From Eledone cirrhosa (taxonomy: Eukaryota): 64,000 nt of DNA. A program made the position numbers and the translations under genes. Where the stretch lies: positions 31,806,001-31,870,000 of the forward strand of contig OZ024742.1 of the NCBI GenBank assembly GCA_964016885.1, given 5' to 3'. Position 1 is the first letter of the stretch. Each line of letters begins with the position of its first letter. Below the pieces are notes generated by a model, which had not been told where the DNA came from, did not search any database, and saw only the letters and a program-made list of their open reading frames with translations. Below, piece by piece: positions 1 through 64,000 of the stretch.

Positions 1-13
1 CTCTCTCTCCTCT

Positions 14-336
14 TTTTACGTCCACTTTTCCATGCTTGCAAGGGTTGGACGGGAACTGATTCTGGCTTGATTTCTACAGCTGGATGCCCTTCCTAACACC
101 AACCTCATTTACAGTGAGTGCTGGGTGCTTTTTTGCCGTGGCACCTCCACGACCACTTTGCAGTGGAATGATAGGGACCCCAGTCCCTATCTTCTCATTT
201 CTACAGCTGAGTAAACTGGAGCAATGTGAAATAAAGTGCCTTGCTCAAGGAAACAACACATCACCCGGTCTGAGAATTGAACTCACAACCTTTCGATTGC
301 AAGGCCAATGCTCTAACCACTAAACCATGTGCCTCC
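14..336 (-). mobile_element. tRNA-derived SINE, family A
   Basis: Reverse complement begins GGAGGCACATGG-TTAGTGG (A box)...GTTCAATTC (B box) and ends in an RTE-like GGACGTAAAA tail. Five near-identical copies in the window. Confidence 0.88.
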
Positions 337-1541
337 TACTAAGTTAATAAATGAGTACAAAACTCTACTGGGTGTTATTTGTAAAACTATCCTCTTTTTA
401 CTTTCTCTCGGGTCCCAAATAATAGGGTGTGGGGAATAAGTGTTGGGTGGGGGAGTTGGAAAATTGGTAATTTTTCTTGATTGTCTCTTTTGATTAGTTG
501 TTTTGTTTACATATTGAGACCCCAAATCATTCTATTTATTTTATGGGATTCCTAGAAATATACTTTTTTGGTCATGTATAATGTTTTTTTAAAGTATAAA
601 GAAAAATTTCACCAGAGATAGATTAGCAAAATTTAATAAGTGGGGTGGGATGGGGTGTTGGAAAAAATTTGAAAAATTAATAAGCAGGGTGAGGGGTGGA
701 GTCAATTATTCGAGACCCAAGAGTAAATATTCTGACCAAAATTCAGTGAAAAACATTGGTGTCACTCTCTTCAAATCTCTCAATACAGGTTAAGGGTTTA
801 AGGGTCAGTCTGTCTCATCGTCTTGGTAGAGGACAGGATGGAGAAGGCATTGACCCCCCCCCAAGGGGAATGAGGGAAACATGGTGGAACAGCCACTATA
901 TCTCACAGGGGTCTTACTTATGGGCAGCTAACTCAATTCTGATAGCAGTGAGAAAGGATGTGGTCTGAGAGGAGGGTGGCAAGAATGCTGGAAGTCTCCA
1001 CTGTCACTAGCTCCACCATGACACAGGCTCCACCATATAGTTTTTATTTAAAATTATGTCCGAAGATTTTAATTTAAACTGGAATCCTTTAATGTGAGGG
1101 GGGGCGGGGGAGTCATAGAACCAGAGCCTGTTTTGGCTGGGTTAATACTGAATATGTTAATGATCACATTTTCCTGTGTCTGTCTGGTACCTAGCTCATT
1201 ACAGGCCTTAATCTCTCTCCCCCTCATATATATAATAATCATCATCATCGTCTATCTTCCATGCTAGAATGGGTTAGACAGGTTTGTTCCATTTAGAGGC
1301 AAGTTGGGTCGGGTGACCGTGTCTCGCTCATATAAGGGTGTTCCTGGCTCATTTTCTACAGCTGGATGTCCTTCCTAATGCCAACTACATTGACAGATAG
1401 TGTGTGCTGGGTGCTTTTTGCCATGTCTTTTACATGTCCACTTTACAGTGTGGACTGGGTGTTTTGTGGTACCAGCATAATATACATATACCATATATAT
1501 GTAATATACATACACATATCATACATATACATACAAGCATC

Positions 1542-1572
<31 letters not shown>

Positions 1573-1802
1573 AATATATCATCAACCTTGTCGATATATA
1601 TATATATATATACATATATACATTCGGTATACAAGGATGCAATTCACTTGTAGCACTCAACGTCATATTACTTCCTTAAAACAAGGATGAAAAATTCACA
1701 GTATCTATCGTCATTGAAATATGTATAATGGCTCAATTAATAAAGGACCCTAACATCTTCAACTTCTCATTTTCCTCTTTATCATATATATATATATATA
1801 TA

Positions 1803-2282
1803 TAATAATGAAATGATTGTGTACAGTGCTCAGGTGCACTACAACTTGTCAAAGGTGTATGTATAGTACATAGAATAATATACAAATGTCAGGGAAGTGA
1901 ATAGTGTATGAGTCATGATATACATGTGTGTGCGTGTGTATGGAGGGGGGATATCAGGTGTAGTGTTGGCGAATCTCAGGAAGCATGGAGGCCTTAAAGG
2001 ATGCAGTGTCTCGACAGCTAACAACTGATGCAGGTAGTTTGTTCCATGCTTCAGCAACTCTGCTCAGGGTTGTTGGCAAGATGGTTAATAATTTTGTGGG
2101 TGTTTACTAAGTCAGTTGCCAGACGTCGGAACTTCAATGTATCCATGCCCAGGGAAGCAAGGCGTTCAGAGTATGATAGATGCCTGATGGAGGGTATTCG
2201 CTTGGTTGCACATCTCTGAACAGTTTCCAGGCGTTCAATGTTCTGAGCAAGATAGGGGTTCCAGACTGGTGATGCAAATTCT
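1803..2282 (-). mobile_element. CR1/L2-like LINE 3' fragment
   Basis: Minus strand reads ASPVWNPYLAQNIERLETVQRCATKRIP...SYSERL..., followed by a 3' UTR shared with 59070-59490. Internal deletion near 2065. Confidence 0.8.
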
Positions 2283-2406
2283 AAGTCAAAACGGCTTGAG
2301 CTCTGCCGTCGGGGTCATACCTTTTCCTATCACCCACTCTACTACCCTAAGTATTGAGTACTCTGGTGCGTTATGGTCCACCTGGTTCCTTACCACAATT
2401 CCCTCG

Positions 2407-2450
<44 letters not shown>

Positions 2451-3316
2451 AACTCGGAAAAGTGGAATATACATATACTCTCACAACCAGCTTCAGAAAA
2501 ACACTCACCTATATATATATATATGTGTGTGTGTAATATATATATCTATAATATGCGTATGGTATATATATATATATATATATACACTCAGAGAAACAGA
2601 GATGTGCTGGGGAGGGGGGGGTCTACCCAGGCAACTGCCACCTCTTTTCTTCACAAAATAAAAACTTATATTCTGTTCGCCCTGTATTGGGTGCTTCTCC
2701 ACTTTGACCCTTCTATGTATGCATGTGCATAAAATACCCCATTGTACATATATATATATATTATATATATATATATCTATATATATATATATATATCCTC
2801 TCTTTCTTTTATTCACTCTCCTGCCTTCTTTCTCTCTCTCTCTCTCTCTCTTTCTATCTCTTCCCCTTCCACACCCATACACCAACTATCACTACCTTTC
2901 TCTCTCCCTCTCTCTCGCCACCAGCACCCTCTACTCTTAGTCACTCTTTTTCCTCTATCTCCCCCCCCTCTTCTAAATCTTTTATCACCTTCCTTCCTAT
3001 CTCTCCCACTCACCCCACCCCCATCCTTCACCTGCACTATCTCTTCCAAACACCACCACCACTACTACTACCACCTCTACCACCACCACCACCACCACCA
3101 CCACTACTACTATCACTACCACTACTGTTACTAGAACAACAGTCTGCCATGCTGTGTGTAGTATTGAGCTGAAAGAAAAGAAAAGTGAGATTTAAAAAAC
3201 AAAAACACAGACAGCCAGCCAGACGGACGGACAGACAGATCTAACCTGTCCTTTAATATATTTGGATTCCATTTATATATATACATATATATATATTAAT
3301 ACATCTACTCACACAC

Positions 3317-3347
<31 letters not shown>

Positions 3348-3820
3348 TACACACACATATATCTACACATCTACTTTCTTCAAAGTATGGAGTACTAAGT
3401 TGAATAATGGCCTTGCTGGTCTATAATTGATAACATCTTCACCACATACACACATATATATATATACACACACATAGATACATACACACACACACACACA
3501 TATATATATATACATACAAATACACATATATACACACACACATAGATACATACACACACACACATATATATATACATACATATATACACACACACACATA
3601 TATACATACACACACACACATATATATATATATATACATATACACACACACATAGATACATACACACACACACACACATATATATATATACATACATATA
3701 CACACACACACACATACATATATATATACACATGCACCTGCGCACTGTACATAATAATTTTCATTATATATAACACACACTCATAACACACACACATATA
3801 TATATACACATAGATTGACA

Positions 3821-3844
3821 CACGTGTGTGTTACCTGTATAAAA
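3821..3844 (+). promoter_or_regulatory. Putative promoter: CACGTG E-box (3821-3826) and TATAAAA box (3838-3844)
   Basis: Motifs lie about 60-80 bp upstream of the ATG at 3903. Motif-only evidence. Confidence 0.35.
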
Positions 3845-3902
3845 CACGGTGCACTCTACTCCGCCGTGTAGTGGGGGGGTGTCTGCCTATGTTTTGGCTG
3901 GC

Positions 3903-3998
3903 ATGGAGGAAGAGGAAGAGGAGAATGAGGTGGATTTTACCTATGAAGAGGATAGAACTGGTTCATCTTCTGATATTACTCTATCTACTGTATTTCAG
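3903..3998 (+). CDS. Candidate first or alternative coding exon (MEEEEEENEVDFTYEEDRTGSSSDITLSTVFQ), probably spliced to the DAPK ankyrin exons
   Basis: Island of unique sequence between microsatellites. ATG at 3903 in good context (ggcATGG), 32 open codons, perfect CAG|GTGAGT donor at 3998/3999 in phase 0, matching the phase-0 acceptor at 30567. Confidence 0.55.
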
Positions 3999-4019
3999 GT
4001 GAGTTTACCTGCCATAGAT

Positions 4020-6050
4020 TCCACAACAACAACAACAACATCATACTCATCATCATCATCATCATCTACTGTGACACCATCACCACTAACATCACCACTA
4101 ACAATAACAATAGTGACATCACCAACACCACCACCACTAACAATAACAGTGACATCACAACACCACCACCACCCACAACTTCACCACCAACACCATCACC
4201 ACTAACAATAACTGACATCACAACACCACCAACACCCACAACTTCACCACCAACACCATCACCACTAACACCACCACCACTAACATCACCACTAACAATA
4301 ACTGACATCACAACACCACCACCACTAACTTCACCACCAACACCATCACCACTAACAATAACAGTGACATCACAACACCACCAACAACACCACCACCACT
4401 AACAATAACAGTGACATCACAACACCACCACCCACAACATCACCACCACCACTAACACCACCACCACCACCACTAACAATAACAGTGACATCACAACACC
4501 ACCACCCACAACATCACCACCACCACTAACACCACCACCATCACCACTAACAATAACAGTGACATCACAACACCACCACCCACAACATCACCACCACCAC
4601 CACTAACACCACCACCACCACCACTAACAATAACAGTGACATCACAACACCACCACCCACAACATCACCACCACCAACACCACCACCACCACTAACATCA
4701 TCACCACTAACAATAACAGTGACATCACAACACCACCACCCACAACATCACCACCACCACCACTAACACCACCACCACCACCACTAACAATAACAGTGAC
4801 ATCACAACACCACCAACAACACCGATTAAAAAGAAGTGACACCACCACCAACAATAACAAAAACAAGTGACACCATCACCACCAACATCAACATCATCAC
4901 CATACCACAATACTCCCACCACCCCCACCATCAACACTACCACTAACAACACCCCTCATACCACCATACCACCCCCAACCCCCATACTACCATACCACCA
5001 CTAACAACACCCCTCATACCACCATACCACCACCAACCCCCATACTACCACTAACAACACCCCTCATACCACCATACCACCCCCCAACCCCCATACTACC
5101 ATACCACCACTAACAACACCCCTCATACCACCATACCACCCCCAACCCCCATACTACCACTAACACCCCTCATACCACCATACCACCACCAACCCCCATA
5201 CTACCATACCACCACTAACACCCCTCATACCACCATACCACCACCAACCCCCATACTACCATACCACCACTAACACCCCCCATACCACCACTAACAACAA
5301 CCCTCATACCACCACCAACCCCCATACCACCATACCACCACTAACACCCCCCATACCACCACTAACAACACCCCTCATACCACCATACCACCACCAACCC
5401 CCATACTACCACTAACAACACCCCTCATACCACCATACCACCCCCAACCCCCATACTACCACTAACACCCCTCATACCACCATACCACCCCCAACCCCCA
5501 TACTACCATACCACCACTAACAACACCCCTCATACCACCATACCACCACCAACCCCCATACCACCATACCACCACTAACAACACCCCCCATACCACCACT
5601 AACAACACCCCCCATACCACCACTAACAACACCCCTCATACCACCATACCACCCCCAACCCCCATACTACCATACCACCACTAACAACACCCCTCATACC
5701 ACCATACCACCACCAACCCCCATACCACCATACCACCACTAACAACACCCCCCATACCACCACTAACAACACCCCCCATACCACCACTAACAACACCCCC
5801 CATACCACCACTAACAACACCCCTCATACCACCATACCACCCCCAACCCCCATACTACCATACCACCACTAACAACACCCCTCATACCACCATACCACCA
5901 CCAACCCCCATACTACCATACCACCACTAACAACACCCCCCATACCACCACTAACAACACCCCTCATACCACCATACCACCCCCAACCCCCACCTCCCAT
6001 ACCACCATACCACCCCCCACCTCCCATACCACCATACCACCACCACCAAC
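4020..6050. repeat. Two adjacent CA-rich (cac/acc) degenerate minisatellites
   Basis: Direct inspection; the unit changes at about 4900. Confidence 0.9.
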
Positions 6051-6138
6051 CATGTGGTTTCAATGTCAGTCCCACTATGTGCTACCTTTGCCTTTCATTG
6101 ATTAATATCTTGAGTAAAATTTGGTAGTTGCAAGTTTG

Positions 6139-6179
<41 letters not shown>

Positions 6180-6255
6180 CCCATCTTGACGTTATAGTCG
6201 CATATATGTTATAGAATGCCGTTAGCTTCTTGCTAAAACAATCTCTATACCTCTC

Positions 6256-6324
<69 letters not shown>

Positions 6325-6453
6325 CAAGATTCAATGAGTACATCAAAGAATGAGTTTTACAGTAGACTGGAAGCACTCTACAGCAGATATTTTCCAGAGT
6401 TATTAATATTAATTCAAATATTAACAAAATAGATATTCTTGTGATCAATTAAA

Positions 6454-6516
6454 TTTTATTATACATATTTCAGAGGTACTGAATTAAGATCAACAGTACG
6501 TCCTCATCAGATAAAA
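6454..6516 (-). ncRNA. Type I hammerhead ribozyme motif
   Basis: Minus strand: ttttat-CTGATGA-ggacgtactg...cagtacctct-GAAA-t-atgt-ATA-ataaaa. Stem I ttttat/ataaaa; stem II gtactg/cagtac. Confidence 0.7.
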
Positions 6517-6587
6517 TAAAATGATACATGACATACCCTGACATGGTAGATGGTTAAGATTTAATCAAGGTAGCACCTTGATTAAAT

Positions 6588-6650
6588 CTTATTCTGATGA
6601 GGACGTACTGTTGAACTTAATTCAGTACCTCTGAAATATGTATAATAAAA
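6588..6650 (+). ncRNA. Type I hammerhead ribozyme motif (mirror copy, 1-nt stem I bulge)
   Basis: CTGATGA at 6594-6600, GAAA at 6633-6636; inverted copy of 6454-6516. Confidence 0.6.
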
Positions 6651-6691
6651 TTTAATTGATCACAAGAATATCTATTTTGTTAATATTTGAA

Positions 6692-6730
<39 letters not shown>

Positions 6731-7829
6731 GTATTTATCCTAGTTGTGGTATAACTATGGCCTTATGTATTTGATCCCTTTTCTTGGTGTCATTTTCTTA
6801 ACTTTGTATTCACTCTGGCCTAAAATGTATCAAATTTTCAAACCATTGAGTGATTTGTGACTGATTAAAGTTTAAACAATTTCTGCTTTCACCCTAAAGC
6901 AGGATCTTCTGAAACTTAGATATATCAATCCATAAACACCCATTAAGTCCCCTCTGGATTTTTGTCTTTGTATTTATTATTATTACTATATATATATAAT
7001 ATATATATATTCCAAACCCATGCAAGCGTGGAAGATGGACGTTAAACGATGATGATGATATAATATATATAATATATATGTGTATATATATATATATATA
7101 TAATGAAGGAAGTGTGGTAAGGAACCAGATGGACCATAACGCACCAGAGTACTCAATACTTTGAGTAGTAGAGTGGGTAATAGGAAAATGTTCAAGACCC
7201 CGACAGCAGAGCTCAAGCCGCTTCGGCGACTATTTCTGGACAGTCCAGAAATAGCCATTGAAACAGCTTGAGCTCTGCCGTCGGGGTCTTGAACATTTTC
7301 CTATATATATATGTGTGTGTATTTATATGTATATATATGTATGTGTGTGTATTTATATGTATCTATATGTATGTGTGTGTATTTATATGTATCTATATAT
7401 GTGTGTGTGTATTTATATGTATATATATGTGTGTGTGTGTGTATTTATATGTATATATATGTGTGTGTGTGTATTTATATGTATATATATATGTGTGTGT
7501 GTGTGTGTATTTATATGTATGTGTGTATGTGTGTATTTATATGTATATATATGTATGTGTGTATTTATATGTATATATATGTGTGTGTGTATTTATATGT
7601 ATATGTGTGTGTGTGTGTATTTATATGTATGTGTGTATGTGTGTATTTATATGTATATATATGTATGTGTGTATTTATATGTATATATATGTGTGTGTGT
7701 GTGTATTTATATGTATGTATATATATATATATATATATCATTTAATGTCCACATTCTCTACTAGCAAGGGTTGGACGGGTCTACAGGGACTAAGTCAGTA
7801 CTGAAGTGGGGCTATATACATTATTTATA

Positions 7830-8439
7830 TATATAAAACTGAGGATGTCTGTCTCTGTGTGTCTGTGAGTTTGAATCCCTAAAACTTGAGAAGTACCCAA
7901 CCGATTTCTTTCAAACTTTACATGTGTGTTACTTATGTTTCAGAGAGTGTTATGCACATAAAAAGATTCAACTTTTTGATCCCCTAGGTCATGCATAAGG
8001 TGAAAAACTGCGTTTTTTTTCAGCTTTTTATGGGTTTTTTTAGGCACGATTTCCTTGAAATTGTAACTATGTATTAGTCAGTCTCTTCTTCATACCGTGA
8101 GCAAAGAAACTCCAACTTTTTTATGGCCTAGGGCCTGCATTAGGTGAAAAACTTCATTTTTTTCAGCTTTTTAGGGCTTTTTTGAGGCGTTACGTCTAGC
8201 CGATTTTCCCGAAATTTCAAGGCATATGTGCATAAAAAAAATTCTTGATCCCCTAAGGCCCACATTAGGTAAAAACCTGCATTTTTCCTGCTTCATCGAG
8301 GAAAATTATCCAGCCATCAGAGTATTCGGTTTATTTTATTTACATATGGTCCAGGCATGCAGTTTTTCCACGATTAGGTCTGTTGGCGGCCCGCATTCCA
8401 AAATACCTTAAACCGTGCAACGCCAGGTACCACTGCTAG
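7830..8439 (+). mobile_element. Non-autonomous Helitron-like element
   Basis: tatataaaa start followed by a (tgtc)n tract; ends with GC-rich ccgtgcaacgccagg and CTAG|T. Confidence 0.6.
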
Positions 8440-8527
8440 TAATATATATATATATATAAGTATATATGTTAAGTATTTCCATAGAAAAGGTAAAGGAAAG
8501 AAGAGTGCTCTATGTATAGTACAGAGC

Positions 8528-8601
8528 TATTTCATCTGATGAATGGGTTGGACGTTTCTGTAAGGATCGTCTAGTTTCTTGAAACTTTGGGTAATGGAAT
8601 A
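8528..8601 (+). ncRNA. Type I hammerhead ribozyme motif
   Basis: tatttcat-CTGATGA-...tggacg/cgtcta...-GAAAC-tttgg-GTA-atggaata. 8-bp stem I, GUA cleavage triplet. Confidence 0.72.
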
Positions 8602-9574
8602 ATTATATTGTGTTGTTTAATATATAATTAAATAATATATATGTGTGTATATATCTATATATATATTAGCTGTACGCCAGTTGCTTAGCTAATAATGTCT
8701 TATTCAATAGGATTTTTATCTTGAATGATTTAAATTTTAAAGCAGATATCATTGTCATCATCATCATCATCATCACACGTCACCTTTCCCTGCTAGTAAG
8801 TAAACCAACTTAAGAAGAAAGTAAAAAAAGTTGCATGTGGTCATAAAAAGTAAGTAGCGTAATCTAGCAACAATCAACAATAACATCAACATAACTGACA
8901 CCACCACCATCACCTCCATCACTACCAACACTATCACCTCTACCATCACAACCACCATCATCACCTCCAACACCATCACCTCCACCAACAATACCACCAC
9001 AACCATCACTACCTTCACAACCACCAACAAGAGCAAAAACAAACGAATCTCCCTCAAATCACACCCTATCACTTAAAACAGGTCATATTTACTTTAATGT
9101 CCAAGATAAGTCAATCATACACTTGTACACACAAACACACCCATATACACACCACATGCACAGGCCCCCACCCACAGGCTTGCATACACATCCACACACA
9201 AACATGCATGCATAGATAGATACACACACAGACACTTAGTGTGGAAGATAGCTGTTAAACGATGATGATGATATATATATATATAGTTATGTGATAAACA
9301 ACACAAGATAATTATTTCATTTACCAGTGGTTTCTTGAAGACAGATGCTAGATCTGTTTTCAGTTGTCAGAAACGACTGAAAACAGATTTAGCATCTGCT
9401 TTCAAGAAACCACTGGTAAATGAAATAATTATCTTTTGTTGTTTATTACATAACTAATAAGCTCTGTAGCCTACATAGAGCACTCTTTTTTCCTGTACCT
9501 TTCTCATGGAATTACTTCACATATATATATATCATCACCACCACCACTGTATATATATATATACACAAATACAC

Positions 9575-9787
9575 AATAGGGGGTGCCGAAAAGTCCCTGG
9601 CTTCAAAGGTACACAGAGGCCTGGCTGGAGGCCCAGCCTTCCCAGTTCCTTTTAAAGGGCTTAGAAAACCTGAAGGACCACTGCAATAAGTGTGAATCTG
9701 AGAGGAATATGTTGAATAAAATCATAGTTAACTGATCCTCCTGTATTTTCTCTTACCCAAAGACAGGAATTTTTCAGCACCCCTTGT
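9575..9787. mobile_element. Mariner-like MITE
   Basis: Imperfect TIRs aggggtgccgaaaagtccctggct / agacaggaatttttcagcacccct. Confidence 0.55.
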
Positions 9788-10007
9788 TTATATATATCCA
9801 CACACACACACACATAATTATTCAGTATACATTTGTCTATTTTTTCTTCATACTTATAATTTACATTTAGCCCCAATTAATTGATAATTTATTTAGTTAA
9901 TTTCTCTGGACTAAGAAGAAAGGTTAGGTAAAATTTATCTGCCTGTTCTTCACACTTTTATATATATATATATATATAGTTATGTAATAAACAACATAAG
10001 ATAATTA

Positions 10008-10065
10008 TTTCATTTACCAGTGGTTTCTTGAAAGCAACCAAAATTGTTCATTCATCAGAATGAAA
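10008..10065 (-). ncRNA. Type I hammerhead ribozyme motif
   Basis: Minus strand: tttcatt-CTGATGA-atgaacaa...ttgctttcaa-GAAAC-cactg-GTA-aatgaaa. Confidence 0.72.
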
Positions 10066-10119
10066 AAATCCTGGTGTCTTTATTGACAGTGGATTTGAAA
10101 AACAAAAATATAACAGATA

Positions 10120-10161
<42 letters not shown>

Positions 10162-10544
10162 CTTGCAAGCAGGGAAAAGCAGATGTAAAATGATGATGAT
10201 GATTTCTATGTATGTATATATATATGCTAGCGTGGAAAATGGATGTTAAATAATGATGATATATATATATACATATATACATGCATATATATGATGAACA
10301 CGCACACATAAAAACAAGTGCATGCAAAGAGTGCAACCAAGGAGTCTGGCATCTGGTCAGTGTTGTTGTCTGGCCATGTGCCAGACTTCTGCTGGCATGG
10401 AGGTAACAATAACAACACTAAAACCACTTGATCAACCTGCTTAGATCAGCAATCAAATCTATTTCCCTATATGCTGTCCACTAGAAATAGCAGCCAGATT
10501 TCCCTCGAATGATACCCTCCCATCTAACATATAGAATACATTGA

Positions 10545-10745
10545 ACATTTTAGCAGTGGAGACTTCTGGTGTCCTTGGCCCTAGGACCACCTCCCTATTC
10601 CCCACTATCAGCACGGAGTTGGCTACCTGCAGGTGTAAGCATGCAAGCTGGAATATCTCTTCCAAGGCGTCTCCCTCACCGTTCTCTAGGGGAAACACCT
10701 TCTCTATTCTGTCCGCTGAGGCTGTGGAGCAGCCAGTGCATGAGC
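10545..10745 (+). mobile_element. C-terminal remnant of a restriction-like-endonuclease (CRE-like) non-LTR retrotransposon
   Basis: LAVETSGVLGP...(frameshift)...LEYLFQGVSLTVL...RGNTFSIL resembles the AVETxGxxG...LxQRLSLAVQRGNxxxIL end of CRE elements. Confidence 0.6.
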
Positions 10746-10764
10746 CTACATTTGCTTATAATAG

Positions 10765-12392
10765 TGAGAGATGGGAGAGTGAGAGACGGAGGAGGCAGGG
10801 AGTGAAAGGGAGAGATGGGAGAGAGTGAGAGAGACGGAGGAGGCAGGGAGTGAAAGGGAGAGATGGGAGAGTGAGAGGCAGGGAGTGAATGGGAGAGTGA
10901 GAGGCAGGGAGTGAGAGAGATGGAGGAGGCTGGGAGAGTGAGAGACGGAGGAGGCAGGGAGTGAATGGGAGAGATGGGAGAGTGAGAGGCAGGGAGAGAT
11001 GGGAGAGAGTGAGAGAGATGGAGGAAGCAGGGAGAGATGGGAGAGTGAGAGACGGAGGAGGCAGGGAGTGAATGGGAGAGATGGGAGAGTGAGAGGCAGG
11101 GAGTGAAAGGGAGAGATGGGAGAGAGTGAGAGAGATGGAGGAGGCTGGGAGAGTGAGAGACGGAGGAGGCAGGGAGTGAAAGGGGAGATGTGAGAGGCAG
11201 GGAGTGAAAGTGCGAGAGACGGAGGAGGCAGGGAGTGAATGGGAGAGTGAGAGGCAGGGAGTGAAAGGGAGAGATGGGAGAGTGAGAGGCAGGGAGTGAA
11301 AGGGAGAGATGGGAGAGTGAGACGGAGGAGGCAGGGAGTGAAAGGGGAGATGTGAGAGGCAGGGAGTGAAAGGGAGAGATGGGAGAGAGTGAGAGAGATG
11401 GAGGAGGCAGGGAGAGATGGGAGAGTGAGAGACGGAGGAGGCAGGGAGTGAAAGGGAGAGTGAGAGAGACGGAGGAGGCAGGGAGATATGGGAGAGAGTG
11501 AGAGAGACGGAGGAGGCAGGGTGTGAAAGGGAGAGATGGGAGAGAGAGAGAGAGAGAGACGGAGGAGGCAGGGAGTGAAAGGGAGAGACGGAGGAGGCAG
11601 GGAGAGATGGGAGAGTGAGAGACGGAGGAGGCAGGGAGTGAGAGAGACGGAGGAGGCAGGGAGTGAAAGGGAGAGATGGGAGAGAGTGAGAGAGACGGAG
11701 GAGGCAGGGAGTGAAAGGGAGAGACGGGAGAGTGAGAGAGACGGAGGAGGCAGGGAGTGAAAGGGAGAGATGGGAGAGTGAGAGACGGAGGCAGGGAGTG
11801 AATGGGAGAGAGTGAGAGAGACGGAGGAGGCAGGGAGAGATGTGAGAGAGTGAGAGAGACGGAGGAGGCAGGGAGAGATGGGAGAGAGTGAGAGAGACGG
11901 AGGAGGCAGGGAGGGAAAGGGAGAGAGTGAGAGAGACGGAGGAGGCAGGGAGTGAAAGTGAGAGACGGAGGAGGCAGGGAGTGAAAGGGAGAGATGGGAG
12001 AGACGGAGGAGGCAGGGAGTGAAAGGGAGAGATGGGAGAGTGAGAGAGACGGAGGAGGCAGGGAGAGATGGGAGAGAGTGAGAGAGACGGAGGAGGCAGG
12101 GAGGGAAAGGGAGAGAGTAAGAGAGACGGAGGAGGCAGAGAGTGAAAGGGAGAGATGGGAGAGAGTGAGAGACGGAGGAGGCAGGGAGTGAAAGGGAGAG
12201 ATGGGAGAGACGGAGGAGGCAGGGAGTGAAAGGGAGAGATGGGAGAGTGAGAGAGACGGAGGAGGGAGAGATGGGGAGAGTGAGAGACGGAGGAGGCAGG
12301 GACTGAAAGGGAGAGATGGGAGAGAGTGAGCGAGACGGAGGAGACAGGGAGTGAAAGGGAGAGACGGAGGAAGCAGTGAGTGAAAGAGAGAG
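10765..12392. repeat. Purine-rich (GA) degenerate minisatellite
   Basis: gagacggaggaggcagggagtgaaagggagagatgg modules. Confidence 0.92.
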
Positions 12393-13519
12393 AACATCAA
12401 CACTTATTTACTCATTGAACCATGTAGTCCAAGGTAGACAGACATAGGATGGTGTTTGTGTGTCTAGAAATACATTGAACTTCATAAACTCAACATTTAT
12501 AAAATAGGGGCTCCACAAACAATTTGTTATACCATTTACTCTTTTTAGGGTTTCCCAGACTGATGGGAAGGAAGGGGCAGTATATATGACCCTGTTTAGG
12601 GTTTCAAAGATTGGTGGGAAGGAAGGAACTATTAGAAATAGCAGTTAAATTTCCCTCAAATCACACTCTACTGTCTTGAAAAAGTAGTGGGAGGGTGCAG
12701 GATGTTCATGGTTGACCTAGGGTTAAAACAACATCATCACCAATACTATTTCCACTATCACCTCTCTTCTATTTACTAACTTTTATTGCCCTTCATTCAT
12801 AGATATACTACAACTGTGTCTAGTTCAGTCTGTGTGTGTCTATGTATGTGCGATGTATATATGTGTGTCTCTGTATATGTGTGTGTGCGTAATTCTGTGT
12901 TCCTATATATATGTGTGTTTCTGCATGTGTGTATGCATCTATGTATATATGTATGTGTCTATGTATATGGGTTTGTGAGTGTGTGGCAATGCATATATCT
13001 GGGAGTTTGTGTATGTATCTATGTAAGGCCATGTGCCTTTGTGTCTGTATGCATTCGTGTCTGTCAGTGTGTGTGTGTATCTCTATACTTGTCTGTGTGT
13101 CTGTTTATGTGTGTGTATCTGTGTGTCTGTCTGTCAGTGTGTGCATGTGTGTCTGTCTAAATACCTTTGCCTATTATTTCCTACATCCCTCACCCTCTTT
13201 CTCCCTCTCTCTTCCCCCTTCCTCTCTCCCCACCTCTCTCTTGCCCTTTATTTTACTCAGTAGTCACATACACAGCCCTGCAACATGTATTATCACCACC
13301 ACCACAGTAACAACAACAACTATAAATTATATATAGAAACATTGTAATACATAATTCCACCCATTAATTTTCTGATAAACTGTAATTAGCTATTTAATAC
13401 CTGTCTTACATAATGAACGGTGTAGCGGTCTTGGTCAAGTGATAGTGTCTCAGGGAGTTGAGGTAGGGATCTGGTTTCAATCTCTTCTGCAAGCCATTTC
13501 ACTTATGTTAATAATAGTT

Positions 13520-13730
13520 TCCGATTTAGGCACAAGGCCAACAATTTGGGAGGAGGGAAAAATTGATTAAATCGATCCAGTGCATTACTGGTACTTTATT
13601 TTATCAACCCCTGTAAGGATGAAAGGCAAAGCCAACCTTGGTGGGATTTGAAATCAGAATGTAAAGGATCATAACTATATGCCACAAAGCTTGTCCGACA
13701 TTCTACCAATTGCTGTCAATCTACTGCGCT
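13520..13730 (-). mobile_element. tRNA-derived SINE, family B (GCCTTTCATCCTT..GGGGTCGATAAAATAAAGTACCAG core)
   Basis: Core shared with 39060-39270, 59497-59673, 61827-62040 and partial copies at 25833-25925 and 34494-34617. Confidence 0.75.
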
Positions 13731-14160
13731 AATGTTAATATTACCAGTGGGAAAGGCATGAACATCACAACATTTTTGCTCTGTTGTGCCTTTCACAAAA
13801 AGACCTCAATAGTTATTTATGTTGCTGTTGAGATTTTAAGCCCAGGTCAACCCTGATTGAGCAAATCTATGATCAAAGGTGTTCCAGCTATAACCATCCC
13901 AGGGTCGTGGGGGCAGAATCCTTAAACACGCCCTCCAGTGGGTCCTATCAGAAGCTACCATCCCCAATTGATCCAGCAGAATCTCCAAGTGAAACCACCC
14001 GAGCTCATTGATGTTATCCAACCATCTTGCTCAGGCTCTACCACTGGGTCTCCTGTTGGTTGGTTTGCTCATAAAATCTGCCCAGCAGTTCTTTCCTGAG
14101 ACATTTCAGACTTAATTTATCTCAAACTTCTGTACCCAATATATCTGTCTGTTTCTTTAA

Positions 14161-14381
14161 CCCTTTAGCATTTACATTACTCTATATATACTATTGTATT
14201 TTCCTGGTAAAGGCTTTACCTCACATAAATATCTCACATAATATCGAATCTATGATATTTTGATATTATATATTTTGAGAAAAATACCTTAACATCAGTA
14301 TGAGCAGCCAGTTATGGCCAGTTTGAACAGAAAGAGGTGGGAGAATTCTGGCCAGATATGGTCGGTTTAAATGCTAAAGGG
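14161..14381. mobile_element. TTAA-type (piggyBac-like) MITE
   Basis: ttaa|CCCTTTAGCATTTA...TAAATGCTAAAGGG|ttga. Confidence 0.75.
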
Positions 14382-16468
14382 TTGACATTTTCCTTAGCAT
14401 CTAAACTATAATAAAGAAGAAACGCGGGACTGCGTACGGTTTATAATTTTTTATCCCCTTAGTAAAATAAGTTGGATTACTTTGATTAAATAATGAATGA
14501 ATATTACATAATTTATCTAATAAATTTCGTAGCTGTTCATTAAATATATTTTATTACTTATTTAAAGATTCACTTCTTTAAAATTTTCAAATGTCAACAC
14601 TTCCGGTTAGTGATCGTTTAAATAAATATTCATATATTTCTGTCACTAATTTTCTCCTAATGCAGTTTATATATAATATTGTCTATTTTTAATGTATCAT
14701 GGATTACGTTACTGATTACATAAGACAGTGTAACGCAGTCTTCATTCAATTTCTGTGTATATTGTCAATTACGATTTTATTTGATCATATCTACACGCAT
14801 ATATACCGAAGGGTGGTTTTTCTGCTAGTATTTCTAATGAAAGGAACTGCCTATGATATTCAAATAATTTTGAAAATAACCAACAATTTGGTTTGAGAGT
14901 AGTTGTTGAAGGTTGATTATTTAACTATTTTCTGTCTGTGGAGAAAAAGATGTGTGTTTGTGATATAGCAAATATTTGATATGCTGTGAGTGTTCAGGTG
15001 AAAAATCAATATACTTGTATGTCAACGCTTTCTACAGGAGACCTCCTTTATTAATCAGAAACAAGCAATATATATCCCTTTCTTACTTATTTACTTATTG
15101 TTAGAATCATTGATATGGTTTACTAAGTTGATCCATACACTGGCTTTAAACTGGCTGGGTGGTTGGGGGGATGGTTGGGTGGCTGGGTGGTTGGGGGGAT
15201 GGTTCGGTGAATTTGTCGTTGGGTGGATGGTTAGTTGGTTAGATGATTGGATGGCTGACTGGTTGGACGGATGGTAGGATAGTTGATTGGCTGCTTGGTG
15301 GACTGGTTGGTTGGATGGTTCGCTGGTTGGATGAATGAATGGATAGCTGATGGGTGGACTGGTTGAATGGATAGTTGATTGGCTAGTTGGCTAATGGAGT
15401 GGTTAGCTTGGAAGCTGGTTGGGTGGTTGGTTGATTGACTGGCAGGCAAGCTGGTTGATTGGTAAACTGATTGGATGGCTTGTTGGCTAGTTGATTGGTT
15501 GGTAGAATGGATGACTGACTTTCAGAATGGTTGACTGGTTGGACATTCTCTCCTATTGTTGATTTGTCCCAGGTCTGCTGTAATCAAGCAAAACTATGAT
15601 GAAAGACATCCCAACTGTGACCATACTGTCTAATTCCTAATAATGTCTCTGGCATATACCACGGGCAAATAGAGAGGCCTTTAAGTGGTTGCTTGATCTG
15701 TGAAAATAGCAGCCAAGTCTGCCTCAAATCACACCCTACCATCTTTAAAAAGGATAAGACGCATTAGATAATGTAGTCTCTAAATTATTATGTCTGGGGG
15801 AATTAAAATATCTGGATGGTCACGTCCGGAATGTCTTTGATCGATTGGAGCAGAACAGACATGGAACTAAAGAACAACAACCCAGACCCTCCAGTCCCAT
15901 CTCCTCCCCTCTTACTCTTTTCTCATGTCCCAGGTCCCACTCTAAAGTTGTTGGCAGTATGATGGGAGAACCAGAACACCTGGGTTACATCATCATCATC
16001 ATCATATGTCTATTTTCCATGCTTGAATGAGTTAGATGGGTAGTCATGTTATGAGACAAGTCACGTCAGGTGACCATGTTTTGCTCATACAGATCTGTTT
16101 TTGCTTGTTCTCTACCATGTTACAGGGTGAAGTGGGTGCTTTATATCATGGTACTACCACGACTGTGACAGTGTGGACTGTGTGCTTTTTCATTGTGTCA
16201 CCAGCACAACCACCTTACAGGGCAGACTGGGTGCTTTATGTCATGGTACTACTACGATTATGTGACAGGGTGAACTGAGTGTGTATTTTTTTGTTTGTTT
16301 GTTTGTTAGTTTTTTTGTTGTGGCACTAGCATGCCATCTTACACAGTGGACTGGATGCAATATAGAATATTAGTATTAAATATAGACTGTGAAATGGTTG
16401 ACCAATATAGAGGTAAAGACCCCTTGATCACAATATAGAAGAGGACCAATATACTGTACTAGTATTAA

Positions 16469-16676
16469 CACTATAGCATTTAAGCTGGCCATATCCAGCC
16501 AGAATTATCTTAACTTTTCCTATTCAAATCAGCTGTAACTTAACCCTAACCCTGTGTTTTCAAAATAAATAATATCAAAATCTCATAGATTCGATATTAT
16601 GTGAGATATTATGTAAGGTAAAGTGTTTACCATGGAAATCCAATAGTATATACAGAGTAATGTAAATGCTAAAGGG
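16469..16676. mobile_element. TTAA-type MITE, same family, opposite orientation
   Basis: ttaa|cactatagcatt...aatgctaaaggg|ttaa. Confidence 0.7.
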
Positions 16677-17204
16677 TTAAATGAAGACTGTGAAATGGTT
16701 GGCCATTTATAATATGGTTTATATACTTTCACTGTACAGTGGGCCCTGCTTTAGTACTAGCTTGGTCTGTGTTGACCTGTCAAACCCTTTCTTAGCATGG
16801 AAAGTGGATATTAAATGATGATGGTGATGATGATGATGATGCACATAATTTCCAGCTACTATTGATAATTTAATGATTAACCCCTTCACCACACTGTGGA
16901 TTTTATTGAACAGCTGTTGTCATGTGTAGGCCAGAAGATCTGGCTATTGACCAAGTCCATTGTAAAGATCACCATAGCTACCTTCTTTTAACAGGCCAGT
17001 CCCCCCCCCCCCCACCCCCCACCCCCCATCCCAATGTTTAAATCAGAACTTTCAAAATATTTCACATTGATGACACACTTCAAAAAAAAAATTCAATTAT
17101 TTGTGACACATCAGTTGTGTTTTGTTAAAATCACAAAATTAATGAAAAAAATACCCCCCCCCCCTAAATTCCACAATATCATATGTCACCAGTCATGTAC
17201 CTAA

Positions 17205-17520
17205 TTCTTTTACTGGTTTCAGTCATTAGACTGTGGCCATGCTAGGGCACCACCTTTTATTGGTTCCAGTCATTAGACTGTGGCCATGCTGGGACACCAT
17301 CTTTTATTGGTTTCAGTCATTAGGCTGTGGCCATGCTGGGGCACCACCTTTTCTTGGTTTCAGTCATTAGACTGTGGCCATGCTGGAACACCATCTTTTA
17401 TTGGTGTCAGTCATTAGACTGTGGCCTTGCTGGGGCACCACATTTTACTGGTTTCAGTCCCTAGACGGTGACCACATTGACCATATATGGAGCACTATTC
17501 TTTCACTGGTTTCAGTCTTG
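17205..17520. repeat. About 47-bp tandem repeat, about 6 copies
   Basis: ttttattggtttcagtcattagactgtggccatgctggggcaccacc. Confidence 0.85.
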
Positions 17521-18356
17521 CTGGAATTTGAAATGTTGACCATTAGATTTATACATTATCACTAAAGTATTTATTTTTATTTATGAGTGATGTATGTTGT
17601 CTGTGTTTCAAATATGGCTTCTAGCATTAATTATCAGTTATTTGGGTGGGGAATTCTGTAGAGTATAGATATGTTGTCTGCTAAAGTTTTCCTATCTCAT
17701 GCATTGTAATAGTTTTTTGTAGTTGGTGACTGCTGAGTGGGCGAGATAGTGTTGTACTTGTATAGCCAATAAAACATTTCTAGTCACGATGTTTACATGT
17801 ATGTAATCAAATGTATATATTATCTTTGTCTTTAGAAATTTGTTTGTGGGTTTACATTCTTGTGGTTTAGTGTGAATAAGGTTTTCAGTTTGATTGTTAT
17901 CCTAGTAAACTCTTATTGTTAGTTTACTGTTTTGTGTTTCATTTTACAAGGGTTTTCATAATCTCATCATCTATTCTATAATTAGTATGCATATATAATA
18001 CAGATTATGTGTAGTTTGTGTATATTTGAGAGGTAATGAACCTGCTCCAAAACTTTTACTATGGGAGTCCACTGATGTGAAATACAAACACAGTAGACCT
18101 CTCAAGATATTAAAGATAGTCATTGAGGAAAATACAAAATTATTTGGTGAAGAACTGAGGCAGTCATTGCTGGATCATGTGAGAGGGAAAGGTTTTATGT
18201 TACCATGGGTGGAAATATATGTCTGTGCATATATATTTATATATGCACACACACATATTCCCACCCATGGTGACATGATAAAACATTTCCCTCTCACGTG
18301 ATCCAGCATTAACTGCCCCAGTTCTTCAAATAATTTTGTATCTTCCTCAATGCCTC

Positions 18357-18399
<43 letters not shown>

Positions 18400-18434
18400 T
18401 TATAATAATCAAAGAACTGTTCAAAACATTTTTA

Positions 18435-18481
18435 TGCTTACAACTGTTTCCTCCAAACCGAGGTTTGGATTCTTCGGAGCA
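18435..18481 (-). ncRNA. Type I hammerhead ribozyme motif, CCGAAGA core variant
   Basis: Reverse complement of 19273-19319, in the left arm of a 280-bp inverted repeat. Confidence 0.6.
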
Positions 18482-19272
18482 ATTTATTATTGAATGAACA
18501 CTTATATGACCTCCTTTTCACCCAAGAGACATACAGATACATATGCAAATATTGTGGGTCAACATTCATTATAACATTTAGAGTGGCAGTACGCATTTAG
18601 AGATTACATTCATATTAAAAGATACAATAAAAAATACAGGTTAAAATACAACATGAAATTAAGCGGTTATATAGTAATTCGATGTCGATTCTCGCAACGT
18701 AACATCCTCCTGTATTGAGCCAAAGAACATCAGAATACAATTCTCTAACTGGATTGTCAAACGCCCAATATCGAATCGTCGTGGATTATGTGAGGGGCAT
18801 ATAATCTGAAAAATACGCTCCCCAGACTATGAAAATGTTGCAGTGCATGAAATCCATATCATCGCTTCGCTACGCATTTCCAATATTTTTAATGCTTACA
18901 CTATTTTTAATACTTATATTATTTCTCCACACACAGACTATAACAATCATATAAAGAATTCATCACCAGATCAACAACCTTAACACTCGATTACCTGCTT
19001 AAGTGCTTCTACTACACGTAACTCTCTGCCACACTATATAAACAAGACGCACATACTTGCCACACATATAACCTTTGCACTATATAACCGCTTAATTTCA
19101 TGTTGTATTTTAACCTGTATTTTTGATTGTATCTTTTAATATGAATGTAATCTCTAAGTGTGTACTGCCACTCTAAATGTTATAATGAATGTTGACCCAC
19201 AATATTTGCATATGTATCTGTATGTCTCTTGGGTGAAAAGGAGGTCATATAAGTGTTCATTCAATAATAAAT

Positions 19273-19319
19273 TGCTCCGAAGAATCCAAACCTCGGTTTG
19301 GAGGAAACAGTTGTAAGCA
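19273..19319 (+). ncRNA. Type I hammerhead ribozyme motif, CCGAAGA core variant
   Basis: tgct-CCGAAGA-a-tccaaacc-tc-ggtttgga-g-GAAAC-agtt-GTA-agca. Confidence 0.6.
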
Positions 19320-19593
19320 TAAAAATGTTTTGAACAATTCTTTGATTATTATAATTCATATAACTGCTCTGTAAATCATCTGATATTTTTACATTGAGCT
19401 ATTTAACTTACTGGTAATAAGGTAGTAATATATTACTGCCTACCACTATTTAGGGTTTATAAAAATATATATAACTGCAAAAGGTTTTTGTATTTGCATA
19501 ACCATAAATAGTATAATTAATACTATATATATATATATATATATATATTAGTCCAACCCATGCAAGCATGGAAAAACGGACATAAAAACGATG

Positions 19594-19631
<38 letters not shown>

Positions 19632-20322
19632 AACCACAAAGCCTCCATCTCAATAATACTTTTGAAAAGCATAAGAACTGTGAAACTGTAAAGGAAATAA
19701 ATAAATATTCTTAAAAAGACTCCAGTTGCATTTTTGATTTCTTTTCCTTATACTTTCACCCATGTAGGACATCTGTTTTTTTAATTTAAAAAAAACTCAT
19801 TTCTTATAAATATATATATATATGGTTATTGTCTTCAACACATAAATGTTGTGTTTTAACTTTTACTTTTTACCTATGCGTGTGTGTGTGTGTGTATATA
19901 TATACACTTTGTGAAACATAGCCTTGTTAAGTCACATTTACCTTGTCTTAGTCAGATATCCTGAAAATGAGTCAAGGTTTAAAGGTGAGGCATGACCCTG
20001 ATGTACACTTATATACCCCCACACACATATAAATATACATGTATATATATAACTGACCAAGATGTGTGCATGTATATACAGCTTGGTGTGTGTGTGTATA
20101 TGTCTATAAGAGACCACTTTAACTTGAGAAATTTGTCAAGACAGTCAATAGAGGAACGAACTACTTCACTGTGGTTATATTTTAACAGAAGGAGGTCAGT
20201 CAAGTTGGCTAAGTTGACTATGTAGGGGGTTGGTGGAGGTGGAAAATAGGGCTTATGGTGGCGACAGGAGTAAAATAGGAGCACACACACACATATATAC
20301 ATGTAAATACATACACACACAG

Positions 20323-20412
<90 letters not shown>

Positions 20413-20608
20413 ACCTATATATATATATATATATAGTCTGGTACTAGCTGTTGAAACAGCAAGAGCTCAGCCGTTGGGGTCCCGACTCTTTATAATATAA
20501 CCACACTCTAATACCCCAAGTATCGAGTTCTCTGTTGAGTAATGGTTTAACCAGTTTCAAACTGAATCCATCCTGATATATATATATAGGTCAGTTATAT
20601 ATATATAT

Positions 20609-20950
20609 GGAGGCACATGACTTAGTGGTTAGAGCATTGGCCTTGCAATCGAAAGGTTGTGAGTTCAATTCTCAGACCGGGTGATGTGTTGTTTCCTTGA
20701 GCAAAACACTTTATTTTACATTGCTCCAGTTTACTCAGCTGTAGAAATGAGATGATAGGGACTGGGGTCCCTATCATTCCACTGCAAAGTGGTCGTGCAG
20801 GTGCCACGGCAAAAAAGCACCCAGCACTCACTGTAAATGAGGTTAGTGTTAGGAAGGGCATCCAGCTGTAGAAATCAAGCCAGAATCAGTTCCCGTCCCA
20901 CCCTTGCAAGCAGGGAAAAAAAGACGTAAAATGAAATGATGATGATGATA
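20609..20950 (+). mobile_element. tRNA-derived SINE, family A
   Basis: Full-length copy with (TGA)n tail. Confidence 0.88.
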
Positions 20951-20994
20951 TATATGTATATATGCACACACACAGAATATGAGAACAAACCTTT

Positions 20995-21037
20995 AATATT
21001 TGATGAGGTAGACATACCAATTGAAACTAGTAATATT
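20995..21037 (+). ncRNA. Degenerate minimal hammerhead motif (TTGATGA core)
   Basis: aatat-TTGATGA-ggta-gaca-tacc-aatt-GAAAC-ta-GTA-atatt. Confidence 0.5.
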
Positions 21038-21318
21038 TGACCAAACTTTCTATTTAATGCAACAATTATAAAAATATTTATTCTGTCGGATTAAAGAAAA
21101 ACATGATCTTTAAATATATCTCTGTGCCTTTACACTTTTACTTTTTAACAAACTCACACACAAGTATATGTGTATATATACACACATATGTATATGTGTA
21201 TATATACACACATATGTATATGGGTGTATTATACACACACACACACATATGTATGCATGTATTCCCACCCATGCCAGGATGGAACACATGTAAAGCAGTG
21301 ATAATGATGATGTTATAT

Positions 21319-21410
<92 letters not shown>

Positions 21411-21665
21411 CTCTGTATGGTCCCGTAAATCCCAAGTAGTCATAGGTGTTATATTGACATACAGCGTTACTAGGGTATTGTTTTAAACATGGCAGAACCC
21501 ATCTCTTCACCAGGTCTGATCACAGCAGATTTCTTCTGGAGAAGGCTAGAGAGTGAGAGATATAGAGGAAGAATCGACCCCAGTATGTGACTGGTACTTG
21601 TTTTATCAATCTTGAATGGATGAAAGACAAAGTTGGCACACACACCTATATATATATATATACAT

Positions 21666-21968
21666 GCAATCAAAAGGTTGTGAGTTCAATTCTCAGACCG
21701 GGTGATGTGTTGTTTCCTTGAGCAAGACACTTTATTTCACATTGCTCCAGTTTACTCAGCTGTAGAAATGAGATGATAGGGGCTGGGGTCCCTATCATTC
21801 CACTGCAAAGTGGTTGTGGAGGTGCCACAGCAAAAAAGCACCCAGCACTCACTGTAAATGAGGTTGGTGTTAGGAAGGGCATCCAGCTGTAGAAATCAAG
21901 CCAGAATTAGTTCCCGTCCCACCCTTGCAAGCAGGGAAAAGAGGACGTAAAATGAAAATGAAATGAAA
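21666..21968 (+). mobile_element. SINE family A, 5'-truncated
   Basis: Starts at gcaatcaaaaggttgtgagttc. Confidence 0.85.
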
Positions 21969-23493
21969 TATGTAATGAGGAGTGTTCTTTATTTCAGTCA
22001 TTGCTTCATTTACCTGGCAGGTGAGGGAAGTACATTAACTGCCCCTGTTTCATAGTTGAGTAGTTAACAATTTAAAAAGGAGCAGGGGCGGGAGTGTCAT
22101 AACTGTCAATTCAATAAGTGCACTTCCTCCCACAATCCGTATGCAAATAGTCATATTTACATGCACACAAATGTCTCATAAAAAATAAAATCTCATGGAA
22201 ATCCCAGCAGAAGTTAACCCCTATATATTCTACATTACTACCAACATATCCCCATCCCTTCACCCACATCCAACATGCTCCCACCCCTATATTCTACATT
22301 ACTACCAACATATCCCCATCCCTTCACCCACATCCAACCAGCTCCCGCCCCTATATGTCTGCAACACTACCATCATGTCTCCACACTCAACAAGCTCCCA
22401 CCCTTATATGTCTTTATTACTAGCATCGTTTCCCCCACCCCTTCACGCACACTCAACAAGCTCCCACCCCTATATTCTACATTACTACCATCATATCCCC
22501 ACCCCTTCACCCACATCCAACATGCTCCCACCCCTATATTCTACATTACTACCATCATATCCCCACCCCTTCACCCACATCCAACATGCTTCCACCCCTA
22601 TATTTTTTTCATTCATCATCATCATTGTCATTATAATGTCCTCTTTCTCTGTAATCAAGGGTTGGGTGAGTCTACGTAGACCAAGTCAGTACTAAAGGGG
22701 GGGGGGGACTACTGACAAGCCAGGGATCTGTTGTATTGTTATGTACAGTCACATGTTCTACCAAGTGCACAGAAGAGGTTGTCATGTCCTTGACTCAACT
22801 GAAGGATCCTTCCAACCCTTTGTTTGGCAAGCTTTCTACAGCTGGTTGCCTTTCCTCTCACTAACCACTTTACAGCCTGTACTGGGTGTTTTTATTATGT
22901 AGATCACCAACACTAGGGAGGTTGCCATGTCCTTGACTTATTCCTGACATTTTATCCTGTCACCCACATACAACATACCCCACCCTATTTTTACTGAAAA
23001 TAAAAAGCAAGTAAAGCAAACATGACAAAAACTGGAACAAGTTAGATGTGGGGGAGAATTGAAATGATGCACCCAGCTTGTGTCACAAAACATGCACCCA
23101 GTATACACTGTAAAGTAGTAATGTTAGTGTCAGAACAGTGTAACCAGGCAGTGCTTGTGTCACAAAACATGCACCCAGTGCACCCTGTAAAATGGTTAGT
23201 GTTAGTGCCATGACAAAGTGCAACCATGTAGTGTTGGTGTCACAAAACATGCACCCAGTACACCCTGTAAAGTGGTTGGTGTTAGTGCCACAGCAAAGTT
23301 TACCCAGGTAGTGCTGGTGGCACAAAAATGCACCCAGTACATAACAAGCAAGATGTGTTGCCTGAGACTGTGATAACTTGTCCAACCCATTCCAGCATGG
23401 AAAGTGGCCATAAAATGATAATGAGGATGGTGGTGGTGGTGGTGGTAATGATGATAACAATGGTGATAGTAATGATGATGGTGACAATACGTG

Positions 23494-23524
<31 letters not shown>

Positions 23525-24272
23525 TCATATACATATATATATATATATATATATAGGAACGAGTAGGACCCCGACGGCTGAGCTCAAGCCGTTTCGACGG
23601 CTAATTCTGGACTAAAATCATCCAGAATTAGCCGTCGAAACGGCTTGAGCTCAGCCGTCGGGGTCCTACTCGTTCCTATTACCCACTCTACTACCCTATG
23701 TATTGAGTACTTTGGTGCGTTATGCTCCACCTGGTTCCTTACCACATTTCCTTCGTTATATATATATATATAAAAAATAATGAAACGAAATTTCATTTCT
23801 CACTCTTAGTGTGGCTGATACTTAAATGTAAGTATGTATGTATACGTACATACATATATGTATACAGACGTACATACATATATGTATACAGACGTACAGT
23901 AGTATGTATATTTATACATACATGCACACATATATATATATGTACGTTTCGGTTTACCGAACATTTATTATAATGTTCGGTTTGTTTGTTTGTAAACAAA
24001 CAAACAAACAAACAGCCCGAATTATGTCGTACAGTGTTCAGGCAACCATCGTCGCCCTTTTGTTCAACACTGACGCACAAAGTATCTGACACATTTAAGT
24101 ACCAGCCGTACTAAGAGTGAGAAATGAAATTTCGTTTCATTCTTTTCCATTTATCGTTTTCAGTGCTTCTGGCCAACTAACTCACTCGAAATGCAAATTA
24201 AGCTGCTCAGCCGTAAATATGCATAAGGAAAGTATATACTTTCAGACGTTCAATCATCTGGCAGAAAGGTAT

Positions 24273-24315
24273 ACGATGCTGACGATAGCTAATAAGCTTG
24301 AAACTAGTATATCGT
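24273..24315 (+). ncRNA. Minimal type I hammerhead ribozyme
   Basis: acgatg-CTGACGA-t-agct-aata-agct-t-GAAAC-ta-GTA-tatcgt. Palindromic ACTAGT stem III, typical of minimal dimerising Penelope/retrozyme hammerheads. Confidence 0.78.
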
Positions 24316-24512
24316 TCCTGTGTCAGTGTTGAACAAAAGGGCGACGATGGTTGCCTGAACACTGTACAGCGTAATTCGGGCTGTTTGTTTGTTTACAAAC
24401 AAACAAACCGAACATTATAATAAATGTTTGGTAAACCGATACGTACATATATGTATGTACGTATACATACATACTTACATTTATATATATATATATATTC
24501 ATATACATATAT

Positions 24513-24854
24513 GGAGGCACATGGCTTAGTGGTTAGAGCATTGGCCTTGCAATCGAAAGGTTGTGAGTTCAATTCTCAGACTGGGTGATGTGTTTCCTTG
24601 AGCAAGACACTTTATTTCACATTGCTCCAGTTTACTCAGCTGTAGAAATGAGATGATAGGGACTAGGGTCCATATCATTCCACTGCAAAGTGGTCGTGCA
24701 GGTACCACGGCAAAAAAGCACCCAGCACTCACTGTAAATGAGGTTGGTGTTAGGAAGGGCATCCAGCTGTAGAAATCAAGCCAGAATCAGTTCCCGTCCC
24801 ACCCTTGCAAGCAGGGAAAAGCGGACGTAAAATGAAATGATGATGAAATGATGA
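24513..24854 (+). mobile_element. tRNA-derived SINE, family A
   Basis: Full-length copy. Confidence 0.88.
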
Positions 24855-27114
24855 TATAATATACAAGAATGTGTTTACAACCTCATTTCCCTGTATTGTT
24901 TGTGGATAGATAGATGTGTGTGTGTTTGATATATTAAATTTTTGTGCGAGTTTTTAACAAAAAAGTCAACTTTCCTTCCTTGTCTAAGTATGAAATAGGT
25001 GACACAATTGTAGCCAACCTGTCACATCTGCTGACTCAGATATAGACTGAAGAGAAGACAAAATCAATTAATAGAGAAGATAGAATATAGTAGCAGAATA
25101 ACAACAACAGCAGAGGGTAGAGCTTCTGATTGAGGAAGTTGGTGGGGTGGTGGTGCTGGTTGTAGTGTTGCTGGTAGTGGTGGTGATGGTGGTGGAGGGG
25201 GTTACTGGTAATAGGAATGGTTGGAACCACCAACCACTTTACAGGATGTACTGGGTGCATTTGTCATGGCACCAGCACCAAAGAAGTTGTACTCTGATTG
25301 AAGGCTCATGTCAGCCCTATTTCACATGGTTTCTATGGCGGGAAGCCTTTCCTAACACCACCCACTGTAACAAAGGTTAGGAGGACCCTGGTGTTGGTGA
25401 TCTACCCTATAAATGCACCCAGTACACGCTGTAAAGTAGTTGGTTGAAGGAAGAGTATCCAGTCATAGAAAGGTTGCCAAACAAAGAGTTGGGAGGACTC
25501 TTCAGTTGTGTCAAAGATATGACAATCTCTTTTTGTGCACTCAGTAAAATGAGACCACATGTAAACGAGATACAGACCCCCTTGCCTGGCCTGTCTGGGA
25601 GGTCAGTAGCCTCACCTCAGTACTGACTTAGTCTATGTAGAACCATCCAACTCTTGCTAGCTGATGTTAAAATGACAATGATGATATATACTATCTGCTA
25701 AATTGTACTATGTACCCATATTTTACTTGTAGACATTTTTTATATTTTTAGGTGTTTTACAAAAATATTTTTCTTTTGTATCTAAATCAATTTATATTGA
25801 TTTGTGAATTTTATATCGAATGATTTATACTATAGGCACAAGGCCAGAAATTTGGTGGGAGGGGATAGTCGATTAAATCAACCCCAGTGCATTACTGGTA
25901 CTTTATTTTATCACCCCGAAAGGAAGAAAAGCATAATATTCAATTTGTTTGCAAACAAACAGCCTCATTATGATATGTTTTTTAGATGACCATTTTGTTC
26001 TAGAGGTGACAGAGAAATAATTGACAATATTGTTTCTGGGTTATTGCCCTTTGTCAAGATTGTGTATCTCTCTTCATTTACGTATCCACTATGTTAGAGC
26101 AAAAAAACAAATTCTAATTTTATTTTTAATTTATATTGGATATATATATGTACTTTTGTAAGACAGCTACACATAATGTTTTACACACTCACTCACTCAC
26201 TCACTCACTCACTCTAGCTCTCTCTCTCTCACTCACTCACTCACTCTAGCTCTCTCACTCACTCACTCACTCACTCTAGCTCTCTCACTCACTCACTCAC
26301 TCTAGCTCTCTCTCTCTCTCACACACACACACAAACACACTTTTGTAACAACTCAATGTCTTTCATATATCAGTGACTGTAATTATGCTACAAAAATACC
26401 TGCTAATTAATACTACATTCCCACACCTACCTCCACCACCACACCACCAACAACGACACTCCACCACCAACACCAAAGCTACCACCCCCCACTATCAACA
26501 CCACCACACCACCACTGATTTCCTACATTAATTTATTTTGTTTTGTCTCTCTAATGTTTTATAAAAATATTCTTCCACTGACCTACTTGAGATAGGAAAT
26601 AGTAGACCTTCAAACATATGTTAGTATGGTGGGGGGGTGAGTGGTGGACAGTGGGGGGGGGGTGAATGATGGGACAGTGGAGGAGAGGTGAATGGTGGGA
26701 CAGTATTGGGGGTGAATGGTGGGACAGTGTTGGGGGTGAATGGCAGGGAGGGGGGACAATGTGGTGGGTTCAATAGGGTGTATGGAGTGGGACAGTCCAC
26801 CCCCCTCCCCCGTGGTGATGTGGGAGTGAATTATAGGACAGTGGGGTGAGTATGTTAGTGGTGCGGTGTGGGGGGTATATTGTGAAACAGAGTTTGGTGT
26901 GGTGGTTATTCTGATGGATCCATGTCACAACTGGAATAGATATACAAGACATTTTACCTGAGGCTCTACCTGTCTTGGGCTAATTACTATATTTGTATGT
27001 GTGTGTTTCTGTTTATGTGGTTGTTTGTATGTGTGTGTTTCTGTTTATGTATGTATATGTATATATGTATGTTTCTGTATATGCTTCTGTTTGTGTGTGT
27101 TTGTGACTCTATAT

Positions 27115-27690
27115 GTTTCTGTGTTACATGTCTCATGGTGTGTTGTGTTACATGTCTCATGGTGTGTTGTTACAGGTATGTTGTTACATGTCATGGTGTG
27201 TTGTGTTACATGTGTCATGGTGTGTTGTGTTACATGTCTCATGGTGTGTTGTTACAGGTGTGTTGTTACATGTCATGGTGTGTTGTTACATGTGTGATGG
27301 TATGTTGTTACATGTCATGGTGTGTTATGTTACATGTGTCATGGTGGGTTGTGTTACATGTGTCATGGTGTGTTCTTACATGTGTGATGTTGTGTTACAT
27401 GTGTGATGGTGTGTTGTGTTACATGTCATGGTGTGTTGTTACATGTGTCATGGTGTGTTGTTACATGTGTGACAGTGTGTTGTGTTACGTGTGTCATGGT
27501 GTGTTGTGTTACATGTGTGATGGTGTGTTGTGTTACATGTCATGGTGTGTTGTTACATGTGTGACAGTGTGTTGTGTTACGTGTATCATGGTGTGTTGTG
27601 TTACATGTGTGATGGTGTGTTGTGTTACATGTGTGATGGTGTGTTATGTTACAGTAATGTTACCTTAACATGTGTTATGTTACACAAACA
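27115..27690. repeat. Minisatellite (gttacatgtgtcatggtgtgttgt)
   Basis: Direct inspection. Confidence 0.88.
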
Positions 27691-28269
27691 TGTTACACAT
27701 TCTGGTGTAAAGGGATAGGTGGAATTTGAACCATAGAAACTCTATTCCACCCAGTGTTATCAGCATGTATCATTCCCACACTTCCCCCACCCTACTGCCT
27801 CCACACACCAGCCACTACACCCTCACACACACACCAGCCACTACACCCTCACACACACACCTATACCTGTGTGTGTGTGTGTGTGTGTGAATCAGAACTG
27901 TTATCTTTTCTGAATTAACCATCAGTACTTTGTGATATATTGTGCATTTAAGATCTCAGTGTCATGGCCAGCACTACTACTACCACCACTACCACCACCA
28001 CTACCACCACCACCACTACCACCACCACCACTGCCGCCACTACAACCACCGCCAGCACTACTACCACCACCACCACCACTGCCACCACCGCTGGCACTAC
28101 CACCACCACCACCACCATCAAAATGTCACCACCATTATCAACACTCTATTATCAAAAAACTTCATAAACGCCACCTCCACCACCACATAATTATTCCAAT
28201 CAATATATTTCGCTCATTAGTAACAAAATCAAGTAAAAAGAACAATACAGATATCATGAGGGTGGTGGT

Positions 28270-28603
28270 GAGGATGTAGTACTAGTAGTTGTGGTGGGAG
28301 GTGTAGTACTAGTAGTTGTGGTGGTGGAAGATGTAGTACTAGTAGTTGTGGTGGAGGATGTAGTACTAGTAGTTGTGGTGGTGGGGAGTGTAGTAGTTGT
28401 GGTGGTGAAGGGTGTAGTACTAGTAGTTGTGGTGGGGAGTGTAGTAGTTGTGGTGGTGGAGGATCTAGTAGTTGTGGTAGTGGAGGATGTAGTACTAGTA
28501 GTTGTGGTGGTGGAGGATGTAGTACTAGTAGTTGTGGTGGTGGAGGATGTAGTACTAGTAGTTGTGGTGGTGGAGGATGTAGTACTAGTAGTTGTGGTGG
28601 TGG
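28270..28603. repeat. 30-bp tandem repeat (gaggatgtagtactagtagttgtggtggtg)
   Basis: Direct inspection. Confidence 0.88.
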
Positions 28604-29249
28604 TCCCTTCATCATTTCTGTGAGGTTCAACCATTTGAGATTATCTCACACCACTTAAGCCCAGGTCTTCCTCTACTGCAGCTACCTTCCACTCAGAACT
28701 ATTCTTCTTCTTCACCCATCATTATATCAGCCATATTCATCTCGTGTCTACACCAGCACCATCTTGCTCTCCACATTTGGTTCCTCTTATACCCAGCTTC
28801 TCTCTTAGTGACTACATCAGTCATGTATACTAACACCACATATTCAATTATGTATCTTCCTTTCTCTCCAGCCATCACATATCCTCTACATTTACTGCTC
28901 ATGTCTCACTACCATGTAACATCACACTACATACAGCATACACAGACATCATACAATCTACCCTCAATATACCCTCTACATTTACCACCCATGTCTCACT
29001 ACCGTGTAACATCACACTACATACACACACACATCACACTACATACACACACACATCACACTACATACACACACACATCACACTACATACGCACACATTA
29101 CACTACATACACACACATCACACTACATACACACACATCACTACATACACACACAACACACTACATACAACGTACACAGACATCATACAATCTACCCTCA
29201 ATATACCCTCTACGTTTACTGCCCGTGGTAGTGCTGGTGCGATATTATA

Positions 29250-29512
29250 AAACACCCAGTACACTCTGTAAAGTAGTAGTGCTGGTATCCTGATGAAATG
29301 CACCCAGTGCACTCTGTAAAATAGTAGTGCTGGTATCATGATGAAATACACCCAGTGCACTCTGTAAAATAGTAGTGCTGGTATCATGATGAAATACACC
29401 CAGTGCACTCTGTAAAGTAGTAGTGCTGGTATCATGATGAAATACACCCAGTACACTCTGTAAAGTAGTAGTGCTGGTATCATGATGAAATACACCCAGT
29501 GCTCTCTGTAAA
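29250..29512. repeat. 57-bp tandem repeat, about 4.5 copies
   Basis: acacccagtgcactctgtaaagtagtagtgctggtatcatgatgaaat modules. Confidence 0.85.
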
Positions 29513-30566
29513 CTTGTTAGAGAGCATGCCAGAATGGAATGTTTGAGCAAGATATGATCATCTGATCTGTCTAGTCACAGAATATGATGTGTCCAGCCCA
29601 TGCCAACATGAAAACAGATATGATGATGATGATGATGATGATGAGAGGGATGAGGGTGTGGAGGAGGATGACCCTATAACTTTAGATCTACTACTGCTGG
29701 ATTTATAGCTAAAATCTTAACTCTACATTACCATCAGCACCACCAACACCACTATCACCACCACCACCAATACTACCATCAGCACCACCAACACCACTAT
29801 CACCACCACCACCAATACTACCATCAGCACCACCAACACCACTATCACCACCACCACCAATACTACCACCAGCACCACCACTATCACCACCATCATCACT
29901 ACCACCACTATCACCACCACCATCATCATCACCACCACTACTACTACCACCATCATCATCACCACCACCACTACCACCATCATCACCAGCACCACCACCA
30001 TTACATCCATCAACACCACTAACATCACCAACACCACCACCACATCCCCCAACAACCAAACCCCACCACCACCACCATCATCACTACCACCACCAACACC
30101 ACTACCACCACCAACACCACTATCATCACCAACACTACGACCAGCAGCACCACTAACATCACCATCACCACCACAACAGCCAACACCACTACCACCACCA
30201 ATACTACCACCATCATCACCATAACCACCAGCACCACCACCATTACACTCATCATCACTATCATAACAACCAACACCACTACCACCACCAATACTACCGC
30301 CAGCACCACAACAACCAATATCACCACCACCGCATCCTCCAACACCACCACCACCACCACCACCACCACCATAGATATATATATAATCAGTACATATTTC
30401 CGAACAAGATGTTGATGTTTTTTCCCCCTCTCCTCTTCAATGTAAATCCCTTTTCATTGAAACTGTTTGTATAAAAAAGACCTTAAGTAGTATTTGAAAC
30501 TTGTATTCATGGTGTTGTTTGTATTGTATATACTGCATGTTATTACTGTTGTTGTTACTGTTGTAG

Positions 30567-30686
30567 GACAAAGCTGAGAATGTGGTCATGGCAGCATTAT
30601 TCCAGAGTGCTGAGGAAGGTAACTTGGCTGGTTTAAAGGAGTTACTAACGATGGCAAATAATGTAAATGTCAACACAGCTAACAGG
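30567..30686 (+). CDS. DAPK1: DAPK exon, ankyrin N-cap (DKAENVVMAALFQSAEEGNLAGLKELLTMANNVNVNTANR)
   Basis: tgtag| acceptor, |gtaag donor, 120 bp, phase 0/0. Resembles human DAPK1 DEEDSFVMKAIIHAINDDNVPGLQHLL...VNQPNK (recalled). Confidence 0.9.
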
Positions 30687-31041
30687 GTAAGTTGAACAAG
30701 TTTACTTAGTAAGCCCTGACCCGACCTTTTTTTTTTTTTGTAAATACTACTACTATTACTACTACTACTACTACTACTATTACTGCAACTACTACTACTA
30801 TTAATACAGCTACTGCAGTTACTACTACCACTACTACTATTGTTGTTGGTACTATTACTACTACTACTACCACTGCTATTACTACCACTACTACAAACAC
30901 TACTACTGCTACTACTACTATTTTTTTAGTTTTTTTTTTCTTTTATTTAAATTCCTTCTTGGTGGTGTCAGTCAGAGGAATGCAGCCCTGCCAGGGTACT
31001 GCCCTCAAGGGTTTTAGTTTATCCACATTGACGCCAGTATT

Positions 31042-31846
31042 TACTGTATACACTGAACACTCTTATGTAAACCAAGAAATATTTGACAAAGAAATCGATG
31101 GTAAAATAGAGGTTGGCTTATATTTGGGGTGAATATTTTGCCGATTTTCACCAACTTCAAATATAATGCTAAAATATCTGGAGTGATTATTTTACAATAC
31201 AACACAGTTTTTCTAACTAATACATCAACATTTGTATCATTTTACTTTGAAAATATTTCCAACAATTTTTTTATAATTTTAACTTTTTAATACATAAATA
31301 TCCCATACACATATATGTACGCACATATATGCACACGCAGACACGCGTGCCAACTGTTTTAATAATACTTTTTCTTTCAATCTTATGTAAGATTGAAATC
31401 TTACTTCTCACTTGTATTTTATTGTTCTCACTCTCCCTTCTATCACTCTCTCATTTGCTGACACTTCCTCCTTGCTCTATTCTATGAATCTCCATACAAA
31501 GTTCTCTTATTCGATCCCTTGTTTCAAATTACTCCCAGCATGTGAGGAGCTGGAATTAAACAAAAATTAGAGAAATTTGATGAAACTATAAAACAGATGA
31601 AATGATAAAAATTCATTACATAATGGAGTTATGAAACAAAAACTACACAGTAAACGACACTTTATACATTTTAAATATCAAATATTAAAACTTCATAAAT
31701 ATATTCTCCACTCTTGAGAATTTCAAAACTTCACCATCTAAACATAATGTGTTAATTACCTGCCTTGGTTTATAAACAGGGTTTGAAATTTTGCCCATTT
31801 CTCAGACATAGAATAGGGGTTGGCTTATATTCAAGTATATATGGTA
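31042..31846. mobile_element. Decayed Tc1/pogo-like non-autonomous DNA element (right part repeated at about 51510-51785)
   Basis: tactgtatacac...agtatatatggta termini; about 280 bp shared with 51510-51785. Confidence 0.45.
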
Positions 31847-32404
31847 CTTCAATTTCAGTCAGGTGCTTATTTTATCGATCTCTATTTATCAAGTATCTAA
31901 GTTACCTGTTTTAACATTAACCTTTTAATTACCAAATGAAAGGTGGAGCTGGCCTCCACCAGTTTCAATGAGGATTGTTCCAGTAATTCAATCAACAGTG
32001 CAAGCTCACAAAATTAACATGTTAGTGGATGACTGATCCACAGACACAGGTACAATTAATGTAAATCTCAGGGAGATTCAGTGTAACATAGTGTCTCATA
32101 GGTGCAGTTCATACAACTAGGTTCCATTTAGCCAGTTTCACTCATAAGGTATGGGTTAACCCAAGATATGGGTTGATGCAAAGCATGTGTGACCCTAAGC
32201 TTGGGTGACCCAAGGTATGGATTGACTCTTGGCATATGAGTTGACCCCAAAAAATTGGTTGACCCAAAACATGGCTTGACCCAAGACATGGGTTAACCCA
32301 AGGCTATGGTCAATGACACTTGAGCAAGATACCTCACAGTGTGATAGAACCTGGGACTTAATGATTGTGCAGTGAACCTCTTAAATATATAGCCAAACGG
32401 TGTA

Positions 32405-34165
32405 TACTTTCATTACCATATTTCTAATGAAAGACACTACCTATGTCATTAACCCTTTCATTACTATATTTCTAATGAAAGACACTCCTTATGTCATTAA
32501 CCCTTTCATTACCATATTTCTAATGAAAGACACTACCTATGTCATTAACCCTTTCATTACCATATTTCTAATGAAAGACACTACCTATGTCATTAACCCT
32601 TTCATTACCATATTTCTAATGAAAGACACTACCTATGTCATTAACCCTTTCATTACTATATTTCTAATGAAAGACACTACCTATGTCATTAAACCTTTCA
32701 TTACTATATTTCTAATGAAAGACACTACCTATGTCATTAACCCTTTCATTACTATATTTCTAATGAAAGACACTACCTATGTCATTAACCCTTTCATTAC
32801 TATATTTCTAATGAAAGACACTACCTATGTCATTAACCCTTTCATTACTATATTTCTAATGAAAGACACTACCTATGTCATTAAACCTTTCATTACTATA
32901 TTTCTAATGAAAGACACTACCTATGTCATTAAACCTTTCATTACTATATTTCCAATAAAAGACACTACCTATGTCATTAAACCTTTCATTACTATATTTC
33001 TAATGAAAGACACTACCTATGTCATTAAACCTTTCATTACTATATTTCCAATAAAAGACACTCCCTATGTCATTAAACCTTTCATTACTATATTTCCAAT
33101 AAAAGACACTACCTATGTCATTAAACCTTTCATTACTATATTTCTAATGAAAGACATTCCCTATGTCATTAAACCTTTCATTACTATATTTCTAATGAAA
33201 GACACTACCTATGTCATTAAACCTTTCATTACTATATTTCCAATGAAAGACACTACCTATGTCATTAAACCTTTCATTACTATATTTCTAATGAAAGACA
33301 TTCCCTATGTCATTAAACCTTTCATTACTATATTTCTAATGAAAGACACTACCTATGTCATTAAACCTTTCATTACTATATTTCCAATAAAAGACATTCC
33401 CTATGTCATTAAACCTTTCATTACTATATTTCTAATGAAAGACACTACCTATGTCATTAAACCTTTCATTACTATATTTCCAATAAAAGACACTACCTAT
33501 GTCATTAAACCTTTCATTACTATATTTCTAATGAAAGACACTCCCTATGTCATTAAACCTTTCATTACTATATTTCCAATAAAAGACACTACCTATGTCA
33601 TTAAACCTTTCATTACTATATTTCCAATAAAAGACACTACCTATGTCATTAAACCTTTCATTACTATATTTCCAATAAAAGACACTCCCTATGTCATTAA
33701 ACCTTTCATTACTATATTTCCAATAAAAGACACTCCCTATGTCATTAAACCTTTCATTACTATATTTCCAATAAAAGACACTACCTATGTCATTAAACCT
33801 TTCATTACTATATTTCCAATAAAAGACACTCCCTATGTCATTAAACCTTTCATTACTATATTTCCAATAAAAGACACTACCTATGTCATTAAACCTTTCA
33901 TTACTATATTTCCAATAAAAGACACTCCCTATGTCATTAAACCTTTCATTACTATATTTCCAATAAAAGACACTCCCTATGTCATTAAACCTTTCATTAC
34001 TATATTTCCAATAAAAGACACTACCTATGTCATTAAACCTTTCATTACTATATTTCCAATAAAAGACACTCCCTATGTCATTAAACCTTTCATTACTATA
34101 TTTCCAATAAAAGACACTCCCTATGTCATTAAACCTTTCATTACTATATTTCTAATGAAAAACAC
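32405..34165. repeat. 48-bp minisatellite, about 36 copies
   Basis: Unit ttaaccctttcattactatatttctaatgaaagacactacctatgtca. Confidence 0.95.
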
Positions 34166-34371
34166 TGCCTTAGATTTACTAATTAATCAATTTGCCATGT
34201 AATCAGAAGACCACCTACTAACTATGTAGAATTGGTGTAACATCAGTGTTTCCCCAACCCCAGACCCTACTGTAGATTGCCCCCTAAAAAGGTGTATCTC
34301 TGAGATCTCTAATAATGTAGGGTTAACACTAGATTACTACTGTCTTCAGTTCTATTGTTTCTCTCTTTCAG

Positions 34372-34470
34372 CATGGTGAGACTGCCATTCACAATGCTGC
34401 TAGTGGAGGCTATGTAGAGGTTATAAAGTATCTTCATTCCAAAGGAGCCAATATTGATGTTCTTGACAAG
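34372..34470 (+). CDS. DAPK1: DAPK ankyrin-repeat exon (HGETAIHNAASGGYVEVIKYLHSKGANIDVLDK)
   Basis: ttcag|...|gtaag, 99 bp, ankyrin consensus. Confidence 0.93.
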
Positions 34471-34689
34471 GTAAGTGGCATTATTTCTTAACTGCTGAGG
34501 TTAGCTTTGCCTTTCATCCTTATAGGAGTTGATAAAATAAAGTACCAGTAATGCACTGGAGTCAATTTAATCAACATCCCTTCCCCCGATTTGTTAGCCT
34601 TTTGCCTAAATCAGAACCATTATTTCCCAACCTTCTAGTATCACTTGAATGTGTGATAAATTAAATTGCTCCCCTGGTTTAACACTACC

Positions 34690-35122
34690 ACCTGGTCTAA
34701 GATGTTAGTGTAACAATACCACCACTCCAGATGTGGTCTAAGATGTTAGTGTAACAATACCACCACTCCAGATGTGGTCTAAGATGTCAGTGTTATCAAC
34801 AACACCATTCCAGATGTGGTCTAAGATGTCAGTGTTAACAACACCACCACTCCAGATGTGGTCTAAGATGTCAGTGTTAACAATACCACCACCACTCCAG
34901 ATGTCAGTGTTAACAACACTGCCACCACCCCAGATGTCAGTATTAACAACACCACCACCCCAGATGTCAGTATTAACAACACCACCACCCCAGATGTCAG
35001 TATTAACAACACCACCACTCCAGATGTCAGTGTTACCAACAACACCCCCACTCCAGATGTCAATATTAACAACACCACCACTCCAGATGTCAGTGTTAGC
35101 GACAACAACAACACTCTAGATG
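34690..35122. repeat. Minisatellite (cagatgtcagtgttaacaacaccaccactc)
   Basis: Direct inspection. Confidence 0.85.
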
Positions 35123-35814
35123 TTGTCATCTATTTTCAGCAATCTATTATAACCAATAAAACCTAATTCCATGCAACACTGCTTATATTATTTATTTTCA
35201 TTCAAGGTCCAACACCAGACTAATCTCCATCATATCTCTCAGCCATTAAGATGGACAAGAGATATAATATGGATTAGACTGTCCTATTGCTCCCCACCAT
35301 CCTCCTCATCCTTACTACTACTACCACCATCCTCCTCCTCACCACTATCACCATACTCATATCATCATCATTAATCATTTTATAACCATATTTAATTGAA
35401 AAGTCCTAATGTCTTGTACTACATGAAAACGCATTACCAAGACTTACTTAAAAACATGCATCATTATGTCTCTATTACATTAAATATTAAAGTGTTTACT
35501 CTAATACTGCAAATTTTCACAATGATCTGTCTACAAGTATAGATACTATAAACATTTGAATTAATAAACCACATTTTTTAATATTACAAAACACCAAGTC
35601 TTTACATTAATATTTAAACATTTGAACATTTGAATTAATAAACCACATTAGCAAGACATTTTTTTAAAGTAGAAAACAGCACAATGTCTGCATTACATTA
35701 AATATTAAAGTCTTTACTTTAATATTGCTAATTTTCACAACAATCTGCCCACTAGAAAAGATACAATAAACAATCCCATTTTTAAATATGTCCTGCTAAA
35801 TCATTAGAGGGTGT

Positions 35815-36240
35815 TAAAAGTTAATGAAGAATGGGCAGTGTATGCAGAAGACATGTGGAGGCTGGAGGGAAATGAGGCAAGCATGCTTTGATGGATGTGC
35901 AATGGTAATGTGTGAGAACAACATAGCATTGATGAACTGAGGGAGAATCTGGGTATAAGAGGAATCAGAAGTAGAGTACAGGAGAGGAGACTGAAGTGTG
36001 GACATGTGATGGTGATATGTATGGATGATGATCGGTGGCTGAAGAAGTGACAAGTAATCCTAGTGAAAGGAAGCCACAGTAGTGGAAAACCAAGGTAGAC
36101 CTGGATGAAAGTGGTGAGAGCTGATACCAGATCATTAAAGCTGATGGAGGAGATGACAAAGAAACATAAGTGGAGAGTTGCTGTACTGAGAAGGACCTGT
36201 CCAAATACCCAGTCTATCCAAGTAAGGTTGTCATGAGATG
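35815..36240 (+). mobile_element. RTE-clade LINE 3' fragment (related minus-strand tails at about 51045-51425)
   Basis: Decayed MLRWMC...LRENLGI...RRL...GHVM and GKPR-TW motifs. Confidence 0.7.
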
Positions 36241-36646
36241 GTGACACGACAAAAACCATCCAGCCCCCCCCCCCCCCCCCCTCCCCCCTGTCAAGTGGTG
36301 CCACAACAACAAAAAGAAGTACCCAGTCAAATCTATTAGGTGGTCATTTCGGTGCCACAATAAAAAGCACCTAGTCCACACTGTAAATGTAGTTGTGTAT
36401 CAGCAAGGTGTGGTCTTTTAACCTGACTTGACTTGTCTCATAATGTGACAACCCACATAACTCATGCAGGTGTGCAAAATGGATGTTAAATGATGATGAT
36501 GATGATAATGATATAGATATATAAACATGAAACTCCTAGTATAGCTTCACAGCTATCAGATTTATACCACTCTACTCATGTATATCTAGTTTTGTTCCTC
36601 CTATTTATACAGCCAAACCTGTATGTGTGTGATATAAATTGATATA

Positions 36647-36740
<94 letters not shown>

Positions 36741-37124
36741 GGGTCATCTAAGATTGTCTTTCAGTAAATAACATTAATCAATATATAATTTGTAATGAAA
36801 TACTTCAAAAGAAGTCACTGAAGCATGTATCATATGATAACCAGCAGATAAAAGTACACAGATTTGTATGATTTATATAATGGGGAGTGGACACAGTGTT
36901 GTGGTGCTGTCCCACGAGTGTACTGAATGACATGTTTAACTGATCTGGGAATAGATGGGAAAATTCTCAGTAGATAAGTTGGTTGCTGTTAATTTTATAC
37001 TCGGATTTATTGTTTTATAAATTTATAGTCATGAATATATGTTTATATAAGTTTATAGTCATGAATATATGTTTAACTGATCACCATACATATATATATC
37101 TAAGAAGGATTCAGGCTTCTAGAA

Positions 37125-38215
37125 TTCTGCGATGTCAATATGTAACACAAACTTCAAAAAACCCGACAACCACCTGATCACCTATAGATCAGGGGAGCAT
37201 TCTAGTCAGATAGATTTTATCCTCATCAGAGGATGTGACAGATGGACGGTCGTAAACACAAAAGCCTTCCCTAGTGAGGAATGTACCTCCCAACATAGCT
37301 TAGTTGTCAGCGACCTCACGGTCAGAACTAGACAAACCTGGAAATAGAGGCCAACCTGGAGAAGAAAGATCTGGAAGCTGAAAGACCAGTAACAGATTTA
37401 AAGATATTTTACTCAACGCCTATGACAGTAAAGAAGAACAGATAGAGACATTCAATGTAGAAGAGCACTGGGATCTCGAGAAAGCCTTTGACAGAGTTCC
37501 ACCTGCTATAATCTGGTGGGGTCTTAGAAAACTAGGAGTAGATGAATGGCTTGTGAAAGCTGTACAAGCCATGTATAGGGGAGCAGTCAGCAAAGTTAGG
37601 ATTAGCAATGAGTATAGCGAGGAATTTAGCGTACAGGTCGGTGTCCACCAGGGCTCTGTTCTTAGCCCTCTCCTGTTCATCATAGTCCTGCAGGCAATAA
37701 CGGAGGAGTTTAAGACCGGATGCCCATGGGAACTCCTGTATGCAGATGACCTCGCACTTATAGCTGAATCTATGGTAGAACTAGAGAAGAAATTCCAAAC
37801 TTGGAAGCAGGGACTAGAAAGAAAGGGTCTCAAAGTCAACCTGACAAAGACTAAGGTCCTTGTAAGTAGACGAGAAAACAGAACCCAGATCCCCTCAGGG
37901 AAATGGCCTTGCTCAGTATGTAGGAAAGGTGTAGGTAGGAACTCCATTCTCTGCCCAAAATGCAAACAATGAGTACACAAGAGATGTAGCGGGATCTCAG
38001 GAAGCTTAATTAAGAATGTAGGCTTCACATGCAGCAGCTGTACTGGGACAGCAAACAGCCACAGGAAACAAGTACCACCAATCTCGGGGAGGGCTCTGTA
38101 GAGACAGTAGACAGCTTCTGCTACCTAGGTGACCAAATTAGCAGCGGAGGTGGGTGTTCGGAAAGTACAATAACTAGGGTAAGAACAGGATGGAAGAAGT
38201 TCAGGGAGCTGGTGT
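37125..38215 (+). mobile_element. RTE-clade LINE remnant (APE endonuclease end, RT core, PHD-like Cys finger), internally deleted
   Basis: CNTNFKK...SQIDFIL...SQHSLVVSD; DLEKAFDRVP; GVHQGSVLSPLLF; LLYADDL; WPCSVC...C..C...HKRC; FCYLGD; contains stop codons. Confidence 0.88.
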
Positions 38216-38597
38216 GCATGGGCAACTGCTGGTCTTCCACAAACAAACCTTGTCCAGGCTTGTGCCACGGAGGGAAAATTTCTAAGTGCAAAATCACCAC
38301 CACCACCACCATCATCATCATCGTTGCCATCACCACCACCACCATTATCATCACCACCACCGCCATTATCATCACCACCACCGCCATTATCATCACCACC
38401 ACCACCATTATCATCACCACCACCACCATTATCATCACCACCACCACCACCACCATTATCATCACCACCACCACCACCACCATATCATCACCATCATCAT
38501 TGTCATGATCTTCATCATCTAACATTTGTTCTTTTTTTCAATTAGTATGGGTTGAATGGGTTGTCATTGACCAAGTCAGTAGTTAACTAGAGTGACT

Positions 38598-38963
38598 CCC
38601 CTCTCACCGACAGGCTGGGGGAAGGGACCCTCTCATCGACAGGCTGGGGGAAGGGATCCTCTCACCGACAGGCTGGGGGAAGGGACCCTCTCACCGACAG
38701 GCTGGGGGAAGGGATCCTCTCACCGACAGGCTGGGGGGAAGGGACCCTCTCACCGACAGGCTGGGGGGAAGGGACCCTCTCACCGACAGGCTGGGGGGAA
38801 GGGATCCTCTCACCAACCGACTGGGGGGAAGGGACCCTCTCACCGACGGGCTGGGAGGAAGGGACCCTCTCACCGACAGGCTGGGGGGAAGGGACCATCT
38901 CACCGACAGGCTGGGGGGAAGGGACCCTTTCACCGACAGACTGGGAGGAAGGAACCCTCTCAC
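38598..38963. repeat. GC-rich 29-30 bp tandem repeat, about 12 copies
   Basis: ccctctcaccgacaggctggggggaaggga. Confidence 0.9.
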
Positions 38964-39059
38964 GAAGGGGAGAGCAGGCGGCCCACATCTCAGATACTTT
39001 ATATTATGTCAACTTATATGTTAAAATGTATGTTGTATATTCACGAGTGCTAATATTGG

Positions 39060-39270
39060 TTTCTAATAGGCACGAGGTCAGCAATGTTTGGGGGGAGGGG
39101 AAAGTCGATTAAATTGACCCCAGTGCATCACTGGTACTTAATTTTATTTACCCCCGTAAGGATGAAAGGTATAGTCAAACTCGGTAGGATTTGAACTCAG
39201 ATCGTAAATGGACGTAACTCTATGCCATAAAGCATGTTGTTCGACCGATACTCCACCAATTACTGCCAAT
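39060..39270 (-). mobile_element. SINE family B
   Basis: Same core and B box (GTTCAAATCC) on the minus strand. Confidence 0.75.
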
Positions 39271-39355
39271 TAATTATATAATAACTTTAAAATAATTAAT
39301 GTGATACAAACAAAGCATTGAAAGTTGAAACAAAATATAATTGGTGTATTTTCAG

Positions 39356-39454
39356 CACAATGACAGTGCAATATTTTGGGCCGTACGTCACGGACATTTA
39401 GATGTGGTGCGTTACCTGAAAGAAGAAAGTGTACCTCTTAACATACAAAACAAG
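39356..39454 (+). CDS. DAPK1: DAPK ankyrin-repeat exon (HNDSAIFWAVRHGHLDVVRYLKEESVPLNIQNK)
   Basis: ttcag|...|gtgag, 99 bp. Matches the DAPK1-typical AVYWAARHGH repeat. Confidence 0.93.
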
Positions 39455-39646
39455 GTGAGTTAACATCAGAATAAAATCTAAACTGTTTGTATTATTTGTA
39501 TTTACTTTGATGTGTCTAAGGTATACCATAGTGGATATAGCTTGTCTGTCTGTGTGCGTGTGTATATATATATATATATGTGTGTGTGTGTATATATATG
39601 TGTGTGTGTGTGTGTTTATATATATAGGTGTGTGTGTGTGTGTATA

Positions 39647-39697
<51 letters not shown>

Positions 39698-39989
39698 TGG
39701 TAGAAATCCATAGATGAAAGATCAAGGAAAACTGCTCAATCTACTGGAAGAGAGCTTATTTAGTGTAAACAAAGTTTCATACACTTAACCTGTCGACGAA
39801 ATGTTCATCAAGATGCCTGAATGAAGGGACAGATTAAAGGTGCCTCCTCTATTATACAGTGGTGGGCAGAACTGGACCCCAAAACCATTGGCAGCACATG
39901 TTAGGTGTATGAAACTTTGTTTACAATATGTATATATAACCCAATTTTATGTGGGGAATGGTAGTGTGTATATATTTTTATATCACTTA

Positions 39990-40380
39990 CTAGCCGAATT
40001 ACCCATGCCTTGCTGCGTTTCACACATTTTTTTTTTTGTAAGAAAATGATGATTGATTTTTAAATGTGATATAATTTATGGAGAAAAACTCCAGTAGGGT
40101 GTCTTAATATTATTGAAATTTGCTGAAATTTTGTGAATAGGCATCATATCTTGTCATTTACCTATGGTTTAAATTTCATATAAATCGAAGGGAAAAGATT
40201 TTCAGTGAGGGTTTGTGGCCCCGGTGAACCCTTTGATTAAAATGAAATATACTTATCCAAGTACCCTGGGCAATGTAGTTTCTGAATATATATGGTTATA
40301 GGGGTGTATCTCTAAAACTATAGGAGGAGTTTGTGAACAAACAAACAAACAGACAGGAACTACAACTTTATATATATAGA
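39990..40380 (-). mobile_element. Non-autonomous Helitron-like element
   Basis: Minus strand starts TCtatatatataaa with (ttgt)n and ends CTAG|T. Confidence 0.6.
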
Positions 40381-40436
40381 TATGAATTACACATAACATC
40401 ATTTCAGTAATTCTATGTATAATGTTGAGACACATA

Positions 40437-43320
40437 TATATCAAAATAAAGATTCGAAGGCATGGTATAAATTTCCAATCATTTTAATCACGACACATGT
40501 TTGAATAAGAGATAGATCGATCGTGTGGTCATGATCGATTATCACTGATCTCATCAGGTGAATAATGAATTGTCTTCAAATCTTTGATATGAGGGAGGAA
40601 AAACTAATGATGTTCACTCACTAGAGGTCTGTTCCCCATATGAAGATTCAGCAGCCAAAACATGCCAACTGCTATGGTCTTCAGTCAGGGTCATAAATCT
40701 ATCAAGTCTCTATCTCTCAATAGCTGTAAAAGACGCTGGACAGGTCTAATCTCAACATCCAATCTGTAGAATTTCGGTTGGTCACAGTTAGTGTGAGTAT
40801 ACACACACTCACACACACTGACGCGAGGTCAGAGAAAAAATATATATACCAACATAGTATGCACCGAAAGTTAGGCTACAGAACAACAAATGTTATATTG
40901 GTTAAATCTCAAATCTCAATTTTAACGATATAAATTAGAAAAATTGGGTCAACCACAACTCTATACACACGCAAGTAAATGCCGTTCAACATTCTGCTAT
41001 ACATGTATCGATTGAATTGTAACATCCGTATCGTCTAAATAGTGTATGTTTTGGTATATACACATCCATGTGTAGAGCAAGTAGTCAGCTCGTATCGAAC
41101 TCTGTATGTGCCGTTGTCCCATTGAGAATCTGAGTCCCCGAGTCTGTGCGTGCAAGCACCCGCCATGTAGGCCACCAAGGGGCTCCATGTAGGGTTGGGT
41201 ATTTGAGTTAAGGTGTCAGTGTGTGCGTTTTCCCGTCATATGGGCCCTCGGGCTTTTAAGATAAGTATTTGTGTGCTGGAGGTGTGTTACCCAACACAAC
41301 AATAAAAATAAAATAACCAAACCCCGGGGATGTGTGTAAGTGTCATGGACCCATTGATGGCGTGTATGTAGTATTGTCCATTCAGCAACTGTAAGCACTC
41401 TATGGTTAGAGGATCGCAGACCAAAAAAACCTAGTGTAGTATTCAATTGATAAGATCGTGACTAGTCATAACTGTGGGAACTCCGTGTCTAAAGAAACCG
41501 GCTACTGTGTGTAGAATTATGTATAAAGAGCATAATCATTCTTAACTGAGTGTGTAATACGTCTAACTATTTACTGAGAGAACTCTATGGTTAGGGTATT
41601 CTAAACTAATGGTGAGTGCGCGTAATCGGTCTTAACTGAGTGTGTAATTGTTCTAACTATTTACTAACTAGGTATTCTAAAGTAATGGTAAATGTGCACT
41701 CAGCTGTGAGAACACTGTGGAAACATACCAAGTACAGTGTGTAGGTGCGCAAACGATCTTAGCTGTCTACTACCTGAGTGTGTGATTGTCTATTTTTTGC
41801 TAATTGAGAGAACTCTATGGCTAAGGTAAAAAGGATGGAGTTAGTGGTAGGTTACTTTCTAAAAATCCTGAGGAAAGTTTTCGAGGCTCTATGCTGGCAG
41901 GTGCTGAAAAAGTCCGCTCTCCTATTGATTAGTAGGGGGCCGCCTCTAATTATATTAAAGGTTTCAGCTATACATAAATTACAAACGCCCGTGCTGCTGT
42001 TAAATGGCTGGGCTGAGCAAACTATGGACCAAGATAAGGAGTGCTCTATATTCTGTTGTTTAAGCTTCCAGACTAATTCAGAAAGCGCCATGCTATTTTT
42101 TTTTTATCTAATCTATTAAAGGTATGGCGGTGATTATACCATCTATCCTTAAATTCAGTGGCAGTTGCCCCAACATACCTGAACGTTCTATCTAAAGTGG
42201 AGACCTTACAGTCGTAGACTATGTTTTTGGTGAGGCATTTCCCAGCCAAGGGGCAAGCAGCGGTGTTCCTGCAATTACATATTCTGCTACCGACCGGGGT
42301 AGTTCTTGAGGAACCATGGTGCCTCTGTGTCAAGTCTCAGTTCTTGTCTGCTCTATGGGTAAGTTCCCAGGGGTTGGGGTGGCCCGACTCACCTCACGCG
42401 TATGAGTCCGTTCATGCATAGAGTTGCCATTAGTCCTGCCAAGCCTCATCCTGCCCTGGGCTGTCCTAAGTCTACTATAATTCATCTTAGCTATATTCTG
42501 AGCTATGTTACTGGTTGTGGAGTAGGACAGCTTGGTGATATTCCTATTGAATATTTTATAGTATTTCTGTGATCTAGGGAAGCATTTGTCTAAGGCCCTA
42601 AAGAAAAGCTTAGCTATACTAGTGGTCAGGCCGGTGGAGTATGGGGGGCCGTACCACAGGATTTTTCTGGTCTGATGCCTCTTGTTCTTATTATCTATAC
42701 TAGTGTTACCTGCCTCCTTGATTGCTACTGGTCTATTAGAACTGATAACTGCCTGTGGGTCAATGATGCCCCGGGGTGTCCAGGTGGTGTTCGGAATCGT
42801 CCCAAGTCTCCAGGGCGGTGTACCCCCCCATGCAGTTATTGGAATTACCCTCAATAGCCGGGGTTATATCTACTATGCGCCTACTACATTTATCCCTATT
42901 CCCTCTACTCGACCTCCGTTCTATTTTACATTCAACGGTTGTTTTATCAGCTCTACAATTAAGGTTACAATTAAAGTTGCCGCTGGCTGTATGGTGCTCG
43001 GAGACCATGTTTGAACTTGGGTGGTTGTTCTCATTGGTACCGTCGTCATTGGGACTAGGAGGCAATACAACATAAAGTCTATATTGATCCTCCTTCGCTT
43101 CCCGCCTGCTGTTAACTAAAGTGTCACTATTTTGGCCTAAGCTATCGCAGACAATGATGATTGGAAATTTATACCATGCCTTCAGATCTTTATTTTGATA
43201 CAAATATTCCGCTTTACATCATCTAGCTATGCCCATAAATGGAACTGGAGATATACAAAAGCATGGAGAACTTAATATTGCTAACAAAAGTTTATTGGAC
43301 CGTATGACACAACCAATAAT
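40437..43320 (-). mobile_element. 5'-truncated Penelope-like element (Neptune-like) with frameshifted linker and GIY-YIG endonuclease
   Basis: Minus-strand ORF pieces RKILWYGPPYS...KIFNRNITKLSYS, CNCR...CPLAGKC...IVY...YVG...FKDRWYNH and LSELVWKLK...W...CNLCIAE...CQH. About 45-bp inverted ends (40437-40482 vs 43158-43203). Decayed hammerhead at about 40490-40563 (-). (TA)n flanks. Confidence 0.85.
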
Positions 43321-44744
43321 ACACCTTACTATATAACAACTATATATATATATATATATATGGGTGTTCTCTACTTCCGAATTTCATAATGCCATTGAAA
43401 CATGTAAAGAATTTAAAATGATTTAAAAACTAATTTTTCCATCTATATATTTAATTATGTGTGCATATATATACATATATATGTGTGTGTCTGTGATATA
43501 TACATATATATATATTGAAGGATACGTGTCTGAAATGTTAAAACACTTTTCCTACTATATGAAGCGTTAAACTAATATATTTCTTCATTGTACTGTGTCA
43601 TTTGCTTTGTTATTTTTGTTTACGTTTTGCATATATATATACACACACACATCATTATTTTATATCTATTTTCCATGCTTGCATGATTTAGATGGGTTGT
43701 CACACACTGAGACCAGACAAGTCAGGTGACTGTGTCTTGTTCATACTTTCTATTTTGGGGTGGTTTCTATGGTTCAATGCTCTTCCTAATGCTAATTACT
43801 TCATGGTATGTACCAGGAGCATTTTATCATGGAATCCGCACTACCACCCCTTCAGAGTACACTGGGTGTTTTTATTGTGACATCAGCACTAGTAAGTTTC
43901 ACTCAGAAGATAAAAGAGAACTCTCTCTCTATATTTAGTGCACCTAGTACACTCTGTAAAACTGTGGGCAGTGTTAAGAAAGCCACCCAGTTGTAGAACC
44001 CATGCTAAAATGGAAATTTATCAACAAGAAGAGATTCTTTCATTCTTCCAGTCACAAACTGTGATAGGCTGTCCAACCCATGCCAAGAGGATAAGTGAGC
44101 AGAAAATGATGATATATATGTGTGTGTATGTATGTATGTATGTATGTATGTATGTATTTGTATGTGTGTTTATATGTGTGTGTACGTATGTACATGTATG
44201 TATATATGCATATGTGTGTATGTGTATGTATGTATATATTCTCTCTAGGAGAAGGTCACTCTGATATAAAACTTGCGACTTCGTTTGTATCCAATGATGT
44301 AGACCAGTTCTAATGTTTGGGTAAATGCATTCAATGTTCAGAGAGTGGGATTGGCTCCATGCAAAGCCTTTCCTCGCTTAAAAACATTTCAAACACAGAC
44401 ATCACTTGATATGTGACATCTTTTGCATTGCATGGCATTGCTGGCCATAGCTGAAAAAGGCAATACCACATTGTACTACTGCAGGAGGCCCCCATAATTG
44501 CTGCGTCTGTGTGGGAGTGTGCAAGACCCTGCCAGAACTAGGGAGCCACGTCCATGCTACTCATGTTTAAGTATCAAGTGATAGCATTACTCGAAATCGA
44601 GGTGCAGCCATCATGTATGTGCGTGTGTATTTATATATGTGTATGTATATGTGTAAGTATGTATGTGTGTGTATGTATAAATTTACTTGAATTGAAATAG
44701 CCAACCAAATTTACTGCATTTGTTTATTTGGACATAATGTCTAT

Positions 44745-44995
44745 TACTAACTTATGTAATGTGTCTTTCCTTATATGGAAATTTTGGCTGTTATTTTTAG
44801 CTGGTCAAATGACTAACTTATGTAATGTTTCTTTCCTTATATGAAAATGTTGGCTGTTATTTTTAGCTGGTCACAGGACTAACTTATGTAATGTATCTTT
44901 CCTTATATGGAAATTTTGGCTGTTATTTTTAGCAGGTCAAAGGACTAAGTTATATGTGTTTTTCATGGAAGTTTTTACCTGTTATTTTTAGCAAG
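44745..44995. repeat. About 65-bp tandem repeat, about 4 copies
   Basis: actaacttatgtaatg...tggctgttatttttagctggtca. Confidence 0.8.
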
Positions 44996-45609
44996 TTAAG
45001 TGATTCCCTTGCTGGTTGGTTCATAGTAATAGTCTATTAGTGTAGTATTGTTGTTGTTGTTTAATCTCAGGTCAAATACATCTAAGAGAAACATTATCAA
45101 AGGTGTTCCAACTATAACTCTACCGTTATTGTTTTTATTTCCACCTCTTGGCAGCTGATTTCATGTCTCAAACTTTGCCAATCATACCCTCTCCTTATCC
45201 CCTACACCCTTCTATAAAAGTTTACAAGCTTGTTTGGCAGTAGAAGGAGCACATCTGGGGGGGGGGGGGGGGGGAATATTAGATTTGAATCATAAAAACT
45301 GTGATATTTTTATTTAATCAAGATATATAATTGTATGTATGTAGGGGTGTGTATGTATATTTATATTTACAACACTACTAAGTTTTACAGAATAATAAAA
45401 TCTACTACAACCACCAGGTATATATATATATATATAATGTGTGTGTATATCTATATATATATATATATAATATGTGTATATCTATATATACATACATACA
45501 CTCACACGCCTATATGTGTGTGTAAAAGTAATAACAAAAATAACAAAACAAAGGCACAGTACATAGAAGAAATATATTAGTTTAACACTTGAAATAGCAG
45601 GAAGAGAGT

Positions 45610-45644
45610 CTTAACGTTTCAGACACTAGTCTTTCATCAGAAGG
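45610..45644 (-). ncRNA. Minimal hammerhead motif
   Basis: Minus strand: ctt-CTGATGA-a-agac-tagt-gtct-GAAACGTT-aag. Palindromic AACGTT stem III, short stem I. Confidence 0.55.
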
Positions 45645-45819
45645 TAGAGTTAGGAAGAGAAGATAAATAAAAAGTAAAGAGTGATGAGAGGAAGAAAGAG
45701 GGGGAAATGAGAGAAAAATATGGTGGAAAAAAACGTGTGCATATTCAGCCAGCCCATATATGTATATGATGTGTATGATGTATAATACCTTTAACCATTC
45801 TTTATCTATTTAACCCTAG

Positions 45820-45918
45820 GCTGGTGAATCAGCCCTACATGTGTCGGCTCGCTATGGTCATAACCAAATCACAGAATATCTATGTACTGCTGGTATAGAC
45901 ATCAACTTAAGAGATAAT
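45820..45918 (+). CDS. DAPK1: DAPK ankyrin-repeat exon (AGESALHVSARYGHNQITEYLCTAGIDINLRDN)
   Basis: cctag|...|gtaag, 99 bp. Matches GEMALHVAARYGH. Confidence 0.93.
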
Positions 45919-45984
45919 GTAAGTATACTTTCACTTCATAACAAAAAACTGGAATTGGCAAACATCACCCTAAAATATGTTTAA

Positions 45985-46261
45985 CCCTTTAGCATTTAAA
46001 CTGGCCATATCTGGCTAGAATTCTTTCACCTCTTTCTGTTGAAACCGACTGTAACCAGCTGCTCATACTTGTGTTAAGGTATTGTGCTCCAAATAAATAA
46101 CATTAAAATCTCATAGATTCCATATTATATGAGCCCCGTCTAACCCATGCTAGCGTGGAAAATGGCCGTTAAACGAAGATGATGATGAGATAATTATGTG
46201 AGGTAAAACCTTTACTATGGAAATATAATAGTATATGTAGAGTAATGTAAATGTTAAAGAG
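45985..46261. mobile_element. TTAA-type MITE carrying a short RTE/SINE tail insertion (about 46135-46188)
   Basis: ttaa|ccctttagcattt...aatgttaaagag|ttaa. Confidence 0.72.
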
Positions 46262-48963
46262 TTAACCCTTTCATTACAATATTTCTAGTGAAAGACACTG
46301 TCTATATCATTAACCCTTTCATTACCATATTTCTAATGAAATACCCTGTCTATGTCATTAATCCTTTCATTACCATATTTCTAATGAAAGACCCTATCTG
46401 TGTCATTAATCTTTTCATTACCATATTTCTAATGAAAGACCCTATCTATGTCATTAATCCTTTCATTACCATATTACTAATGAAATACCCTGTCTATGTC
46501 ATTAATCCTTTCATTACCATATTTCTAATGAAAGACCCTATCTGTCATTAACCCTTTCATTACCATATTTCTAATGAAAGACCCTATCTATGTCATTAAT
46601 TCTTTCATTACCATATTTCTAATGAAAGACCCTATCTGTCATTAATCCTTTCATTACCATATTTCTAATGAAAGACCCTATCTGTCATTAACCCTTTCAT
46701 TACCATATTTCTAATGAAATACCCTATCTATGTCATTAATCCTTTCATTACCATATTTCTAATGAAAGACACTGTCTATATCATTAATCCTTTCATTACC
46801 ATATTACTAATGAAAGACACTGTCTATGTCATTAATCCTTTCATTACCATATTTCTAATGAAATACCCTATCTATGTCATTAATCCTTTCATTACCATAT
46901 TTCTAATGAAATACCCTATCTATGTCATTAATCCTTTCATTACCATATTTCTAATGAAAGACACTGTCTATGTCATTAATCCTTTCATTACCATATTTCT
47001 AATGAAAGACACTGTCTATATCATTAATCCTTTCATTACCATATTTCTAATGAAAGACACTGTCTATGTCATTAATCCTTTCATTACCATATTTCTAATG
47101 AAAGACACTGTCTATATCATTAATCCTTTCATTACCATATTTCTAATGAAAGACACTGTCTATGTCATTAATCCTTTCATTACCATATTTCTAATGAAAG
47201 ACACTGTCTATATCATTAATCCTTTCATTACCATATTTCTAATGAAAGACACTGTCTATGTCATTAATCCTTTCATTACCATATTTCTAATGAAAGACAC
47301 TGTCTATATCATTAATCCTTTCATTACCATATTTCTAATGAAAGACACTGTCTATGTCATTAATCCTTTCATTACCATATTTCTAATGAAAGACACTGTC
47401 TATATCATTAATCCTTTCATTACCATATTTCTAATGAAAGACACTGTCTATGTCATTAATCCTTTCATTACCATATTTCTAATGAAAGACACTGTCTATA
47501 TCATTAATCCTTTCATTACCATATTTCTAATGAAAGACACTGTCTATGTCATTAATCCTTTCATTACCATATTTCTAATGAAATACCCTGTCTATGCCAT
47601 TAATCCTTTCATTACCATATTTCTAATGAAAGACCCTATCTGTCATTAACCCTTTCATTACCATATTTCTAGTGAAATACCCTATCTATGTCATTAACCC
47701 TTTCATTACCATATTTCTAGTGAAATACCCTATCTATGTCATTAACCCTTTCATTACCATATTTCTAATGAAATACCCTATCTATGTCATTAATCCTTTC
47801 ATTACCATATTTCTAATGAAATACCCTATCTATGTCATTAATCCTTTCATTACCATATATCTAATGAAATACCCTATCTATGTCATTAACCCTTTCATTA
47901 CCATATTTCTAATGAAATACCCTGTCTATGTCATTAATCCTTTCATTACCATATTTCTAATGAAATCCCCTGTCTATGTCATTAATCCTTTCATTACCAT
48001 ATATCTAATGAAATACCCTGTCTATGTCATTAATCCTTTCATTACCATATTTCTAATGAAAGACACTATCATCATCATCATCATCATTTCATTTTACGTC
48101 CGCTTTTTCCCTGCTTGAAAGGGTGGGATGGAAACTGATGCTGACTTGGTTTCTACAGCTGGATGCCCTTCCTAACACCAACCTCATTTACAGTGAGTGC
48201 TGGATGCTTTTTTGCTGTGGCACCTCCACGACCACTCTGCAGTGGAATGATAGGGACCCCAGTCCCTATCATCTCATTTCTACAGCTGAGTAAACTGGAG
48301 CAATGTGAAATAAAGTGTCTTGCTCAAGGAAACAACACATCACCCAGTCTGAGAATTGAACTCACAACCTTTCAATTGCAAGGCCAATGCTCTAATCACT
48401 AAGCCATGTGCCATTAATCCTTTCATTACCATATTTCTAATGAAAGACACTGTCTATGTCATTAATCCTTTCATTACCATATTTCTAATGAAAGACACTG
48501 TCTATGTCATTAATCCTTTCATTACCATATTTCTAATGAAAGACCCTATCTATGTCATTAATCCTTTCATTACCATATTTCTAATGAAAGACCCTATCTA
48601 TGTCATTAATCCTTTCATTAACATATTACTAATGAAAGACACTGTCTATGTCATTAATCCTTTCATTACCATATATCTAATGAAATACCCTATCTATGTC
48701 ATTAATCCTTTCATTACCATATTTCTAATGAAAGACACTGTCTATGTCATTAATCCTTTCATTACCATATTTCTAATGAAAGACACTGTCTATGTCATTA
48801 ATCCTTTCATTACCATATTTCTAATGAAAGACCCTATCTATGTCATTAATCCTTTCATTACCATATTTCTAATGAAAGACCCTATCTATGTCATTAATCC
48901 TTTCATTACCATATTACTAATGAAAGACACTATCTATGTCATTAATCCTTTCATTACCATATT
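46262..48963. repeat. 48-bp minisatellite (same family) interrupted by a SINE
   Basis: Unit ttaatcctttcattaccatatttctaatgaaagacactgtctatgtca. Confidence 0.95.
48070..48412 (-). mobile_element. SINE family A inserted in the 48-bp minisatellite
   Basis: Near-identical to the other copies; the array resumes at 48413. Confidence 0.88.
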
Positions 48964-49864
48964 CCTCCCCCCCCCCTCCTTCCCTGTGTTTTCCTTTGTC
49001 AAAAAATATAGAAGTGTTTCAAAATGTGTTTATAATGTTGAAAATACAAAAAGACAAGAAAATGAGGAAAAGTAAAGGGAGTATAAAAACAACAAAAGGG
49101 TGGGAGGACAAACTCTACACCAGTCATGGGCAACCTGCAGCCCGTGAAGCTTTCTGAATGGCTCGCCTAAGTCACCTAAGTGAAATCGTTCTGATTTTTT
49201 TACCCCAACTTTTCAGATGTAATTTATCTTTCTACCATTTTTACGATCGAGGAAAACAACGTGTACGAATTCTGAAGAAACAAATCAAAACAACCTGAGT
49301 TACCACACTTTTTTTTTTATGTGGGCACGAATGTAAATTAACACTTGCAGCCACCTGATGATGAGCCATATCTCATACAGCCAGCTTCTCGCAAAAGGTT
49401 GCCCATGCCTTCTCTCACCCTTAGCTGAATCGTAAATCTCAGCTACACCCCTACAGACAAGATAATGAAAGGATTGCTGGGGAGAACAGCCAGCAATACC
49501 TGCTCTATCAGCCATTCCACCTCTTAGGATTCCTTCCTCATGTGTGATGCCCTAGTCTCAATTTGGCAGAGGAAAATAGCACTCCAGGCACCAAGGACAC
49601 CTGAAGTCTCAGGTTTTAACTCTTGTAACTTAACAAAACACTTATCAGTTTATGACCGATAAGTTTCAGAAGGCCAGTACTATGTGCTAGAAATATATAT
49701 AAAGGTTGACAAATAAAACAAAACAGAGTAATGTTTTTCTTACCCAGGATATTTTAACATATTTCAGGGCCTATACCCCCTTTTCATATGTAAAATTAAA
49801 ATGGTTTATGTTCTGTTATTTAAAAATTCCTGTTTTCACCAATTTCATTTCTTTGCCCACACAG

Positions 49865-49963
49865 CATGAAGAGACAGCCCTCCACCATGCTGCATGGCAT
49901 GGTTTCTTACCAATTACATATTCCCTGTGCTCAGCTGGGGCACAACTCAACATCCAAAACAAG
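49865..49963 (+). CDS. DAPK1: DAPK ankyrin-repeat exon (HEETALHHAAWHGFLPITYSLCSAGAQLNIQNK)
   Basis: acag|...|gtatg, 99 bp. Matches EETPLHCAAWHG. Confidence 0.93.
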
Positions 49964-50860
49964 GTATGGTTCATATGTTTCTTTCTAACATTACTTTACT
50001 ACTGATCTTCAGTTTATCCTGAACTCAATTGGTGGGAAGGAAGGAAGATGATGTTCTCAAATTAGATTTCTGGTCCAGATACTTTCAAGAGATTGACCCC
50101 TGATACTGTCATGTAAAACCAAGCAGTGGATTAATCAATCCAATCCTGGGCTTTCTCTTTTCTGATGGAGGAACCCGTCCCTGGTTGACCACCACCACTT
50201 TCTATCTGATTTGTATCATACCTTCAGGTGTGTAGCCATACTCACCATGCTTGGCCAATTGTTGGTTAATGAGACTATTTAAGCCATATTTGGTGTGGAT
50301 GGCCATTGATTCTGAGGAGTTCATTTGCCCTTTTAACAGCTCTTGCTTTTTTTGTGCTGCTGGGGTTCCACTTACCCTCTTCACAAGAGCAGGTTTAGTC
50401 ACCAACCACTCAACCGTGAAGCAGGTTGTACTGGGTTACATGGTACCAGTAGCAGATATCTTCACAATAAGCCATCACTACTGGCCTCTTTCCTCTATCC
50501 TGCATAGATGGGTTGCTTGAAGAAGAGAAGGTAACATCAAGCACTTTTAATGCCAACTACAATGCCATGGACACACGGTCAAAAATATAATACCAGATCA
50601 GAAATGGGAATATTTTTTTTTTTTTATTTGCATGGTCCCATAACCTCTGAGGGAGTCGTAGGGGCGCCATATTGATATATGACATTTCTAGGGAAATTTT
50701 TTAAAACTTGATGGAGCCTATCTCCTCTCAAGGTCTGAGTACTGCAGATCTCTTCCAAAGGATTGAGACAGTGAAGAATGGAAGTGAGAAATGGGAATAT
50801 AAATAAATGTAAATATTTAGTATTTCTAATGAAATCTCTGTTATTTCTTGATGTTTGTAG

Positions 50861-50959
50861 GATGGAGAAACTGCTCTGCATTGTGCAGCAGCTCGCGGCC
50901 ACACCGAATGTGTTAAAGTGTTGCTCCAGCATGATGCTCAGACAAGTTTAGTTGACAAA
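50861..50959 (+). CDS. DAPK1: DAPK ankyrin-repeat exon (DGETALHCAAARGHTECVKVLLQHDAQTSLVDK)
   Basis: tgtag|...|gtaag, 99 bp. Confidence 0.93.
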
Positions 50960-53009
50960 GTAAGACATCATCTTTACATACTGTTTATCTTTTACTCTCT
51001 TATACCTACAATGTTGTTGTTGTTATTACTATTGCTATCATCATCATCATTTTACATCCATTGTTCCACACTTGCATGGGTTGGACAGGTCTTTCTCAAT
51101 ACAGCATCTTTCCATTTGTTGTATTCCTTTGTCATCTCATCTGTGAGTTTTAGTGATCTGAGATCAGTTCTCACTACTTCCATCCATATTTTGCTTGATC
51201 TTCCTATACTGTGGCTTCCTTCCACTGGGATTACTTGACATTTCTTCACCCAACAATCATATATATATATATATATATATATATCATCATCATCATCATT
51301 TTATGTCTGTTGTTCCACACTAGCATGGATTGGACAGGTCCTTATCAGTACAGCATCTTTCCACTTGTGTTCTTTTGTCATCTCCTCCATGAGCTTTAGC
51401 AATCTAAGATCAGCTCTCATCTACTTTAGATCTTTTACTTTGGAGGTGAATATTACACCAGTTTTACTTCAGAGGTGAATATTACACTGGTTTCAATTCG
51501 GAGGTGAATTTTGTTTTGAACAAATATGACCTTCAAAATGGTTGGAAATTGTTAAAAAAATCATTATGTAATGGAGTTATGAAACAAAATGTGTACTCTA
51601 ATACATTTTAGATATTACATTATTAAAATTTCATAAATATATTCTCCACTCTTGAGAATTTCAAAACTGTACCATCTAATCATATTGTGTTGATTACCTG
51701 CCTTGACTTATAAACAGGGTTTGGGTTTTTGTTTATTTCTCAGGCGTAAAATAGGAGGTTAGGTTATATTTGAGTATATATGGTAATTATGTGTGAAAGA
51801 CTGGTGCTGGTGCCACAATAAAATGGTCATAGTAGAGTATTGTAATGTATGTAAGAGAGATATGGACATCAGGCAGTCTGAGAGGTCAGTAGCTCCACTT
51901 GAAGGCTGATTCCGTCAGTGATGACCTGTCCAAACCTTGCTTACAGAGAAAGTGAACGTTGAATAATGATGATGATGACAAATACAGATTGTATAAATCT
52001 GTCTCTCTCCCCCTCTCTCTCATGTGTAAATTATCTGTGTATGTATAGATAAGCACACATACTATACAAACGTATATATACACGTGTGTGTGTGTGTGTG
52101 TGTGTATATATATTTATATATATAGTGTGGAAGATGGACGTTAAATGATGGTGATGATGATGATATATAAATGGCTTCTAGAGGACTAGAACTGTTTCAT
52201 TTGTATATACATTTATATATATATTCACTAAAATTACTACATGCAAAATCTATATAAAGAAAATGATTAAAATACACACATAAGCCCACATATATATGTA
52301 TCTATGTATACATATATATATATGTATGTATATATGTATATATATATATACACACTTTGATTACTAAAAGCAAAATCTATATAAAGAAAATGATTAAAAC
52401 ACACACACACAATTAGAAGGGATCAATATGTACTGAAAGTAGATAAGTGAGTGTAATTATGGTGGTGGTGGTGGTGGTGGTTGTGGCAGTAGGGGTGGTG
52501 GTGGCAGTAGTGTTGGTGTTGGTGAGAGTGGGGGTGTGAGTGGCTGTTGTGATGTTGGCAGTAGGGGTGGTGGTGGCAGTAGTGTTGGTAGTTGTGGTGG
52601 TGGTGGCAGTAGTGTTGGTGAGAGTGGGGGTGTGAGTGGCTGTTGTGATGTTGGCAGTAGTGTTGGTGGCGGTGGTAGGGTGTGGTAAGTTTAGTGGTGG
52701 CAGCCTGGGAGATGGTGATGATGGCTGCAGTACAGTGTTTGTAGGGGGTTTTATGTCCAGGGGGGTTGGTGGTAGGAGGAGAGGTGTCACATTAATTTGT
52801 GCAGTTCCATTTAAAGAATTACTTAATAAATATTATTGAGGCAATATATATGTTGACCGATAACCAGGGTTATAGTAGTTCTACCACTTAGTACCATTGG
52901 TTAGTAAATATTGTAGTTATGTAGTTTGTACCGGATGAAGTGGAAGAGAGGGGGCAGAGGGTCAGGATTTAGAAGAAAAAAAATACTCAAAACAAAATTG
53001 TCAATATAG

Positions 53010-54830
53010 GTATAGATATGGCGGTGTAGTGGTGTAGATATGGCGGTGTGGTGGTGTAGTGGTGTAGTGGTGTAGATATGGCGGTGTGGTGGTGTAGTGG
53101 TGTAGATATGGTGGTGTGGAGGTGTAGTGGTGTAGATATGGTGGTGTAGTGGTGTAGATATGGTGGTGTAGTGGTGTAGATATGGTGGTGTGGAGGTGTA
53201 GTGGTGTAGATTTGGCGGTGTAGTGATGTAGATATGGTGTAGATATGGCAGTGTGGTGGTCTAGATATGGCGGTGTAGTGGTGTAGATATGGCGGTGTGG
53301 TGGTGTAGTGGTGTAGATATGGTGGTGTGGTGGTGTAGTGGTGTAGATATGGTGGTGTAGTGGTGTAGATATGGTGGTGTAGTGGTGTAGATATGGTGGT
53401 GTGGAGGTGTAGTGGTGTAGATATGGCGGTGTAGTGGTGTGGTGTTATGGTGTAGATATGGCAGTGTGGTGGTCTAGATATGGCGGTGTGGTGGTGTAGT
53501 GGTGTAGATATGGTGGTGTAGTGGTGTAGATATGGCGGTGTGGTGGTGTAGTGGTGTAGATGTGGTGGTGTTGTGTTGTAGATATGGCAGTGTGGTGGTC
53601 TAGATATGGCGGTGTGGTGGTGTAGTGGTGTAGATATGGCAGTGTGGTGGTATAGATATGGTGGTGTAGTGGTGTAGATATGGCAGTGTGGTGGTATAGA
53701 TATGGTGGTGTAGTGGTGTAGATATGGCAGTGTGGTGGTATAGATATGGGGGTGTAGAGGTGTACATATGGCAGTGTGGTGGTATAGATATGGTGGTGTG
53801 GTGGTGTAGATATGGCGGTGTGGTGGTGGTATAGATATGGTGGTGTAGTGGTATAGATATGGTGGTGTGGTGGTGTAGAGATGGCGGTGTGGTGGTGTTG
53901 TGGTATAGATATAGTGGTGTAGATATGGCAGTGTGGTGATGTAGATATGGCGGTGTGGTGGTGTAGATATGGCGGTGTGGTGATGTAGATATGGCGGTGT
54001 GGTGGTGTAGTGGTATAGATATGGTGGTGTGGTGGTGTAGAGATGGCAGTGTGGTGGTGTACAGATGGCAGTGTGGTGGTGTTGTGGTATAGATATAGTG
54101 GTGTAGATATGGCGGTGTGGTGGTGTAGATATGGCAGTGTGGTGATGTAGATATGGCGGTGTGGTGGTGTAGATATGGCGGTGTGGTGATGTAGATATGG
54201 CGGTGTGGTGGTGTAGTGGTATAGATATGGTGGTGTGGTGGTGTACAGATGGCAGTGTGGTGGTGTACAGATGGCAGTGTGGTGGTGTTGTGGTATAGAT
54301 ATAGTGGTGTAGATATGGCGGTGTGGTGGTGTAGATATGGTGGTGTGGTGGTGTAGATATGGCAGTGTGGTGATGTAGATGTTGTGGTGTAGTGGTATAG
54401 ATATGGCAGTGTGGTGGTGTAGTGGTGTAGATATGGCAGGGTGGTGGTGTAGTGGTGTAGATATGACGGTGTGGTGGTGTTGTGGTATAGATATGGCGGT
54501 GTGGTGGTGTGGTGGTGTAGATATGGTGGTGTAGTGGTGTAGATATGGAGGTGTAGTGGTGTAGTGGTGTAGTGGTACAGATATGATGGTGTGGTTGTGT
54601 AGTGGTGTAGATATGGCAGTGTAGTGGTGTAGATATGGTGGTGTGGTGGTGTAGATATGGCGGTGTGGTGGTGTAGGGATGGTGGTGTAGAGATGGCGGT
54701 GTGGTGGTGTAGGGATGGTGGTGTGGTGGTGTAGAGATGGCGGTGTGGTGCTCCAGATATGGTGGTGTGGTGGTCTAGATATGGTGGTGTAGTGGTGTAG
54801 ATATGGTGGTGTGGTGGTGTAGTGGTATAG
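53010..54830. repeat. GT-rich degenerate minisatellite (gtggtgtagatatggcggt)
   Basis: Direct inspection. Confidence 0.9.
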
Positions 54831-54869
54831 GGATAGCTTTGTGGTTAAGGAGTTCACTTTGTATAGTAT

Positions 54870-57800
54870 AAGTGAAGGTATGGCTGTGTTGTTAAGGTGT
54901 TTGCTATATGTGAAGGTATGGCTGTGTTGTTAAGGTGTTTGCCATAGGTGAAGGTATGGCTGTGTTGTTAAGGTGTTTGCTATAGGTGAAGGTATGGCTG
55001 TGTTGTTAAGGTGTTTGCTATAGGTGAAGGTATGGCTGTGTTGTTAGGTGTTTGCTATATGTGAAGGTATGGCTGTGTTGTTAAGGTGTTTGCTATATGT
55101 GATGGTATGGCTGTGTTACGGTGTTTGCTATATGTGAAGGTATGGTTGTGTTGTTAAGGTGTTCGCTATAGGTGAAGGTATGGCTGGTGTTGTTAAGGTG
55201 TTTGCTATATGTGAAGGTATGGCTGTGTTGTTAAGGTGTTTGCTATATGTGATGGTATGGCTGTGTTGTTAAGGTGTTTGCTATAGGTGAAGGTATGGCT
55301 GTGTTGTTAAGGTGTTTGCTATATGTGATGGTATGGCTGTGTTGTTAAGGTGTTTGCTATAGGTGAAGGTATGGCTGTGTTGTTAAGGTGTTTGCTATAT
55401 GTGAAGGTATGGCTGTGTTGTTAAGGTGTTTGCTATATGTGAAGGTATGGCTGTGTTGTTAAGGTGTTTGCTATATGTGAAGGTATGGCTGTGTTGTTAA
55501 GGTGTTTGCTATAGGTGAAGGTATGGCTGTGTTGTTAAGGTGTTTGCTATATGTGAAGGTATGGCTGTGTTGTTAATGTGTTTACTATAGGTGAAGGTAT
55601 GGCTGTGTTGTTAAGGTGTTTGCTATAGGTGAAGGTATAGCTGTGTTGTTAAGGTGTTTGCTATATGTGAAGGTATGGCTGTGTTAAAGTGTTTACTATC
55701 GGTGAAGGTATGGCTGTGTTGTTAACGTGTTTGCTATATGTGAAGGTATGGCTGTGTTGTTAAGGTGTTTGCTATATGTGAAAGTATGGCTGTGTTGTTA
55801 AGGTGTTTGCTATAGGTGAAGGTATGGCTGTGTTGTTAAGGTGTTTGCTATAGGTGAAGGTATGGCTGTTATTAAGGTGTTTGCTATATGTGAAGGTATA
55901 GCTGTGTTGTTAAGGTGTTTGCTATATGTGAAGGTATAGCTGTGTTGTTAAGGTGTTTGCTATAGGTGAAGGTATGGCTGTTTTGTTAGGTGTTTGCTAT
56001 AGGTGATGGTAAGGCTTGGTTGTTAAGGTGTGTGCTATATGTGATGGTATGGCTGTGTTGTTAAGGTGTTTGCTATATGAGAAGGATTGGTTGTGTTGTT
56101 AAGGTGTTTGCTATATGTGAAGGATTGGTTGTGTTGTTAAGGTGTTTGCTATAGGTGAAGGTATGGCTGTGTTATTAAGGTGTTTGCTATAGGTGAAGGT
56201 ATGGCTGTGTTGTTAAGGTGTTTGCTATAGGTGAAGGTATGGTTGTGTTGTTAAGGTGTTTGCTATAGGTGAAGGTATGGCTGTGTTATTAAGGTGTTTG
56301 CTATAGGTGAAGGTATGGCTGTGTTGTTAAGGTGTTTGCTATAGGTGAAGGTATGACTGTGTTGTTAAGGTGTTTGCTATAGGTGAAGGCATGGCTGTGT
56401 TGTTAAGGTGTTTGCTATATGTGAAGGTATGGCTGTGTTGTTAAGGTGTTTGCTATAGGTGAAGGTATGGCTGTGTTGTTAAGGTGTTTGCTATAGGTGA
56501 AGGTATGGCTGTGTTGTTAAGGTGTTTGCTATAGGTGAAGGTATGACTGTGTTTTTAAGGTGTTTGCTATAGGTGAAGGTATGGCTGTGTTGTTAAGGTG
56601 TTTGCTATATGTGAAGGTATGGCTGTGTTGTTAAGGTGTTTGCTATAGGTGAAGGTATGGCTGTGTTGTTAAGGTGTTTGCTATAGGTGAAGGTATGACT
56701 GTGTTGTTAAGGTGTTTGCTATATGTGAAGGTATGGCTGTGTTGTTAAGGTGTTTGCTATATGTGAAGGATTGGTTGTGTTGTTAAGGTGTTTGCCATAG
56801 GTGAAGGATTGGTTGTGTTGTTAAGGTGTTTGCTATAGGTGAAGGTATGGTTGTGTTGTTAAGGTGTTGGCTATAGGTGAAGGTATGGCTGTGTTGTTAA
56901 GGTGTTTGCTATAGGTGAAGGTATGGTTGTGTTGTTAAGGTGTTGGCTATAGGTGAAGGTATGGCTGTGTTATTAAGGTGTTTGCTATATGTGATGGTAT
57001 GGCTGTGTTGTTAAGGTGTTTGCTATAGGTGAAGGTATGGCTGTGTTGTTAAGGTGTTTGCTATAGGTGAAGGTATGGCTGTGTTGTTAAGGTGTTTGCT
57101 ATATGTGAAGGTATGGCTGTGTTGTTAAGGTGTTTGCTATAGGTGAAAGTATGGTTGTTGTTAAGGTGTTTGCTATATGTGAAGGTATGGCTGTGTTGTT
57201 AAGGTGTTTGCTATAGGTGAAGTTATGGCTGTGTTGTTAAGGTGTTTGCTATAGGTGAAGGTATGGTTGAGTTGTTAAGGTGTTTGCTATAGGTGAAGGT
57301 ATGGCTTTGTTGTTAAGGTGTTTGCTATAGGTGAAGGTATGGCTGTGTTGTTAAGGTGTTTGCTATAGGTGAAGGTATGGTTGTGTTGTTAAGGTGTTTG
57401 CTATATGTGAAGGTATGACTGTGTTGTTAAGGTGTTTCCTATAGGTGAAGGTATGGCTGTGTCGTTAAGGTGTTTGCTATAGGTGAAGGTATGGTTGTGT
57501 TGTTAAGGTGTTTGCTATATGTGAAGGTATGGCTGTGTTGTTAAGGTGTTTGCTATAGGTGAAGGTATGGCTGTGTTGTTAAGGTGTTTGCTATATGTGA
57601 AGGTATGGCTGTGTTGTTAATGTGTTTACTATAGGTGAAGGTATGGCTGTGTTGTTAAGGTGTTTGCTATAGGTGAAGGTATAGCTGTGTTGTTAAGGTG
57701 TTTGCTATATGTGAAGGTATGGCTGTGTTAAGGTGTTTACTATCGGTGAAGGTATGGCTGTGTTGTTAACGTGTTTGCTATATGTGAAGGTATGGCTGTG

Positions 57801-57975
57801 TTGTTAAGGTGTTTGCTATATGTGAAAGTATGGCTGTGTTGTTAAGGTGTTTGATATATGTGATGGTATGGCTGTGTTGTTAAGGTGTTTGCTATATGTG
57901 AAGGTATGGCTGTGTTGTTAAGGTGTTTGCTATAGGTGAAGGTATGGCTGTGTTGTTAAGGTGTTTGCTATAGGT
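54870..57975. repeat. 38-bp minisatellite, about 80 copies
   Basis: Unit ataggtgaaggtatggctgtgttgttaaggtgtttgct. Confidence 0.95.
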
Positions 57976-58454
57976 AAAATTAACTCAGTAGACTACAGGA
58001 ACCTATGTCACGCTAAACCACACCACTTCCTTCTTAAAGACACATTGATAAAATTACTAGACCATCACCCCCACCCCCACCTCCACCCCACTATGCCTAC
58101 CTGCCATACAGGTGAGGATTTACTTGGTCAAACAATAATATGGAGGTTTCCTTGTTGTTTTGTGTTGTTGCTATTGATGTTGAACATTTTTTGAAAAAAA
58201 AAAATTTTGTGAAAATTTCTGAAGAAAATTTAATTTCGAAAAAAGACGAAAATTTCAGAAAATGTTTTTGTTTTTTTTATTTTTAAGACAATTTTTTGAA
58301 AAAGTTTTTAAAATAAATTTTGGGGAAAATATTTGTTATTGTTGATATTGTTATTATTGCAGTGATGACAACAATGATGATGATGATAATTTGATAAAAT
58401 AGATAAAATATTTCAATTATATTTTACTCATTCTTTTTTTTATTATTATTCTAG

Positions 58455-58553
58455 AATGGCTGCACCCCGCTCCATCTTGCCTGCAACCGACACCATGTCC
58501 AAATAGCTCTGCTGTTGATACATAAAGGCTGTGATCTAGATACCACAGATTTG
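58455..58553 (+). CDS. DAPK1: DAPK ankyrin-repeat exon (NGCTPLHLACNRHHVQIALLLIHKGCDLDTTDL)
   Basis: tctag|...|gtatg, 99 bp. Confidence 0.92.
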
Positions 58554-58807
58554 GTATGTTTGCTCCTTTAACAATCCTATCTTTTTTATCACTGTTTTCT
58601 TAAGACATTGGCAGTAAATTGACAGTCGTTAGGGTTTGGGGTTGCACCTGATTTCCCCCCTCCATACACACGCACACATGTATTTCATGACTCATACACT
58701 GTTCATTTTCCTGATATCTGAACATACTCTATGTACTATACATGCACTTTTGATGAGTTGTAGTACACCTGAGCACTATACAAAATAATCTTATTATTAT
58801 TTTTATT

Positions 58808-59057
58808 TAATGAAAGACACTGCCTGTATCAGTCACCCTTTCATTACCATATTTCTAATGTAAGACACTGTCTATGTCATTAATCCTTTCATTACCATAT
58901 TTCTAATGTAAGACACTGTCTATGTCATTAATCCTTTCATTACCATATTTCTAATGAAAGACACTGTCTATGTCATTAATCCTTTCATTACCATATTTCT
59001 AATGTAAGACACTGTCTATGTCATTAATCCTTTCATTACCATATTTCTAATGAAAGA
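58808..59057. repeat. 48-bp minisatellite (same family), about 5 copies
   Basis: Same unit. Confidence 0.9.
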
Positions 59058-59069
59058 GGATTTTAACTT

Positions 59070-59490
59070 AAACATTGAAGCTCCGATGTCTGGCTATGGA
59101 CTTGGTGAATACCCACAAAGTTATTAACCATCTCGCCAATTGCAACCCTGAGCACCTTTTTGATCTCCATGTGTCTAACACACGTGGACATGCCTACAAA
59201 ATCAGAAAACAGCACAGCTCCCATGACTTTCGTAGACATTTTTTCACGCTCAGAGTTGCTGAAGCATGGAACAAACTGCCTGCGTCAATTGTTAGCTGCC
59301 GAGACACTGCATCCTTTAAGACACTCATGCTTCCCGAAATACGCCAAAACTACACCTGATGTACCCCTTCCATACACATGCACACATGTGTGTATCATGA
59401 CTCGTGCACTGTTCATTTTCCTGATGTTTGTGCATTGCCCTATGTACTGTACATGCACTTTTTGATGAGTTGTGGTGCACCTGGGCACTA
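59070..59490 (+). mobile_element. CR1/L2-like LINE 3' fragment (further tails at 58645-58800 and 59697-59825)
   Basis: NTRGHAYKI...RRHFFTLRVAEAWNKLP motif; (ATT)n tails on the related copies. Confidence 0.82.
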
Positions 59491-59496
59491 CACAAT

Positions 59497-59673
59497 GGAT
59501 TGGCAGTATCGGTAGAGGGTCGGACGCCATGCTTTCCAGCATAGTTACGTCCCTTTACGATCTGAGTTCAAATCCCGCCGAGGTTGACTTTGCCTTTCAT
59601 CCTTACGGGGTCGATAAAATAAAGTACCAGTAATGCACTGGGTAATTGCTGGCCTTGTGCCTAAAGTAGAAAC
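59497..59673 (+). mobile_element. SINE family B, between two CR1-like LINE tails
   Basis: ggattggcagtatcggtagag...gagttcaaatccc head plus core. Confidence 0.78.
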
Positions 59674-60099
59674 AATTATTATTATTATTATTATTATATC
59701 ATGACTCATACACTGTTCATTTTCCTGACATTTGTACATTATTCTATGTACTATACATGCACCTTTGATGAGTTGTAGTGCACCTGAGCACTGTACACAA
59801 TAATTTCATTATTATTATTATTATCATTATTATATGAACTCTTTGAAACAAACAACTTTATATCATAAAACCAGGGTGGGTTAAATTGACCATATCCTTA
59901 GTCCCCTTAAATTTGAGACATTGTGTTAAATTGACCATATCCCTATTCCCCTTAAATTTGAGACATTGTGCTAAATTACCCTATCCCTAGTCATCAACCC
60001 GTCTAACCCATGCTTGCGTGGAAGAATGGACATAAAACGGTGATGATGATGTTATTGTTGTGATATATTTCTCAAGTCTTATTGCTGTCTTCATTACAG

Positions 60100-60201
60100 G
60101 AAACTGGAGAGAATGCATTACATATTGCTGCCAGAAATGGTTTAGTTCCAGTTGTACAGGCAATGTGTGCTTATGGTTGTGTTGTGGATATGACTAACAG
60201 G
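60100..60201 (+). CDS. DAPK1: DAPK ankyrin-repeat exon (ETGENALHIAARNGLVPVVQAMCAYGCVVDMTNR)
   Basis: tacag|...|gtcag, 102 bp, phase 0/0. Confidence 0.92.
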
Positions 60202-61488
60202 GTCAGTACAACAGTCTCTCTCTCTCTCTCACTTTGTCACTGTCTCTGTCTGGCATTCTGTCACTGTCTGTGGGTGTGTCTGTCTGTCACTCAATTACTG
60301 TCTCTCTGCCACTGTATGTCGGTGCATGTGTCTGTCTGTCTGTCACTCTATATATATATGTATGCCACTGTCTGTTAGTATGTGTATCTGTATGTATGTC
60401 ACTGTCTGTCACTCTATATATATGTATGTCATTCTGTCTGTTTCTCTGTCGTTTCTCTATCTCCATATAATATTACACAAACACACACACAGACACGTGT
60501 TTTTATACTGATGCATACTTGTACTTACACATACACACATACTGGCATATACATATTCCCCCACACATATAGAAGCACTCATGTACACTCTCAGGAAGGG
60601 CATCCAGCCGTAGAAAACCTGCCAGATATGAGCGAATCATGGTCACCTAACCAACCTTGCCTCAAGTGGGACAATTCCCGTCTAACCCAGGCTAGCGTGG
60701 AAGATGGACGTTAAACGATGATGATGATGATGATTTCCCCCCCCCCCCCCCCCACATATGCAAGCACTCATGCACCTTAACACTCAGACATACTTACATA
60801 CCCACACACCCTTTCTTCTCTGTCTCTATCACCCACCCTTTCTCACATTCTTTCCCTACCATAATCTTTAGCCCAAAGCTAAACACTTCTTTTTCTCTCT
60901 CTCTCTCTATATATATAAGTTATCAGACTTGATTGCTTGTGTTGTTGTTGTTGGGTTATAGCTAATACCATTATTAGGATAATTGGACTGGCTGTAGAAC
61001 ACATACACACACACAATCTCTCACTCACACAAACACACATGCAGAGAACAAATGGAGATATTTTAGTGCCACCTGTCTTATAAAATATCTCACCTTAATC
61101 TTCTCACTATTCTCAACATTCCTATTGCCATCACCTTATCAAACCCAGGTGAGGTATTTCATTGGAAAGGGGGCTGATGTGACTATATATACTTCCCTGC
61201 TGGTGACACAGAGTGGCCATAAGGTTAGGAAGTTCACTTCACAACCATAACGTCCTGTGTGTGATTCCTACATAAGTAACATCATCATCACCGTTTAATA
61301 TCCATTTTTCCATGCTAGCATGGGTAGATGAGTTGTCCCATTGTGAGACAAGCCAGATCAGATGACCATATCTTGCTTATACAGAACTATTTCTGGTTTG
61401 ATTTCTATGGCTGGATGCCCTTCTTAAGACCAACTACATATATGTTTATTCCACTGTAATATTTCTGTCTATTATTGTCCCTTGCCAG

Positions 61489-61587
61489 GCTGGAGCAACA
61501 GCTCTACATTTATCCAGTAAGGCTGGTCATATTGAGATAGTCAGATGTCTGCTACTGTCAGAAGCAAATGCTGATGCCAAAAATAAG
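61489..61587 (+). CDS. DAPK1: DAPK ankyrin-repeat exon (AGATALHLSSKAGHIEIVRCLLLSEANADAKNK)
   Basis: gccag|...|gtaac, 99 bp. Confidence 0.92.
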
Positions 61588-61826
61588 GTAACTTTTATAT
61601 TCCATATTTGTTTTTCTCATTTGATATTCCTTGAATTCTTAAAGTCCTGTACCACATAAGCCACATTAGTAAGACATTCTTGAAATGTCTTAACCACACA
61701 ATGATTTTATCACATTAAACTTTTTCAAATCTTTGCTTTAGTTTTTTTATCAAATTTTCACAATGATTTGTCCATTAGTAAAGGTACAATAAATATTTGG
61801 ATTAACAAATTCGTTTTGATTTTTAT

Positions 61827-62040
61827 GGATTGGCAGAATCGGTAGAGCACCGGACAATATGCTTGATGGCATATAGTTACGTCCCTTTGCGTTCTGAGTT
61901 CAAATTCCCCAAGGTTAAGCTTTATCTTTCATCCTTACGAGGTCGATAAAATAAAGTACCATTAATGCACTGAGGTCGATTTAATCGCCCCCCCCCCCCC
62001 CAAAAAAAAATTGCTGGCCTTGTGCCTAAATCAGAAACAG
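61827..62040 (+). mobile_element. SINE family B
   Basis: Head plus core. Confidence 0.78.
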
Positions 62041-62153
62041 TTATTTTCTGATAATTCATTACAAGATGTCAAGAGTTAATTTCTGATAACAGTAAATAGC
62101 AAACAAAGGAGAGAGATATTTCATGGTTTGTGTGTGTTTTTTTCTGTTGTAAG

Positions 62154-62231
62154 GATGGTGTTACTGCTGAAATAATGGCACTAGCTCAGGGTTATACAGA
62201 TGTTGCTGAACTGATGAATAAGGTCCATGGG
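62154..62231 (+). CDS. DAPK1: DAPK ankyrin C-cap exon (DGVTAEIMALAQGYTDVAELMNKVHG)
   Basis: gtaag| acceptor after a pyrimidine tract, |gtaag donor. Resembles DGKTAEDLARSEQHEHVAGLL. Confidence 0.88.
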
Positions 62232-62278
62232 GTAAGTTGAATATATTCAATCTTTTTCTCCAACATATAATTATTAAA

Positions 62279-62512
62279 CCCTTTTGATACCCAACTCACC
62301 TGAAATCACCCCTAGTTATATGATACTAACCTGTTTATTTTAAAGTGTTTATAGATATCTAAAAATCATAATTTAATGTAAGAACCTTTAAGTTATGTTC
62401 TAAACACTTATCTTAGTTATATTACTAAATCCTCCAAATTCTTGATTATTTTCAAAATTATTTGAAAGCCAAAGATGGTGTGTTTTTTATTAAAAATATA
62501 GTAATGAAAGGG
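62279..62512. mobile_element. Second TTAA-type MITE family, followed by a partial duplicate to about 62660
   Basis: taaa|cccttttgatac...gtaatgaaaggg|ttaa. Confidence 0.65.
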
Positions 62513-62723
62513 TTAAAGTGTTTATATTTATCTAAAATCCTTCCATCATAATTTTATATAAGAATCATTATGTTCCAAACACCAACTAAATAATGAGAAA
62601 GTTATTTATATTACTAAATCCCTTGACTAATTCTTGATTATTTTCAAAATTATTAGAAAGCTATTGTTGTTGCTGTTGTCATTTATTAATCATTGCTATC
62701 CCTTCCCCCCATCCTTTCCACAG

Positions 62724-62913
62724 GATCGAGTGACTGCTTTCATCCAACAACTCAATCTACAGAACCAAAACCTGTCTCGAATCAAGCTAAAAGTTCTTGG
62801 TTCCACTGCTGTTGGTAAATCTACCCTCATAGAATCTCTCAAGTGTGGTACCCTCTATAGTTTCTTTAGAGGTCGTCTCTTTAGTACGGGATCTTTGTCT
62901 GCCAGAGAGAAAA
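62724..62913 (+). CDS. DAPK1: DAPK ROC domain exon with P-loop (DRVTAFIQQL...RIKLKVLGSTAVGKSTLIESLKCG...)
   Basis: cacag| acceptor and GxxxxGKST motif. Matches DAPK1 FIQQL...RIKLKLFGHSGSGKTTLVESLKCG. The donor at 62914 (gtgtgt) is weak and was chosen for phase-1 compatibility with the next exon. Confidence 0.88.
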
Positions 62914-63291
62914 GTGTGTATATTCTCAGCACTTTCTACTTTATTACAGTTCAATACAATACAAATCAATATTATTTTTCCAATATTATGTCCCTTCATG
63001 TAAATTTCCTCGTGTTTGTGTTGTTTAGATTAAAAACAATGACACACCACTATACTACACTGCGCTACATCATACCATTACACTACACCACCACATCACA
63101 CAACACTACACACCACACTACACAACACTGACACACTACATCACACCACACTACACCACACCATGGACATACTACTCCACCACATACTAATTGGAACCCC
63201 TTTGATAGACCATTGTACTGAAGTGACAAACAATTCTATATAATTAATACAGAGATTTATTAAATTAAAATTCCTGTTTATATTCTTCCAG

Positions 63292-63399
63292 ACCGATCCC
63301 GTATGTTGCGACAGTACAGCTTACCAACACCACTTTGTTACTCAATTGGTAATCCTACTTATACTAAAGGAATTGACATCCAACAAGTACACATAAAAG
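63292..63399 (+). CDS. DAPK1: DAPK ROC domain exon (RSRMLRQYSLPTPLCYSIGNPTYTKGIDIQQVHIK)
   Basis: tccag|...|gtact, phase 1/1. TKGIDIQ matches DAPK1 TKAIDIQ (switch I). Confidence 0.88.
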
Positions 63400-63538
63400 G
63401 TACTTACCTCTCTCTCTCTCTCCCTTTCTATCCCCCTCTCTGTCTTCCTCTCCGTATCTCTCTCTCCCTCCCAGGCTCTATTTTTCTCTCTTTCACTCTC
63501 TCTCATACATACCACTATTCTTCTGTTTATTTCTCCAG

Positions 63539-63733
63539 GAATTGGCGACCTAAGTATCTGGGACTTCTCTGGGTACCAGCCCTACTATATGCTCTACGAC
63601 CATTTCTTAGGTGACCAAAACTGTGTCACTATCGTTGGATTTAGTCTGACTGATTCCTTTGATGAACAAATAGCCCAGGTGATGTTCTGGTTAAATTTTG
63701 TCAAATCCAGGGTTTGCCTACAACCTCCGCTTG
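63539..63733 (+). CDS. DAPK1: DAPK ROC domain exon (GIGDLSIWDFSGYQPYYMLYDHFLG...QVMFWLNFVKSRVCLQPPL); gene continues beyond the window
   Basis: tccag|...|gtaag. WDFSG switch II; matches GVGDFSVWEFSG...QVIFWLSFLKS. Confidence 0.92.
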
Positions 63734-64000
63734 GTAAGTTTACACCATCATTTTCCTTTAACCCTTTCATTAACTTCATCATTATCATCACCACTGTTAT
63801 CATCACCATCATCATCACTCATTGCCACCACCATCATCATCGTCATCACCACTGTTATCATCATCACCATCGCCACTGTCATCATCATCATCATCATTTT
63901 ATGAACCCCTCCTCCATCTCTGCAAGTGTTTTGTGGGTTATCACTGATGAACTCACCAACACATACATGCTTACATACACATAGACACATACATAAATAC

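What the first reader, a model, noticed from the sequence alone, without database searches (positions are those of the whole stretch)
23778..24483. Exact ~386-nt circularly permuted hammerhead monomer plus an inverted copy spanning the circle junction (retrozyme/circRNA footprint)
Seen: the right part runs A (from ACATTTA at 24091), spacer, intact hammerhead (24273-24315), then B, and ends at the same ACATTTA (24477-24483). The left part (23778-24075) is the reverse complement of B joined directly to A, reading ...catacttACATTTAagtatcagcc on the minus strand. In the template, therefore, B is followed by A, so the unit is tandem or circular with a period of about 386 nt. Established: metazoan non-LTR retrozymes are units of a few hundred nt with a type I hammerhead that produce circular RNAs. 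Inference: reverse transcription of a circular or multimeric RNA, with a strand inversion, integrated into (TA)n.
Basis: partly seen in the sequence, partly recalled or inferred. Interest (0 to 1): 0.82.

Follow-up and report, generated by a model that had tools for sequence, protein, structure and literature searches.

The report
Retrozyme copy with Penelope-style insertion scar
This is one inserted copy of an abundant, non-coding, roughly 390-base animal repeat that carries a self-cutting hammerhead RNA, and the way it landed (a mirrored partial copy with a short extra tail, in a TA run) points to a Penelope-type jumping gene as the enzyme that moves such repeats, while whether its RNA is a circle remains untested.

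Summary
24091-24483 is one 386-nt unit plus a 5-7-nt overlap and holds a canonical type I hammerhead (cut site 24309/24310). The minus-strand arm 23773-24077 reads B joined to A. 'Exact 386' holds for this arm only: the mirrored arm is 90 nt longer and differs at 10 of 214 positions. Public runs show a high-copy family in two species labels. B-to-A is the family's normal junction, and A joins the hammerhead with no ORF between, so the unit is a closed non-coding cycle, i.e. a non-LTR retrozyme. The geometry needs no circle. A head-to-head 5'-truncated arm, a ~50-56-nt 'tail' on one arm and a (TA)n target are the published insertion signature of Penelope-like elements (PLEs), and three other hammerhead-bearing families in this window show it too. 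Best reading: a PLE reverse transcriptase/endonuclease, acting in trans, primed from both strands of a (TA)n nick at two internal start sites on more-than-unit RNA. Whether that RNA was circular or a linear multimer is open (about 30:70); no RNA run could be laid. New member of a known kind, with anatomical support for the proposed PLE-retrozyme link.

The parts
24091..24483 (+). Direct arm: one full unit (A, spacer, hammerhead, B; 386 nt) plus 5-7 nt terminal redundancy; ends at 3' start site 1 (CATTTA 24478-83)
24091..24153 (+). Segment A = the family's 'tail', between the unit's only two CATTTA hexamers (24092 and 24148, 56 nt apart); holds a stem-loop at about 24113-24146
   Evidence: 3 contigs of run X5 run into (TA)n behind 24154
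24248..24334 (+). Canonical type I hammerhead with extended, bulged stem I; core 24273-24315; predicted cut 24309/24310
   Evidence: family letters
24310..24476 (+). Segment B: hairpins built partly from (TGTT)n and TAYR simple repeats
24078..24090 (.). 13-nt filler at the head-to-head junction, origin unresolved; its last 5 nt plus the first 3 nt of the direct arm form an 8-mer also present in the reverse complement of 24319-24326
   Evidence: junction print; depth 0 in 4 runs
23830..24077 (-). Inverted arm, B part: starts 9 nt downstream of the cut site (equivalent of 24319); 90 nt longer than B of the direct arm
23773..23829 (-). Inverted arm, A part (tail), ending at the equivalent of 24146-24153 (start site 2)
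23757..23772 (.). (TA)n target run, left
24482..24498 (.). (TA)n target run, right
23516..23538 (+). Left copy of a 23-bp candidate target-site duplication
   Evidence: identical to 24490-24512; the core 10-mer occurs only at these 2 places in 64 kb, both strands; low-complexity, so tentative
24490..24512 (+). Right copy of the candidate target-site duplication
23556..23756 (.). Separate element of another family (59-bp perfect inverted repeat plus ~77-nt unmirrored tail) lying inside the candidate TSD, probably a later insertion into the left TA run
   Evidence: siblings at 7103-7296, 2285-2408, 20434-20544

Best explanation
One genomic insertion of a high-copy, non-coding retrozyme family (about 390-nt closed unit, canonical type I hammerhead), made in trans by the RT/GIY-YIG protein of a Penelope-like element. 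Steps: (1) SHOWN: the family template is a closed cycle A-spacer-hammerhead-B-A with no ORF. (2) SHOWN: the insertion has two 3' ends in (TA)n on opposite strands, at two points of the cycle about 50-56 nt apart, and the two arms meet head to head. (3) INFERRED, by analogy to the anole PLE assay: the enzyme nicks both strands of the TA run and starts cDNA at two internal sites, each at or near a CATTTA hexamer beside the A stem-loop, so one arm carries the tail. (4) INFERRED: the cDNA from site 1 ran through an intact hammerhead for one full unit, so its RNA was an uncleaved multimer or a religated circle, not a cleaved linear monomer; the cDNA from site 2 stopped 9 nt short of the cut site; the two 3' ends were joined with a 13-nt filler. 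(5) INFERRED: the hammerhead, with its 2-bp palindromic stem III, cuts mainly as a dimer in multimeric transcripts. I put the template of this copy at about 70% linear multimer, 30% circle. The copy itself is probably an inert, aged insertion.
For: Closed cycle: loose ends before 24091 match the end of B in 24,883 X14 reads (agreement 0.98; 62,549 reads laid of 12,467,656 read), 55+62 X1 contigs, 2 X5 contigs and 93+76 X4 contigs (another species label). X4 record 11 spans 24116-24319 in one piece; X1 records 1, 3 and 4 overlap across 24111-24309. Longest ATG-started frame in a tripled unit is 49 aa.

Hammerhead class: helix I 6 bp, helix II 4 bp and a 1-2-bp palindromic helix III define the canonical metazoan type I motif (PMC4209133); U.U at the base of helix II occurs in an axolotl retrozyme (PMC7229834). 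Among the 40 of 129 variant rows shown, the only core position that varies is position 7; four stem I changes keep pairing (24255, 24261, 24276, 24310).

PLE geometry: an inverted 5'-truncated copy next to the 5' end, a tail at one end and (TA)n targets are described in PMC8557442 and PMC3846280. The tail equals the distance between two internal RT start sites, and both DNA strands are cut and extended, in PMC11167929. The same mirrored-arm-plus-tail layout occurs in three other families in this window. Candidate 23-bp TSD.
Against: No autonomous partner was found: no PLE ORF in the window (11 of 35 long frames scanned; the one RT hit looks like a LINE, family assignment recalled) and no genome was held. 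Arrays with two or more hammerheads were not seen; B-to-A reads could all come from tails of dispersed copies. The tail (50-56 nt) is longer than the 30-40 bp in print. The arms differ by 10 substitutions and 90 nt, which one event from one RNA does not explain without later change. There is no palindrome at the inverted junction, unlike the rotifer cases. This junction is absent from the 4 runs laid. The predicted minimum-energy fold does not give the active hammerhead, and the hammerhead region alone is not unusually stable (z -1.18, 21 of 200 shuffles).
Confidence: 0.72

Rival explanations
1. The two arms are independent insertions of the same family that landed back to back in one TA run, or one arm arose later by rearrangement.
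For: The arms differ at 10 of 214 positions and by 90 nt. TA runs in this window collect several elements; another family sits right beside this one.
Against: No (TA)n or target remnant lies between the arms, only 13 nt. Both 3' ends face outwards into TA runs, the layout of single PLE insertions and of other elements here. The direct arm alone differs from the X1 majority letter at 15 or more of 386 positions, so 4.7% between arms fits ageing of one insertion.
Confidence: 0.1
2. The unit is only the pseudo-LTR of a longer coding PLE, and this copy is a truncated partial tandem with an inverted pLTR.
For: Geometry identical to coding PLE insertions. Summed contig depth is lowest in the spacer (24154-24195), where an ORF could have lain, and X4 has loose ends behind 24145 (45 contigs) and before 24258 (66 contigs).
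Against: Contigs in two species labels bridge A to the spacer and hammerhead with no insert. The hammerhead is of the canonical, not the minimal PLE, type. In a coding PLE the sequence after the tail is the element body, yet here it is the spacer leading back to the hammerhead. A coding parent may still exist, in which case this unit is its deletion derivative, which is the retrozyme origin proposed in bioRxiv 10.64898/2026.07.22.740005.
Confidence: 0.1
3. A LINE (RTE or L1 type) mobilised the repeat, and the inversion is LINE-style twin priming on a single RNA.
For: A LINE-like RT remnant lies in the window (37382-37972); LINEs are named as possible helpers in PMC7229834.
Against: Twin priming copies two non-overlapping parts of one RNA (recalled); here the arms overlap over about 214 nt, both have defined internal 3' ends, and there is no poly(A) or 3' repeat.
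Confidence: 0.05
4. The inverted arm is an assembly or fold-back artefact.
For: The junction has depth 0 in 4 of 4 runs laid.
Against: A fold-back would give identical arms and a symmetric junction. These differ in sequence and length, the left arm has the family-majority letter at 24368 and 24429 where the right arm does not, and it contains the B-A junction that the right arm lacks.
Confidence: 0.03

Closest known systems
Metazoan non-LTR retrozymes (Cervera and de la Pena 2020, PMC7229834; read: passages, Discussion; supplement unreadable)
   Same: 150-450-bp non-coding unit (mussel 350-390 bp), low GC (0.37), canonical type I hammerhead, high copy number, TSD longer than 4 bp; U.U at the base of helix II as in HHR_Amex2.
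   Different: Described as head-to-tail arrays with abundant circRNA. Here: a dispersed monomer with an inverted, tailed arm; arrays and circRNA not shown. 'inverted' occurs 0 times in that main text.
EN+ Penelope-like element insertions with inverted pLTR and tail (PMC8557442, PMC3846280, passages read; PMC11167929, abstract, main text and part of methods read)
   Same: Head-to-head 5'-truncated inverted copy, tail on one end only, AT-rich or (TA)n target, two internal 3' ends near a stem-loop, type I hammerhead upstream of them.
   Different: No ORF; the unit closes on itself; canonical rather than minimal hammerhead; tail 50-56 nt rather than 30-40; filler rather than palindrome at the junction.
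Vertebrate retrozymes as non-autonomous PLE derivatives (Li, Clavereau, Pollet, bioRxiv 10.64898/2026.07.22.740005; read: parts 1-3 of 5, abstract to Discussion)
   Same: Same proposed relationship; solo monomers are common there.
   Different: Their evidence is co-occurrence and pLTR homology, mainly in vertebrates. 'tail' and 'target site' occur 0 times and 'inverted' once, in a reference title. No insertion anatomy is given.
Putative non-autonomous Chlamys PLEs such as MRC1 (PMC8557442, passage read)
   Same: Non-coding elements that make pLTRs and head-to-tail copies with PLE machinery.
   Different: Green algae; that clade mostly lacks canonical hammerheads.

Membership tests
non-LTR retrozyme | Canonical type I hammerhead | tested here: met
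   against the definition in PMC4209133; Rfam models do not score it
non-LTR retrozyme | Unit of 150-450 bp, GC under 50%, no coding ORF | tested here: met
   386 nt, GC 0.37, longest ATG-started frame 49 aa
non-LTR retrozyme | Unit closes on itself (end joins start) | tested here: met
   B-to-A loose ends in 4 of 4 runs; A-to-hammerhead bridging contigs in X1 and X4
non-LTR retrozyme | Multi-copy family | tested here: met
   7,790 of 16,285,364 contigs in X1; 62,549 of 12,467,656 reads in X14 (80% likeness; not a copy number)
non-LTR retrozyme | Genomic head-to-tail arrays with two or more hammerheads | tested here: inconclusive
   None at this locus; no listed piece spans a whole unit and the unit's end was masked as a repeat; no genome held
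non-LTR retrozyme | Self-cleavage and circular RNA in vivo | not testable with these tools
   Needs RNA reads or a bench assay; none could be laid
Penelope-like element (autonomous) | ORF with telomerase-like RT and GIY-YIG endonuclease | tested here: not met
   No ORF in the unit; none adjacent
PLE-type insertion product | Inverted 5'-truncated copy adjoining the 5' end | tested here: met
   23773-24077 (-) against 24091-24483 (+)
PLE-type insertion product | 3' tail on one end only (30-40 bp in print) | tested here: met
   Present on the inverted arm only, but 50-56 nt long
PLE-type insertion product | AT-rich or (TA)n target, TSD optional | tested here: met
   (TA)n at both ends; candidate 23-bp TSD
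PLE-type insertion product | 3' end region shared with an autonomous PLE of the same genome | not testable with these tools
   No genome held; pattern scans of three microbial and viral collections gave 0 loci

The most novel reading that the evidence does not exclude
The direct arm is the footprint of a PLE reverse transcriptase going exactly once round a hammerhead-made RNA circle: it began at an internal CATTTA site, crossed the religated cut site and stalled 5-7 nt past its own start, while a second subunit copied a cleaved linear RNA of a longer family member from the second site to within 9 nt of its 5' end. If unit-length direct arms with breakpoints at their own start site are the rule in this family, these insertions would be genomic evidence that animal retrozyme circles are real transposition templates for PLE enzymes. 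A breakpoint within about 7 nt of one period has roughly a 2-4% chance if truncation were uniform over one unit, but that is one post-hoc case.
Probability: 0.28. Interest if true: 0.68.

Novelty: new member of a known kind. Interest (0 to 1): 0.42.

Why it matters
Which enzyme moves animal retrozymes is still argued from co-occurrence and homology: a 2020 review says the repeats show no motif pointing to the helper (PMC7761336), and the 2026 preprint says the mechanism remains to be elucidated. A retrozyme copy that bears the PLE-specific inverted arm, tail and (TA)n target is anatomical support for PLE mobilisation, and it names the likely cis element (the 56-nt stretch between two CATTTA hexamers). 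I found no such description in searches, but subscription papers, Repbase and the supplement of PMC7229834 were out of reach. With a genome, the family would allow a cheap test of circle versus linear template from breakpoint statistics. Both ingredients (retrozymes, PLE inverted-tail insertions) are known, so the surprise is moderate.

Tried and rejected
- No genome held, so no copy survey or search for the autonomous partner.
- No RNA holder listed; this says nothing about expression. Ten of the 13 holder rows had small shares; two of these (X4, X5) were laid, the other eight were not and are not used.
- Pattern scans: 0 loci in metagenome contigs, viral contigs (35, 52) and genome contigs (53).
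- Rfam: no hammerhead model matched.
- X14 loose ends behind 24131-24133 (24,550 reads, agreement 0.34) first looked like a family-wide tail end. Rejected: all four places where many molecules end in that run are the unit's three AATT sites, and some reads join one AATT site to another, so the library is restriction-shaped and chimeric there.
- Six of the 15 joints shown (83 in all) switch strand between 24091-24106 and 24249-24318 in X14 (44-115 reads, 1-2 start places each). They fit other head-to-head insertions, but their A-side positions coincide with alignment drop-offs and a restriction site, so I do not use them to claim that breakpoints cluster at one period. Their far ends do not cluster at the cut site.
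- Whole-unit folding stability (z -5.72; circular -106.4 against -75.1 +/- 5.0 kcal/mol) is not counted for a circle, because palindromic simple repeats in B drive much of it.
- The RT remnant at 37382-37972 is 13 kb away and LINE-like; rejected as partner.
- The origin of the 13-nt filler was not resolved.
- Pfam found nothing in six frames of the 18392-19362 element.
- Earlier-finding look-ups by sequence, genome and one word set were empty.

Full report
OBSERVATION. The direct arm runs from ACATTTA at 24091 to the same heptamer at 24477-24483 and then into (TA)n: one 386-nt unit plus 5-7 nt. It holds a type I hammerhead with a 6-pair stem I, CUGACGA at 24279-85, a 4-pair stem II with U.U at its base, GAAA, a palindromic 2-pair stem III and GUA at 24307-09. 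Stem I extends through a bulge to about 24248/24334. Descriptor scans gave 4 and 5 hits in the window against means of 0.01 (100 shuffles) and 0.083 (60 shuffles); Rfam does not score the motif. The minus-strand arm 23773-24077 starts at the equivalent of 24319, runs through B, crosses ACATTTA into A and ends in (TA)n at the equivalent of 24146-24153. It matches at 204 of 214 aligned positions but has 8 + 82 extra nt. A 13-nt filler joins the arms. A 23-bp direct repeat (23516-23538, 24490-24512) brackets the element together with a neighbouring insertion; its core 10-mer occurs only there in the window, though 15 of 169 TA-run-edge 14-mers recur, so it is a tentative TSD.

THE FAMILY. No genome was held. 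I laid 4 of the 16 runs listed on 24070-24486 at 80% likeness. The repeat is abundant in species label A (7,790 contigs in X1; 62,549 of 12,467,656 reads in X14) and present in label B (2,395 contigs in X4). What precedes position 24091 is the end of B: 24,883 X14 reads at 0.98 agreement, and contigs in X1, X4 and X5 (24 of 762 loose-end rows were shown). What follows A is the spacer and hammerhead: X4 record 11 spans 24116-24319, and X1 records 1, 3 and 4 overlap across 24111-24309. The cycle is therefore closed with no ORF. Of 40 variant rows shown (129 in all), the only catalytic-core position that varies is position 7. The family has C at 24310 (99.7% of X1 depth), making the first stem I pair G-C where this copy has G.U, and no row changes the U.U pair. 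This copy differs from the X1 majority at 15 or more of 386 positions, so it is aged. Three X5 contigs pass into (TA)n behind 24154, and summed depth in X5 falls from 3,685 to 114 across that boundary (a crude measure). The unit has only two CATTTA hexamers, at 24092 and 24148: the direct arm ends at the first, and the X5 contigs and probably the inverted arm end at the second. Run X14 is shaped by AATT restriction sites, so I discount its loose ends at 24131-33 and treat its six strand-switch joints as weak support only. Arrays with two hammerheads were not observed, and no RNA was examined.

WHAT THE GEOMETRY MEANS. The literature gives a plainer source. PLE insertions often have an inverted 5'-truncated copy next to the 5' end and a 30-40-bp tail at one end, with a bias for (TA)n (PMC8557442, passages; PMC3846280, passages). 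In the anole PLE assay both DNA strands are cut and extended, RT starts at two internal sites whose spacing is the tail, and hammerhead cleavage is not needed (PMC11167929). The window shows this layout repeatedly: 6320-6698 (hammerheads in both arms, ~86-nt unmirrored end), 7103-7304 and 23553-23756 (~77 nt), and 9284-9527 with relatives at 8454-8632 and 9977-10117 (~70 nt). Those are short stumps whose hammerheads have long helix II, as in PLE minimal motifs. The finding differs in two ways: its hammerhead is the canonical retrozyme type (PMC4209133, parts 1-2 of 4; PMC7229834), and its direct arm is long enough to show that the unit closes on itself.

MECHANISM. Shown: closed non-coding unit; two outward-facing 3' ends in (TA)n at two points about 50-56 nt apart; head-to-head junction. 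Inferred: a PLE RT/endonuclease in trans primed both strands and began at the two CATTTA sites. The direct arm crosses an intact hammerhead, so its template was not a cleaved linear monomer; an uncleaved multimer or a religated circle both fit. For a circle: the arm is one period long to within 5-7 nt, and retrozymes of coral, mussel and axolotl make circles. Against: one post-hoc case; the PLE enzyme uses uncleaved RNA in vitro; only 1 of 9 Xenopus retrozyme dimers cleaved in vitro; this hammerhead has a weak stem III and does not fold into the active form as a monomer in the model. The 90-nt length difference suggests two templates or a later deletion between short direct repeats; I cannot tell which. 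Confidence 0.72 for PLE-type mobilisation of a retrozyme unit; about 0.3 that this copy was templated on a circle.

COMPARISON AND NOVELTY. It works like a non-autonomous PLE passenger. It meets four of six retrozyme criteria; arrays are inconclusive and circRNA was untestable. It fails the autonomous-PLE test (no ORF) and meets the three testable PLE insertion features. The PLE-retrozyme link is already proposed (PMC7229834; PMC7761336, passages; bioRxiv 10.64898/2026.07.22.740005, parts 1-3 of 5), on co-occurrence and homology. I found no report of a retrozyme copy with an inverted arm and tail (searches; word counts). The repeat landscape recalls an octopus (recalled, untested); searches listed no cephalopod retrozyme, but the supplement of PMC7229834, which may list one, could not be read. 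Earlier AI notes from other genomes describe similar PLE stumps; they are leads, not support.

VERDICT. Real feature; new member of a known kind; interest 0.42. The useful point is the PLE signature on a retrozyme-type unit and a concrete breakpoint test of the circle model. The most novel reading (one lap round a circle) has probability 0.28 and would deserve 0.68.

Noticed in passing
window 6320-6698: Inverted repeat (6406-6698, 85%) with a hammerhead in each arm (6510 minus, 6594 plus) and an ~86-nt unmirrored left end, between long (TA)n runs: PLE-type stump of another family.
   Followed up: partly
window 23553-23756, 7103-7304, 2285-2408, 20434-20544: Four copies of a family whose mirrored arms hold what reads by eye as the 3' half of a hammerhead with a long stem III; the 23553-23679 copy has perfect 59-bp arms.
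   Followed up: partly
window 8454-8632, 9284-9527, 9977-10117: Third hammerhead family (motifs at 8536 plus, 10058 minus); at 8454 the reverse complement of the ~70-nt tail sits directly before the hammerhead.
   Followed up: partly
window-wide: Unmirrored ends (tails) of four families here measure about 50-56, 70, 77 and 86 nt, all longer than the 30-40 bp quoted for PLEs.
   Followed up: no
window 18392-19362: Young inverted repeat, 284-bp arms at 98.6%, 403-nt spacer, (TA)n on the left only; no hammerhead hit, no Pfam hit in six frames.
   Followed up: partly
window 18107-18366: Another 260-bp quasi-palindrome (85%) abutting the same (TA)n run.
   Followed up: no
window 37140-38200: Broken LINE-like remnant with an RT domain at 37382-37972 (Pfam RVT_1, E 6.6e-21).
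   Followed up: partly
window 24520-24583: tRNA-like head (Rfam 29.9 bits), probably a tRNA-derived SINE, starting just after the right TSD copy.
   Followed up: no
window 32407-34170 and 46262-48963: Two arrays of a related 48-bp AT-rich minisatellite (36.8 and 56.5 copies).
   Followed up: no
window 63397-63984: 195-aa open frame with a weak Roc/Ras-like hit (E 0.003, below cut-off); possible host exon.
   Followed up: no
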